Below the pieces are notes generated by a model. It had not been told where the DNA came from. It did not search any database and saw nothing but the letters and a program-made list of their open reading frames with translations. A DNA stretch of 46,012 nucleotides from Planctomycetota bacterium (lineage in GTDB: Bacteria > Planctomycetota > Planctomycetia > Pirellulales > Pirellulaceae): assembly GCA_016872635.1 (NCBI GenBank), contig VGZN01000001.1:1-46012 (forward strand), written 5' to 3'. Shown one piece after another: positions 1 to 46,012 of the stretch. The stretch's first letter is position 1. Each line of letters opens with the position of its first letter. A program made the position numbers and the translations under genes.

Positions 1-837
1 GGTGTCACAGTTCGCATGGTCGATATCGACCCCATCGATGCAACGCTTTGCATGAAGTCCCTCGCGTATCAACTGGGACCCAAAACCCGACTAGTCGCCG
101 TCACTGCAGCTTCCAACGCCGTCGGCTCAATTACCGATATCCCAACCATCGCAAAAATGGTGCATGAGGTAGGTGCCGAACTATTTGTCGATGCGGTTCA
201 CTTTGCTCCCCATCGCCGGATCGACGTTTACCGCTGGAACTGTGACTACATGGTCTGCTCCGCGTATAAATTTTTTGGACCCCATATCGGGATCCTGTAC
301 GGTCGCCCCCAACGTATGCAGGAACTCAAACCCTACAAACTCCGTCCTTCTCCGGAATTGATTCCAGGCCGTTGGATGACAGGGACACAAAATCATGCCT
401 GCATCGCTGGTGTAACAGCCGCAATCGATTACCTCGCGTCGCTCGCTGGATCAGGCACCTCGCGACGTGAAAAACTAGACATTGCCTTTAATGACATCGT
501 GACCCTCGAAACACAATTGATCGCGAACTTGATCGAAGGGCTCCAAAGAATCCCTGGTGTCAAGGTATTCGGCATTACCGATGTAGATCGCTTGCACGAG
601 CGAGCTCCAACCGTCGCGTTCCAAATCGCAGGTATCAAGTCAGCAGACGCAGCAGCAGCCCTAGGCGAACAAGGGATCTGCGGTTGGCATGGAAATTACT
701 ACGCGTTGCCTCTTACCGAAGCACTCAAAACAGAACCCGAGGGAATGATTCGACTCGGCTGCATGCATTACAACACCAAAGACGAAGTAGCCCGAACATT
801 AGATGTGATCCAAACCATCGCCAACGCGGTCGCTTAA
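1..837 (+). CDS. Cysteine desulfurase-like PLP-dependent aminotransferase class V (5' truncated by window edge)
   Basis: Frame is open from base 1. It has the class V motifs VDAVH and CSAYKFFGPH (PLP lysine), plus GTQN and a C-terminal IRLG. Confidence 0.85.
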   Translation, partial: GVTVRMVDIDPIDATLCMKSLAYQLGPKTRLVAVTAASNAVGSITDIPTIAKMVHEVGAELFVDAVHFAPHRRIDVYRWNCDYMVCSAYKFFGPHIGILYGRPQRMQELKPYKLRPSPELIPGRWMTGTQNHACIAGVTAAIDYLASLAGSGTSRREKLDIAFNDIVTLETQLIANLIEGLQRIPGVKVFGITDVDRLHERAPTVAFQIAGIKSADAAAALGEQGICGWHGNYYALPLTEALKTEPEGMIRLGCMHYNTKDEVARTLDVIQTIANAVA

Positions 838-914
838 CACGTGAAAACATCCGCTTGGATTACCGGGCAAATACCAGCCCTAATGCCATGCGGGCTTCAC
901 CCACCCTCCATCGC

Positions 915-1865
915 TTACTTCAATGGCATCCCGGGTTCTGCTTTGCCGTTGGTCGTCAGAATCTGAAAGTGATGGACTCCAGCAGCCAACGGATGATCAC
1001 TAGTCCATACGATTTTCTTCTCCGGAGTGACTTCGACCATCGATACACCAGTGTTCGCCGCATGCGAACCAACGACCGTGTTTCCATTTGCAAGCCGCTG
1101 CGAACCACATGGATCCTTAAAAAGTCCGCCTACATCTTCGTTGTTGATCTGCCAAACAATCTCTCCGTTCGGATTGAACTCGACAGCCTTGTTTCCGTGC
1201 GTCAACGAAACCAGTGTGTTTCCACTATCCAAACGAATCGCCGTGAAGGGCCAATTTTCGGCCGGTCTGCCTCCAATCGATGCGAGATCCGTCTTGATGG
1301 TCCGTAGCACCGTACCATCGCATGCATACTCTTTCACAGAAAAAGCAAGTAAGTGAGGAACCAAGTAGTTCCCGTTGCGCAATTGCCTCGCCATGCGTGT
1401 TTGCATATGCGCATTGTCGGTCTCCGGCTGCAACGGAACCTCTAACTGAATCTTGGCAGTTCCATCGACCTCGAGCAATCGCGGCTTAGCCCCCAACTCT
1501 GTGATTAATGTATTCCCGTTGTACAACCGCTGGGCGGTGCCGATTTCACGGTTCGCAGCATCTAGTTTGTACTGAAAAACAACCTTCTTCTCCCGAGTAA
1601 CTTCCTCCACCCGATCGGAATACGCCAACAGCACGTTTCCATTGGGGAGCACGAATCCATCTCGAGACCCACCCGAGTATTCCCAAGTTGCAACTCCATC
1701 TTCACCGATAATCGCCGTTTTCGCCCCTAAGACGAGATACGAGTGGCGAATTGAATCTTGCCCCAGTCCCACCGATGAGACTAACGCGAGGAAGGCCCAA
1801 AACCTCGATCGCGTCAGTAAAGTGATACTCGCTCGAATTACAGACCTGGAAGCAATTGCTGTCAT
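915..1865 (-). CDS. Secreted beta-propeller repeat protein (hypothetical)
   Basis: N-terminal hydrophobic signal followed by five repeats of the pattern (A)xRLxNGNTL(I/V): FVLPNGNVLL, AQRLYNGNTLI, ARQLRNGNYLV, AIRLDSGNTLV, SQRLANGNTVV. Confidence 0.7.
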   Translation of the reverse strand: MTAIASRSVIRASITLLTRSRFWAFLALVSSVGLGQDSIRHSYLVLGAKTAIIGEDGVATWEYSGGSRDGFVLPNGNVLLAYSDRVEEVTREKKVVFQYKLDAANREIGTAQRLYNGNTLITELGAKPRLLEVDGTAKIQLEVPLQPETDNAHMQTRMARQLRNGNYLVPHLLAFSVKEYACDGTVLRTIKTDLASIGGRPAENWPFTAIRLDSGNTLVSLTHGNKAVEFNPNGEIVWQINNEDVGGLFKDPCGSQRLANGNTVVGSHAANTGVSMVEVTPEKKIVWTSDHPLAAGVHHFQILTTNGKAEPGMPLK

Positions 1866-1909
1866 GACTATGGATACTCAAGTTGGTAAGGAGAAAACAG
1901 TGGGTGCCG

Positions 1910-3406
1910 TCAGAGGTCATCGGACGGAAAAGAATCGAAGGGGAACAATGGGTGTCGGCGGTAATGATAATCCATCCGGCTCAGATCCGCACAGGTTGAA
2001 CCGGGTGTATTTACCCGTATGAAGCGATCGCAAACCTCGCGATATGCTGCCAGCGGTGCGTGAACTCCCTTTGCAACTAATACTCGGAAGGAACTCGGCT
2101 CAATTCCGCACGATATCAATTGCTGCAAGCTAAAGGGAACCATTCGTTTACTGGTTAGCAATAGTGTCATCGGATACTCGCATGCTCGCACCACGACGGT
2201 AGCTCCCTGGTCAAATTCTACGATCCCACCATGCCGTGGCTTGGACTCCGAAAAACGACCCGAGTGGATCGAAACAATCTCGACTCGCAGCAGTAGCGGG
2301 TCTCCATGCGCATGATCCGTGTGCCCACCGATCAACAGTTCCACGGTCGCCCCAACCTCGAGGTTAAGCGATTGCGCAACTGCCTGCGCATCTGCGATAC
2401 ATACGAATGCAGGTCCTAGATTACGTTCACACAATGCTCTCGCCAGCACCGTTCCATCCGCAGCAGAACCACCGCCGACATTATCGCCCATATCGAGCAG
2501 TCCAAAACGTACACCCACTGTCGTCTCGATCAAATCCAAAGCCTTTTTTACATCGACCAATACACCTTTCATGGCATTTCGGTTGCGCCAAAGTTCATCG
2601 GCAAGTTCATCCGCTAGTTGTTGCGCTAGTTGCAAATCATTGTTGGTGATCACTACGACCGACGCTCCCATCTCGCACACATCCGCGTAAGGGAACCCAA
2701 GCAGCAGACTATTGCTGAGAACATCGGGGAAATCGAGCTGCCGATCCGCGGCTTCGTAGATTACACGCAAGTGCGGTTCATCGGTGCTCTGCCGCTCAAT
2801 ATTGATGACCAGCGGCGGAAATGCTGCAGCCATCGTAGGATTCGTTTTCCCCATCACACATTCCATCAGCATTTTGGCAGCCTCTTCACCGCGTACACGC
2901 TGGTCCAAATGGGGATTCGTTCGGTAGGCGATGACCGCCGTGCATGCCTCGACCATAGCGGGCGAGAGATTCGCATGTGCATCGAGCGTAACCACAACCG
3001 GTAACTTCGCCCCAACCCTTGCTCGAATTTGCGTCAACCAATACCCATCCGCATCGCGGTGCTTCTCTGAAACCGCAGCTCCATGGGCTGCCACGAGAAG
3101 ACCATCCAAAGGCATCGATCGCTGCAATGCAGACAATGTTCGGCTTAGTAATTCATCAAAGGCTTCTTCGGAAATCGTTCCCGAAGGAGTCGCGCGAACA
3201 GCAAGGATGGGTACTACCTCAACGGGCACGTGATCGGCCCGATCCAATCCAGCCAAAAAACCACCCAGTTCATGATGGCTCCCGACAAATCGGTTCAGAA
3301 TTTCATTCCCGATGGCTACCGTGTCTTCCTCGAAATTACGCCACGTGGTCGGCATCGCAATAAAAGTGTTCGATTCATGAAGGAAGGCTAGAATCCCGAT
3401 TCGCAT
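1910..3406 (-). CDS. M81/MlrC-family metallopeptidase/amidohydrolase
   Basis: Start trimmed to the ATG at 3406 (MRIGILAFLHESNTF). Family motifs HGA, DxHAN, YRTNPHxD, DxGDNxGGG and C-terminal TPG. Confidence 0.85.
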   Translation of the reverse strand: MRIGILAFLHESNTFIAMPTTWRNFEEDTVAIGNEILNRFVGSHHELGGFLAGLDRADHVPVEVVPILAVRATPSGTISEEAFDELLSRTLSALQRSMPLDGLLVAAHGAAVSEKHRDADGYWLTQIRARVGAKLPVVVTLDAHANLSPAMVEACTAVIAYRTNPHLDQRVRGEEAAKMLMECVMGKTNPTMAAAFPPLVINIERQSTDEPHLRVIYEAADRQLDFPDVLSNSLLLGFPYADVCEMGASVVVITNNDLQLAQQLADELADELWRNRNAMKGVLVDVKKALDLIETTVGVRFGLLDMGDNVGGGSAADGTVLARALCERNLGPAFVCIADAQAVAQSLNLEVGATVELLIGGHTDHAHGDPLLLRVEIVSIHSGRFSESKPRHGGIVEFDQGATVVVRACEYPMTLLLTSKRMVPFSLQQLISCGIEPSSFRVLVAKGVHAPLAAYREVCDRFIRVNTPGSTCADLSRMDYHYRRHPLFPFDSFPSDDL

Positions 3407-3666
3407 GGTTGCTCGTTGGCGATTTGAGGAGAACAACTTTCGATGACAATGTCGGATTAATGAGATCGTAATTCTACTATAGCGATATCGGGAATATCTC
3501 AGGGCAGCGATCCCGAATACGACAAATCCATACGATACTCCAACAAGTACTTTCAGGATCGGAAGCATGCTAAAATCCCGTCTCCCCACTCGATACATTT
3601 CAATGCAATGGCCAACGAGATCTCATGGATCGCAGACGGCATGAATACGGAAATTGACAGAATCTT

Positions 3667-4329
3667 ATGAATCATGACCTAAACGCGGTTCGATCGCACT
3701 TGTATGCAGCGGTACTCTGCGATGCGCTAGACCAGATCGGACTGCACCATCAATCGCCTAGAGTGTCACTCCCATTGCAAACCCGATTTCCGGATTCAGT
3801 AGGAGTTCTCGCTGGACGCTGCAAAACCACGCTTTGGGCGGACATGGCCCATTTGGATCCTGAACCCTATGCACTGGAACTGAAGGCTGTCGATGAATGC
3901 AATCCTGACGATGTCTTTGTTGCGGCAGCGGGAGGGTCGATGCGCTCGGGCATTTGGGGAGAACTCCTAACTACCGCGGCGAAAAATCGTGGTTGTGTCG
4001 GTGCGATCGTCGATGGTGCTATTCGAGATGTTGACAAAATTGCGGCGATGCACTTCCCTGTGTTCGCCAAAAGCCGATGCATTTACGACAGCTTGAATCG
4101 ACAGCGAGTCATCGACATAGATATCCCCGTTGAGATTGATGGTGTTCGTTTTGTACCTGGTGATCTTGTGGTCGCCGATGCCGATGGCGTTGTCGTTGTC
4201 CCAAAAAACGTTGAAAACGAGGTCTTGAAACTGGCGTTTGCAAAAGTACTAGGGGAGAATCAAGTGCGCGATGCAATCCGAGCTGGTATGACCTCGAGAG
4301 ATGCATTCAGGAACTTTGGCATTCTTTAG
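3667..4329 (+). CDS. RraA-family / 4-hydroxy-4-methyl-2-oxoglutarate aldolase-like protein
   Basis: Motifs WGELLTTAA, GAIVDGAIRD and PGDLVVADADGVVVVP. Confidence 0.85.
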   Translation: MNHDLNAVRSHLYAAVLCDALDQIGLHHQSPRVSLPLQTRFPDSVGVLAGRCKTTLWADMAHLDPEPYALELKAVDECNPDDVFVAAAGGSMRSGIWGELLTTAAKNRGCVGAIVDGAIRDVDKIAAMHFPVFAKSRCIYDSLNRQRVIDIDIPVEIDGVRFVPGDLVVADADGVVVVPKNVENEVLKLAFAKVLGENQVRDAIRAGMTSRDAFRNFGIL

Positions 4330-4346
4330 CATTTAGGAACGATTTC

Positions 4347-5666
4347 ATGCCAGCACCGTCAGCGTCCGAACTTTCTAAAATCCATTCGCCGATCAACCGC
4401 AGAAAGTGGATCCGTTTTGTATCTAGTGCTATCGCAATGACTGCGATGCATGGAGGACCACACCTCGGCAGCAATCATCCGCTTGCAGGAAACTGCTTCG
4501 CCAGCGATGGATCGATCCCAAAGAAGAAAGTTGCAGCGATCGTGACGGTCTATCGAAAAAATTCGCATGCGGATGTTCTGGTCGGAAAAATCCTAGAGGG
4601 CTGGCAGCAAGACGGCGGTCCAGGTCCTGCACTGGAATTGGCTTCGCTATACGTTGATCAGTTTCCTGACGAAGATCTTTCAGTAAAGCTCGCCGAAAAG
4701 CACGGTTTCCGAATGTGCAAAACGATTCGGGATGCGATCACGCTCGGAGGCGATGAGGTCGCCGTCGATGGCGTCCTGAGTATCGGCGAACATGGCGAAT
4801 ATCCTTGGAACAATCTCGGCCAACACCTTTATCCCCGCAAGCGGTTTTTCGAAGAAATCACCGATACTTTCGCAAACTGCAATCGTGTGGTTCCGGTGTT
4901 CAATGACAAGCATCCGGGGCCCGAGTGGAAAGATGCTCAATGGATGTACCAACGCGCGAAAGAGTTACAAGTTCCATGGATGGCTGGCTCCTCATTGCCG
5001 GTCAGCTTTCGCAGTCCTGATGCAAACTTGACGATGGGAGCAAAAGTAGAGGCATGTGTAGGAATTGGATACTCGGGACTTGATATTTATGGCATTCACA
5101 CACTCGAGTTTCTGCAAAGCAACCTGGAACGCAGGGCCGGAGCAGAGTCCGGGGTTCGTTCCGTTGAATCGGTACCGACAACTCAGATCGGTCGTTTGTT
5201 GTCCGAGGGCATCATCGATGAACACCTCATGGATCAAGGATTGGCGGTTACGAATACGGACCGCGCTTCCGTCCTCAAAAACCCTCCGACGGACGGCGCA
5301 GTTTTCTTGATCGAGTACAAAGACGGCCTGCTGGTTCCGGTACTCATGCTTCCCGGCCTCGCCCAAGGCATTGCCGTGGCAATAAAACCGCTCGGAGAAG
5401 CTAGTTTCGCGACCCGTGTCGAGGAGCGCGAAAAACCCTACTACCCACATTTCGCCTACTTGCTCAAAGGCATCGAAACGATGATCCACACGGGAAGGCC
5501 TGCATATCCCGTGGAAAGGAACATGCTCACCGCCGGGACCCTCGATCGACTCCTCGTGTCCCTCCGAGAGGGGAGTCGCAAAATTGCGACACCGGATTTA
5601 GAAATTGCGTATCACCCCGTCGATTACTCATACGCTCCCCATTTGAAACTTGAAGGGTTGCGATAG
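4347..5666 (+). CDS. Conserved hypothetical protein with probable Tat signal (possible oxidoreductase-like fold)
   Basis: INRRKWI twin-arginine-like motif followed by a hydrophobic helix. Conserved-looking blocks GEHGEYP, VFNDKH, MAGSSLP and YGIH. Lies 17 bp after the RraA gene. Confidence 0.65.
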   Translation: MPAPSASELSKIHSPINRRKWIRFVSSAIAMTAMHGGPHLGSNHPLAGNCFASDGSIPKKKVAAIVTVYRKNSHADVLVGKILEGWQQDGGPGPALELASLYVDQFPDEDLSVKLAEKHGFRMCKTIRDAITLGGDEVAVDGVLSIGEHGEYPWNNLGQHLYPRKRFFEEITDTFANCNRVVPVFNDKHPGPEWKDAQWMYQRAKELQVPWMAGSSLPVSFRSPDANLTMGAKVEACVGIGYSGLDIYGIHTLEFLQSNLERRAGAESGVRSVESVPTTQIGRLLSEGIIDEHLMDQGLAVTNTDRASVLKNPPTDGAVFLIEYKDGLLVPVLMLPGLAQGIAVAIKPLGEASFATRVEEREKPYYPHFAYLLKGIETMIHTGRPAYPVERNMLTAGTLDRLLVSLREGSRKIATPDLEIAYHPVDYSYAPHLKLEGLR

Positions 5667-5700
5667 GCAACGCTGGTTCGCTAAAGCCATCCTACTTCAT

Positions 5701-6143
5701 CGGATCTCTACGCGTTAGCGCCGGGTGGCGAAACGACCACGTCGCAAGTAACCATGTTTCGATCATGGCTAGTGTCGGGGGAGATCGAGGGCCAACGCCC
5801 AGTTGCCACTTGCTAGCAGGCGTGGCGCGGATATTTGCTTCGCATAGCGAAGACATCAGAGCCCTCAGCGTGAGCGCCGGGTGGAGGCACGCTGCCATCG
5901 CTCGTCACAACGTTTTGATCATTCACTAGCGACGGGGGATATCAGGTTCGATGGTCTAGTCGCCACTTGCTAGCAGGCGTGGCTCGGATCTTTGCTTCGC
6001 ATAGCGAAGACATCAGAGCCCTCTGCATGAGCGCCGGGTGGAGGCACGCTGCCATCGCTCGTTACAACGTTTGATTATCACTAACGACGGGGGATATCAG
6101 GTTCGAGCGCCTAGTCACCACTTGCTAACACGCATGGCTCAGA
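5701..6143. repeat. Tandem ~156-bp REP/BIME-like palindromic array (two near-identical full units, a partial third and a degenerate 5' copy)
   Basis: Units start at 5801, 5958 and 6113 (AGTyrCCACTTGCTArCA...). Each full unit has inverted arms GGCTCGGAT/ATCAGAGCC around a CTTCGC-ATA-GCGAAG hairpin. The array sits between convergent genes. Confidence 0.85.
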
Positions 6144-6151
6144 GGGGAACG

Positions 6152-9100
6152 TTATTTGCGCAAGGTCATCAAGTACTCTACGAGATCGACCAACTCTTGC
6201 TCGGTCATGGTTTCCTGCAGATTCTCGGGCATCAATGACTTTTCTTGCTTCTTGATCTCCTCCAGATCGGAACTCTTAATTGCCCGTTCGATCCCCTTTG
6301 CATCCTTGATGGTCACTCCGTCATCAGTCTTTGAAATCAACAAACCAGTGACGACCTCTCCATCTCCTGTTCGAGCGGTGTAGGCTTCATAGTTGTGACT
6401 GATCCCCGCACTGGGTGCCAAAATCGAAACGTACATCGCCTCGCGCGTCAGTTTATTCCCGATCTCGGTCAAGCTTGGGCCAACGTTCTTGCCTTCGCTG
6501 CCAACCATATGGCACTGGGAGCAAGTGGCAACCCCGAAGTAAACGGACTTCCCATTGGCACTATTACCCTTCTTTTTGATCAACTCCTCGATAGGAGGAA
6601 GTGGATTCTGAGAGGTTTTGAGGACGGGGAACAGTTCTTTTGCTGCATTCGAGATGGCGGGATCCTCGGAATTTCGCAATGTTGGCCCGAGAAGCGGCTT
6701 CGCCTCTGCGGGCAATCGGTTCTCTTTCGCGAGAGAGACCAAGAAGGACTGATTCGCCTTGTTCCGTCCCAGGCCAACCGCAGCTTCCACCTTGACACTC
6801 TTTGCCACGTCTTGAGATTCAAGCAAGGCCTTTTGCAGTTCAGCTGCTTCCTTGCGATTGCTAAGCGACAGTGTCTTCGACAAGGCTACTGCCATCTCGG
6901 ATGGCTCTTGAGCTTCCAGCATCGCTTTCAAAGGCGAAGCGCCACCGGTCTCAAGTGCCAGATCGAGTGCTTGTACCGCTTGGGTGGAAGCCCCCCAGGC
7001 AGCAGCCCTCTTCAGCAATTGCTCCGAGACCCCGGTGACTTTCAGCTTTTGCAGGACCTTTAACTGCGACGGATCCTCCCCAAGGGAATTAACGTAATCA
7101 CGCACCAAAGCAGCCAGTTTTGGATTGGCATTGATACCGACTCCGTCGAGACGCATCAGAGCTTCGATCACCGTTTGAGGCTGATTTTCCAGTTCCAACA
7201 ATGGCTTCAAGGCCGATTGGCGGTCTGCTGGCTTCAAAAAATCGGTAGCGCGGAATAGCCGTGTGATTTGCTCCTTGGGGAGCTTCGACGAGGCCAACCA
7301 TTGAGATTGCATTTCAGCAGCGACGGGACCGCGACCACGCCATGCGATCAAAAGACCTTCTCCGCGATCTGACTTCAAGTCACGATAGGCCGTCAAACAC
7401 TCATTCCAACGATCGGTGGCGGCGATACCGAGCGCTTCGAGGTACCACCGGTCACGACTCCCAGCTTTCGCAGCCAGTTGCGCCCACAATTTCGGCATAC
7501 TTGGCGATGCGTCTTCTCTAAGTGCAATCGCCAGCTCGCGTAGCACCACCATATTCGCATCACTGAGAAGCGGTGTAACGAACTTATCCGTCTCGAGTTT
7601 GGCCTGACGGGCGAGCCGGATCGCTGTGGCTCGGACGTTCTCATTTTCATCTTTCGACGCTGCGGTGAAGGCAGCCATCGGACTATCGACTTTGGCAAGC
7701 AACCAATACGCTCGCGCCCGCATCCGCGGATTTGGATTTTTCGTCATCATTTGAAGCTCGCCGATCGAATCACGACCCATCTTTAAGATCGCGTGATAGG
7801 CGAGGTAACGTACTGAATTGCACGGATTCGCAAGCGCGGCTACAGCCCCCTTAGCAGTCGACAAATCGTATTTGGGGACAGAGTACTTTGCACCCTCAGG
7901 AGCAAACCGGAACAGTCGCCCTCGTTCCATGTCTTGCATATTGTGACCTCCGACACCGGGATCATACCAATCCGAAACGAAGAGCGATCCGTCTGGTGCA
8001 ACAGCGACATCGGCTGGGCGAAACCATTTATCGAATTCGCCAACCGCTAAATTCTCGATGGTGGCCCCATATCCAGCCCCCATTGATTTAGCGATATACG
8101 CTCGAACGACATTCGGTCCTGCATCGCAGTGGATAACTTGGTTTCGGAATTTCTCGGGGAGTAAATCACCCTCATAAACAGTGATACCCGTCGGCGATCC
8201 AGCGCCTGTAATCAGCATCGTGGGAACCACACCGGGATCATTTAAGTGCCAATGGCGTTCTGGAATCTCGGATTCCCAATTGGTGCGTTCTGCTTGCCAT
8301 CCAGCACCGGTTATCTCATCGACATAACCATAGTTTCCAAACTCCATGACGTAGTTAATACGCGTGGCTCGATTCCCATCGTCATCGTTATCGGATTGCC
8401 AAATCGAGCCATAAGAATCCACTGCGGCTTCGTAATTGTTCCTAAAGTTGTGTCCGAGAACCTCCATGTCGCTGAGGTCTTCATTGCAGCGAAACACCAT
8501 GCCTTGGCGGTACGGATTTCCCGAGTCGTTGATTTCACGTCCCCAGCGGTCTCGGATGGGATTCCCTTCCGAATCGCAAAGACGATGGCCTGTATTTCCA
8601 AAGTTGAAGTAGAGCTTTCCATCGGGGCCAAACACAAACGAGTGGACCGAGTGATCATGCTGAGGGTCACCTGTTTTTGTGAGGATAGCCCGTTTCGAAT
8701 CGGGTTTATCATCGCCATCGTTATCGATGAACTCCCAAACATAAGGAGCGGCGCTCACCAAGACACGATTTCCGAGGACACACAAACCCAATGCAGAGTC
8801 GATATCGCGCCCTTGGTAAAAGACTTTGGTCGTGTCCATCACGCCATCTTGATTAGTGTCCTCCAAGATCAAGATACGATCCCCTTCGGCTCTTTCGCCA
8901 TTGTGGCGACGGTAGTTTACGACTTCGCAGACCCACACTCGACCTCGATGATCGATATCGAGGTTGGTCAAGCTTTTCAGGACAGGCTCGGAGGCTGCTA
9001 ACGTTGCTTGCACTCCTTCGGCGACCTGCAGACCAGCAACTGCTTTTTCGGGTGTACGATCTTCAATAGATGCTGCGGGCTGCCCCCAAGCGTTGAGCCC

Positions 9101-10555
9101 ATCGGGAATACCTTCGGCGGCGATATGAAAGCGGACACTCGTGGAGGCACCGTTGTTCTGCGACACGCCACCTTGATCGAGCCCGCAGCCGACTTGGAAC
9201 CGCTCAACGCCTTCGGGGAGATCGAAACCGATCACACTGAATGCGTGGGTACCGATTCCCTTCACGACCTTGTCCCGTACCTGGAGCGGCCCGCCCCCTG
9301 CGTTTGCATTCTTGCGGACTTCTCCCCATTCCGTTTGAGCCACAAACCAGTTGAGATCCAATAATGATTTCTTGCCGGATTTCATGACCAGAGTCGGCTC
9401 AACCCAATCCGCCCAATCGCATGCGAAGCCGTCCTCGCCAGGGGTAACAATCAAATAAAGTTTATTGACGCCGGTCACCTCGATATCCACGTCGATTTGG
9501 TGACGCGAAGTCGATGCATTCAATGTGTTCGAGGAAAAGAGCAACTTCCCTTTCGGTTTAGCGGCAGCACCAGTCGCTCCGGGCTCAATACCAAATTCTT
9601 TAGCAACTCCGGAAGGATTGAAGTTGGCGGGAACCGCTTCGTCTTGATTCTCTACCAGTTTCGTCACAGCAATAGGTTCTACGGTTGCACCCGCCTCCGG
9701 TACATCCACATGGGCACTCCAAAGAATCGCGTTGGCCACCAATCGTGTTGGCTCCGTACGCCCCCAGTTCCAGTGGAAATGCCCTCCGGTATATCCGAAC
9801 GAACGTCCCCCATTGGGACGCTCTGAGGCCCAAGCCACGTGCTGAGGCTCTCCTTTTGCCACGGCCTTTCTCACATCTGGATTGCCGCTATGGGGGCCAT
9901 CTGGACGATCCATCGTGCTGGCGGGGGCCACCGCCGAGAGAATTGGTGTTACCCCTTGCACGCCGTCCCGAAATCGCATGTGAAAATACCATTCATCCCG
10001 CGTCGAAAAGGGTTTTACTCCACGGGTAACCGGGTGATTAGGCAAAGCTTCAAACTTCGCAGTCCAGTGTGGGTTCACCGACCAATGAGTCTCGAAATAT
10101 CCACCCAACCACTTGAGGTACTCAGCACCACCGCGATCCTTAGGAACCTCGACCGCATAATGAATACACACCAGCCCGGCTCCGCGATCCATTTGCTTCC
10201 CGAGACGATCCAGGTGGGACAACGAAGGGTGTCCACCACCTCCATCGGAATAAATTACGATCGCGTCAGCGACATCGAGCAAGGAGTCATCCTGAGGCCA
10301 CCCGTTCCGGATGACTTCGCATTCCACGTTGCGAACCGAACGCTTGACCACATCGGCCAACACGCGGCAACCAGCATAATGCTCGTGCGAACCGAAATCG
10401 TGACTGGGACCACCCGCAATAAATACGATCCGCTTGGGGGCATTCGGTTCCTTACCAAAAGCTGTTGCCCACGAAGCAAGCACCACAAACATCCCTGACA
10501 TCGCGAAAGCAATGGGCAAGCATGGCGACAGTCGAGTCAACAGACGAGAAAGCAT
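6152..10555 (-). CDS. PVC-type heme-binding (CxxCH) protein: ThuA-like + NPCBM-like + dehydrogenase beta-propeller + HEAT repeats + cytochrome c
   Basis: ThuA-like N-terminus (IAGGPSH..HEH, GLVCIH, DEWY). NPCBM-like segment (KGIGTHA, DWADW). Propeller (GRVWVCE, FRNNYE, FRPADV, DWYDPGVGGH). CSQCH heme motif with GPSLT and a distal Met in SLMP. Start placed at ATG 10555 but uncertain. Confidence 0.88.
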   Translation of the reverse strand: MLSRLLTRLSPCLPIAFAMSGMFVVLASWATAFGKEPNAPKRIVFIAGGPSHDFGSHEHYAGCRVLADVVKRSVRNVECEVIRNGWPQDDSLLDVADAIVIYSDGGGGHPSLSHLDRLGKQMDRGAGLVCIHYAVEVPKDRGGAEYLKWLGGYFETHWSVNPHWTAKFEALPNHPVTRGVKPFSTRDEWYFHMRFRDGVQGVTPILSAVAPASTMDRPDGPHSGNPDVRKAVAKGEPQHVAWASERPNGGRSFGYTGGHFHWNWGRTEPTRLVANAILWSAHVDVPEAGATVEPIAVTKLVENQDEAVPANFNPSGVAKEFGIEPGATGAAAKPKGKLLFSSNTLNASTSRHQIDVDIEVTGVNKLYLIVTPGEDGFACDWADWVEPTLVMKSGKKSLLDLNWFVAQTEWGEVRKNANAGGGPLQVRDKVVKGIGTHAFSVIGFDLPEGVERFQVGCGLDQGGVSQNNGASTSVRFHIAAEGIPDGLNAWGQPAASIEDRTPEKAVAGLQVAEGVQATLAASEPVLKSLTNLDIDHRGRVWVCEVVNYRRHNGERAEGDRILILEDTNQDGVMDTTKVFYQGRDIDSALGLCVLGNRVLVSAAPYVWEFIDNDGDDKPDSKRAILTKTGDPQHDHSVHSFVFGPDGKLYFNFGNTGHRLCDSEGNPIRDRWGREINDSGNPYRQGMVFRCNEDLSDMEVLGHNFRNNYEAAVDSYGSIWQSDNDDDGNRATRINYVMEFGNYGYVDEITGAGWQAERTNWESEIPERHWHLNDPGVVPTMLITGAGSPTGITVYEGDLLPEKFRNQVIHCDAGPNVVRAYIAKSMGAGYGATIENLAVGEFDKWFRPADVAVAPDGSLFVSDWYDPGVGGHNMQDMERGRLFRFAPEGAKYSVPKYDLSTAKGAVAALANPCNSVRYLAYHAILKMGRDSIGELQMMTKNPNPRMRARAYWLLAKVDSPMAAFTAASKDENENVRATAIRLARQAKLETDKFVTPLLSDANMVVLRELAIALREDASPSMPKLWAQLAAKAGSRDRWYLEALGIAATDRWNECLTAYRDLKSDRGEGLLIAWRGRGPVAAEMQSQWLASSKLPKEQITRLFRATDFLKPADRQSALKPLLELENQPQTVIEALMRLDGVGINANPKLAALVRDYVNSLGEDPSQLKVLQKLKVTGVSEQLLKRAAAWGASTQAVQALDLALETGGASPLKAMLEAQEPSEMAVALSKTLSLSNRKEAAELQKALLESQDVAKSVKVEAAVGLGRNKANQSFLVSLAKENRLPAEAKPLLGPTLRNSEDPAISNAAKELFPVLKTSQNPLPPIEELIKKKGNSANGKSVYFGVATCSQCHMVGSEGKNVGPSLTEIGNKLTREAMYVSILAPSAGISHNYEAYTARTGDGEVVTGLLISKTDDGVTIKDAKGIERAIKSSDLEEIKKQEKSLMPENLQETMTEQELVDLVEYLMTLRK

Positions 10556-10716
10556 GGTGGATTCGCCTGAGTATCGGATCATAGGATTCGCTCGAATCAA
10601 TAGATGGAGGGATCGGACTGGAGGGAAAATTCGCATGGTAAACCTGGATGAGGACTCACCCCAAGCCCCGTAAGGATAATGGTAGTTGGTAGCATGCCAC
10701 CGGTAAATTACCCATC

Positions 10717-10758
10717 TTATTGCCTAGCATCTGTAGTTATTGCCTAGCATCTGTAGTT
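10717..10758. repeat. Perfect 20-bp tandem duplication TTATTGCCTAGCATCTGTAG x2
   Basis: Read directly at 10717-10736 and 10737-10756 in the divergent intergenic region. Confidence 0.9.
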
Positions 10759-11056
10759 TCATCGGAGGCCATGGTCCGGCTGAAAATCGCAGAAAATGCG
10801 TTGTACGATTTAAAAATTGAGGTCGTTTTGGCACGTACCGTCGCCAGCGGCATGGAGCAGCAATGGCATGGAGATTGTCGCTCAAAGGAATTTGGTGTCC
10901 GGGGAAACTAGTTTCACGTGGATATAATTTCAGCGCTGTAGAAGTTTCGGGTCGATGGAAATCAAGACGACGCGTATAGTGATCGCGGCGTCAAATCGAT
11001 GCCTTTTCACCGCGCATTTACCAGCCCACCATCACGGTACCAACCTGGAGACTCCC

Positions 11057-11737
11057 GTGACTATCCACCATCTTCGCCGAGATTACCGCTATGGCTCGTT
11101 GACACGCGACGAACTCCCGCACGATCCGATCGCACTCTTCCAGACCTGGTTTTCAGAATTGAGAGGGGCCGAATTGCCGGAATGGTTTGAACCCAATGCG
11201 ATGACGTTGGCAACGCACAAGGCGACAGGAGGGGCAGCCTGCCGTATCGTTTTGCTCAAAGAAGTGGAACCGGATGGCTTTCTGTTTTTCACCAACTACC
11301 AGTCGAACAAGGGCATGGAAATCAACCTGGATAGCCGAGTGTCGCTCGGTTTCTATTGGCCCATTTTAGATCGCCAAGTTCGTGTCGAGGGAATTGCGGA
11401 GCGCGTGGAGTCGGAAATCTCGGAGCATTATTTTCGATCTCGTCCTCGATCGAGCCAACTCAGCGCAAATGTTTCACCGCAGTCGGAAGTGATCGAAGAC
11501 GATTCGCTGCTGCAGCGATTGGTGGATGAGTTGGACACGAAACTTGCCGGGGCCGATGTGCCTCGTCCCGATCACTGGGGCGGCTATCGAGTACGCCCTA
11601 TTTCTGTCGAGTTTTGGCAGGGACGACCGTCTCGGTTGCACGACCGGTTTCGGTACACCAAACAATCGAAGGGCCGAAGCGAAGGACTATCCCCAGACCA
11701 GCCTAGTATTTGGAAGGTAGAGCGATTGGGGCCCTAG
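11057..11737 (+). CDS. pdxH: Pyridoxamine 5'-phosphate oxidase
   Basis: LRRDY N-terminus, EPNAMTLAT, RIVLLK, FFTNYxSxKG, RQVRVEG, YFxSRP, PRPDHWGGY and EFWQGRPSRLHDR. GTG start at 11057 is preceded by GGAG. Confidence 0.95.
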   Translation: MTIHHLRRDYRYGSLTRDELPHDPIALFQTWFSELRGAELPEWFEPNAMTLATHKATGGAACRIVLLKEVEPDGFLFFTNYQSNKGMEINLDSRVSLGFYWPILDRQVRVEGIAERVESEISEHYFRSRPRSSQLSANVSPQSEVIEDDSLLQRLVDELDTKLAGADVPRPDHWGGYRVRPISVEFWQGRPSRLHDRFRYTKQSKGRSEGLSPDQPSIWKVERLGP

Positions 11738-11879
11738 TGCCATCAACGGCTACGCTGCCATCTAGCGAAGATGGCCGCGGGCGCCAAACGACTGTTGGCG
11801 AGACCGATTCGAAACGGCGCCCATAGATTTCCAACCTTGCAACCTGTAACGATTGGCCGGCCGAGAGCGACTGGCAAAA

Positions 11880-11921
11880 CCTCGGTGACACTGCCTCGGT
11901 GACACTGCCTCGGTGACACAG
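11880..11921. repeat. 14-bp tandem repeat CCTCGGTGACACTG x3
   Basis: Read directly; the third copy has one substitution. Confidence 0.9.
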
Positions 11922-11924
11922 CAT

Positions 11925-11986
11925 GAAGGAGAGAAATACCCCGGCCTGTGCGGTGAGGCGGACACCACGAGCAGGCCGTTGGGGTA
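11925..11986 (-). terminator. Terminator-like GC-rich stem with pyrimidine tail closing the candidate sRNA
   Basis: TACCC..CGGCCTG..GTGGTG / CACCGC..CAGGCCG GGGTA followed by TTTCTCTCCTT. The U-tract is imperfect. Confidence 0.45.
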
Positions 11987-12139
11987 CCTCTGCGTGCGGC
12001 TTGCCGACGCAAAAGCAAATTGGCGAGAAATCCATCGAAAGCGTGAGGGGCCAAAAGATCCTCTTCCGGCCCTCACGGTATCTTTCGACGTTTGGGTAGA
12101 ACGGTCCGACTGCACAACAACCATGCAATCGAACAATGT
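11925..12139 (-). ncRNA. Candidate sigma54-dependent structured small RNA (~215 nt, four hairpins)
   Basis: Four consecutive stems at 12104-12134, 12033-12090, 11987-12015 and 11937-11986. Their wobble pairs are G-U only on the minus strand. The run begins at the +1 predicted from a consensus sigma54 promoter and ends in a pyrimidine tail (TTTCTCTCCTT). Confidence 0.6.
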
Positions 12140-12149
12140 CTACCGCAAA

Positions 12150-12166
12150 AGCAATCATTGTGCCAA
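12150..12166 (-). promoter_or_regulatory. Sigma54 (RpoN) -24/-12 promoter
   Basis: Minus strand reads TTGGCACAATGATTGCT, an exact match to TGGCAC-N5-TTGC with correct GG-N10-GC spacing. Predicted +1 is about 12139. Confidence 0.7.
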
Positions 12167-12273
12167 GGGCACACGCTTTGGGGACATTGGCATGAACGGT
12201 CAATTTTTCCTTAGGTTTTCGAATCCTTTTTTTTCGTTACGATGAGCAACGTTCTAGGTCGCCCCCAACCTGC

Positions 12274-12290
12274 TGCCTGATAAACTGGCA
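12274..12290. promoter_or_regulatory. Candidate enhancer-binding-protein site (TGCCTG-N5-CTGGCA)
   Basis: Imperfect 17-bp palindrome about 135-150 bp upstream of the predicted sigma54 TSS, with an AT-rich tract (12201-12235) between them. Confidence 0.3.
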
Positions 12291-12507
12291 ACTGTTCAGT
12301 TTCGATGCAGACATTCCATGATGTCGATTCCGTTCCGTTACTTGCAAAACCGTGAGGATTCCGACTGGGGAAGAGCGGAAGCGACCATTCGGAAAGAAAT
12401 AAAAATCGTCCCGAACCTGGAGCGGCCCGTTAGAATCTGAATCACAGACAAGCCGACTTGATCGATTGTCCTGAAATTTACCATTTCCACCTATTGTTCG
12501 ATCACGA

Positions 12508-14088
12508 ATGACCCAATCCGAAACTTCTTCGTCCAATCTTCGCAGCATCCGTATTTTCGACACGACGCTTCGCGATGGAGAGCAGTCTCCCGGAGCCAGC
12601 ATGAACTTGAGTGAGAAGCTTGAGGTAGCCCAGGCGCTCGCTTCCCTCGGAGTGGATGTCATGGAAGCAGGTTTCCCCATCGCGTCGCCGGGGGACTTTG
12701 AAGCGGTTCGCGAGATCGCATCGACCATCCGAGGACCTATTATTTGCGGTCTGGCCCGATGCAACGATGGTGACATTGATCGTGCGTGGGAAGCACTTCA
12801 GAAGGCGGAACGCTCTCGTATCCACGTGTTCTTAGCGACCAGTGCGATCCACCGAGAATTCAAACTTCGAATGACTCAGGAAGAAATCATCGCGAGAGCG
12901 GTCAAGGGTGTCGAGCGCGCACTATCGTACTGCGATGATGTCGAGTTCTCTGCGGAAGACGCTGCAAGGACCGAAATCGACTTCCTTTGCCGCGTGGTCG
13001 AAGCTGCAATCGATGCCGGAGCAACCACCATCAACGTACCGGACACTGTCGGCTATACCACGCCAGAGGAAATGTATGCTCGGATCGCAGAACTCATCAA
13101 TCGAGTCCCAAATATCGATCGCGCGGTTTTGAGTTGCCACTGCCACGACGATCTTGGTTTGGCGGTGGCCAATTCGCTTGCCGCGGTTCGCGCTGGCGCC
13201 GGACAGATCGAATGCACCATCAACGGTATCGGGGAACGAGCAGGGAACTGTTCGCTCGAGGAGGTTGTGATGGCGATGCGAACTCGGAACGACGTCTATC
13301 AAACGACTACGCGAATCAAGACGGAGCGATTGGTCCCTATCAGCCGACTGCTTTCCAAAATCACTGGCCTCGATGTACAACGCAACAAAGCGATCGTGGG
13401 ACGAAATGCGTTCGCCCACGAAGCTGGTATCCATCAAGATGGAATGCTCAAGGATCGCAGTACGTATGAAATCATGAGACCAGAGGATGTTGGTTTTGCC
13501 AAAACAGACCTGGTCCTGGGCAAACACAGCGGACGCGCCGCGCTCGCAGACCGCGCTCGTGATCTCGGCTACCATCTGAATGGCGAACAGCTTCAAATCG
13601 TTTTTGAGCAATTTAAAGTTTTAGCCGATAAGAAAAAGAACATCTTCGACGGCGACATCATCGCGCTCATCCAACAACAAATCAGTGGCGCGACCAATAC
13701 AGCTTGGACATTGGTTTCCTATCGAGTCCAAAGCGGTTCTTCGAAAACCCCGTGTGTCGAACTCACGCTCAAGCACGGCGATGACACGTTCACGGAACGA
13801 GTCGAACAAGGGGACGGCCCAATCGACGCCGCATTCTGGGCAGTCGAAAAAATCACCGGTATCAAGACCGTGTGCAAGGATTTCCGAGTTCAGAGCGCAT
13901 CGCTAGGTCGCGATGCTATCGGTGAAGTTACCGTGGAAGTCGATCACGAAGGAGAATCGTATCGCGGTACAGGGGCCTCAACAGACTCCGTTGAAAGCAC
14001 CATCCTTGCGATGCTTAACGCGATCAATCGGATCATCACCGAAAAGAGCCTGCGAAGCGCTGGAAAAGTAACCCCGCAAGACGCATAA
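12508..14088 (+). CDS. leuA: 2-isopropylmalate synthase
   Basis: IFDTTLRDGEQSPG, HCHDDLG, GIGERAGN, AFAHEAGIHQDG, LGKHSGR and a C-terminal regulatory domain (GDGPIDA). Confidence 0.96.
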   Translation: MTQSETSSSNLRSIRIFDTTLRDGEQSPGASMNLSEKLEVAQALASLGVDVMEAGFPIASPGDFEAVREIASTIRGPIICGLARCNDGDIDRAWEALQKAERSRIHVFLATSAIHREFKLRMTQEEIIARAVKGVERALSYCDDVEFSAEDAARTEIDFLCRVVEAAIDAGATTINVPDTVGYTTPEEMYARIAELINRVPNIDRAVLSCHCHDDLGLAVANSLAAVRAGAGQIECTINGIGERAGNCSLEEVVMAMRTRNDVYQTTTRIKTERLVPISRLLSKITGLDVQRNKAIVGRNAFAHEAGIHQDGMLKDRSTYEIMRPEDVGFAKTDLVLGKHSGRAALADRARDLGYHLNGEQLQIVFEQFKVLADKKKNIFDGDIIALIQQQISGATNTAWTLVSYRVQSGSSKTPCVELTLKHGDDTFTERVEQGDGPIDAAFWAVEKITGIKTVCKDFRVQSASLGRDAIGEVTVEVDHEGESYRGTGASTDSVESTILAMLNAINRIITEKSLRSAGKVTPQDA

Positions 14089-14139
14089 CAGCCTAAGTTT
14101 CCGGACTTCTAGAAAACGGTTTTATCGGAAAGCAGTTCA

Positions 14140-15420
14140 ATGAATCGCGAACGAATTTGCCATCTCTTGAATAATCAGCCATCCATGATTCGGAACCGAA
14201 CTGCGTGGTGCCTAGCAGCGTTGTATTGGTCTCTAGCATGCGCTACATACTTGATTTCTCTTGTTCATTGTCAGATCAGTTTCTCGCAAGAGGCAATTGC
14301 AGTGACAACTGCGTCGTTACCAAACCACCCAGAGATCGATCGAGAACTCGAAGCGTTCGTCGCCAAGAATGAAATCGCCGGGGCGGTCACCGCCGTGGTC
14401 GATAAAGATCGTATTTTGCACGTAGGCACCATCGGAAATGCGAAGTTAGGAACAGCCGGAACACCCAAGTCGGAACCGATGACCAGCGATACCATTTTTT
14501 GGATTGCTTCGATGTCCAAACCGGTTGCCGGGGTTTGCATCATGCAATTGGTAGATCAAGGCAAACTATCGCTGGAAGACCCGATCGATCGATTCCTTCC
14601 AGAAATGTCGGTCCTTAAAGACGATTCCGGCAAAAAACACTCGATCACGGTCGCACAACTCCTCAACCACACGTCCGGCATGCGAGAGCTCAGCGAACCG
14701 TATTCTTCAAATTCGCTAGCGGAGGCTTCCGCAAAATATGCGAATGCTGGGCCACTTCATTTCGCGCCTGGCTCAAAATGGCAGTACAGCCAAACCAGTA
14801 TTAATACAGCGGCTCGCATCGCCGAAGTGATCAGCGGCATGAGCTTTGATGAGTACACACGCAAAAATATCTTTGAACCACTCGGCATGAAAGATACTGG
14901 ATTTTATTTGACGGACGGTCAAGCCAAGCGGTTAGCTGCTAGCTATTCGAAAAACGAACAAGGCGAGTTGATCCCCGCTCCTCTATTTTTGCTTGCAGGG
15001 AAAAAACCGACGGACCGTGAACGGCTCCCAGCGGCCAATGGAGGCCTGTTTTCGACGGCCATGGATTATGCAAAGTTCTGTCAGATGCTGCTCAATGATG
15101 GCACGATTGGGGGCAAGTTGATTTTGTCCCCGTCCGCAGTAACCCGACTCAGAACTCCGAGCACTGTCGAATTGACCACCGGCTTTACGCCGGGTAACGC
15201 CTGGGGAGTGGGCGTTTGTGTGGTGGTGAAGCCACAAGGTGCAACCGCAATGCTATCCGCGGGGACTTATGGCCACGGAGGAGCGTATGGGACACAAGCT
15301 TGGATCGATCCTGTGACGGGCCGCGCGTACATCCTCATGGTTCAGAGAGCCAATTTCCCAAACGCAGACGACTCGGAAATTCGCAAATCGTTTCAATCGA
15401 TCGCGGCGAGGATTCAATAA
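14140..15420 (+). CDS. Secreted serine hydrolase, beta-lactamase class C/AmpC-like family
   Basis: SxxK in IASMSK, LLNHTSG, PGxKWQYS, GGLFST and GHGGAYGT. Hydrophobic N-terminus. The start may be 14185. Confidence 0.88.
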   Translation: MNRERICHLLNNQPSMIRNRTAWCLAALYWSLACATYLISLVHCQISFSQEAIAVTTASLPNHPEIDRELEAFVAKNEIAGAVTAVVDKDRILHVGTIGNAKLGTAGTPKSEPMTSDTIFWIASMSKPVAGVCIMQLVDQGKLSLEDPIDRFLPEMSVLKDDSGKKHSITVAQLLNHTSGMRELSEPYSSNSLAEASAKYANAGPLHFAPGSKWQYSQTSINTAARIAEVISGMSFDEYTRKNIFEPLGMKDTGFYLTDGQAKRLAASYSKNEQGELIPAPLFLLAGKKPTDRERLPAANGGLFSTAMDYAKFCQMLLNDGTIGGKLILSPSAVTRLRTPSTVELTTGFTPGNAWGVGVCVVVKPQGATAMLSAGTYGHGGAYGTQAWIDPVTGRAYILMVQRANFPNADDSEIRKSFQSIAARIQ

Positions 15421-15510
15421 GACCATCAACCATATCCATTCAAACGGGTAACCTCGCCTTCCACGTAACCGGCCCTTTATTACTCACTATCACTTCGTCG
15501 ACTCATCCAT

Positions 15511-16626
15511 ATGTCCAATAGCAATGTTCATTCCTGGCTTTCAACGAAAGCAATGGCGTTTGATTCCAGTGGCATTCGTAAAGTATTTGCCCTGGCGGCA
15601 ACGATGAAGAATCCGATCAATTTATCGATAGGCCAACCGGACTATGACGTGCCGATTCAAATTCGCGACGCTGCCTGTACCGCTATCCAATCTGGCAAGA
15701 ACGCATACAGCCCAACGCAAGGTATCGCGCCTTTAGTTCAGCGAATGCAGCAAGAGATTGATAGGAAATACCAACACGATGATCGCGAAGTCTTCATCTG
15801 CTCAGGCACCAGCGGCGGTATCGTATTAACAATGCTATCGCTGGTGAATCCCGGTGACGAGGTGATCGTATTCGATCCTTACTTCGTCATGTACGTTCCG
15901 CTGATTCAATTGGTGGGTGGCGTTCCGGTGATCATCGATACATACCCCGATTTTCGTATCGATATGGATCGACTCCGCGATGCGATCACACCGAAAACGA
16001 AACTGGTGCTTTTTAACAATCCAAACAACCCCACTGGAGTGGCTGCGAGTTTAGAAGAGATTCGCGGCATCGCTGAACTGTGTCAAGAAAAAGGAATCGC
16101 GCTTGTATCAGATGAGATCTACAGCCAGTTTCATTTCGGCTCGCCAATGCGATCCCCTGCAGAGTTCAACCCGCAAACGATCGTGATTGATGGATTTTCA
16201 AAGAGTTACGCGATGACCGGTTGGCGATTAGGCTATGTTCATGGCCCCAAGGAAATCATTCAGACCATGATCAAACTGCAGCAATACACCTTCGTTTGCG
16301 CACCCACTCCACTTCAGCACGCTTCGTTGGCGGCCATGGACTACGACATGTCCGAGCACTACAAAAATTATGAGCAGAAACGAGATCGCATCGTCGAAGG
16401 ACTAAAAGGATATTATGAGTTTCGCGAACCTGGCGGGGCCTTCTATATCTTCCCAAAAGTACCATCGGGCAATGCCACCGATTTTGTCGCTCGCGCAATC
16501 GCTAATGAACTGCTGATCATCCCGGGCAATATTTTCTCTCGGAAGGACACCCATTTCCGGATATCGTTTGCAGCCAGCGACGAAACATTGGATCGAGGCA
16601 TCGAAGTCTTACGAAAACTCGCATAG
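15511..16626 (+). CDS. PLP-dependent aminotransferase class I/II (aspartate aminotransferase-like)
   Basis: LSIGQPD, NNPNNPTG, SDEIY, GFSKSYAMTGWRLG, GAFY and FRISF. Confidence 0.92.
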   Translation: MSNSNVHSWLSTKAMAFDSSGIRKVFALAATMKNPINLSIGQPDYDVPIQIRDAACTAIQSGKNAYSPTQGIAPLVQRMQQEIDRKYQHDDREVFICSGTSGGIVLTMLSLVNPGDEVIVFDPYFVMYVPLIQLVGGVPVIIDTYPDFRIDMDRLRDAITPKTKLVLFNNPNNPTGVAASLEEIRGIAELCQEKGIALVSDEIYSQFHFGSPMRSPAEFNPQTIVIDGFSKSYAMTGWRLGYVHGPKEIIQTMIKLQQYTFVCAPTPLQHASLAAMDYDMSEHYKNYEQKRDRIVEGLKGYYEFREPGGAFYIFPKVPSGNATDFVARAIANELLIIPGNIFSRKDTHFRISFAASDETLDRGIEVLRKLA

Positions 16627-16752
16627 CGTCCGCGTAGGGCGTTTTCCAACCGATTTTAACTTGGTATTCCCCGTGCGAAGTCGGAGAAATTGCCTCGCAG
16701 AACGGAACTGCGGGAAAAGACCCTTCCGATCACTTTTCAAGCGTTTCCGACC

Positions 16753-16761
16753 TGTTAGACT
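16753..16761 (+). promoter_or_regulatory. Possible extended -10 element (TG-T-TAGACT) for the nupC-cdd-hsp70 unit
   Basis: TGn plus a TAnnnT hexamer about 65 bp upstream of the nupC ATG. No clear -35. Confidence 0.3.
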
Positions 16762-16826
16762 CCTGCGGTTGCATTAACAACCAGCGATATCAGCGCTGGC
16801 AGTGAGATCTTCTCAAAGGTGTCGTC

Positions 16827-18092
16827 ATGGAACGAATTATCCCGATCCTAGGGTTGCTGGTAATGATCCTTATAGCGTGGGGGTTGAGTTCGAATAGGAA
16901 CCGCTTCCCATGGCGTATCGTGACCGGCGGCTTGTTGATGCAAGTCACATTCGCACTGATCGTACTTCGCGTTCCAGCAGGACAAGCTGTTTTCGCAGCC
17001 ATCGGGAATGTTTTTACTGGTCTTCTCAATTGCGTGGACCAAGGGGCAGGATTCGTCTTTGGTGACGGTTTGGTGCGTATGGAGAAGGAACTTGCACCGG
17101 CGTTCAAAATCCATTTCGTTGCTTTCAAGGTCCTTCCAACGATCATCTTTTTTTCTTCGTTGATGTCCGTCCTCTATTACATCGGTGTCATGCAACTGGT
17201 GGTGGGGGCAATATCGAGAGCCATGCAGAAAACGCTCGGAACTTCCGGAGCTGAAACGCTTTCGGCGGCAGGCAACATCTTCGTCGGCCAAACGGAAGCG
17301 CCACTGTTGGTTCGACCCTACCTCAACAGCATGACGCAATCCGAATTGATGGCAGTGATGGTCGGAGGATTCGCAACCATTGCAGGCGGGGTGATGGCAG
17401 CGTACGTCGGCATGGGAATCGATCCTGTGCATTTGCTGTCAGCGAGCCTTATGTCGGCACCCGCAGCCTTAGTGATCGCTAAAATCATGCAACCTGAAGT
17501 TGATAAACCGCTCACGTTGGGCAAGGTCGAAATGACCCCACCGATGGAAGCTACTAACCTAATCGATGCTGCCGCGCGCGGTGCGAGCGATGGTCTCAAA
17601 TTGGCATTGAACGTTGGAGCGATGCTCATCGCTTTTCTTGGACTTATCTACATGCTCGACAGCCTCATGGGTTTGCTCACTGAGAATGTCTCACGATTAA
17701 TCGTCGGTGAATCCTATCGAATCACTTTTACTCAGATCATAGGTATCGCATCCTCACCTTTTGCTTGGCTGATGGGGATTGAATGGAAGGACTGCTGGGT
17801 TGCAGGAGAGATACTTGGCACACGCATCGTGAGCAACGAATTCATTTCCTACACCCAAATGAATCCGGAAAAGAACGAGGCATTCTCGGGCGCATCAGAA
17901 CGCACTAAGATTATTTTGACCTATGCCCTCTGCGGTTTTGCAAATATTGGGTCTATTGGAATTCAAATCGGAGGACTCGGGCCGTTGGCTCCCGACCGAC
18001 GAGATGCTTTAGTGAAGCTCGGAGTACGAGCTATGATCGGTGGATTGCTGGCATGCTACATGACAGCATGTCTTGCAGGTATCTTCATTTGA
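16827..18092 (+). CDS. nupC: Concentrative nucleoside transporter (CNT/NupC family)
   Basis: VLPTIIFFSSL, GNIFVGQTEAPL, GFATIAGGV, NEF and YALCGFAN motifs. Adjacent to cytidine deaminase. Confidence 0.92.
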   Translation: MERIIPILGLLVMILIAWGLSSNRNRFPWRIVTGGLLMQVTFALIVLRVPAGQAVFAAIGNVFTGLLNCVDQGAGFVFGDGLVRMEKELAPAFKIHFVAFKVLPTIIFFSSLMSVLYYIGVMQLVVGAISRAMQKTLGTSGAETLSAAGNIFVGQTEAPLLVRPYLNSMTQSELMAVMVGGFATIAGGVMAAYVGMGIDPVHLLSASLMSAPAALVIAKIMQPEVDKPLTLGKVEMTPPMEATNLIDAAARGASDGLKLALNVGAMLIAFLGLIYMLDSLMGLLTENVSRLIVGESYRITFTQIIGIASSPFAWLMGIEWKDCWVAGEILGTRIVSNEFISYTQMNPEKNEAFSGASERTKIILTYALCGFANIGSIGIQIGGLGPLAPDRRDALVKLGVRAMIGGLLACYMTACLAGIFI

Positions 18093-18139
18093 GGATCCAT
18101 CCGACGTCCGGGGAGAGATTTAACTTGGGGATCGAAGGC

Positions 18140-18592
18140 ATGGCGGATTCACCATCGGACTGCAGCGAACTGGCTGAAAACATGGGACTGGCTAGACAAG
18201 CCGCCACGCGAGCCTACAACCCCTATAGCCGCTTTTCGGTAGGATGCATCTTGGTTGATGACCAAGGCAATAAATACTCCGGGTGCAACATTGAATCCGC
18301 ATCGTATTCAGTAACACTGTGTGCGGAACGCGTCGCAGGATCGCACGCCATCGCGAGCGGATCTCGATCGTGGAAAACAATCTATATTGTCTCCCCGACA
18401 CGAGTTGGCCCATGCGGTGTCTGTCGGCAGTTCCTCTACGAATTTGCACCGGACCTTCAAGTCTTCCTCGGAGATCTCGAAACCGATTCTTTCCTGGGCC
18501 CCATTCCCCTCCGCGAACTCCTGCCTTTCGCGGATAGCCTTCAGTTAACCGCGCTGGGCGAAAAACGTCTCGATGCACCGAAGGAAGAATAG
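18140..18592 (+). CDS. cdd: Cytidine deaminase (homotetrameric type)
   Basis: AYNPYSRFSVG, GCNIESASY, CAER, PCGVCRQ and ELLP. Start trimmed to ATG 18140. Confidence 0.92.
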   Translation: MADSPSDCSELAENMGLARQAATRAYNPYSRFSVGCILVDDQGNKYSGCNIESASYSVTLCAERVAGSHAIASGSRSWKTIYIVSPTRVGPCGVCRQFLYEFAPDLQVFLGDLETDSFLGPIPLRELLPFADSLQLTALGEKRLDAPKEE

Positions 18593-18597
18593 GTTTC

Positions 18598-21500
18598 ATG
18601 TCAGACCGGAGAACAGAAAGCGATTCAACGCTCGAAGCTGCTTTCGAGAAACAGCGGAGTCGATTTGTCGTAGGCATCGATCTTGGCACGACCAACTGCG
18701 CGATGGCCTATGTGGATACTAGCAAAGAACCTCGTCGCGTCGAGGTTTTCCAGATTGAACAACTTTCGGATTTTGGTGCGTCGGCTCGACTGGAGACGCT
18801 GCCTTCGTTTCACTACGAATTGACCGATCAAGAGCGCACTTCGGTCGACAAGCAATTACGGTTCGGTGAGCCTGAACAGGATCGCGGTATCGTAGGCGTA
18901 TTGGCCCGCGAGCGAAACTTGCAAGTCCCCGGCCGCGGGATAGGGTCCGCCAAGAGCTGGCTTTGTCATACCCTCATCGATCGCACAAGCGATTTACTAC
19001 CGTGGCAAGGTGACGAAGACGTACAACGACTTTCTCCGGTCGAGGTAAGTCGTCGATACCTCGAACATCTTCGGCGAGCTTGGGATAGAGATCATCCACA
19101 CGACCCGCTGAGCGAACAAGAAGTCGTCGTAACACTTCCAGCATCGTTTGATGAAGTTGCTCGGCAATTGACTTTGGATGCTGCGAAAAGAGCGGGGCTC
19201 GTCCACGTGATTTTGATCGAAGAACCCCAAGCCGCTTTTTATGCTTGGCTCGATCGTCACCCTTCGGATTGGATGCAGATCCTCCAATCAGGTCAAAGCA
19301 TTCTCGTCTGTGATATCGGAGGAGGAACCACCGACTTCACTCTGATCCGAGTCATCGACTCCGCAGTAACCGAAGCTCCAATGCCCGAGCATGGTGCAGT
19401 CGGTTCACCACCGTCGGATAGAGAAGCCAACGCGAGGGCGGCCGACGCCAGTTCCTCAGTGAACCAAAAGCTAGAGAGCGTTTATGGGTTGCACCGCGTT
19501 GCCGTCGGCCCGCACTTAATGCTGGGTGGAGACAATCTAGATTTAGCCTTAGCCCGGCATCTCGAGCAACAATTAATCACCAATTCATCAGGCAAAGAAC
19601 GATTGAGCGCTCGGCAGTGGGATGCCTTAAAAGCGCATGCTCGCAGCGCTAAAGAAACCCTTCTGGGCCCATCTCCACCGGAGCATTATTCCATTTCCAT
19701 ACCTGCCCTAGGCTCCAAAATTATCGCTGGCTCACGAACCGTGAAAATAGAGCGTGATTGGGCAATGGCTCTACTGATCGATGGATTCTTTGGAAAAGTC
19801 CCACTGGAAAGTCGACCTGACAGTACGCAAGAGGGCTTTCAGGAATTCGGCTTGCCGTACGAAAATGAACCCAACGTCCTGAAACATCTTGCAAGCTTCT
19901 TGTGGGATCACCGATGGGCAGGACGCAACGGCTCCGACCACGAACGCATGTCCGATTTGCAAGCTGCAAAGCCGGATTGGGTCTTGTTTAACGGAGGAGT
20001 CCTTGAATCGAATACGATCCGCGAAGCCATTCTGACGCAAATCAAGGAGTGGTTTTCCAGTGGCACTGATACCGCTTGGCAACCAGGAATCCTCGAAGGG
20101 AATCGCTTGGATCTCGCTGTTGCGCAAGGAGCCGCATATTTCGGAATGGTACGTCGGGGAGAGGGAATCCGCATCGATGCTAGGCTGGCACGGTCTTACT
20201 ACCTCTTGGTCAATCATGATCTTTTGCAAGCGGTTTGCGTCATGCCAGCGAGTGCACTTCCATTAGATAGATACACGCTCGACAATCGGCCATTCAACTT
20301 GCTCCTCGGCGAACCAGTTCAATTCCCGCTTTACTATAGTAGCAGCCAGCTAACTCACCAATTTGGTCAATTGGTCGATGTGGATCCGAAATCGATGACC
20401 AAACTCCCGCCTATCCAAACAGTCCTGGAGCTCGGCAGAGCAAACCGGCGCGCAGTCCTACCCGTCTATTTGGAAAGCGAGCTAAGCGAGATTGGCACAC
20501 TCAAAATGCGAGTGGTTTCTATCGCGAATCGCGATCCCTCTAATGCAACTAGCGACGAACACCTTGCGGGACGTTGGAATCTAGAGTTTGACGTGCGGGG
20601 TGGTACCCCGGGTGAAGCTTCCGAAGGCGGAGGTAACATAGGTTCAACGAGTCGAGGGCTATTGGTTTCAGAGGACCAGATCCAAAAGGCGATTTCTACT
20701 TTGGACACCATCTTTGGATCTAACCCTGCTCAGAAACCAAAAGACTGTTTCAATATTCTGGCAGACGCCCTGGAGTTGAGTCGTCGCGATTGGCCACCTT
20801 CATTACTCCGTGAGATTTGGCGATTCCTAGCGGATCATTCGGATTCGAGAAAATTGTCACCCGAACATGAATCGCGTTGGCTGAATCTCGCGGGTTGGTC
20901 GCTTCGCCCTGGATTTGGATTCCCAGCCGACGACTGGCGAGTCCAAACCACATGGCGGTTGGTTCACAATAAATTGATGCATCGAAGCCCCGCCAGTGTA
21001 TCCGAGGCGGTAATTCTGTGGCGTCGAATCTCCGGTGGATTCACGATGGGACAGCAGAACGCACTCTTCCAAGACACATGGACTCGCGTCAAACCGTTGC
21101 TAGGTGGAACCAACGTCGGCCGTGAGCAACTCAACACCAATATTGCGATCGAACTATTGAGATTGCTCGGATCCCTTGAGCGATTACGTGCAAAAGACAA
21201 AGTAGCTGCTGCCGATCTCGCGATTAGTGGGCTCCATAAAAAGAAACGTTCACCACTTCACTCAGCACTGTTGTGGATGATTGGTCGGATGGGAAACCGA
21301 GTTCCTATATACGCTACGCTGCAACAAACAGTCTCCGTTGAAAAGGTTTCCGAATGGCTCGGTCGACTTTTAGAGATGGAGCCACCAACTGATCTCGTCC
21401 CATCCTATTCATTAGCGATGATGCTATTATCGCGGCGAACGGGAGATAGGTACCGAGATGTGTCTGCCGACCTTCGCGAAAAAGTGTTGCATCGAATGGA

Positions 21501-21645
21501 TGCCTTGGAATCTCCTTCATTGCATCGTGGTCTCGTCGCCGACGGTGGAATACTCGACGAAGAAAACACCTCAAGCATCGTCGGCGACACACTGCCACTA
21601 GGCTTCTCACTTCGAGGGAAAAGCCAACTACCAGCCTCTCTCTAA
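18598..21645 (+). CDS. Hsp70/DnaK-like ATPase with extended C-terminal (DUF3731-like) domain
   Basis: GIDLGTTN, SAKSWL, TLPASF, EEPQAA, DIGGGTTDF, LGGDNLD and LFNGG. C-terminal RWLNLAGWSLRPGFG and RRTGDRYRD. Not canonical DnaK. Confidence 0.85.
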   Translation: MSDRRTESDSTLEAAFEKQRSRFVVGIDLGTTNCAMAYVDTSKEPRRVEVFQIEQLSDFGASARLETLPSFHYELTDQERTSVDKQLRFGEPEQDRGIVGVLARERNLQVPGRGIGSAKSWLCHTLIDRTSDLLPWQGDEDVQRLSPVEVSRRYLEHLRRAWDRDHPHDPLSEQEVVVTLPASFDEVARQLTLDAAKRAGLVHVILIEEPQAAFYAWLDRHPSDWMQILQSGQSILVCDIGGGTTDFTLIRVIDSAVTEAPMPEHGAVGSPPSDREANARAADASSSVNQKLESVYGLHRVAVGPHLMLGGDNLDLALARHLEQQLITNSSGKERLSARQWDALKAHARSAKETLLGPSPPEHYSISIPALGSKIIAGSRTVKIERDWAMALLIDGFFGKVPLESRPDSTQEGFQEFGLPYENEPNVLKHLASFLWDHRWAGRNGSDHERMSDLQAAKPDWVLFNGGVLESNTIREAILTQIKEWFSSGTDTAWQPGILEGNRLDLAVAQGAAYFGMVRRGEGIRIDARLARSYYLLVNHDLLQAVCVMPASALPLDRYTLDNRPFNLLLGEPVQFPLYYSSSQLTHQFGQLVDVDPKSMTKLPPIQTVLELGRANRRAVLPVYLESELSEIGTLKMRVVSIANRDPSNATSDEHLAGRWNLEFDVRGGTPGEASEGGGNIGSTSRGLLVSEDQIQKAISTLDTIFGSNPAQKPKDCFNILADALELSRRDWPPSLLREIWRFLADHSDSRKLSPEHESRWLNLAGWSLRPGFGFPADDWRVQTTWRLVHNKLMHRSPASVSEAVILWRRISGGFTMGQQNALFQDTWTRVKPLLGGTNVGREQLNTNIAIELLRLLGSLERLRAKDKVAAADLAISGLHKKKRSPLHSALLWMIGRMGNRVPIYATLQQTVSVEKVSEWLGRLLEMEPPTDLVPSYSLAMMLLSRRTGDRYRDVSADLREKVLHRMDALESPSLHRGLVADGGILDEENTSSIVGDTLPLGFSLRGKSQLPASL

Positions 21646-21773
21646 GGCTTTAGCGACCAGCCCACGGCAGAGCTAACCTAAGAGCTCGCAGGCAACCGTA
21701 GAGAACACCATCGAGGTAGCCGAATACCGAGTCTCTCGTTGATCGGAACCACGGGAAGGAAGCAGGATCTCCA

Positions 21774-23039
21774 TCAGGATTCCGTAGGGGGGACAGCTGG
21801 ACCTAACTCATTCTCCCATTTACTGACTACCGCCGTTGCTAAGGTGTTACCCAATACATTGGTCGCTGTACGGAACATATCGCAGAAATGGTCGATCGGT
21901 AGAATCAGTGCTATGCCCTCGGGGGGAATTTTGAACATCGCACATGTCGCAGTAACCACAACCAAGGACGCGCGAGGCACACCCGCGATCCCCTTACTGG
22001 TCAACATTAAAACCAACAACATAGTCAACTGAGTTCCTAGGTCCAACTCAATCCCGTTTGCTTGTGCGATGGCGATACTTGCGAAGGTCATGTACATCAT
22101 GCTGCCATCGAGATTGAACGAATAACCAAGGGGCAAGATGAATGAAACGATTTTGTCCTTGCAGCCGAATTTTTCCAATTCCTCTGTCAGTTTGGGAAAG
22201 ACCGCTTCGCTGCTGGTGGTGCTAAAGGCAATGATCAACGGGGAGGCAATGTGCCTCAATAGCTCCGGTAGTCGTTTACCTAGGATGAGGTAGCCCACGA
22301 AGAGCAAGATCATCCAGAGCATCGCGATACCAATTAGAAAAAACAACAAGTACTTGCCATAGAACCAAAAGACGTCCAACCCTTTCACAGCAATAACAGC
22401 GGCAATTGCACCAAAAACACCTAACGGAGCCGCGTTCATCACATAACCGACCATCTTTAGGATCACATGAGCTACGGCATCGAGTCCCTCCACGATCACC
22501 TTGGCCTTTTCGCCCATCGCAGCAGTCGCCACCCCAAAAAAGATACTGAATACAACCAATTGAAGTATCTCGTTGGTAGCCATTGCCTCCACAACGCTAC
22601 GAGGAACGATGTGTTCCACGAACTTCTGCAGATTGAATTGCTGAGTGTTAGTCGTCAGTTTCTCCGCCTCGGCAGCGTCCCCTTGGATGTCCGTAAAACC
22701 GACTCCCGGCTCGAAGAAGTTCACCAAAACCATCCCGAGAAGCAAGCTGACCAGTGACGCGGCGACGAACCAAAGCATCGCTTTACCACCTACCCTACCA
22801 ACGGAGTTCAAATCACCTAGCTTCGCAATCCCCACGACCAGCGTCGAGAAAACAAGCGGTGCAATGATCATCTGAACGAGCCGGATAAAGATGGTCGTCA
22901 GCAATTTGATATTCTTCGAAAACGTCTCAACGAAAATCGGTTCGGCGCTGACATGCACGACGTAGCCCAAGACCACCCCCGCTACCATGGCGATCAAGAT
23001 ATAGAGTGTGAGCCGATTCGACGTTTTCATAAGGGCCAT
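21774..23039 (-). CDS. Dicarboxylate/amino acid:cation symporter (DAACS; GltP/DctA-like)
   Basis: MIIAPLVF, AFSTTSSE, PLGYSFNLDG, SKGIAGVP and DMFRTATNVLGN. Confidence 0.92.
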   Translation of the reverse strand: MALMKTSNRLTLYILIAMVAGVVLGYVVHVSAEPIFVETFSKNIKLLTTIFIRLVQMIIAPLVFSTLVVGIAKLGDLNSVGRVGGKAMLWFVAASLVSLLLGMVLVNFFEPGVGFTDIQGDAAEAEKLTTNTQQFNLQKFVEHIVPRSVVEAMATNEILQLVVFSIFFGVATAAMGEKAKVIVEGLDAVAHVILKMVGYVMNAAPLGVFGAIAAVIAVKGLDVFWFYGKYLLFFLIGIAMLWMILLFVGYLILGKRLPELLRHIASPLIIAFSTTSSEAVFPKLTEELEKFGCKDKIVSFILPLGYSFNLDGSMMYMTFASIAIAQANGIELDLGTQLTMLLVLMLTSKGIAGVPRASLVVVTATCAMFKIPPEGIALILPIDHFCDMFRTATNVLGNTLATAVVSKWENELGPAVPPTES

Positions 23040-23102
23040 CCAACGAGCCTGCGAGTTTGAGCCGATGAGAGCTAGGTACCTTAAGGAATTAGTAGCGGTA
23101 GC

Positions 23103-25325
23103 TCACTTCGCGCCCGGAGGGCAATACTTAGTGAGCCAACCAAACACTTCTCGATGCCAATGCATACTGTTTGCTGCTTTCGACACCCAGTGCCCTTCGT
23201 CGGGGAAATTGACGAATCGACTTGGAACTCCTTGCCGTTGCAATGCTTGAAACAGCTCGTGGCCTTGTCCGATTGGGCATCGAAAATCGAGATCATTGTG
23301 TATCACGAGCATCGGCGTTTTGTACTTGCCCAGATTTCCAGCCAACGTGTGTGGACTAAATTCCCGATACTTTCCAGGGATTTCCCACGGCAGTCCGCCA
23401 TGTTCGTACTCATCAAACCATAGTTCGTCGGTGGTACCCCACATGCTCTCAAAGTTATAAACACTGCAATGGGTGATCAAACATCGAAACTCTTTCGCGA
23501 TCTCGTTCACGGCAAACCAGTCTTGCATGTAGCCGCCAAAACTCGCTCCAGCAGACGCGATCCGCGAATCATCGACGTAAGGCAGTTTTTTCACATAGGA
23601 CAGTCCGGCCAACAAATCACGATAACATTTGCCCCCCCAATCTCCACTGATCTCATCGCAGAACTGTTGGCCAAAGCCCGTAGACCCACGAGGATTAGGC
23701 AGAACGACGACGTATCCTTGTGCGGCCCATAGCTGCGGATTCCATCGGAAGCTCCAGCCATCCTCCCATGCTCCCTGAGGACCACCGTGAATCAAGTAAA
23801 CCACAGGCCATTTCTTGGAACCATCAAACGCAGGGGGTTTTAGGATCCACATTTGCATCGTAGTGCCACCTTCTACATCCACCCGAACACTCTCGGGTCG
23901 AACCAACTCCAAGTCATTGGCGAGCGAGTCATTCTCCGTAGTAATTTTTTTCATCACGCCCAACGACCGAGCTGATCCAACGTAAAGCTCAGCAGGGCGA
24001 TTCATCACCGCACGCGAAACTACTACCTTGCCACCCGCTGTGTGCAACGCAGTGATTTGGCCAGCCCTCTGATCGCCAAAATCGAGTTCCAGACGGCTTG
24101 GCTTCGCCTCCGCGCCAACTCGATACATAGCCACCGCTCCGTTTTCTTCCGCCGTAAAGGCAATCGTCTGATCGTCGAGCCAAACAAAATCACTTACAGA
24201 TCGATCGAGCGACTGTGTCCAAGCTGAAGGCTTACCCGTCCAACTGCCATCGGCATTGCAATCAACAACCATGAGATTCCATTTATCCGCCTCATAACCC
24301 GGCTTGGATTGAGAACGATAAGCCAGACGCTTTCCGTTCGGGCTGAACTTTGGTGTGCAATCGGCCGCTGGATTAGCTCCTGTCAGCGATTCCCATTCCA
24401 TCGAAGGCTTGCTCAAATCGATTCGGCAAAGATCATATCCTGTTGTCCATGATTCCCCCTTCGCAGGGACTGCTGTAACAATGAGACGCTTGCCGTCAGG
24501 CGTGAAGCAAAAATCATCGCCCGCACTAAAGGTCGTACTTGTCGGATACGCATCGCGATCTCCAGGCGTCACATCGATGCATTCCGACCCATCTGCATTG
24601 ATAACGAAAATGTGCTGACGTTTATCCTCGGTATACGAATCCCAATGACGATAGAAGAGCTTGGTAAAGGTCTTTGCCTTTACCGGACTGGAGGCCGCTT
24701 CATCATCTGAAGTTCGATTTTTGGCATCCGACTCAGAAAACGGCAATTGACTCCACTCCGGTCGCACCGTCGAAACAAAGGCAATCTTGCTTCCATCCGG
24801 CGACCAGATTCCAGTACCGGCTCCCGTCGAGATCGACGTCACTTTTCTCGCTTCACCCAATTGGCTCGCATCGAGAATGTAAATTTGCGAGGAACCATCT
24901 CGGTTCGATTCGAACAGGATCTTTTTGCCATCCGGAGAAAATCGAGGATGGGTATCGGCCTTTCCGGATTGTGTCACCCTGCGGGATGGTGACGCATTTC
25001 CAGCCACAAACTCCGCCGCCGGAACTCCCGCCACGGCTTGCCCCGGTGTGGAAATACTCCATAACTGAGTGGCCTTCGCATTTTTTCCCGGGTCGCTGAA
25101 TCGAGTCGCCTGATAGATGACTTGCGTACCGTCAGGGCTGACCTGGGGCTCCGCAATGCGAACAAAACCAAAGAGATCTTCGAGCTTCATCGCACGGGCT
25201 TTTCGTGGCCCTTCTCCTCCAGCCCGATTCGAAGTTGATGTCTGTCCAACGCCATCGTCAGCTTGCATAGCTATTACTAGAAAAAAAGAGACTATCACTA
25301 TCGAAAACCTGTGAGCAATCGTCAT
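23103..25325 (-). CDS. S9-family (prolyl oligopeptidase/acylaminoacyl) peptidase, secreted
   Basis: Signal peptide and SPDG propeller repeats. IHGGPQ, NPRGSTGFG, nucleophile GASFGG, DFRC and FPDEGH give the catalytic Ser-Asp-His. Confidence 0.92.
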   Translation of the reverse strand: MTIAHRFSIVIVSFFLVIAMQADDGVGQTSTSNRAGGEGPRKARAMKLEDLFGFVRIAEPQVSPDGTQVIYQATRFSDPGKNAKATQLWSISTPGQAVAGVPAAEFVAGNASPSRRVTQSGKADTHPRFSPDGKKILFESNRDGSSQIYILDASQLGEARKVTSISTGAGTGIWSPDGSKIAFVSTVRPEWSQLPFSESDAKNRTSDDEAASSPVKAKTFTKLFYRHWDSYTEDKRQHIFVINADGSECIDVTPGDRDAYPTSTTFSAGDDFCFTPDGKRLIVTAVPAKGESWTTGYDLCRIDLSKPSMEWESLTGANPAADCTPKFSPNGKRLAYRSQSKPGYEADKWNLMVVDCNADGSWTGKPSAWTQSLDRSVSDFVWLDDQTIAFTAEENGAVAMYRVGAEAKPSRLELDFGDQRAGQITALHTAGGKVVVSRAVMNRPAELYVGSARSLGVMKKITTENDSLANDLELVRPESVRVDVEGGTTMQMWILKPPAFDGSKKWPVVYLIHGGPQGAWEDGWSFRWNPQLWAAQGYVVVLPNPRGSTGFGQQFCDEISGDWGGKCYRDLLAGLSYVKKLPYVDDSRIASAGASFGGYMQDWFAVNEIAKEFRCLITHCSVYNFESMWGTTDELWFDEYEHGGLPWEIPGKYREFSPHTLAGNLGKYKTPMLVIHNDLDFRCPIGQGHELFQALQRQGVPSRFVNFPDEGHWVSKAANSMHWHREVFGWLTKYCPPGAK

Positions 25326-25761
25326 AGTAACTTCGAATATCAAGGGGGTGAACGTTGGGAAAGCAGGGACCTAACAAGCACGAGGAATACCGTGGCGCGT
25401 ACGGTTCCCAGACCTGTCCATTTTCTGCGGCCTCCATCATACCTAATCACCAAGCCTCAAGTGCTAGCATTCTGATTTGCCGTTACATTTTATCTACGTG
25501 GCACAGGGGGGACATCAAGTAGTGAATAAACTCGCAAATGGCGTCAGCTTGTTTCGATCAGGCGGGTAGGTCTTGTCGAAGATAGGGAGGCGAGAGGAGC
25601 CGTTTCCTAGTCAGTGCGTGACCGTTTACGAGCTAGCTTTCGGTTTTTGCTTTGCAAGAAGTCCTGAGTGTGTGGGCCCAACTTCGGGGGGGCCCTGCGC
25701 GTCGGGATCCAGTTACGAACGGGACGGAGTCTCGCGTCAGATGACGCATGAGGTGTTCAGG

Positions 25762-28344
25762 ATGGCAAACGGTTCAGCGAGGAGCGTACGAGGTTGGTTC
25801 TATGCCTTGGTGGTCGCCGTCGCTTTGATTTTGCTATTTGTCGCCGGTGAACAGTATTCCCGGATGAAACGGCCAAGATACTTCTTCTCGCCACGTACGA
25901 CGACACTGAGCGTAGCCATGCGTCCTCGCACCACCGTTCGGATTGTGGCTGAACCCATTCCGCTTGAACTAGAACCCTCCGAACAGTTGGTAAATCGATC
26001 GAGGTGGGTTCATTATCGAACCGAGGCTCCGACATCGATCGCGCTCGTAGAACCTCCAGCCGGCGTGAAGTTGACAGCACCTGTCTCCGACCAATTCGTT
26101 GACCCCTTCCCCGAATTTGCAGCACGGCCCCGCTTGGCCATGAGCGAGCAGGAATCGCAGGATTCCATCACTGCCAACGCGGTATCGGCGATCCGTACTG
26201 TCAGTGATCCGTCCAATGCGATCACCTCGAATAGCCTTTCCGCAAAAGTGTCAGTCATCGGGAACACGTGGCCTGTCGCTCTGCAAGTGCAAACGGAACT
26301 GAACGATTTCCGAGAGATCCAAATCACCGAATGCACTCTACCGATCCGCGATGCTTTGCGTGAATGGAACAGTCGGTTAAGTGAGATTTTCGAGTCCTTG
26401 CAAAGTGTCGCGATTACCGAGCCCAAGTCGCAGACACTACTTGACGAACTGAGTGAGTTGTCCGACCGAGGATTCGCGTGGGCTGGCGAGTATGTTTTGG
26501 AATCACCTTCCCTCGCCGCTGCACTGAACCGACTTGCATACTCCGTCAAACGTAGAGTTGTCGTGTGGTCTGCCGTGCACGAGTGCAAGCGGGTCGGTCG
26601 AGAACGATTCATTGCAATACGATCCTACGACGTGGATTACAACAAACTTCAGGAACGGTTGGAAACCGTGCGGCGAGCGTTGATTTCGACCGACGACGTT
26701 GTCAATTGGGGACGATATTTGATGCTTGATCGTATCGACGATCTCGCTCAACAACGGATGGAATCACGGGAAAGCCAAGTTGGATTAGCTCGTGAGTTTC
26801 TCGCAAGAGTCACCGACACACGAGTAACAGCAGATCAGCGTCGAGTTCTGACCAGTGCTGAAGTCCACAGGCTGGCGGATCAAGTCCACCCGTTGACGAT
26901 TGGCCCCGTCGACTACCGCAAAATTCTGATCGATATTGAAGCGATTGAGAGCAATCCGGTACACCGATGCAGCGCCGACGTGGCAGATGCCATTCAGTCC
27001 CTGCGATTCTCGGAACACCCTGAACAGGCTGCGGTGGCGGATATCATCGGCACCCATTACCGAAATGCCAATATTCGAATGAGCGTGTCCGAGGCGTTCA
27101 TCAATAGAATGATGCCGCAGGGACAAGTATCCAACCGCCCTGTGCAGCAACGCATTTTAGGTGCCGACACCCGGGGAGCGAGCCAAGCGAGCACTTCGTT
27201 AAAGGTCAACTTCGTTCCCGATCCTTCCGCTTGGCACGTCGCGCTCAACTTGGATGGGCAGATCGACAGCAGCACACGTAGCAGTCGAAACGGAGCGACA
27301 TTTTACAATGCAACAAAAGCTCACGTCCAAGCATCACGAGATATTCGCATCGACTCCACCTCACTTCAAATCGACGGAAAGTCTGCAACCGTTGAGTCGA
27401 GTGACTCGCTCCGCAAATTCTCAACGAGTTGGGACTCCATGCCGGTACTGGGAGAGATGATTCGATACGTAGCTCACCAAGAGTTCGTACAGTCAAGACC
27501 GATTGCGAAGCGTCTGACACAGAAACTCATCGCCAAGCAAACCGATCAAGAGTTTGATAGCCAACTCAAAACGAACATTGATACCGCACGATCACAATTC
27601 GACAAGCGACTTCTGGGCCCGTTGCAATCCCTCCAACTACAGCCTCTCGTTCTCGATATGCAAACCACGGAGAATCGATTGGTGGTGCGATACCGTGTTG
27701 CAAGTGCCAATCAGATCTCGGCGTACACGCCGAGACCTGTCGCTCCAGGGGATAGTCTGATCTCGTTGCAATTGCACCAATCCGCCTTCAACAATTTAAT
27801 TTCGCAAGCAATAGATACAACGCGTGATTGGACCATTCAAGATCTCGCGGCACAAATTGCAGATGTTCTTCAACAATCTCGCCCGGAACTTCCAGACGAC
27901 ACTCCCAACGATGTTGTGATCCGATTCATGGAACACCATCCGATGAACGTCGAGTTTGAAGACAATCGTATGTGGCTGACTCTCCGAATTGCGTCGCTGG
28001 AGCAACCTGGAAGAATTCTGCTCAAAAACTTTACGATTCGTACTTCGTTCGCCCCTTCGATTGATGGTATCCAAGCTGACGTAGTTCGGGATGGTGTCAT
28101 CAGCATCGATGGACACAAGATTGGTGTTCGCGATCGGTTGCCCCTTCGTGCGATCTTCACCAAAGTCTTCTCCGGAAGAACGTCAATGCCAATGGTCTCG
28201 CAGGAACTCGCTAACGACCCAAGAGCGAAAGGCCTTGCAGTATCGCAACTCGAGATGAGAGATGGTTGGTTCGCAATCGCAGTCAGCGAAGAAGAAGCTG
28301 CGAGCGTCGCAGCCTTCAAGGCCAGCCAAACAGTGACGAGATAA
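25762..28344 (+). CDS. Large membrane-anchored hypothetical protein (planctomycete type)
   Basis: Long ORF with an N-terminal TM helix (WFYALVVAVALILLFVAG). GAGGTG lies upstream of ATG 25762. Helical middle and beta-rich C-terminal half. Confidence 0.75.
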   Translation: MANGSARSVRGWFYALVVAVALILLFVAGEQYSRMKRPRYFFSPRTTTLSVAMRPRTTVRIVAEPIPLELEPSEQLVNRSRWVHYRTEAPTSIALVEPPAGVKLTAPVSDQFVDPFPEFAARPRLAMSEQESQDSITANAVSAIRTVSDPSNAITSNSLSAKVSVIGNTWPVALQVQTELNDFREIQITECTLPIRDALREWNSRLSEIFESLQSVAITEPKSQTLLDELSELSDRGFAWAGEYVLESPSLAAALNRLAYSVKRRVVVWSAVHECKRVGRERFIAIRSYDVDYNKLQERLETVRRALISTDDVVNWGRYLMLDRIDDLAQQRMESRESQVGLAREFLARVTDTRVTADQRRVLTSAEVHRLADQVHPLTIGPVDYRKILIDIEAIESNPVHRCSADVADAIQSLRFSEHPEQAAVADIIGTHYRNANIRMSVSEAFINRMMPQGQVSNRPVQQRILGADTRGASQASTSLKVNFVPDPSAWHVALNLDGQIDSSTRSSRNGATFYNATKAHVQASRDIRIDSTSLQIDGKSATVESSDSLRKFSTSWDSMPVLGEMIRYVAHQEFVQSRPIAKRLTQKLIAKQTDQEFDSQLKTNIDTARSQFDKRLLGPLQSLQLQPLVLDMQTTENRLVVRYRVASANQISAYTPRPVAPGDSLISLQLHQSAFNNLISQAIDTTRDWTIQDLAAQIADVLQQSRPELPDDTPNDVVIRFMEHHPMNVEFEDNRMWLTLRIASLEQPGRILLKNFTIRTSFAPSIDGIQADVVRDGVISIDGHKIGVRDRLPLRAIFTKVFSGRTSMPMVSQELANDPRAKGLAVSQLEMRDGWFAIAVSEEEAASVAAFKASQTVTR

Positions 28345-28395
28345 TCCAAGAAGTTCTCTTCGTGCCTACACACCTCAACCCGCTAAAGCTGCTAC

Positions 28396-29367
28396 CTACT
28401 CACTAGTGCCCACAGACTTCAAGTGCTTGTTGAAGAAAACAATCGAGGCGCTTAGCGCTGTTGGGTCGACGAATGCCATGATGTGAGACTTACGGGGTAA
28501 CGTTATGAACTCGTGGGGGACACGTTTGGATTCAAGCTTTCCTCGCATGCGTTCGGCAAATTGGATCGGAACTAGTTTGTCTCCATCCCCGTGAAAAAGC
28601 AGGATCGGTGGATCGTCGGCGGAGACATGCTGAATGGGTGAGGCCTCAGCATATACATCTGGAAGCTCTTGGCGCGTACCTCCTAGAAACCCTGCCAGCA
28701 ACGAACTCTCGGAAGGGATGAGCTCCAAGTCGCATGGCGCGCCACCTGCAACGCAGGCACGAACCCGAGGAAGATCCGACCTTGGATTCGTCGCGACCAA
28801 CGCCGCCAAATGCCCTCCCGCGGAATATCCCCAAACACCTAATCGCGACAAGTCGACGTTTAATTCACTGGCGTTGCGATTCAGCCAGCCTAATGCTTCG
28901 AAACAATCATCGATTTGAGCCGGATGCTTATGCTTGGGTGCCAATCGATAGTTAATCACCATGACAACATATCCATTGGAGGCGATCTTTCTAGCATGCC
29001 CAGAATCGTTGGCTTTATCACCAGCGACCCATGCTCCTCCGTGAATCATAATGATCCCAGGATACATTCCCGCCTCAATTGGCGTGTAAAGATCACACCT
29101 TTGATACGGGTCGCCTTCTTCACAGTACGGAACATTGTACTTGACCCTGATCTTCATGCCCCCTTTTTGGGGCATTTCCAAATCGGCTGGGGGCTTTGGA
29201 GACGACGACGGTGCACCCGAACGCGGAGGTTCAGGGATTTGAACGGTGCCATCGTCGGATCGTAATTCCTGCGCACAAAGTGAACGATCCGCATCGACAC
29301 TTCTAATCAGCAGGAAACCCAGCACCAATGCTTTCTGGATCCAGTGATCAAACAGGCCATATCGCAT
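28396..29367 (-). CDS. Secreted alpha/beta hydrolase (HSL/BD-FAE-like esterase)
   Basis: IHGGAW, NYRLAP, GYSAGGHLA, HGDGDxLVP and C-terminal His. ATG 29367 follows GGAG and lies just past the moaB stop. Confidence 0.88.
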   Translation of the reverse strand: MRYGLFDHWIQKALVLGFLLIRSVDADRSLCAQELRSDDGTVQIPEPPRSGAPSSSPKPPADLEMPQKGGMKIRVKYNVPYCEEGDPYQRCDLYTPIEAGMYPGIIMIHGGAWVAGDKANDSGHARKIASNGYVVMVINYRLAPKHKHPAQIDDCFEALGWLNRNASELNVDLSRLGVWGYSAGGHLAALVATNPRSDLPRVRACVAGGAPCDLELIPSESSLLAGFLGGTRQELPDVYAEASPIQHVSADDPPILLFHGDGDKLVPIQFAERMRGKLESKRVPHEFITLPRKSHIMAFVDPTALSASIVFFNKHLKSVGTSE

Positions 29368-29371
29368 GACT

Positions 29372-29950
29372 TCAACTCCCTGCATGATGTACGAGGTGTG
29401 CTAATTCCGGGATAATAAGGCGTTCCATCGCCAATCGGACCCCTGCGGGGGAGCCGGGCATGGTCATGATAATCTGCTTTCCACACCGACCTGCACTCGC
29501 GCGACTCAGCATGGCCGATGCCCCAATCTCTTGAAAGCTCAGCATTCGAAAAAGTTCACCGTAACCAGGAATCGATGCATCGTAGAGCGTCTCGATCCCC
29601 TCCGTCGTCTGATCGCGTGCCGACAAACCGGTACCCCCGGTCACTAATAAAGCCTGCACTCCGTCTAATGCTAATATTTCTCGGGCGCTCTGAGAGATCA
29701 ATTCGCGTTCGTCGCGCACGATGATCCGCTCTCTGACAGAATGGCCCGCGGACTCCAAAAAGTGCGAAATCAATCGTCCCCCTTCGTCGTTCTCCAACGT
29801 TCGAGTGTCGCTAACCGTCAAGACTCCCACCGTCAATAACTTTGGGGCACTTCGTTTGTGCGATTGCGTACTCTCGGATTCACGTGCTCCATCTAATATC
29901 GTTTCGGCCAATTTTGTTGCAGCCGATTTCGAGCTCCCATTTGACGACAT
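29372..29950 (-). CDS. moaB: Molybdenum cofactor biosynthesis protein B (MoaB/MogA family)
   Basis: LTVSDTR, TGGTGLSARD, PGYGELFR, SRASAG and MPGSP. Start uncertain. Confidence 0.88.
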   Translation of the reverse strand: MSSNGSSKSAATKLAETILDGARESESTQSHKRSAPKLLTVGVLTVSDTRTLENDEGGRLISHFLESAGHSVRERIIVRDERELISQSAREILALDGVQALLVTGGTGLSARDQTTEGIETLYDASIPGYGELFRMLSFQEIGASAMLSRASAGRCGKQIIMTMPGSPAGVRLAMERLIIPELAHLVHHAGS

Positions 29951-30123
29951 CTTCGGTATTCCAAATTCGACTTTAGAAAATAGTGCTTCACTCAAATCGA
30001 TCGCGCTGTGATCAAATCATGGACAGTCTAGTCAACGTTCATTACTACCACTTTCCCTCGATATCTTCTCAGAGTCTACTTGATTGTAGTGAATTTTACC
30101 AAAGCGAAAAATTTCTTCCATTT

Positions 30124-30138
30124 CGGCACAGCAATTGT
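30124..30138 (+). promoter_or_regulatory. Near-consensus sigma54 promoter (CGGCAC-N5-TTGT)
   Basis: Correct GG-N10-G spacing but GT instead of GC at -12. About 100 bp upstream of the 30240 gene. Confidence 0.3.
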
Positions 30139-30239
30139 TATTTCGTTTTCGCTGAATGGACTGCACCAAGGAACTACCTATTGCGTGAGCGAGTCCAAGG
30201 AAGCCGATTGGAAACATGGTAATCGAAGGGGAACGAAGC

Positions 30240-30866
30240 ATGCGAATCTTATCAGCAAGGCGGAACGGTTACCTAGTCGCATTAGGACGAGCCGTCTTTG
30301 GTATGACGATCGCTCTCGGAGCTTGGTCTGGATTTCCGCAGATCGCAGTTGCGGGAAACCCTTGGAGTTCCGCGATTGGCGAGGCGATTGCCGTCCAAGG
30401 CAGGACTGAAGATATCCTAGAACGGGTTCATCAAAAATACCCGCGAAGTTTCGTAGCTCAACCAGCCGCAACGCTCGATAACTCGGCTTGCCGCCTTGTT
30501 GAATTGCTCAAGACTGGCGCCCACTGTGACCAAGTGCGATTCGGTTTCGAACAAACGCATCAATTGTGGCGGCACGTAGCCGCCATGATGGAATCGGATT
30601 GCCACATGCGCAACGATCGAACAATGCGGTCCTACATGGAAAGTCTCGACAGGCGTATGGCCAGAATGGCTATTGCGGTTCAACATGCCATGAAACGGAC
30701 TCCGGTGCCGGTTCCAATTCCATTTGCCTTCGACGCTCCTCACTCCCCATATGAATCCCCACTATTTCCTCAGCAAGTATTTCCTCAGCAAGTATTTCCT
30801 CAGCAAGTATTTCCTCAATCCATGCCACCTTTTCAAAACGCTTGGGGTGATCGTCGATCCTATTAA
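30240..30866 (+). CDS. Secreted helical hypothetical protein with Pro/Gln-rich tail
   Basis: Signal-like N-terminus, amphipathic helices and C-terminal (V)FPQQ repeats. GAAGGGG lies upstream of ATG 30240. Confidence 0.65.
   Translation: MRILSARRNGYLVALGRAVFGMTIALGAWSGFPQIAVAGNPWSSAIGEAIAVQGRTEDILERVHQKYPRSFVAQPAATLDNSACRLVELLKTGAHCDQVRFGFEQTHQLWRHVAAMMESDCHMRNDRTMRSYMESLDRRMARMAIAVQHAMKRTPVPVPIPFAFDAPHSPYESPLFPQQVFPQQVFPQQVFPQSMPPFQNAWGDRRSY
30763..30817 (+). repeat. In-frame 15-bp tandem repeat TATTTCCTCAGCAAG x~3.7 (encodes FPQQV)
   Basis: Read directly. Confidence 0.9.
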
Positions 30867-31174
30867 CTCCCGATCATTGAAAAAGCGGGCACCAACGAGT
30901 TTTCCCTCCGTGTACAGCATACAACCCTCGGCAACGCAGCATCCTGGCGGTTGGCGAAATTGCGGTGCCTCTCGCGTGGATCGCATCTTTCTGTTTTCCG
31001 AAGCCGTCATGGGGGCGAATGAGATTTGCTAGCTTCGCTACTTTGCGAAAAAGCTTCACGGCGAGGGATGGCGGTAGCCGACACAAACGGAAGATCCGGA
31101 AAAGTTGTTCGTATCTTTGCAGGTTACCAACTTCCCGGCACAACATACTCGTGATTTGTCCTAGCAAGTAATTG

Positions 31175-32617
31175 ATGGCAAACAACGCATCCTCACAGCC
31201 CGTAAAGGATTCATCGGGAATCGACCAAGCGTTGGTAGAGCCTGCTCGCCATCGGCTTGGGAGGTCGAGTCTGAGGGCATCTCGAATCGCCATGATTGGA
31301 TTTACGAGTTTGCTGTGGTTGGTCAATTGGTTACCCATCCAAGCACCTACCTATGTGTTTCTTGGAAACGCAGTGGCTACTCAATCTCGATGGAATCAAC
31401 TGGTTTTGCTCAGCCGCACTCAAGTAATCGATTCCGAGAAAATCCATTGGCTAGATTGCACTCCCGCAGCCGAATCTCGAGTTGGTTCTCCCTCCTCAGA
31501 TCTGAAAGTCTTAAAGATACGTGTCGGCTTGAAAAAGGCAGCTGACTTTGCGTTTGTGGAACATGAAATCGAACAATTGACTCGCCCCAGCTCAAACCTT
31601 GATTCGACCGCTCCTCTGCGTCAAGCGATCCGTGAGCAGCGATGGCGGGCCGAAGTCGTCAACCATCAAATTCATCGTTTCCAATTGGATTGCGAACGAG
31701 ACGGGATAGCGATGTCCGACCTGACCGCTGCAAGTAGCTTCCGACTGGCTTCACACCAAAAACGTGTCGTCTCAAGCAATGCTCTTTCGCCCCCCCCCGA
31801 AACCGAAAACTCCCTTTCGGGATCGGAGCGGCGGGAAATCACGGACGAAGATCGCGCCACTGGGCAGCAACTTGCGGAGATGAAGACGATCCACGAGGGT
31901 AATATCAAACGCTTCGAGTCGGAGTTAGAGCATCTGGTCGCGGTCTCCTCAGGGCACTTTGCGCTAACAGGAGCACCCAAAGTCTCCGCACTCCCTGGAA
32001 AATTCTCTTGGACGCGCTCGATCCTCGCTGTCACCCTTGCTGCTTCGCTTGTCGTTGGAATCACGTTTGGGTTACCGAGAAATCTCCGTCGCGGTATCCA
32101 TTGGCTTTCAAAGTTTCCAACAAAGTCGACTCGCAAATCCGGTCGATCCTGCACTCCGCCGCACAAAGCTACTTGTCTCAATGAGCAAAGCACCACTTCC
32201 AAAGTAGGGGAATGCTTTAACGAGTCGGACGTTGCCCGAACACTTGAGCGATATTCGATTGCCTATTGGGGACGACTATCCTACGAAGCCCCTGAAAAAA
32301 TCGCTCTACCATCCGGTATTGCTCTACCATCGACCGCGATCACTCGTCCACTCAACGAAGAGGACGGGAAAGAAGCTCAGAGGATTGTTCACGACGCTGC
32401 CCCACGGGAAACGGCATTGCACTTGAAATCTAGTGCGCGGACTAATCGATTCAATCAGTATTCATGGTTCATGTTCGATGGGGCCTCGTTGGGCGATACA
32501 CTTTTGGTCGCTTGGCTTTGCGTCTTTGTGCTTCGCTATGGGGTAGACTCGGTGTGGCGAGAGTTGCTTTTTAAGGCCCCGTTAGCGGCGTTTTCTAGTG
32601 TGCTTTTCGGGATTTGA
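31175..32617 (+). CDS. Hypothetical membrane protein (TM - coiled coil - TM - tail - TM)
   Basis: Hydrophobic segments near the N-terminus, at WTRSILAVTLAASLVVGITFG and at the C-terminus, with a coiled-coil-like region between the first two. Confidence 0.6.
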   Translation: MANNASSQPVKDSSGIDQALVEPARHRLGRSSLRASRIAMIGFTSLLWLVNWLPIQAPTYVFLGNAVATQSRWNQLVLLSRTQVIDSEKIHWLDCTPAAESRVGSPSSDLKVLKIRVGLKKAADFAFVEHEIEQLTRPSSNLDSTAPLRQAIREQRWRAEVVNHQIHRFQLDCERDGIAMSDLTAASSFRLASHQKRVVSSNALSPPPETENSLSGSERREITDEDRATGQQLAEMKTIHEGNIKRFESELEHLVAVSSGHFALTGAPKVSALPGKFSWTRSILAVTLAASLVVGITFGLPRNLRRGIHWLSKFPTKSTRKSGRSCTPPHKATCLNEQSTTSKVGECFNESDVARTLERYSIAYWGRLSYEAPEKIALPSGIALPSTAITRPLNEEDGKEAQRIVHDAAPRETALHLKSSARTNRFNQYSWFMFDGASLGDTLLVAWLCVFVLRYGVDSVWRELLFKAPLAAFSSVLFGI

Positions 32618-32639
32618 GTCCGCCGATTCGAGTTTCTCA

Positions 32640-35162
32640 ATGGATGATCAAAGCACCCCATTTCGACTCCGAAGTTTGACCCGTCCCCGATGGCAAACCC
32701 GCCGTGGAATAGGTCGCACGTTAATCTTAGGTGCTATCGGGGGATTGCTGTCGTTATCAGGCCTGATCCTTGGCGTTTGGATATATGCGAGTCGACCAGA
32801 GGACCCGCACGAAAAGCTCAATATTGCGCTCCGAATGGCTCGTCGAGGGGATTTCTCAACCTCTGCGAAAATCGCCAATCGAACCGATGAAAAGACCATC
32901 CAAAGGTCCTCAGACCGCTCGACGCGTCATTTCCTGATCGGGGCGGACGCGAGAGTCTCGGCAAAGAATCTTTTCCAACGCCGCGCTCGTACCGATCTGA
33001 ACGAGACAGCAGCAAACCGATTGGAAGAAAGCCGCAAATTGAAATTCCCTGCGGGATACGAGGGGCTCGGGAATTATCTGTTAGGTTCCGCACTGTTCGA
33101 ATTGTTTCGATGGAATGAAGCCAAGGAGCCCCTCGAAATCGCTTCAGAACGTTGGCCTCAGGGTCGAAGTGATTCGGTAGAAAACCTGATCGATATCGAT
33201 CTATTTCAAAGCAAACCAGACATCGCTGCGGCGACACACCGATTGGACCGCTGGGCATCGCTTCCAGCGATCTCACCGGCCGAACACGATCGGATAGCGA
33301 TGAAACGAATGCAGATTGCAAAATTTGAAGGGAAACCCGATGAGATTCGAAAGCAATTTCAATTGATCGGTCCCGACTCCTCGGTCCGACCAGATGCCAA
33401 TGTACTTTTTGCGACATACCTTCGTGATACTGCAAAGGACAAGACTCCTTCGGAAGCTGAAGCACTACGACAAGAAGCGTTGAAGTATCTCGACGATGTA
33501 AGCTTCATGTCAGACGTCTCCAATCCGACGCGTCGCCAAGCAGCCCTACAAAAAGGCTTAATCTATCGCGATCAAGGACGGACAAGTCTTGCCGTCAGCA
33601 CTTTCAGCAGTCTTCGCCTGGCATCCCCCTTTGAACCGGAATTTATGGCAGCTGGAATCGAAGAAATTGATACCTTGATCGACCGAAAAGAGTTCAATGA
33701 AACGATTTCCACCATGGAACACCTCATGAAAAACTTTGGCGAGTCCAAGTGGTATCAGAACAGTTGGATGCCGATCGATCGCATGCGAGAGCGAATCCTA
33801 GCCTCGGCTACACGGATTCTTGACCAAGAAGCTTACGACGTTGGAGAACAGTTTGTAAAAAGGCTACCTCCAGTTTGCAATGAGATAGATCGTCTACGAT
33901 TGGAGGTTGCAGTCCACGATCGCTGGGCACGCTCCTTGCAGGACAAGTGGGCTTCGCGGGTAGAAGGCGACCCGAACAATAGCAAAGTAGCGGAGCAAAT
34001 GGAGCAGTCATTCCGTCGTGCAGCATCAGCGCTTGACACTCTCTGTGGCTATGAAATGCGTTCTCCCACTTATTTGGATTTGATTTGGCGTGGCATTGAG
34101 GATTACCACTATGCCAATGACTTCCGAAATAGCAACAAGCTTATCGACCGTTATTTGAATTTGGTACCTCGTTCGGAGCGTGCGAAAGCGCTATTGCTCA
34201 AAGCAAAGAACCATGCCGCGTCTGGGGAAGTCGATTTGGCCCTCAACACACTGGATAATCTAATCCTCTCGAATCCCGACAGCCCTCTTGTGTACGATGC
34301 CAAACTGATCGCGGCGAGAATGAATTGGAACAAGGGTAACTTTGAACAGGCAGAAACGCTGATTACAGAAAATCTGTACTACGGAAGTTTACGCCCTGAG
34401 AGCCCTCTCTGGAAAGAATCGTTGCTCGAACTAGGGACATTGATGTACCGCCGTGGGGAACAAATGCAAGTTCAAGCACAAGGCGCCATCGTCGAAAATC
34501 CGTCCAAAGCGTCGACATTACTCCCTGAAATTGAACAAAGTTTCGAGCAATTGATGCGCAGTATTTCAAGCATGGAGGAAGGACTTAGGCGTTTCAAGGA
34601 CGACCCTCGCAGGTATCAGTTGCTGTACATGACAGCCAAAGCGTATCGCATGGCCTCATACTGGCCTGACATGCTGCTCAAGGAGAATCGGGTGATCAGC
34701 GAAGAGGCGATCGCTCAATGGAAAAGCCAACGCAAAGAACTTCTCGTTCGATCGCGAGATACATTTGCTCAGTTGAGAAAAGAAATCAGCACTCTCTCCG
34801 GTGATGGAACACGAGATCCCAATGCTAAAGAAATGCTTCGTAATAGCTACTTCGGAGAAGCAGATTTGTACTTCCACGAAGGCAACTTCAATGCCGCCTT
34901 AGAAGCATACAGGGACGTAGCGAATCGCTTCATCAACGAGCCGGAGTCGCTGGAAGCGTTTCTTCAAATTGCCCGTTGCCAGGAAGCCATGGGTCAGGTG
35001 AACGAAATGCGACAAACTCTTGAGATGGCCCGGGATGTTTTGAGCCGAATTCCGAGCGAGAATGACGAGCGTTTCTTAGCGAACACTCGTCAAAGTAGAA
35101 AAAGTTGGGATGAACAAATCCAATGGATGTTAGACAACATCGATCGCAACGGCATCAACTAG
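32640..35162 (+). CDS. Membrane-anchored tetratricopeptide-repeat protein
   Basis: Single N-terminal TM followed by many TPR-like helical pairs (e.g. YFGEADLYFHEGNFNAALEAYR, AFLQIARCQEAMG). Start ATG 32640. Confidence 0.8.
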   Translation: MDDQSTPFRLRSLTRPRWQTRRGIGRTLILGAIGGLLSLSGLILGVWIYASRPEDPHEKLNIALRMARRGDFSTSAKIANRTDEKTIQRSSDRSTRHFLIGADARVSAKNLFQRRARTDLNETAANRLEESRKLKFPAGYEGLGNYLLGSALFELFRWNEAKEPLEIASERWPQGRSDSVENLIDIDLFQSKPDIAAATHRLDRWASLPAISPAEHDRIAMKRMQIAKFEGKPDEIRKQFQLIGPDSSVRPDANVLFATYLRDTAKDKTPSEAEALRQEALKYLDDVSFMSDVSNPTRRQAALQKGLIYRDQGRTSLAVSTFSSLRLASPFEPEFMAAGIEEIDTLIDRKEFNETISTMEHLMKNFGESKWYQNSWMPIDRMRERILASATRILDQEAYDVGEQFVKRLPPVCNEIDRLRLEVAVHDRWARSLQDKWASRVEGDPNNSKVAEQMEQSFRRAASALDTLCGYEMRSPTYLDLIWRGIEDYHYANDFRNSNKLIDRYLNLVPRSERAKALLLKAKNHAASGEVDLALNTLDNLILSNPDSPLVYDAKLIAARMNWNKGNFEQAETLITENLYYGSLRPESPLWKESLLELGTLMYRRGEQMQVQAQGAIVENPSKASTLLPEIEQSFEQLMRSISSMEEGLRRFKDDPRRYQLLYMTAKAYRMASYWPDMLLKENRVISEEAIAQWKSQRKELLVRSRDTFAQLRKEISTLSGDGTRDPNAKEMLRNSYFGEADLYFHEGNFNAALEAYRDVANRFINEPESLEAFLQIARCQEAMGQVNEMRQTLEMARDVLSRIPSENDERFLANTRQSRKSWDEQIQWMLDNIDRNGIN

Positions 35163-35180
35163 GCGTTCGAGGACCTCGAC

Positions 35181-35753
35181 CTAGTTTGCCAGAGCCTTTT
35201 CAATCGCCTGGACGAGTTCAGGCGAACTTGGGTCCACTCCGGAACCAAATCGACCAACGACATTCCCCTTGCGGTCGACCAAGAACTTTTCGAAGTTCCA
35301 TTTGATCGCCCCCTTGCCAGCAGGCTTGGTATCGAGCCCAGTGAGATACTTGTAAAGACCGCAAGCATCGCCGCCATTGACGTTGACCTTGTCGAGCATA
35401 TCGAACGTAACGTTGTACTTGCTGCTGCAGAACTGTTTGATCTCTTTACTGGTTCCTGGTTCTTGGCCACCGAACTGGTTGCACGGAACCCCGACAACTG
35501 CCAAACCTTTCTCAGCATGGGTCTGATGCAGTTTTTGCAGTCCCGAGTACTGCTTGGTGTACCCGCAGTTGCTCGCGACATTGACGAACAGTACTACTTT
35601 GCCTTCGTATTTGCTCAGATCTACGTTTTCGCCTTCCAACGATTTCATGGAAAACGCGAGCGCTGGAGGGGAATCTTTGCTCGCCTCCTCTGCCATGCCT
35701 ACGGAGAATAGTGCCATCGCTACAATTCCAGCCAACAAAGTTTTTGATCGCAT
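35181..35753 (-). CDS. Glutathione peroxidase family protein (Cys type) with signal peptide
   Basis: NVASNCG (TGC codon, not Sec), PCNQFGGQEP and KWNFEKFL. Cleavable signal ending ..GMA-EE. Confidence 0.92.
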   Translation of the reverse strand: MRSKTLLAGIVAMALFSVGMAEEASKDSPPALAFSMKSLEGENVDLSKYEGKVVLFVNVASNCGYTKQYSGLQKLHQTHAEKGLAVVGVPCNQFGGQEPGTSKEIKQFCSSKYNVTFDMLDKVNVNGGDACGLYKYLTGLDTKPAGKGAIKWNFEKFLVDRKGNVVGRFGSGVDPSSPELVQAIEKALAN

Positions 35754-35790
35754 AAACGGTTCCTAAAGGGGGGACAGGGGCTTTTAACCG

Positions 35791-35814
35791 CATCGAGTGT
35801 CAAACGACTCGATG
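35791..35814. other. Inverted repeat CATCGAGT-N8-ACTCGATG between lysA and the peroxidase gene
   Basis: Perfect 8-bp stem without a clear U-tract. Could be a terminator, stabiliser or operator. Confidence 0.4.
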
Positions 35815-35846
35815 GAAGATGCTTAATGGAAGATTATGGCGGGGTG

Positions 35847-37127
35847 TCAAGCGGAGACGGGAGGGATACTCTCGCCTTGGATGAGACAATCGTACGTTTC
35901 TCGCTTGCGAATGCAATGGACTTTGCCATCCTCGATGAGTAACTCTGGGGCGCGATAACGACCGTTGTAATTGCTGGACATCACAAAGCCGTAGGCTCCA
36001 GCGACTTCCATGACCAAAAAATCACCAACGCTGGCCGGAGGAAGCTTGCGTTTGGCAACAAATCCGCCCTCCTCTTGCGTGAAGATATCGCCACTCTCGC
36101 ACAGCGGCCCACCGACAACGACATCGACTAGTTCGGACGGGGGTCTTCCATTTCGGTGCGCGATCGAAATGGGGTGGTACGCACCGTACAGGATCGGTCT
36201 AGCCAAATCATTGAACCCAGCATCGAGCAAATAGAACAAGTTTTCACCCATTTTTTTGACCGCTCGAATCTCCGCGGTCAGAAACCCGCTTTCAGCAACT
36301 AGGTAACGCCCGGGTTCCAATTCCAGAGTGATTGCATGTCCAAAATCCGCCTCAAGCCTTTTTCGGCTCGCGTCCCAAAGGCGAAAATACTGATCCAAAT
36401 CCACGTAGGACTGACCATCGCGGTAAGGAACGGGTAACCCCCCCCCAGCGCTGATCGTCGTAAGCGTTCGACCAATTTGATGGGCAACCCGCTCGAGTGC
36501 GGTGCAAACCTGAGAAAGATGCTCCAGGTCGGTGCCCGACCCGATATGCATGTGCAACCCTGTCACTACAACGTTGTGCAAATCCGCCAAGCGAAGGCAT
36601 CGATCGATGTCTTCATGCCAAATACCATGCTTGGATTGCGGTCCTCCAGTATTGGTTTTCTGGCTATGTCCATGGCCGAAACCAGGATTGATGCGAAGCG
36701 TCACACTCGCACCTGGAACGGCATTCCCCAACTGCTCGATCATGTCGGGTGAACCGCAGTTCACATGCAACCCTAATTCCTTGACCAAATCGATCGCTTC
36801 ACGATCGAACACATCCGCCGTGTAGACAATCCCATGCGGCTTGCTGTGAGGATCGAATCCCGCCGACAACGCACGGCGGACCTCGCCTGCGCTAACTGCA
36901 TCCACCACCACGCCAAGCCGACGCAATCGGTCGAGGATCGCGATGTTCGAGCAAGCCTTTTGCGCGTACCTCACAACGTCGAATGCCTTGAGATCCGCTA
37001 CCTTCTGACGAATGACGTTCATGTCGTAGACATAGCAAGGCGTACCATATTGAGCCACTAGATCGATAATAGGCTGTCCTGCGATGTCTTGTCTCGTGGT
37101 ACTGAAGCGATGGGTAGCTACCGACAT
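35847..37127 (-). CDS. lysA: Diaminopimelate decarboxylase
   Basis: YAQKACSN (PLP Lys), DAVSAGE, TNTGG..SKHG, HMHIGSG, GGG, EPGR, GPLCESGD, GAYG and SNYN. Confidence 0.95.
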   Translation of the reverse strand: MSVATHRFSTTRQDIAGQPIIDLVAQYGTPCYVYDMNVIRQKVADLKAFDVVRYAQKACSNIAILDRLRRLGVVVDAVSAGEVRRALSAGFDPHSKPHGIVYTADVFDREAIDLVKELGLHVNCGSPDMIEQLGNAVPGASVTLRINPGFGHGHSQKTNTGGPQSKHGIWHEDIDRCLRLADLHNVVVTGLHMHIGSGTDLEHLSQVCTALERVAHQIGRTLTTISAGGGLPVPYRDGQSYVDLDQYFRLWDASRKRLEADFGHAITLELEPGRYLVAESGFLTAEIRAVKKMGENLFYLLDAGFNDLARPILYGAYHPISIAHRNGRPPSELVDVVVGGPLCESGDIFTQEEGGFVAKRKLPPASVGDFLVMEVAGAYGFVMSSNYNGRYRAPELLIEDGKVHCIRKRETYDCLIQGESIPPVSA

Positions 37128-37261
37128 TTGCTGCGTATCTTTCCGTTCGTAAGTAGATTCTGCGTTGAGTTGGGAGAGAAAAACTCCATCTCGTTGAAAA
37201 ACGACTGTCTAGCGAGGAAAGCGATTTTCGTTTCGTAACCGTGCCTAATTATCGCTCCGTC

Positions 37262-37311
37262 CCCATCCCTCGATTGGCCCATCCCTCGATTGGCCCATCC
37301 CTCGATTGGCC
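37262..37311. repeat. Perfect 16-bp tandem repeat CCCATCCCTCGATTGG x3
   Basis: Read directly, upstream of lysA. Confidence 0.92.
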
Positions 37312-37385
37312 AGTTTGCGGCTGGCCCAGTCTGCGATGAGCCGGGTCTGCGATAGGAATATTCTGCAGACCGTGAGCGAACTATG

Positions 37386-38282
37386 CTAGGAGTCCGACCA
37401 TTTTTTATTCTGGGCTGACCGATTACGAACGGATTGCGAATACCGTTCAAGAAACTTCTTTTCGCGAGAGCTAAGCGAATCCTTCCCAAAGTTATGGATT
37501 TTATCGAGCAATCGGTCCGCTTCCGCCGCATCCTTCTCTTCTCGATCTTCAGTCCGGTCAGAGCGCACTTTTAACCGGGGGCCAGTCAGTCGCCGCAGGG
37601 CTTTTCGAAATGCATCGGCGGGAGACTCCAGGAACGAAAAATTCCATCTGAGAAAGAAATAGAGCGCGGCGAACAGAATACCGAAAATATGCACGTCGTA
37701 GGCGACACCTTGTGCCGATTGCAAAAAGAAGTTGCTCAGGACAAAAATGACGCCGAGTACCCAAGCTGGCATCGGGAAAACGATAAACACAACAGTCGCA
37801 CGGGGATAATTAAACACGAACAGCATCGAGATGCAGAGAACAGCCCCCGAGGCCCCCAAAACCGGAACGGATCCACCGGTGAAAAAACGCGTCAGTAACC
37901 AACAAACACCACAAAACAAAGCGCTGATTAGATAAACCCGCAGGAACTCGTTTCGACCATAGGTTTGCTCGACGGCCCGCCCCATGAAGTACAGGCTGAG
38001 CATATTGAAGAAGATATGCGATGGGCTACTAGCATCGTGCGCGAATGCATAGGAAAAAGTCCGGACCCACTTCAGCGGTTCCATCCAATCCTGCGGCCAC
38101 AGCATTAATGCTTCGTTGACTTTGCCCTGGAACCCAACCGTAGGGGAACCAAAGAGCATATTCGCAATGAAGACCGCCACATTGATTATGATGAGGATGG
38201 ACACAGCAGATCGCTGGTTCCAATCCGGCCTCAAGTCGAGGCCAGCGTCGTCTCGGTAATATCCGCGATCATAAAGTCCCAT
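37386..38282 (-). CDS. Rhomboid intramembrane serine protease with C-terminal DUF6576-like tail
   Basis: FAH, HIFFNM, catalytic GASG and His in AYDVHIFG. C-terminal DRLLDKIHNFGKDSLSSREKKFL. Confidence 0.88.
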   Translation of the reverse strand: MGLYDRGYYRDDAGLDLRPDWNQRSAVSILIIINVAVFIANMLFGSPTVGFQGKVNEALMLWPQDWMEPLKWVRTFSYAFAHDASSPSHIFFNMLSLYFMGRAVEQTYGRNEFLRVYLISALFCGVCWLLTRFFTGGSVPVLGASGAVLCISMLFVFNYPRATVVFIVFPMPAWVLGVIFVLSNFFLQSAQGVAYDVHIFGILFAALYFFLRWNFSFLESPADAFRKALRRLTGPRLKVRSDRTEDREEKDAAEADRLLDKIHNFGKDSLSSREKKFLERYSQSVRNRSAQNKKWSDS

Positions 38283-38290
38283 ACCGGTGT

Positions 38291-38299
38291 ATTCTAACA
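38291..38299 (-). promoter_or_regulatory. Extended -10 element (TG-T-TAGAAT) 8 nt before the rhomboid ATG
   Basis: Minus strand reads CTGTTAGAATACACCGGT-ATG, with no SD. Confidence 0.5.
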
Positions 38300-38363
38300 G
38301 ACCTTGTCGAAGTTGATCAGTGGACTTATCGCAAGCGATTCATCGCTGACGAGGCATAGTCTC

Positions 38364-40148
38364 TCAGTCCTGATCGCTGGGATTGTCGAGTTTTGGAGGG
38401 CGATTACTATCCTCCGCCTCTGTTCCCGCAGAATTGCTATCCGCAGCGGGGGACGCGCTCGGAGAGTCCTTTGGCGAATCCGTTTTTGGAGTTTCCTCAG
38501 TCGGCTTTGCTACGGGTTCCGAGAAACCATACGCTTTCGCGAGCGGAGTGCTGAAGAAGTCTTCGGGGCTACCCAATTCCGATGATTTCGCCCTCCAATC
38601 CGCCAACGTTTTCTCGACGTTAAAATCGAGGTAGTCGGCGTCGTAGGCTCGTCGGAACATCATGAACTCATACAAAACAAATCGTTCATCGATTTCCTCA
38701 TCGATAAGCTTCTTGTAGCGATTGATCGACTTGAGAACATCCTCGCCCACATCTTCCGTCATCACCACTGGGTAGTAACGGAAAACTTTGTCCCATCGCA
38801 CCCACGCCGCTTCGTATTTTTCAACGGCACCCTTGATGTCAGCGACATCGATCAATTGGTTCGCTTCGAACATCAATCGTCGTGCATCGACCATCATCTG
38901 CTGCTGCTCTGCCAATGCACGAACTTCCCAATACGCATAGTTGACTTGCTCTCGGAGTGAGTTCGTGTTGCGGGCATAGTCCTCTGCTGCAGATAAATCG
39001 TTAGCCAATTCCAGTGCCTCAATTTGATTGGCACGAGGCAACTGCCCCGCGAGCTCTTGGTAGTTTGGCTCTATCATAGTTTCCACTTCTGCCGCAGCGA
39101 TTCGGTCTTGGGTATTTCGTTCATTGGCGGGCTTGTTGAACGCTTCCAACTTCGCAGCAGGAACTTTGCTCTTCTTCGATTCGCGAACTACCTCTCGTAC
39201 GCTCTGTGTCAGATCGAGGAATTTCTTCTTGAGGTTCAAAACGTTTTGCTTGGCAATATCGAAGCTTCTCAGCGTGACCGCCGTTGACGACGTGCCACCT
39301 AGCTCTCGGTTCCCAAACTCTTTCCACTCTCGGCCAGCCCGCTCCCAGACGAACCTCGCTCGATCATCAAGGACACCTTCGTCTTCGATGGCTTCACCGT
39401 GGTACATCTGCCACAAGGGAGCATAGCTAAACAACAAGTGAGGCGACTTCTTGATCGGAGCACCTTCGGTGACTAAACGGTAGGCTCCTTCGAACCATAG
39501 CTTTCCAACCAGCCAATTGTCGGGTTTGCGGTCAGGCCCCATGGCATCGTCCGAAGTCGCATTAAGCCCCTTGTCAACAAAGTACTGATGAAACTCATTG
39601 TCGTTGCGGAAAAGATCCCGATACTGCCTCTTTTCATCAGCCTTCCCGAGTTTGTTACCGACGTAATGCCCTAACTCGTACTGCAGAATCGGTTTCCGCG
39701 TGTTGAACTTAGTCCCCTTCACCAAATAATCGATCCCTTTCTTGACCCACTCATATCTCTGCCGGAAGTCTTCGAACTCAGGCGACACGTTGTAGCTTAA
39801 GTTATGGGCCTGATGCTGCCAGACGCTGATGAAGTGAGGCTGCAACAGAGAGATCTGGTTCAAGGTTGCCGAGAACCGATCAAAGTACTTTTCTTCTTTG
39901 TAGTAGTCCGCTCGAATCCAGAGGATAGTCGATGCGATTCCTCGCATACCCAACGTCGCTAATCGCATACTCTCGCTCGTCGGGTCCAACTTACCAAGAT
40001 CCGCTTGACCAATCCTGTACCGGCTTCGCATCTCGGTGATCTTGCCTTCACCCTTGCTCGCGGGACGGCCCAAGTAGTAGAGGGGTAGCAACAGCGCGAC
40101 AATCGCGAGGATGTAAGCAATTTTTCGGCCCAAACTTCGATTGTTCAC
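38364..40148 (-). CDS. Membrane-anchored TPR-like accessory protein of ABC system
   Basis: N-terminal TM followed by the block LGMRGIASTILWIRA...LLQPHFISVW...NLSYN and helical repeats. The GTG start overlaps the permease TGA (GTGA at 40145-40148). Confidence 0.75.
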   Translation of the reverse strand: MNNRSLGRKIAYILAIVALLLPLYYLGRPASKGEGKITEMRSRYRIGQADLGKLDPTSESMRLATLGMRGIASTILWIRADYYKEEKYFDRFSATLNQISLLQPHFISVWQHQAHNLSYNVSPEFEDFRQRYEWVKKGIDYLVKGTKFNTRKPILQYELGHYVGNKLGKADEKRQYRDLFRNDNEFHQYFVDKGLNATSDDAMGPDRKPDNWLVGKLWFEGAYRLVTEGAPIKKSPHLLFSYAPLWQMYHGEAIEDEGVLDDRARFVWERAGREWKEFGNRELGGTSSTAVTLRSFDIAKQNVLNLKKKFLDLTQSVREVVRESKKSKVPAAKLEAFNKPANERNTQDRIAAAEVETMIEPNYQELAGQLPRANQIEALELANDLSAAEDYARNTNSLREQVNYAYWEVRALAEQQQMMVDARRLMFEANQLIDVADIKGAVEKYEAAWVRWDKVFRYYPVVMTEDVGEDVLKSINRYKKLIDEEIDERFVLYEFMMFRRAYDADYLDFNVEKTLADWRAKSSELGSPEDFFSTPLAKAYGFSEPVAKPTEETPKTDSPKDSPSASPAADSNSAGTEAEDSNRPPKLDNPSDQD

Positions 40149-41941
40149 GCTGCCATCTCCCGTGTTTTCAGGAAGAAATAACTCACCAAACTAGTCAATA
40201 TAAAATATCCGAATGCGATGGTTAAGTGGCGTCCTAGCAACCCCCCGAACAAATTGAATCCGTACGCAACGAAGTCAGCTGTTCCAAGTTGGTCAAAGTT
40301 TGGAACAGCATTCTTCAGCTGAACAACAGCTCTCAACAACTGTTCGTCAATTTTCGTGATCGCTGTCTGCAATGCTTCATTGCCCAGATCGAGTTCGAGT
40401 TGCGAACCTGATTGGAGGGGTATTCGAATCAATGACTCGAGTGGACCACCACCCTTCGTGTTGGTGCTCTGAATCTGATCGATGAAAAACCCGAAGAAGC
40501 CCAACACAATTGCAGAGATAGTTGCGATTATAGCAACCGGCCCCGACAAGAACGTGGAAAACATTACCCCGAAACAAATCACGATAAACATTTGCAACCA
40601 AATACTGATGTACCCCTTTACAAAGTTCCACCAGAACTGAAGGTCGTTGGGCCGTAGATAAACATCCGCGGCGGCCATCCCCAAGTACTGTCCTCGGTCT
40701 TGGCATCGGATGACAACATCAAAACTACCATTGGGTGCGATGTCTTTGAAGAAATCAATTTCGGCTGGCTGCTTATCCTTGGACCCCTTCTTATCCTTGG
40801 ACCCCTTCACCTTGGTCTTAATGGTGCGTCGGTCGACCTGAAACTCTTTGACCTTGAATGCTTCGGGTTCGGTTTGGGCGGTGCCATCGATGCTTCTAAA
40901 ATAGATAATTCCGCCTACTGGAGTCACGATATCCCCTTTGTAGGTTCGGAATGCCGAGATCGTCATATCGTAACTGATGACATCTTTAAACAACGAAGGC
41001 GATACCCCTTCAAACCGCCAAACGGCGCTCGAGAGCGTGTCCCCTTCGATGTACTTTTGGTACTCCGACATGTAACCAACGTTGTATCCGGTGTTGGTTT
41101 CACCATCACGTCCAGTGAAGGCCAAGGATTTTGCATAGACAGGGACCCTCGCTGTCAAATCGTCGATCGGTTTCTTGACAATGATCTTATCGCCTACTTT
41201 CTCGACGATGTGGCGATGCCCTTTCACCTCATTGGTAGTTCCTCGCCCGGATTCATTGAGCGTGTAGGTATGTTTGTGGCGGTTCGCATAGGACGTCTCG
41301 CCGGTGGTTCCCTCTGCGGAGGTCGACACGGTCTCATGCGTGTGCCTCAACCCCCTCACCACGAACACGTAGCTAAGCAATCCCATAGCGACCAGAACCA
41401 GCGTTCCAATCGCTGTAAACCCGAGCACCCGCCCGAGAAACAACTCTAGTGGTCGCACAGGCTTGGTAACAATCGTGTAGATCGTCCGGCTTTTGATATC
41501 CGCTGGGATACTGAAGCAACTGACAAACAACCCAAGGACAATGACCATGTAATTCGTCATTGTCAAAACGAAGGAAATGTAGAGACGTGCCGGGTAATCG
41601 GCATTTTCGTCGAGGTACCAACCGGCAAACATCATTCCGACGATAAAGATACCGACGACCACCAAAACCTTCTTCCGAATCGACTCTTTGATGGCGAGTT
41701 TAGCCATTGCAAAGATACGCCGAAACGACATTTTCGGAATATCAACAGTAAACAACTGCCCGATAATGCGAGCAACTTGAAGAAATCCTTCGCTTGGCCC
41801 GTGCTTGATAACGGCCACGATGTAACCGATAACGAACCCGAGAATGGCAAGGACTAGGGCCAAGAAGAATCCATCGCGAAGGCCGTTCTTCTGGAACAAC
41901 CATTCGCTGTAGGTCCAGAACTGTTCAGGTGAAAGTCGCAT
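40145..41941 (-). CDS. ABC-2 type transporter permease with large extracytoplasmic insert
   Basis: Multiple TMs, the motif IPADIKSRTIYTIVTKPVRPLELFLGR and C-terminal FLKTRE. Confidence 0.85.
   Translation of the reverse strand: MRLSPEQFWTYSEWLFQKNGLRDGFFLALVLAILGFVIGYIVAVIKHGPSEGFLQVARIIGQLFTVDIPKMSFRRIFAMAKLAIKESIRKKVLVVVGIFIVGMMFAGWYLDENADYPARLYISFVLTMTNYMVIVLGLFVSCFSIPADIKSRTIYTIVTKPVRPLELFLGRVLGFTAIGTLVLVAMGLLSYVFVVRGLRHTHETVSTSAEGTTGETSYANRHKHTYTLNESGRGTTNEVKGHRHIVEKVGDKIIVKKPIDDLTARVPVYAKSLAFTGRDGETNTGYNVGYMSEYQKYIEGDTLSSAVWRFEGVSPSLFKDVISYDMTISAFRTYKGDIVTPVGGIIYFRSIDGTAQTEPEAFKVKEFQVDRRTIKTKVKGSKDKKGSKDKQPAEIDFFKDIAPNGSFDVVIRCQDRGQYLGMAAADVYLRPNDLQFWWNFVKGYISIWLQMFIVICFGVMFSTFLSGPVAIIATISAIVLGFFGFFIDQIQSTNTKGGGPLESLIRIPLQSGSQLELDLGNEALQTAITKIDEQLLRAVVQLKNAVPNFDQLGTADFVAYGFNLFGGLLGRHLTIAFGYFILTSLVSYFFLKTREMAA
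40772..40808. repeat. In-frame 18-bp duplication (KGSKDK x2)
   Basis: CTTATCCTTGGACCCCTT x2, read directly. Confidence 0.85.
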
Positions 41942-42036
41942 AATCGATTTGCTTCAACAGCACCGAGATCACGGAATCAAAATTCGAAAAGAGTTCAAAC
42001 GTCAGAAAGATCCGACGTTTTCAGTTGGCTTGATGT

Positions 42037-42966
42037 CTAGGAATTGCTTCCGCGACGACCGGGTCGCTGCTCGCTCTCACGAACGATATCCAAGAACAAC
42101 TCTTCCATGGTCGTCGTTGGATTATCCATACGCTTGAGGGCACCACCCGAACGCTCGATAATTCCCTGGATCTCCTTCTTGGCTTCTTCTGAGAGACCGG
42201 AAGCATGAATCTCGGTCACATCCTGAACCTTGAGCAAGCTATCGACCCGACCTAGTTCCTTGAGCTCTCCCTGGTGAAGAATCGCAACACGGTCGCATAC
42301 ATCCTGAACGTCCGCCAACTGGTGCGAGCACAGCAGGATCGTCTTGCCCTCTTCTCGCAAACGAAGGATCAAATCCTTCATTTCACGCGTGCCGATCGGA
42401 TCCAAGCCAGTGGTCGGTTCGTCGAGAACCAAAAACTCGGGTTCATTGATCAGAGCCTGAGCCAAACCGATCCGGCGGGTCATCCCCTTCGAATATTCCC
42501 GCAATTGACGCCGTCGGGCCCGTTGAAGCCCCACCATCTGAATCAACTTTTCTGTCCGCTCCCTTCGGACTTCAGCCGACATATCGAAGAGGCGACCGTA
42601 AAAATCAAGCGTCTCCTCCGCATTCAAGAATTTGTACAGGTAGGACTCTTCGGGCAGGTAACCGATCCGCTCGTTCTTCGACACATCGGTAGCCTCTTTA
42701 CCAAAAACGAATACGCGGCCCGCCGTTGGGAACAAAAGCCCCAGCATCAGCTTAATCGTTGTCGACTTTCCAGAACCATTCGGACCTAGAAGTCCGAAGA
42801 TCTCCCCTTTCCGAACTTCCAGATCCAACGATTTGAGGGCGTTCACTTTTTTTCGCCCCCAGAAGTCGCGGTAGATCTTCCCTAGATTGCGGGTCTCCAC
42901 AACCACGTTCGTGGGATCGTTGACGGAATTAGGTGCCGCCGGATTTTGGGCCAGTGTCGTCGCCAT
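42037..42966 (-). CDS. ABC transporter ATP-binding protein
   Basis: Walker [10 protein letters not shown], signature YSKGM, Walker B LVLDEPT and H-loop SH. Confidence 0.95.
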
Positions 42967-43289
42967 TTGAGTCGCGTAAGGTATGAAGGGAGGAGTGGAC
43001 AGACTGGATCGAGAACTGCCGACGTTCGCGTTTCCGGGATGAGGGTTGAAAAACGCAAAGTCTAGGACAGATCAGGCGCCAATTTCGCGCACTTTCCGTG
43101 TACGCTTTCCTTTCCCTGGTGGTTCATCGAGACACTGGAAAGGTCCCAAAGAACGGGAAAAACGCCAACTGCGAGCCTTGGCGGACGGAATCACAGCCTG
43201 TTCAAGGGCTCAATTTACCTGTTCGGACAGTCCCCATTTTCGCGGGGCTTCCTATAATTCGCTCCAAACGGGGAACTCGCACCTTTCGT

Positions 43290-43315
43290 TCCGCTCTAAC
43301 GATCCGCTCTAACAA
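43290..43315. repeat. 13-bp tandem duplication TCCGCTCTAACrA x2
   Basis: Read directly in the ABC/folC divergent region. Confidence 0.8.
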
Positions 43316-43491
43316 TGGGACGGGTTGCGGGGATGCAAAACGCCAGGGGTGTCCTCCGCCGCAACGCTTTTTCGGGCCAGTTATCCCGCTGCATTCCCCG
43401 AATAGCCTCGCTGCTTGCCTTGTTTGTCATAACCTACGGCCACGCTCGATTCGCGGCGACATTCGAACTGAATTTGATCAAAAAGAGTTTG

Positions 43492-44895
43492 ATGGAACGA
43501 TCCGACCCGAAGTATGCCGCCGCTGCAAGATTCCTGCTGGATCGCATCAACTACGAAAAGACCGTAGATCGGCCTTACGACCAGCAGACATTTCGCCTCG
43601 GTCGTATGGTTTTCTTACTCGATTGCCTTGAAAACCCCCACCTTAGCGCACCTGTAATCCATATCGCTGGAACCAAGGGCAAGGGATCAGTGGCTTGGCT
43701 CCTTGCAGAGGGATTGCGGCGATCTGGGTTGACGACAGGTCTCTACACATCACCCCACCTTGAGTTCCTCGAAGAACGGTTCGTTATCAACGGCCAGCCC
43801 ATTTCGCCCGAACGTTGGGTGAACAACCTACCCCGCCTGAAGCATGCCGCCGATCGCTGCGAAAAATCAGAGCACGGTTCTCCAACTTTTTTCGAACTCA
43901 CAACAGCGCTGGCTTGGTTGCTGTTCCAACAAGCGAGCACCGATGTGAATGTAATCGAGGTCGGCTTGGGTGGGCGATTGGACAGCACCAACGTTTGCGC
44001 ACCCACACTATCGATCATCACTAGCATCAGCTTTGACCACCAGCAGCAATTGGGAAATACACTAGCCCTGATCGCGTCGGAAAAGGCTGGGATTATCAAG
44101 CACAAGGTACCGATCATTCACGGCGTTCGCGTGGGAGAAGCCCGCGATGTCATCCGGCGCGTTGCGGAAACCCATGGTTCGGACTTATGGGAACTCGGCG
44201 TCGACTTCGATACCAAAATCACTCCGAATCCTCCTCCCCAAAAAAGCCAAATCGAATTCTTGCGACTCACAGATCGGGTCCCTTTACCATCCGCGACCCA
44301 CTATCCGTTGGGAATGCTCGGACGGCACCAAGGAGACAATGCCGCCTTGGTCATCGCAGCATGGCAACACCTGACCGCTGACGGGTGGGATCTTACCATC
44401 AACGCACTCGAGCAAAGCCTATCTGAAACACAACTCCCCGCGCGAGTGGAAATTGTTCACCGATCTCCTACGATAATCATCGACAGTGCTCACAACGAAG
44501 CCTCCATCCATGCTCTCTTAGATACCCTGCATTCGTACTTTGATACGGATCGTCGCACTATCATTTTTGCTTGTTCCAAAGACAAAAAATACCGGGAGAT
44601 GCTGCAGGAGATCCTGCCCAAGTGCGACCGATTGATTTTGACGCAGTACCACTCCAATCCTCGTTTCGTACCAGTAGAAAGACTCGAGGAGTTGGCTTCG
44701 GAATTAAAATTAGATGCACAAAACTCCAACGCATCTGATTCAGAATCTGTGAGGCGTATTGAAATCTTATCAGCGCCCAACATCGACGAAGCAATCCGTT
44801 TCGCAAGGCACGACACTATCGAAAACGAATTGATATGTATCACCGGTTCGTTTTTCATCGCATCGGAAGCGAGACTCCGGCTGCTCCAATCGTAG
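43492..44895 (+). CDS. folC: Bifunctional folylpolyglutamate synthase/dihydrofolate synthase
   Basis: IHIAGTKGKGS, YTSPHL, TFFE, EVGLGGRLDSTN, EKAGIIK, DSAHN and TGSF. Start trimmed to ATG 43492. Confidence 0.93.
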   Translation: MERSDPKYAAAARFLLDRINYEKTVDRPYDQQTFRLGRMVFLLDCLENPHLSAPVIHIAGTKGKGSVAWLLAEGLRRSGLTTGLYTSPHLEFLEERFVINGQPISPERWVNNLPRLKHAADRCEKSEHGSPTFFELTTALAWLLFQQASTDVNVIEVGLGGRLDSTNVCAPTLSIITSISFDHQQQLGNTLALIASEKAGIIKHKVPIIHGVRVGEARDVIRRVAETHGSDLWELGVDFDTKITPNPPPQKSQIEFLRLTDRVPLPSATHYPLGMLGRHQGDNAALVIAAWQHLTADGWDLTINALEQSLSETQLPARVEIVHRSPTIIIDSAHNEASIHALLDTLHSYFDTDRRTIIFACSKDKKYREMLQEILPKCDRLILTQYHSNPRFVPVERLEELASELKLDAQNSNASDSESVRRIEILSAPNIDEAIRFARHDTIENELICITGSFFIASEARLRLLQS

Positions 44896-44932
44896 GTTGG
44901 CAGTCCGCTTTGATACACGCGGCAACGAACCT

Positions 44933-45847
44933 CTATGGCGATCTCTCAGCATGTTCGAGCATCGTACCGCACCGAAATGTCGATTTCATAGTACCGAGAA
45001 ATCGCTCAGCCAGCTCCATTTTTGCCGCTCCATTTAGAGACATACCCGGAAAAAATGCAAGCGAAGAAACGTCATCACAACCGAGAAAATCGAGTGGGTG
45101 TAGCAAATACGAGGGCTGGACGCGGTTCAGTTTGCACCACAGCATCGCCCCGCGGAAATAGCCCTCTGCAAGAACCTTGGAAAATGTCGCCAAATACGTC
45201 ACGTAACTGAGATGGATGGGCACTTTGAACCAAGGGAGAGTCGTCACAGGAATTTCCCGCAGCGTTCCAAACTGTTTCCATACGAACGGACGGTTCGAAC
45301 CAAATCCTGCTGACCAATGACCAAACAAAACTTTGCGTTGATCTCGCTCGGTTCGACTGAGGCGGCTGTGCATAAAGTAATAAGCCCTCGCAAGCGGCCC
45401 GAGAAATGTGGGGAATGTGGAAGCATCGTAGATGTAACCTCGCTCCTGTAAGACTTGAAGTACATCATCAGAGTAACTGAACCCCGGGCCACGAAACCCT
45501 AGCGGCTTAACACCCGTCGTTTTTTGAATCGCGCGTTCCGCACGCTCGAACTCTTCGTCGAGTTGGGAGCGAGTGTAAAGATGCAGCCATGGTTCATGAT
45601 GGAAGGAGTGATTCCCGATCTCATGCCCCGCATCCGCGATCGATCTCAATGCTTCCTGATTCTCAGGTCGATCGCAATCTGCACCTACGATAAAAAAAGT
45701 GATTTTGAGATCGAGTCGTTTAAGCAACTCCAAAACTCTCGGCACCACGAGAGGAAAGTATGTCGGATATGTCTCCCAGCCGGAATCACCGTGGGTCTTC
45801 ATGTAAGACCATTGATTATCGAGATCCAACGAAAGGCTTGCAAACAT
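44933..45847 (-). CDS. Polysaccharide deacetylase (NodB/CE4-like)
   Basis: SLDLD, TFFIVG, HEIGNHSFHH, GFRGPGF, YDAS, EIPVTT and LLHP. Confidence 0.88.
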   Translation of the reverse strand: MFASLSLDLDNQWSYMKTHGDSGWETYPTYFPLVVPRVLELLKRLDLKITFFIVGADCDRPENQEALRSIADAGHEIGNHSFHHEPWLHLYTRSQLDEEFERAERAIQKTTGVKPLGFRGPGFSYSDDVLQVLQERGYIYDASTFPTFLGPLARAYYFMHSRLSRTERDQRKVLFGHWSAGFGSNRPFVWKQFGTLREIPVTTLPWFKVPIHLSYVTYLATFSKVLAEGYFRGAMLWCKLNRVQPSYLLHPLDFLGCDDVSSLAFFPGMSLNGAAKMELAERFLGTMKSTFRCGTMLEHAERSP

Positions 45848-45865
45848 ATGACTTATTCCAACACG

Positions 45866-46012
45866 TTATCCTAATTCCCGGATCGTTTGTCCCGATCGAT
45901 GGAATCGCCTTTGGCAGGATTCGCACACATGCGTCTGCTCCGGTTCAAGCGAATCTGAAAATCGAACAAAAGGGGTCCCGCAGCGACACACGGCGCCGAT
46001 ACTCTTCGCTGG
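45866..46012 (-). CDS. 3' end of a probable hexapeptide-type sugar N-acetyltransferase (partial; missing from the ORF track)
   Basis: Minus frame from the window end reads PAKSIGAVCRCGTPF...HVCESCQRRF...ELG*. This is the PAxxIGxVCxCG...CxxC tail typical of WbpD/WlbB-like acetyltransferases. The stop is 18 bp before the deacetylase ATG. Confidence 0.6.
   Translation of the reverse strand, partial: PAKSIGAVCRCGTPFVRFSDSLEPEQTHVCESCQRRFHRSGQTIRELG

What the first reader, a model, noticed from the sequence alone, without database searches (positions are those of the whole stretch)
11925..12166. Unannotated sigma54-driven four-hairpin small RNA candidate in the pdxH-leuA gap
Seen: the minus strand has an exact RpoN promoter, TTGGCACAATGATTGCT (12166-12150), pointing away from leuA into a region with no credible CDS. 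From the predicted +1 (~12139) the sequence is mostly paired, in four successive stems. H1 is GUUCGAUUGCA/UGCAGUCGGAC (12134-12104). H2 is a ~25-bp stem capped by a GGA loop (12090-12033). H3 is CUUUUGCGU-CGG(CAAG)CCG-ACGCAGAGG (12015-11987). H4 is a GC-rich stem with a UCCGCCU loop followed by UUUCUCUCCUU (11986-11925). The many wobble positions are G-U on the minus strand but A-C on the plus strand, which independently supports the promoter's orientation. Known: sigma54-dependent multi-hairpin sRNAs exist elsewhere (Qrr, GlmY, CrcZ, Myxococcus Pxr), but I recognise no family matching this one. Inference: a stand-alone regulatory sRNA in a planctomycete. The pyrimidine loop of H4 might pair with SD-like sequences, and the GGA loop of H2 might bind CsrA-type proteins.
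Basis: partly seen in the sequence, partly recalled or inferred. Interest (0 to 1): 0.85.

Follow-up and report, generated by a model that had tools for sequence, protein, structure and literature searches.

The report
Pirellulales nitrogen small RNA targeting amtB
This gap holds an uncatalogued, strongly conserved folded RNA found across a whole order of planctomycete bacteria; it is likely switched on by nitrogen shortage and is predicted to base-pair with, and likely dampen, the message for the ammonium transporter, behind whose gene it sits in many relatives.

Summary
The sigma54 box, four hairpins and minus-strand orientation are real (fold z -5.6), and nothing in Rfam 15 matches. A covariance model of the two 3' hairpins hits 104 of 150 genomes of the own family, 111 of 150 of the order and 0 of 150 elsewhere in the phylum. 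Stems covary around a near-invariant CCGCCU loop. In 81 of 134 distinct copies the RNA is the 3' UTR of amtB, often before glnK. Here and in other lineages it has its own sigma54 promoter with an NtrC-like enhancer; the same enhancer precedes this genome's unlinked amtB. amtB ribosome-binding sites carry the loop's complement AGGC(G/A): 39 of 68 linked, 17 of 19 unlinked, 3.6% background, 0 of 10 same-type genes in genomes without the RNA. A second seed covaries with the amtB leader. Metatranscriptome contigs from two studies cover only the RNA (weak). Best reading: a nitrogen-induced feedback sRNA that represses amtB translation. Pairing, sign and induction are untested. The CsrA/GGA idea is not supported. 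New family of a known kind.

The parts
12274..12290 (-). NtrC-like enhancer palindrome (TGCC-N9-GGCA), 125 nt before the sigma54 box
   Evidence: Pattern lies at -175..-100 in 39 of 57 homologous promoters (shuffle mean 0.6, max 3) and in 17 of 18 stand-alone promoters with enough sequence. This site scored best of 50 boxes in the genome, but was in the training set. The NtrC consensus is recalled, not from a call.
12150..12166 (-). sigma54 (-24/-12) promoter; predicted +1 near 12139
   Evidence: Sequence; conserved in 25 of 25 stand-alone homologues examined; +1 inferred from standard spacing.
11926..12139 (-). Predicted ~215-nt small RNA (both ends inferred)
   Evidence: Fold z -5.59; RNA-library contigs of relatives cover 11930-12122 and 11964-12121.
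12104..12134 (-). H1 hairpin; its 17-nt core (12127-12111) also fits the enhancer pattern
   Evidence: core G-C and C-G pairs 25 of 25; flanking positions paired in 16-21 of 25 with changing pairs and G-U. Seen in this form only in the stand-alone clade.
12092..12101 (-). Conserved CUACCC linker motif, role unknown (processing or protein site, inferred)
   Evidence: CTACC(C/T) within 260-60 nt before the loop in 77 of 134 distinct copies, against 5 of 132 in a downstream control window.
12033..12091 (-). H2 long variable hairpin (scaffold); loop not conserved
   Evidence: Each of 25 homologues folds a stable H2 (z -1.9 to -7.6) with differing loops; RNAalifold found no consensus on a plain alignment.
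11987..12015 (-). H3 hairpin and H3-H4 junction; in most relatives a second seed (loop UUGCCU, arm CAGAAGG), diverged here
   Evidence: Covarying pairs; GCCT in H3 of 72 of 81 amtB-linked copies; leader covariation.
11937..11986 (-). H4 hairpin, terminator-like, carrying the seed loop
   Evidence: 97.5% of cells paired, 15 of 20 H3/H4 pairs changed on both sides (alignment fitted to the model); alignment-free count agrees.
11956..11962 (-). Seed loop UCCGCCU, complementary to AGGCGG at -14..-9 of this genome's amtB (contig C74, ATG at 4290)
   Evidence: Unpaired probability 1.0; 6-bp duplex, -11.3 kcal/mol; loop core kept in 34 of 34 out-of-family hits inspected.
11926..11936 (-). U-rich tail (weak here)
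   Evidence: 5 or more U in 10 nt in 78 of 85 distinct copies; not called by the scan.
10955..11737 (+). pdxH, convergent neighbour; not part of the element
   Evidence: TIGR00558; the true start may lie further in.
12508..14088 (+). leuA, divergent neighbour; not part of the element
   Evidence: TIGR00973.

Best explanation
This is a conserved structured non-coding element of the order Pirellulales that is likely transcribed as a small RNA under nitrogen limitation and is predicted to base-pair with the ribosome-binding site of the ammonium-transporter (amtB) mRNA, likely lowering its translation as a feedback brake. Shown by sequence comparison: conserved fold and loop, sigma54 box, upstream palindrome, position behind amtB in most copies, and complementary motifs in amtB leaders. 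Inferred steps: (1) an NtrC-type activator binds the palindrome and fires this promoter together with amtB; (2) the open CCGCCU loop of H4, and in most relatives also the UUGCCU loop and CAGAAGG arm of H3, pairs with AGGC(G/A) and CCUUCUG just 5' of the amtB start codon; (3) covering that site blocks 30S loading. In amtB-linked genomes the RNA would be cut from, or act as, the amtB 3' UTR; in this genome it is a free-standing gene acting in trans on an amtB on another contig.
For: Family: model hits in 104 of 150 own-family genomes and 111 of 150 order genomes, nearly always one copy; covarying stems round a fixed loop. Nitrogen link: 81 of 134 distinct copies directly 3' of amtB, 72 followed by glnK; enhancer in 39 of 57 promoters; this genome's amtB has the same palindrome 124 nt before a degenerate box; an enhancer-plus-box search of 14 relatives gave 12 hits, 3 amtB and 1 P-II gene. 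Trans action: the nearest downstream ORF is convergent in 18 of 21 stand-alone copies. Target: AGGC(A/G) at -22..-2 of amtB in 39 of 68 linked and 17 of 19 unlinked genes; 3.6% of 3366 genes of this genome; canonical RGGAG only 3 of 68 and 0 of 19. AGGCGG is not a general SD here (ratio 0.73 against 3.8 for AGGAGG). Controls sucD 0 of 29, gapA 0 of 30. In genomes without a model hit 2 of 29 amtB loci had the motif, and one of the two proved to carry the RNA behind amtB. Second seed: leader CCTTCTG in 16 of 33 genomes whose RNA has CAGAAGG, 0 of 39 otherwise; independent pairs 5.6 same way, 0 opposite. Expression hint: contigs of two metatranscriptome studies cover only the RNA and begin 1 nt apart.
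Against: No pairing, induction or sign of regulation was measured. In this genome the seed duplex is only 6 bp and the second seed is diverged. 29 of 68 linked amtB genes lack the motif at the predicted start, and starts were picked by a heuristic. A strict sigma54 box was found before only 23 of 45 linked amtB genes (my count). The phylogenetic test is borderline (median p 0.03-0.06, FastTree). 8 of the 12 enhancer-plus-box hits were not nitrogen genes and the reversed control pattern gave 8 hits. The best NtrC-like protein scores below the TIGR01818 cut-off, with about ten other activators present; glnK and glnA of this genome show no box or enhancer. The RNA contigs have depth about 3, give no strand, may be DNA, start 18 nt inside the predicted 5' end, and one runs 38 nt past the U-tail. 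Only five other candidate gene types were checked for a conserved site (sucD, gapA, porin, glnK across genomes; glnA in this genome only), so other targets may exist.
Confidence: 0.6

Rival explanations
1. Same RNA and same target, but pairing activates amtB translation by opening an inhibitory fold in the leader, as reported for NrsZ on rhlA.
For: In linked genomes CCUUCUG can fold back on the AAGG of the ribosome-binding site (seen examples), so an RNA that takes CCUUCUG would free it. Co-induction with amtB fits a coherent feed-forward loop. Unlinked amtB leaders are structured (TCTCTC loop plus GAGAGA in 21 of 22). NrsZ precedent: PMC4253122, section 11.
Against: The most conserved contact is the loop with AGGCG, which is the ribosome-binding position itself. 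In 3 of 6 hand-picked cofolds the duplex covers both CCUUCUG and the AGGC site; the other three differ.
Confidence: 0.15
2. A cis-acting regulated terminator (attenuator, riboswitch or ANTAR-like antiterminator) that gates glnK; the reading given by earlier finding e1-9889038.
For: H4 plus U-tail is terminator-like; glnK follows in 72 of 134 copies and in 19 of 21 out-of-family copies that sit directly behind a sigma54 box (my count); upstream CUACCC could pair with the GGGUA of H4; one RNA contig runs past the tail. A separate glnK promoter was not established.
Against: Copies with full promoter, enhancer and fold persist where the next gene is convergent and unrelated (18 of 21). It does not explain the complementary motifs in amtB leaders or their absence where the RNA is absent. 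No ANTAR protein in 4 of 5 genomes tested, including this one. The two roles are not exclusive: H4 may also set the amtB:glnK ratio.
Confidence: 0.12
3. A protein-binding (sponge) RNA, for CsrA through GGA loops or for another RNA-binding protein through the repeated GCCU loops.
For: Five CsrA-domain genes and no Hfq in this genome; GCCU recurs in both 3' loops.
Against: GGA is in the H2 loop of only 2 of 25 homologues and not in the conserved loops. A sponge would resemble its target site, whereas these loops are the complement of the amtB motif.
Confidence: 0.08
4. An inert leftover: promoter and terminator of a former amtB operon with no RNA function.
For: One locus shows a truncated amtB between box and element (L202), so deletion can create the stand-alone form.
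Against: A terminator needs no fixed loop; loop, H3, CUACCC, promoter and enhancer are all kept while spacers diverge.
Confidence: 0.03

Closest known systems
OppZ and CarZ of Vibrio cholerae (Hoyos et al. 2020, PMC7398697; abstract read)
   Same: RNA from the 3' UTR of an operon that base-pairs with its own transcript to inhibit translation: negative feedback, the mechanism proposed here.
   Different: Different sequence, host and pathway; processing by RNase E is shown there and untested here; this family also exists as a free-standing gene with its own promoter.
GlnZ of Enterobacteriaceae (PMC9731577; abstract and passages read)
   Same: 3' UTR RNA of a sigma54/NtrC-driven nitrogen gene, with seed and terminator.
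   Different: GlnZ comes from glnA, needs Hfq and represses sucA; here the parent is amtB, no Hfq was found in this genome, and the predicted target is amtB itself.
NrsZ of Pseudomonas aeruginosa (PMC4253122; abstract and section 11 read)
   Same: NtrB/C-RpoN-induced stand-alone RNA with repeated stem-loops whose loop motif is the pairing seed.
   Different: NrsZ loop ACAGGCAG activates rhlA; the loops here are roughly its complement; no sequence or structure match was seen in Rfam.
NfeR1 of Sinorhizobium meliloti (PMC10746234 abstract; bioRxiv 10.1101/2025.11.14.688489 passages)
   Same: Nitrogen-responsive RNA with redundant anti-SD motifs that feeds back on nitrogen genes by pairing with a translation initiation region.
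   Different: NfeR1 is repressed by NtrC, targets ntrB, gdhA and many other mRNAs; amtB is not named in either text searched; the seed here fits a non-canonical AGGCGG.
Rhodopirellula-1 and GUCCY-hairpin motifs (Weinberg et al. 2010, PMC2864571; passages and supplement excerpts)
   Same: Rhodopirellula-1 was found in planctomycetes; GUCCY has a similar name motif.
   Different: The alignment rows and consensus shown bear no likeness to this RNA; judged by eye on excerpts, not by a model search.

Membership tests
Any Rfam 15 family | Covariance-model score at the gathering threshold | tested here: not met
   best E 2.5, none on the element; 14 loci: only tRNAs and group II intron parts.
sigma54/NtrC-induced nitrogen sRNA (NrsZ-like) | -24/-12 promoter in front of the RNA | tested here: met
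   25 of 25 stand-alone homologues; rpoN present.
sigma54/NtrC-induced nitrogen sRNA (NrsZ-like) | NtrC-type enhancer 100-170 nt upstream | tested here: met
   39 of 57 promoters, shuffle max 3; which activator binds it is not shown.
sigma54/NtrC-induced nitrogen sRNA (NrsZ-like) | Induction under nitrogen limitation | not testable with these tools
   Only unstranded contigs were available.
NrsZ family | Repeated ACAGGCAG loop modules | tested here: not met
   Sense-strand loops are UCCGCCU and UUGCCU.
Autoregulatory 3' UTR sRNA (OppZ/CarZ-like) | Lies in the 3' UTR of the gene it regulates | tested here: met
   81 of 134 distinct copies 3' of amtB; not true of this window's copy.
Autoregulatory 3' UTR sRNA (OppZ/CarZ-like) | Complementarity to its own operon's translation start | tested here: met
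   (computational only).
Autoregulatory 3' UTR sRNA (OppZ/CarZ-like) | Release by RNase E and measured repression | not testable with these tools
   No end-mapping or reporter data.
Hfq-dependent sRNA (GlnZ-like) | Hfq in the host | tested here: not met
   No PF17209 match in this 93.7%-complete assembly; other genomes not searched.
CsrB/RsmZ-type sponge | Several conserved GGA loops | tested here: not met
   One GGA loop here, in 2 of 25 homologues.
ANTAR antiterminator leader | ANTAR protein in the host, dual hexaloops before a terminator ahead of a gene | tested here: not met
   PF03861 absent in 4 of 5 genomes; next gene convergent in 18 of 21 stand-alone copies. The hexaloop consensus is recalled and was not scored.
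Glutamine riboswitch (glnA / Downstream-peptide) | Match to RF01739 or RF01704 | tested here: not met
   No hit.
Small protein gene | Conserved reading frame | tested here: not met
   Open frames differ in phase among 25 homologues and spacings vary by non-multiples of three.

The most novel reading that the evidence does not exclude
An order-wide, Hfq-independent feedback circuit in which Pirellulales amtB genes have given up the normal Shine-Dalgarno sequence for a private AGGCG site read by the loops of an RNA made from their own 3' end. The RNA outlives loss, replacement or relocation of its parent gene, becomes a free-standing sigma54 gene and keeps control of a 28%-identical amtB in trans. 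It would be a base-pairing sRNA with a defined target in Planctomycetota, where my searches found none described, and a natural series for how 3' UTR regulators become independent genes.
Probability: 0.4. Interest if true: 0.85.

Novelty: new variant of a known kind. Interest (0 to 1): 0.72.

Why it matters
Riboregulation in Planctomycetota is almost uncharted: a 2022 review lists 8 annotated sRNA families for the whole PVC group (PMC9029176, Table 1, passage read). This family gives an order-wide RNA with a predicted promoter, activator site, seed and target, all testable in cultured members that carry it (Rhodopirellula maiorica, Neorhodopirellula pilleata, Novipirellula herctigrandis, Stieleria mannarensis). 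It would add a post-transcriptional brake to the GlnK-AmtB ammonium-uptake module, apparently without Hfq, and it shows one RNA in three settings: amtB 3' UTR, ahead of glnK, and free-standing.

Tried and rejected
CsrA binding through the H2 GGA loop: not conserved. Small protein: no conserved frame. sucD and gapA as targets: sites seen in this genome are not conserved, 0 of 29 and 0 of 30. Porin and glnK as targets: porin leaders mostly show GGAG; AGGCG in the last 30 nt of 8 of 98 glnK spacers. A 9-bp pairing of this genome's H3 arm with its amtB leader: not conserved beyond the closest relatives. Covariation between loss of the H3 GCCU loop and an AGGCGG site: not clean once the motif was scored properly. 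A separate -10 box for glnK: inconclusive, 34 of 98 against shuffle mean 21, max 33. Repeat or mobile element: single copy in the genome, no match among phage records. RNAalifold on H2: no consensus. Unrestricted duplex folding of long leaders gave uninformative long helices. Row L093 of alignment A3 had wrong coordinates and was ignored. The phylum search scored only 28 candidates per genome, and the model missed at least one real copy (L441), so 'not found' is not absence. Lack of RNA cover on pdxH and leuA proves nothing about their expression. Ten paper searches found no description; the library lacks most subscription papers and bioRxiv supplements, where motif catalogues could list it.

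Full report
Observation. The plus strand folds less well (z -3.93). Rfam 15 has nothing on it. It is single-copy in the assembly. The terminator scan did not call the weak U-tail.

A family. BLAST of 150 family genomes found 19 matches, 17 of them real and confined to H3-H4. A model of those two hairpins hit 104 of 150 family genomes, 111 of 150 order genomes, 98 of 136 outside the family (the weakest hits may be chance) and 0 of 150 from the rest of the phylum. A pattern scan of species genomes returned 119 loci; of the 100 scored with the model, 64 hit. All but one of these 64 are labelled as planctomycetes (L032 is labelled only 'bacterium'), and the loci from other phyla failed. The family is therefore taken to be Pirellulaceae and the order Pirellulales (inference from those record titles). 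Stems covary: 97.5% of cells paired and 15 of 20 pairs changed on both sides on the fitted alignment, and an alignment-free count round the loop agrees. That set was selected for the loop, so I checked model hits chosen without it: 56 of 62 had CCGCCU in the last loop by the script's tally, and 34 of 34 out-of-family hits (the 14 best and 20 picked across the score range) kept it. H3 usually carries a second GCCU loop, and in a few copies the CCGCCU sits in H3 instead.

Context. Among 134 distinct copies, 81 lie directly 3' of amtB (51 then glnK), 35 lie behind their own sigma54 box (9 then glnK) and 18 could not be placed (not a random sample). Outside the family 21 of 34 sit directly behind a box, mostly between a BBP2-type porin gene and glnK. 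One locus has a truncated amtB between box and RNA (L202), so deletion can make the amtB-less form; which form is ancestral was not tested. In this window's clade the RNA stands alone next to a leuA gene. All 25 copies examined have the box 189-217 nt before the loop, and the next ORF is convergent in 18 of 21 stand-alone copies with enough sequence. No reading frame is conserved.

Promoter. A palindrome TGC(A/C/T)-N9-(A/G/T)GCA, which resembles the NtrC site as I recall it, lies 100-175 nt before the box in 39 of 57 promoters of amtB or of the RNA (shuffle mean 0.6). Here it is at 12290-12274, and this genome's only amtB, on contig C74, has one 124 nt before a degenerate box. A search of 14 relatives for enhancer plus box returned three amtB genes and one P-II gene among 12 hits, with 8 hits for the reversed control, so the link to nitrogen genes is real but the pattern is noisy. 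The core of H1 fits the same palindrome while its flanks covary as RNA; it may serve both ways. Only 23 of 45 linked amtB genes had a strict box.

Target. The commonest words in 27 amtB leaders were AGGCG(G), TCCTTC/CCTTCTG and GGCCC, the complements of the H4 loop, the H3-H4 junction and H3. In 26 leaders AGGCG occurred in 19 (shuffle 4.4, untranscribed upstream DNA 5), CCTTCTG in 10 (0.3, 0) and GGCCCnGGCA in 6 (0.01, 0). At -22..-2 of the predicted start, AGGC(A/G) was in 39 of 68 linked amtB genes and in 17 of 19 unlinked genes of the stand-alone clade, all 17 AGGCGG; background was 3.6% and the normal RGGAG was nearly absent (two rows without a start were dropped, and 8 other-type genes gave 4 of 8). 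The two AmtB types are 28% identical. AGGCGG is not a general SD in this genome, whose 16S tail is standard. sucD and gapA were negative. In 26 genomes with no model hit, 2 of 29 amtB loci with a start had the motif; one of these turned out to carry the RNA behind amtB, and same-type genes without the RNA scored 0 of 10 (my sorting by C-terminal motif). CCTTCTG occurred in 16 of 33 leaders whose linked RNA has CAGAAGG and in 0 of 39 others; on an AmtB tree, independent pairs went 5.6 the same way and 0 the other (median p 0.03-0.06). In this genome the predicted contact is 6 bp at -14..-9 (-11.3 kcal/mol) and the second seed is diverged.

Expression. Two metatranscriptomes from different studies each hold one contig on the element and no close match on its neighbours. 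On the closer relative L029 they match at 99% or more, start at 2355 and 2356 (predicted +1 2338) and one runs 38 nt past the U-tail. Depth is about 3 and contigs give neither strand nor ends, so this is a weak hint.

Mechanism. Most likely an NtrC-type activator and sigma54 make the RNA together with amtB; open GCCU loops pair with the unusual amtB ribosome-binding site and limit AmtB synthesis (confidence 0.6). Conservation, context and complementarity are shown; induction, pairing and sign are inferred. Repression is preferred because the best-kept contact is the ribosome-binding position. Activation through an opened leader remains possible (0.15). No Hfq was found in this genome, which has five CsrA-domain genes.

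Earlier scan notes. Look-ups by sequence and place found nothing. A word search found e1-9889038, an unreviewed note on a hairpin beside amtB and glnK across one planctomycete order, read as a controlled terminator. It probably concerns this family, but it shows no sequence, so I could not confirm that. Its distribution agrees with mine; its mechanism does not explain the stand-alone copies or the amtB leader motifs, and ANTAR proteins were absent in 4 of 5 genomes. I keep it as a rival (0.12), and H4 may well do both jobs where glnK follows.

Comparison and novelty. It works like OppZ/CarZ (feedback from a 3' UTR; abstract) and is wired like GlnZ and NrsZ (sigma54/NtrC) and NfeR1 (several anti-SD motifs), but it is a member of none. 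It matches no Rfam family and does not look like Rhodopirellula-1 or GUCCY-hairpin. Ten paper searches found no description; papers other than those cited were seen as listings only. Verdict: a real, new sRNA family, a new variant of a known kind, interest 0.72.

Noticed in passing
own genome contig C74 about 4195-4290 (L026); also L262-L287: The amtB leader of the stand-alone clade has a conserved hairpin with a UCUCUC loop and a GAGAGA just before the ribosome-binding site (21 of 22 leaders): a possible pseudoknot or cis-regulatory element with no Rfam hit in the three such loci scanned.
   Followed up: partly
window 11880-11921: Three tandem copies of a 14-nt unit just past the RNA's 3' end; not seen in the homologues shown.
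   Followed up: no
window 11753-11779: An 11-bp inverted repeat after the pdxH stop, a likely pdxH terminator.
   Followed up: no
window 12111-12127: The H1 core has the same 17-bp palindrome pattern as the upstream enhancer, 11-27 nt after the predicted +1: a possible second activator site for self-limiting transcription.
   Followed up: partly
L263/L387 (G019 C1 679063-681829): Two amtB genes of different type in tandem, both with the GAGAGA and AGGCGGAG leader motifs; the type that elsewhere carries the RNA in its 3' UTR lacks it here, where the RNA stands alone.
   Followed up: partly
L082 2024-2113; L232, L234, L239: Variant copies with (C)CGCCU in the H3 loop and a changed H4 loop.
   Followed up: no
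L201, L202: Tandem duplications of the amtB-RNA(-glnK) unit; in L202 the second amtB is reduced to a short 3' remnant.
   Followed up: partly
L240 2690-4783: Group II intron parts upstream of the amtB promoter.
   Followed up: no
own genome contigs C190, C251, C360, C153: Strict sigma54 boxes precede genes that look like groEL (two), dnaK and an Hsp20 (named from their N-terminal sequences by recall): chaperones may be sigma54-driven in this group.
   Followed up: no
own genome contig C106 9251-11660 and 1008-4412: Three genes on one contig (AstE/AspA-type deacylase, MFS transporter, secretin) have AGGCGG at the SD position: candidate further targets, conservation not checked.
   Followed up: partly
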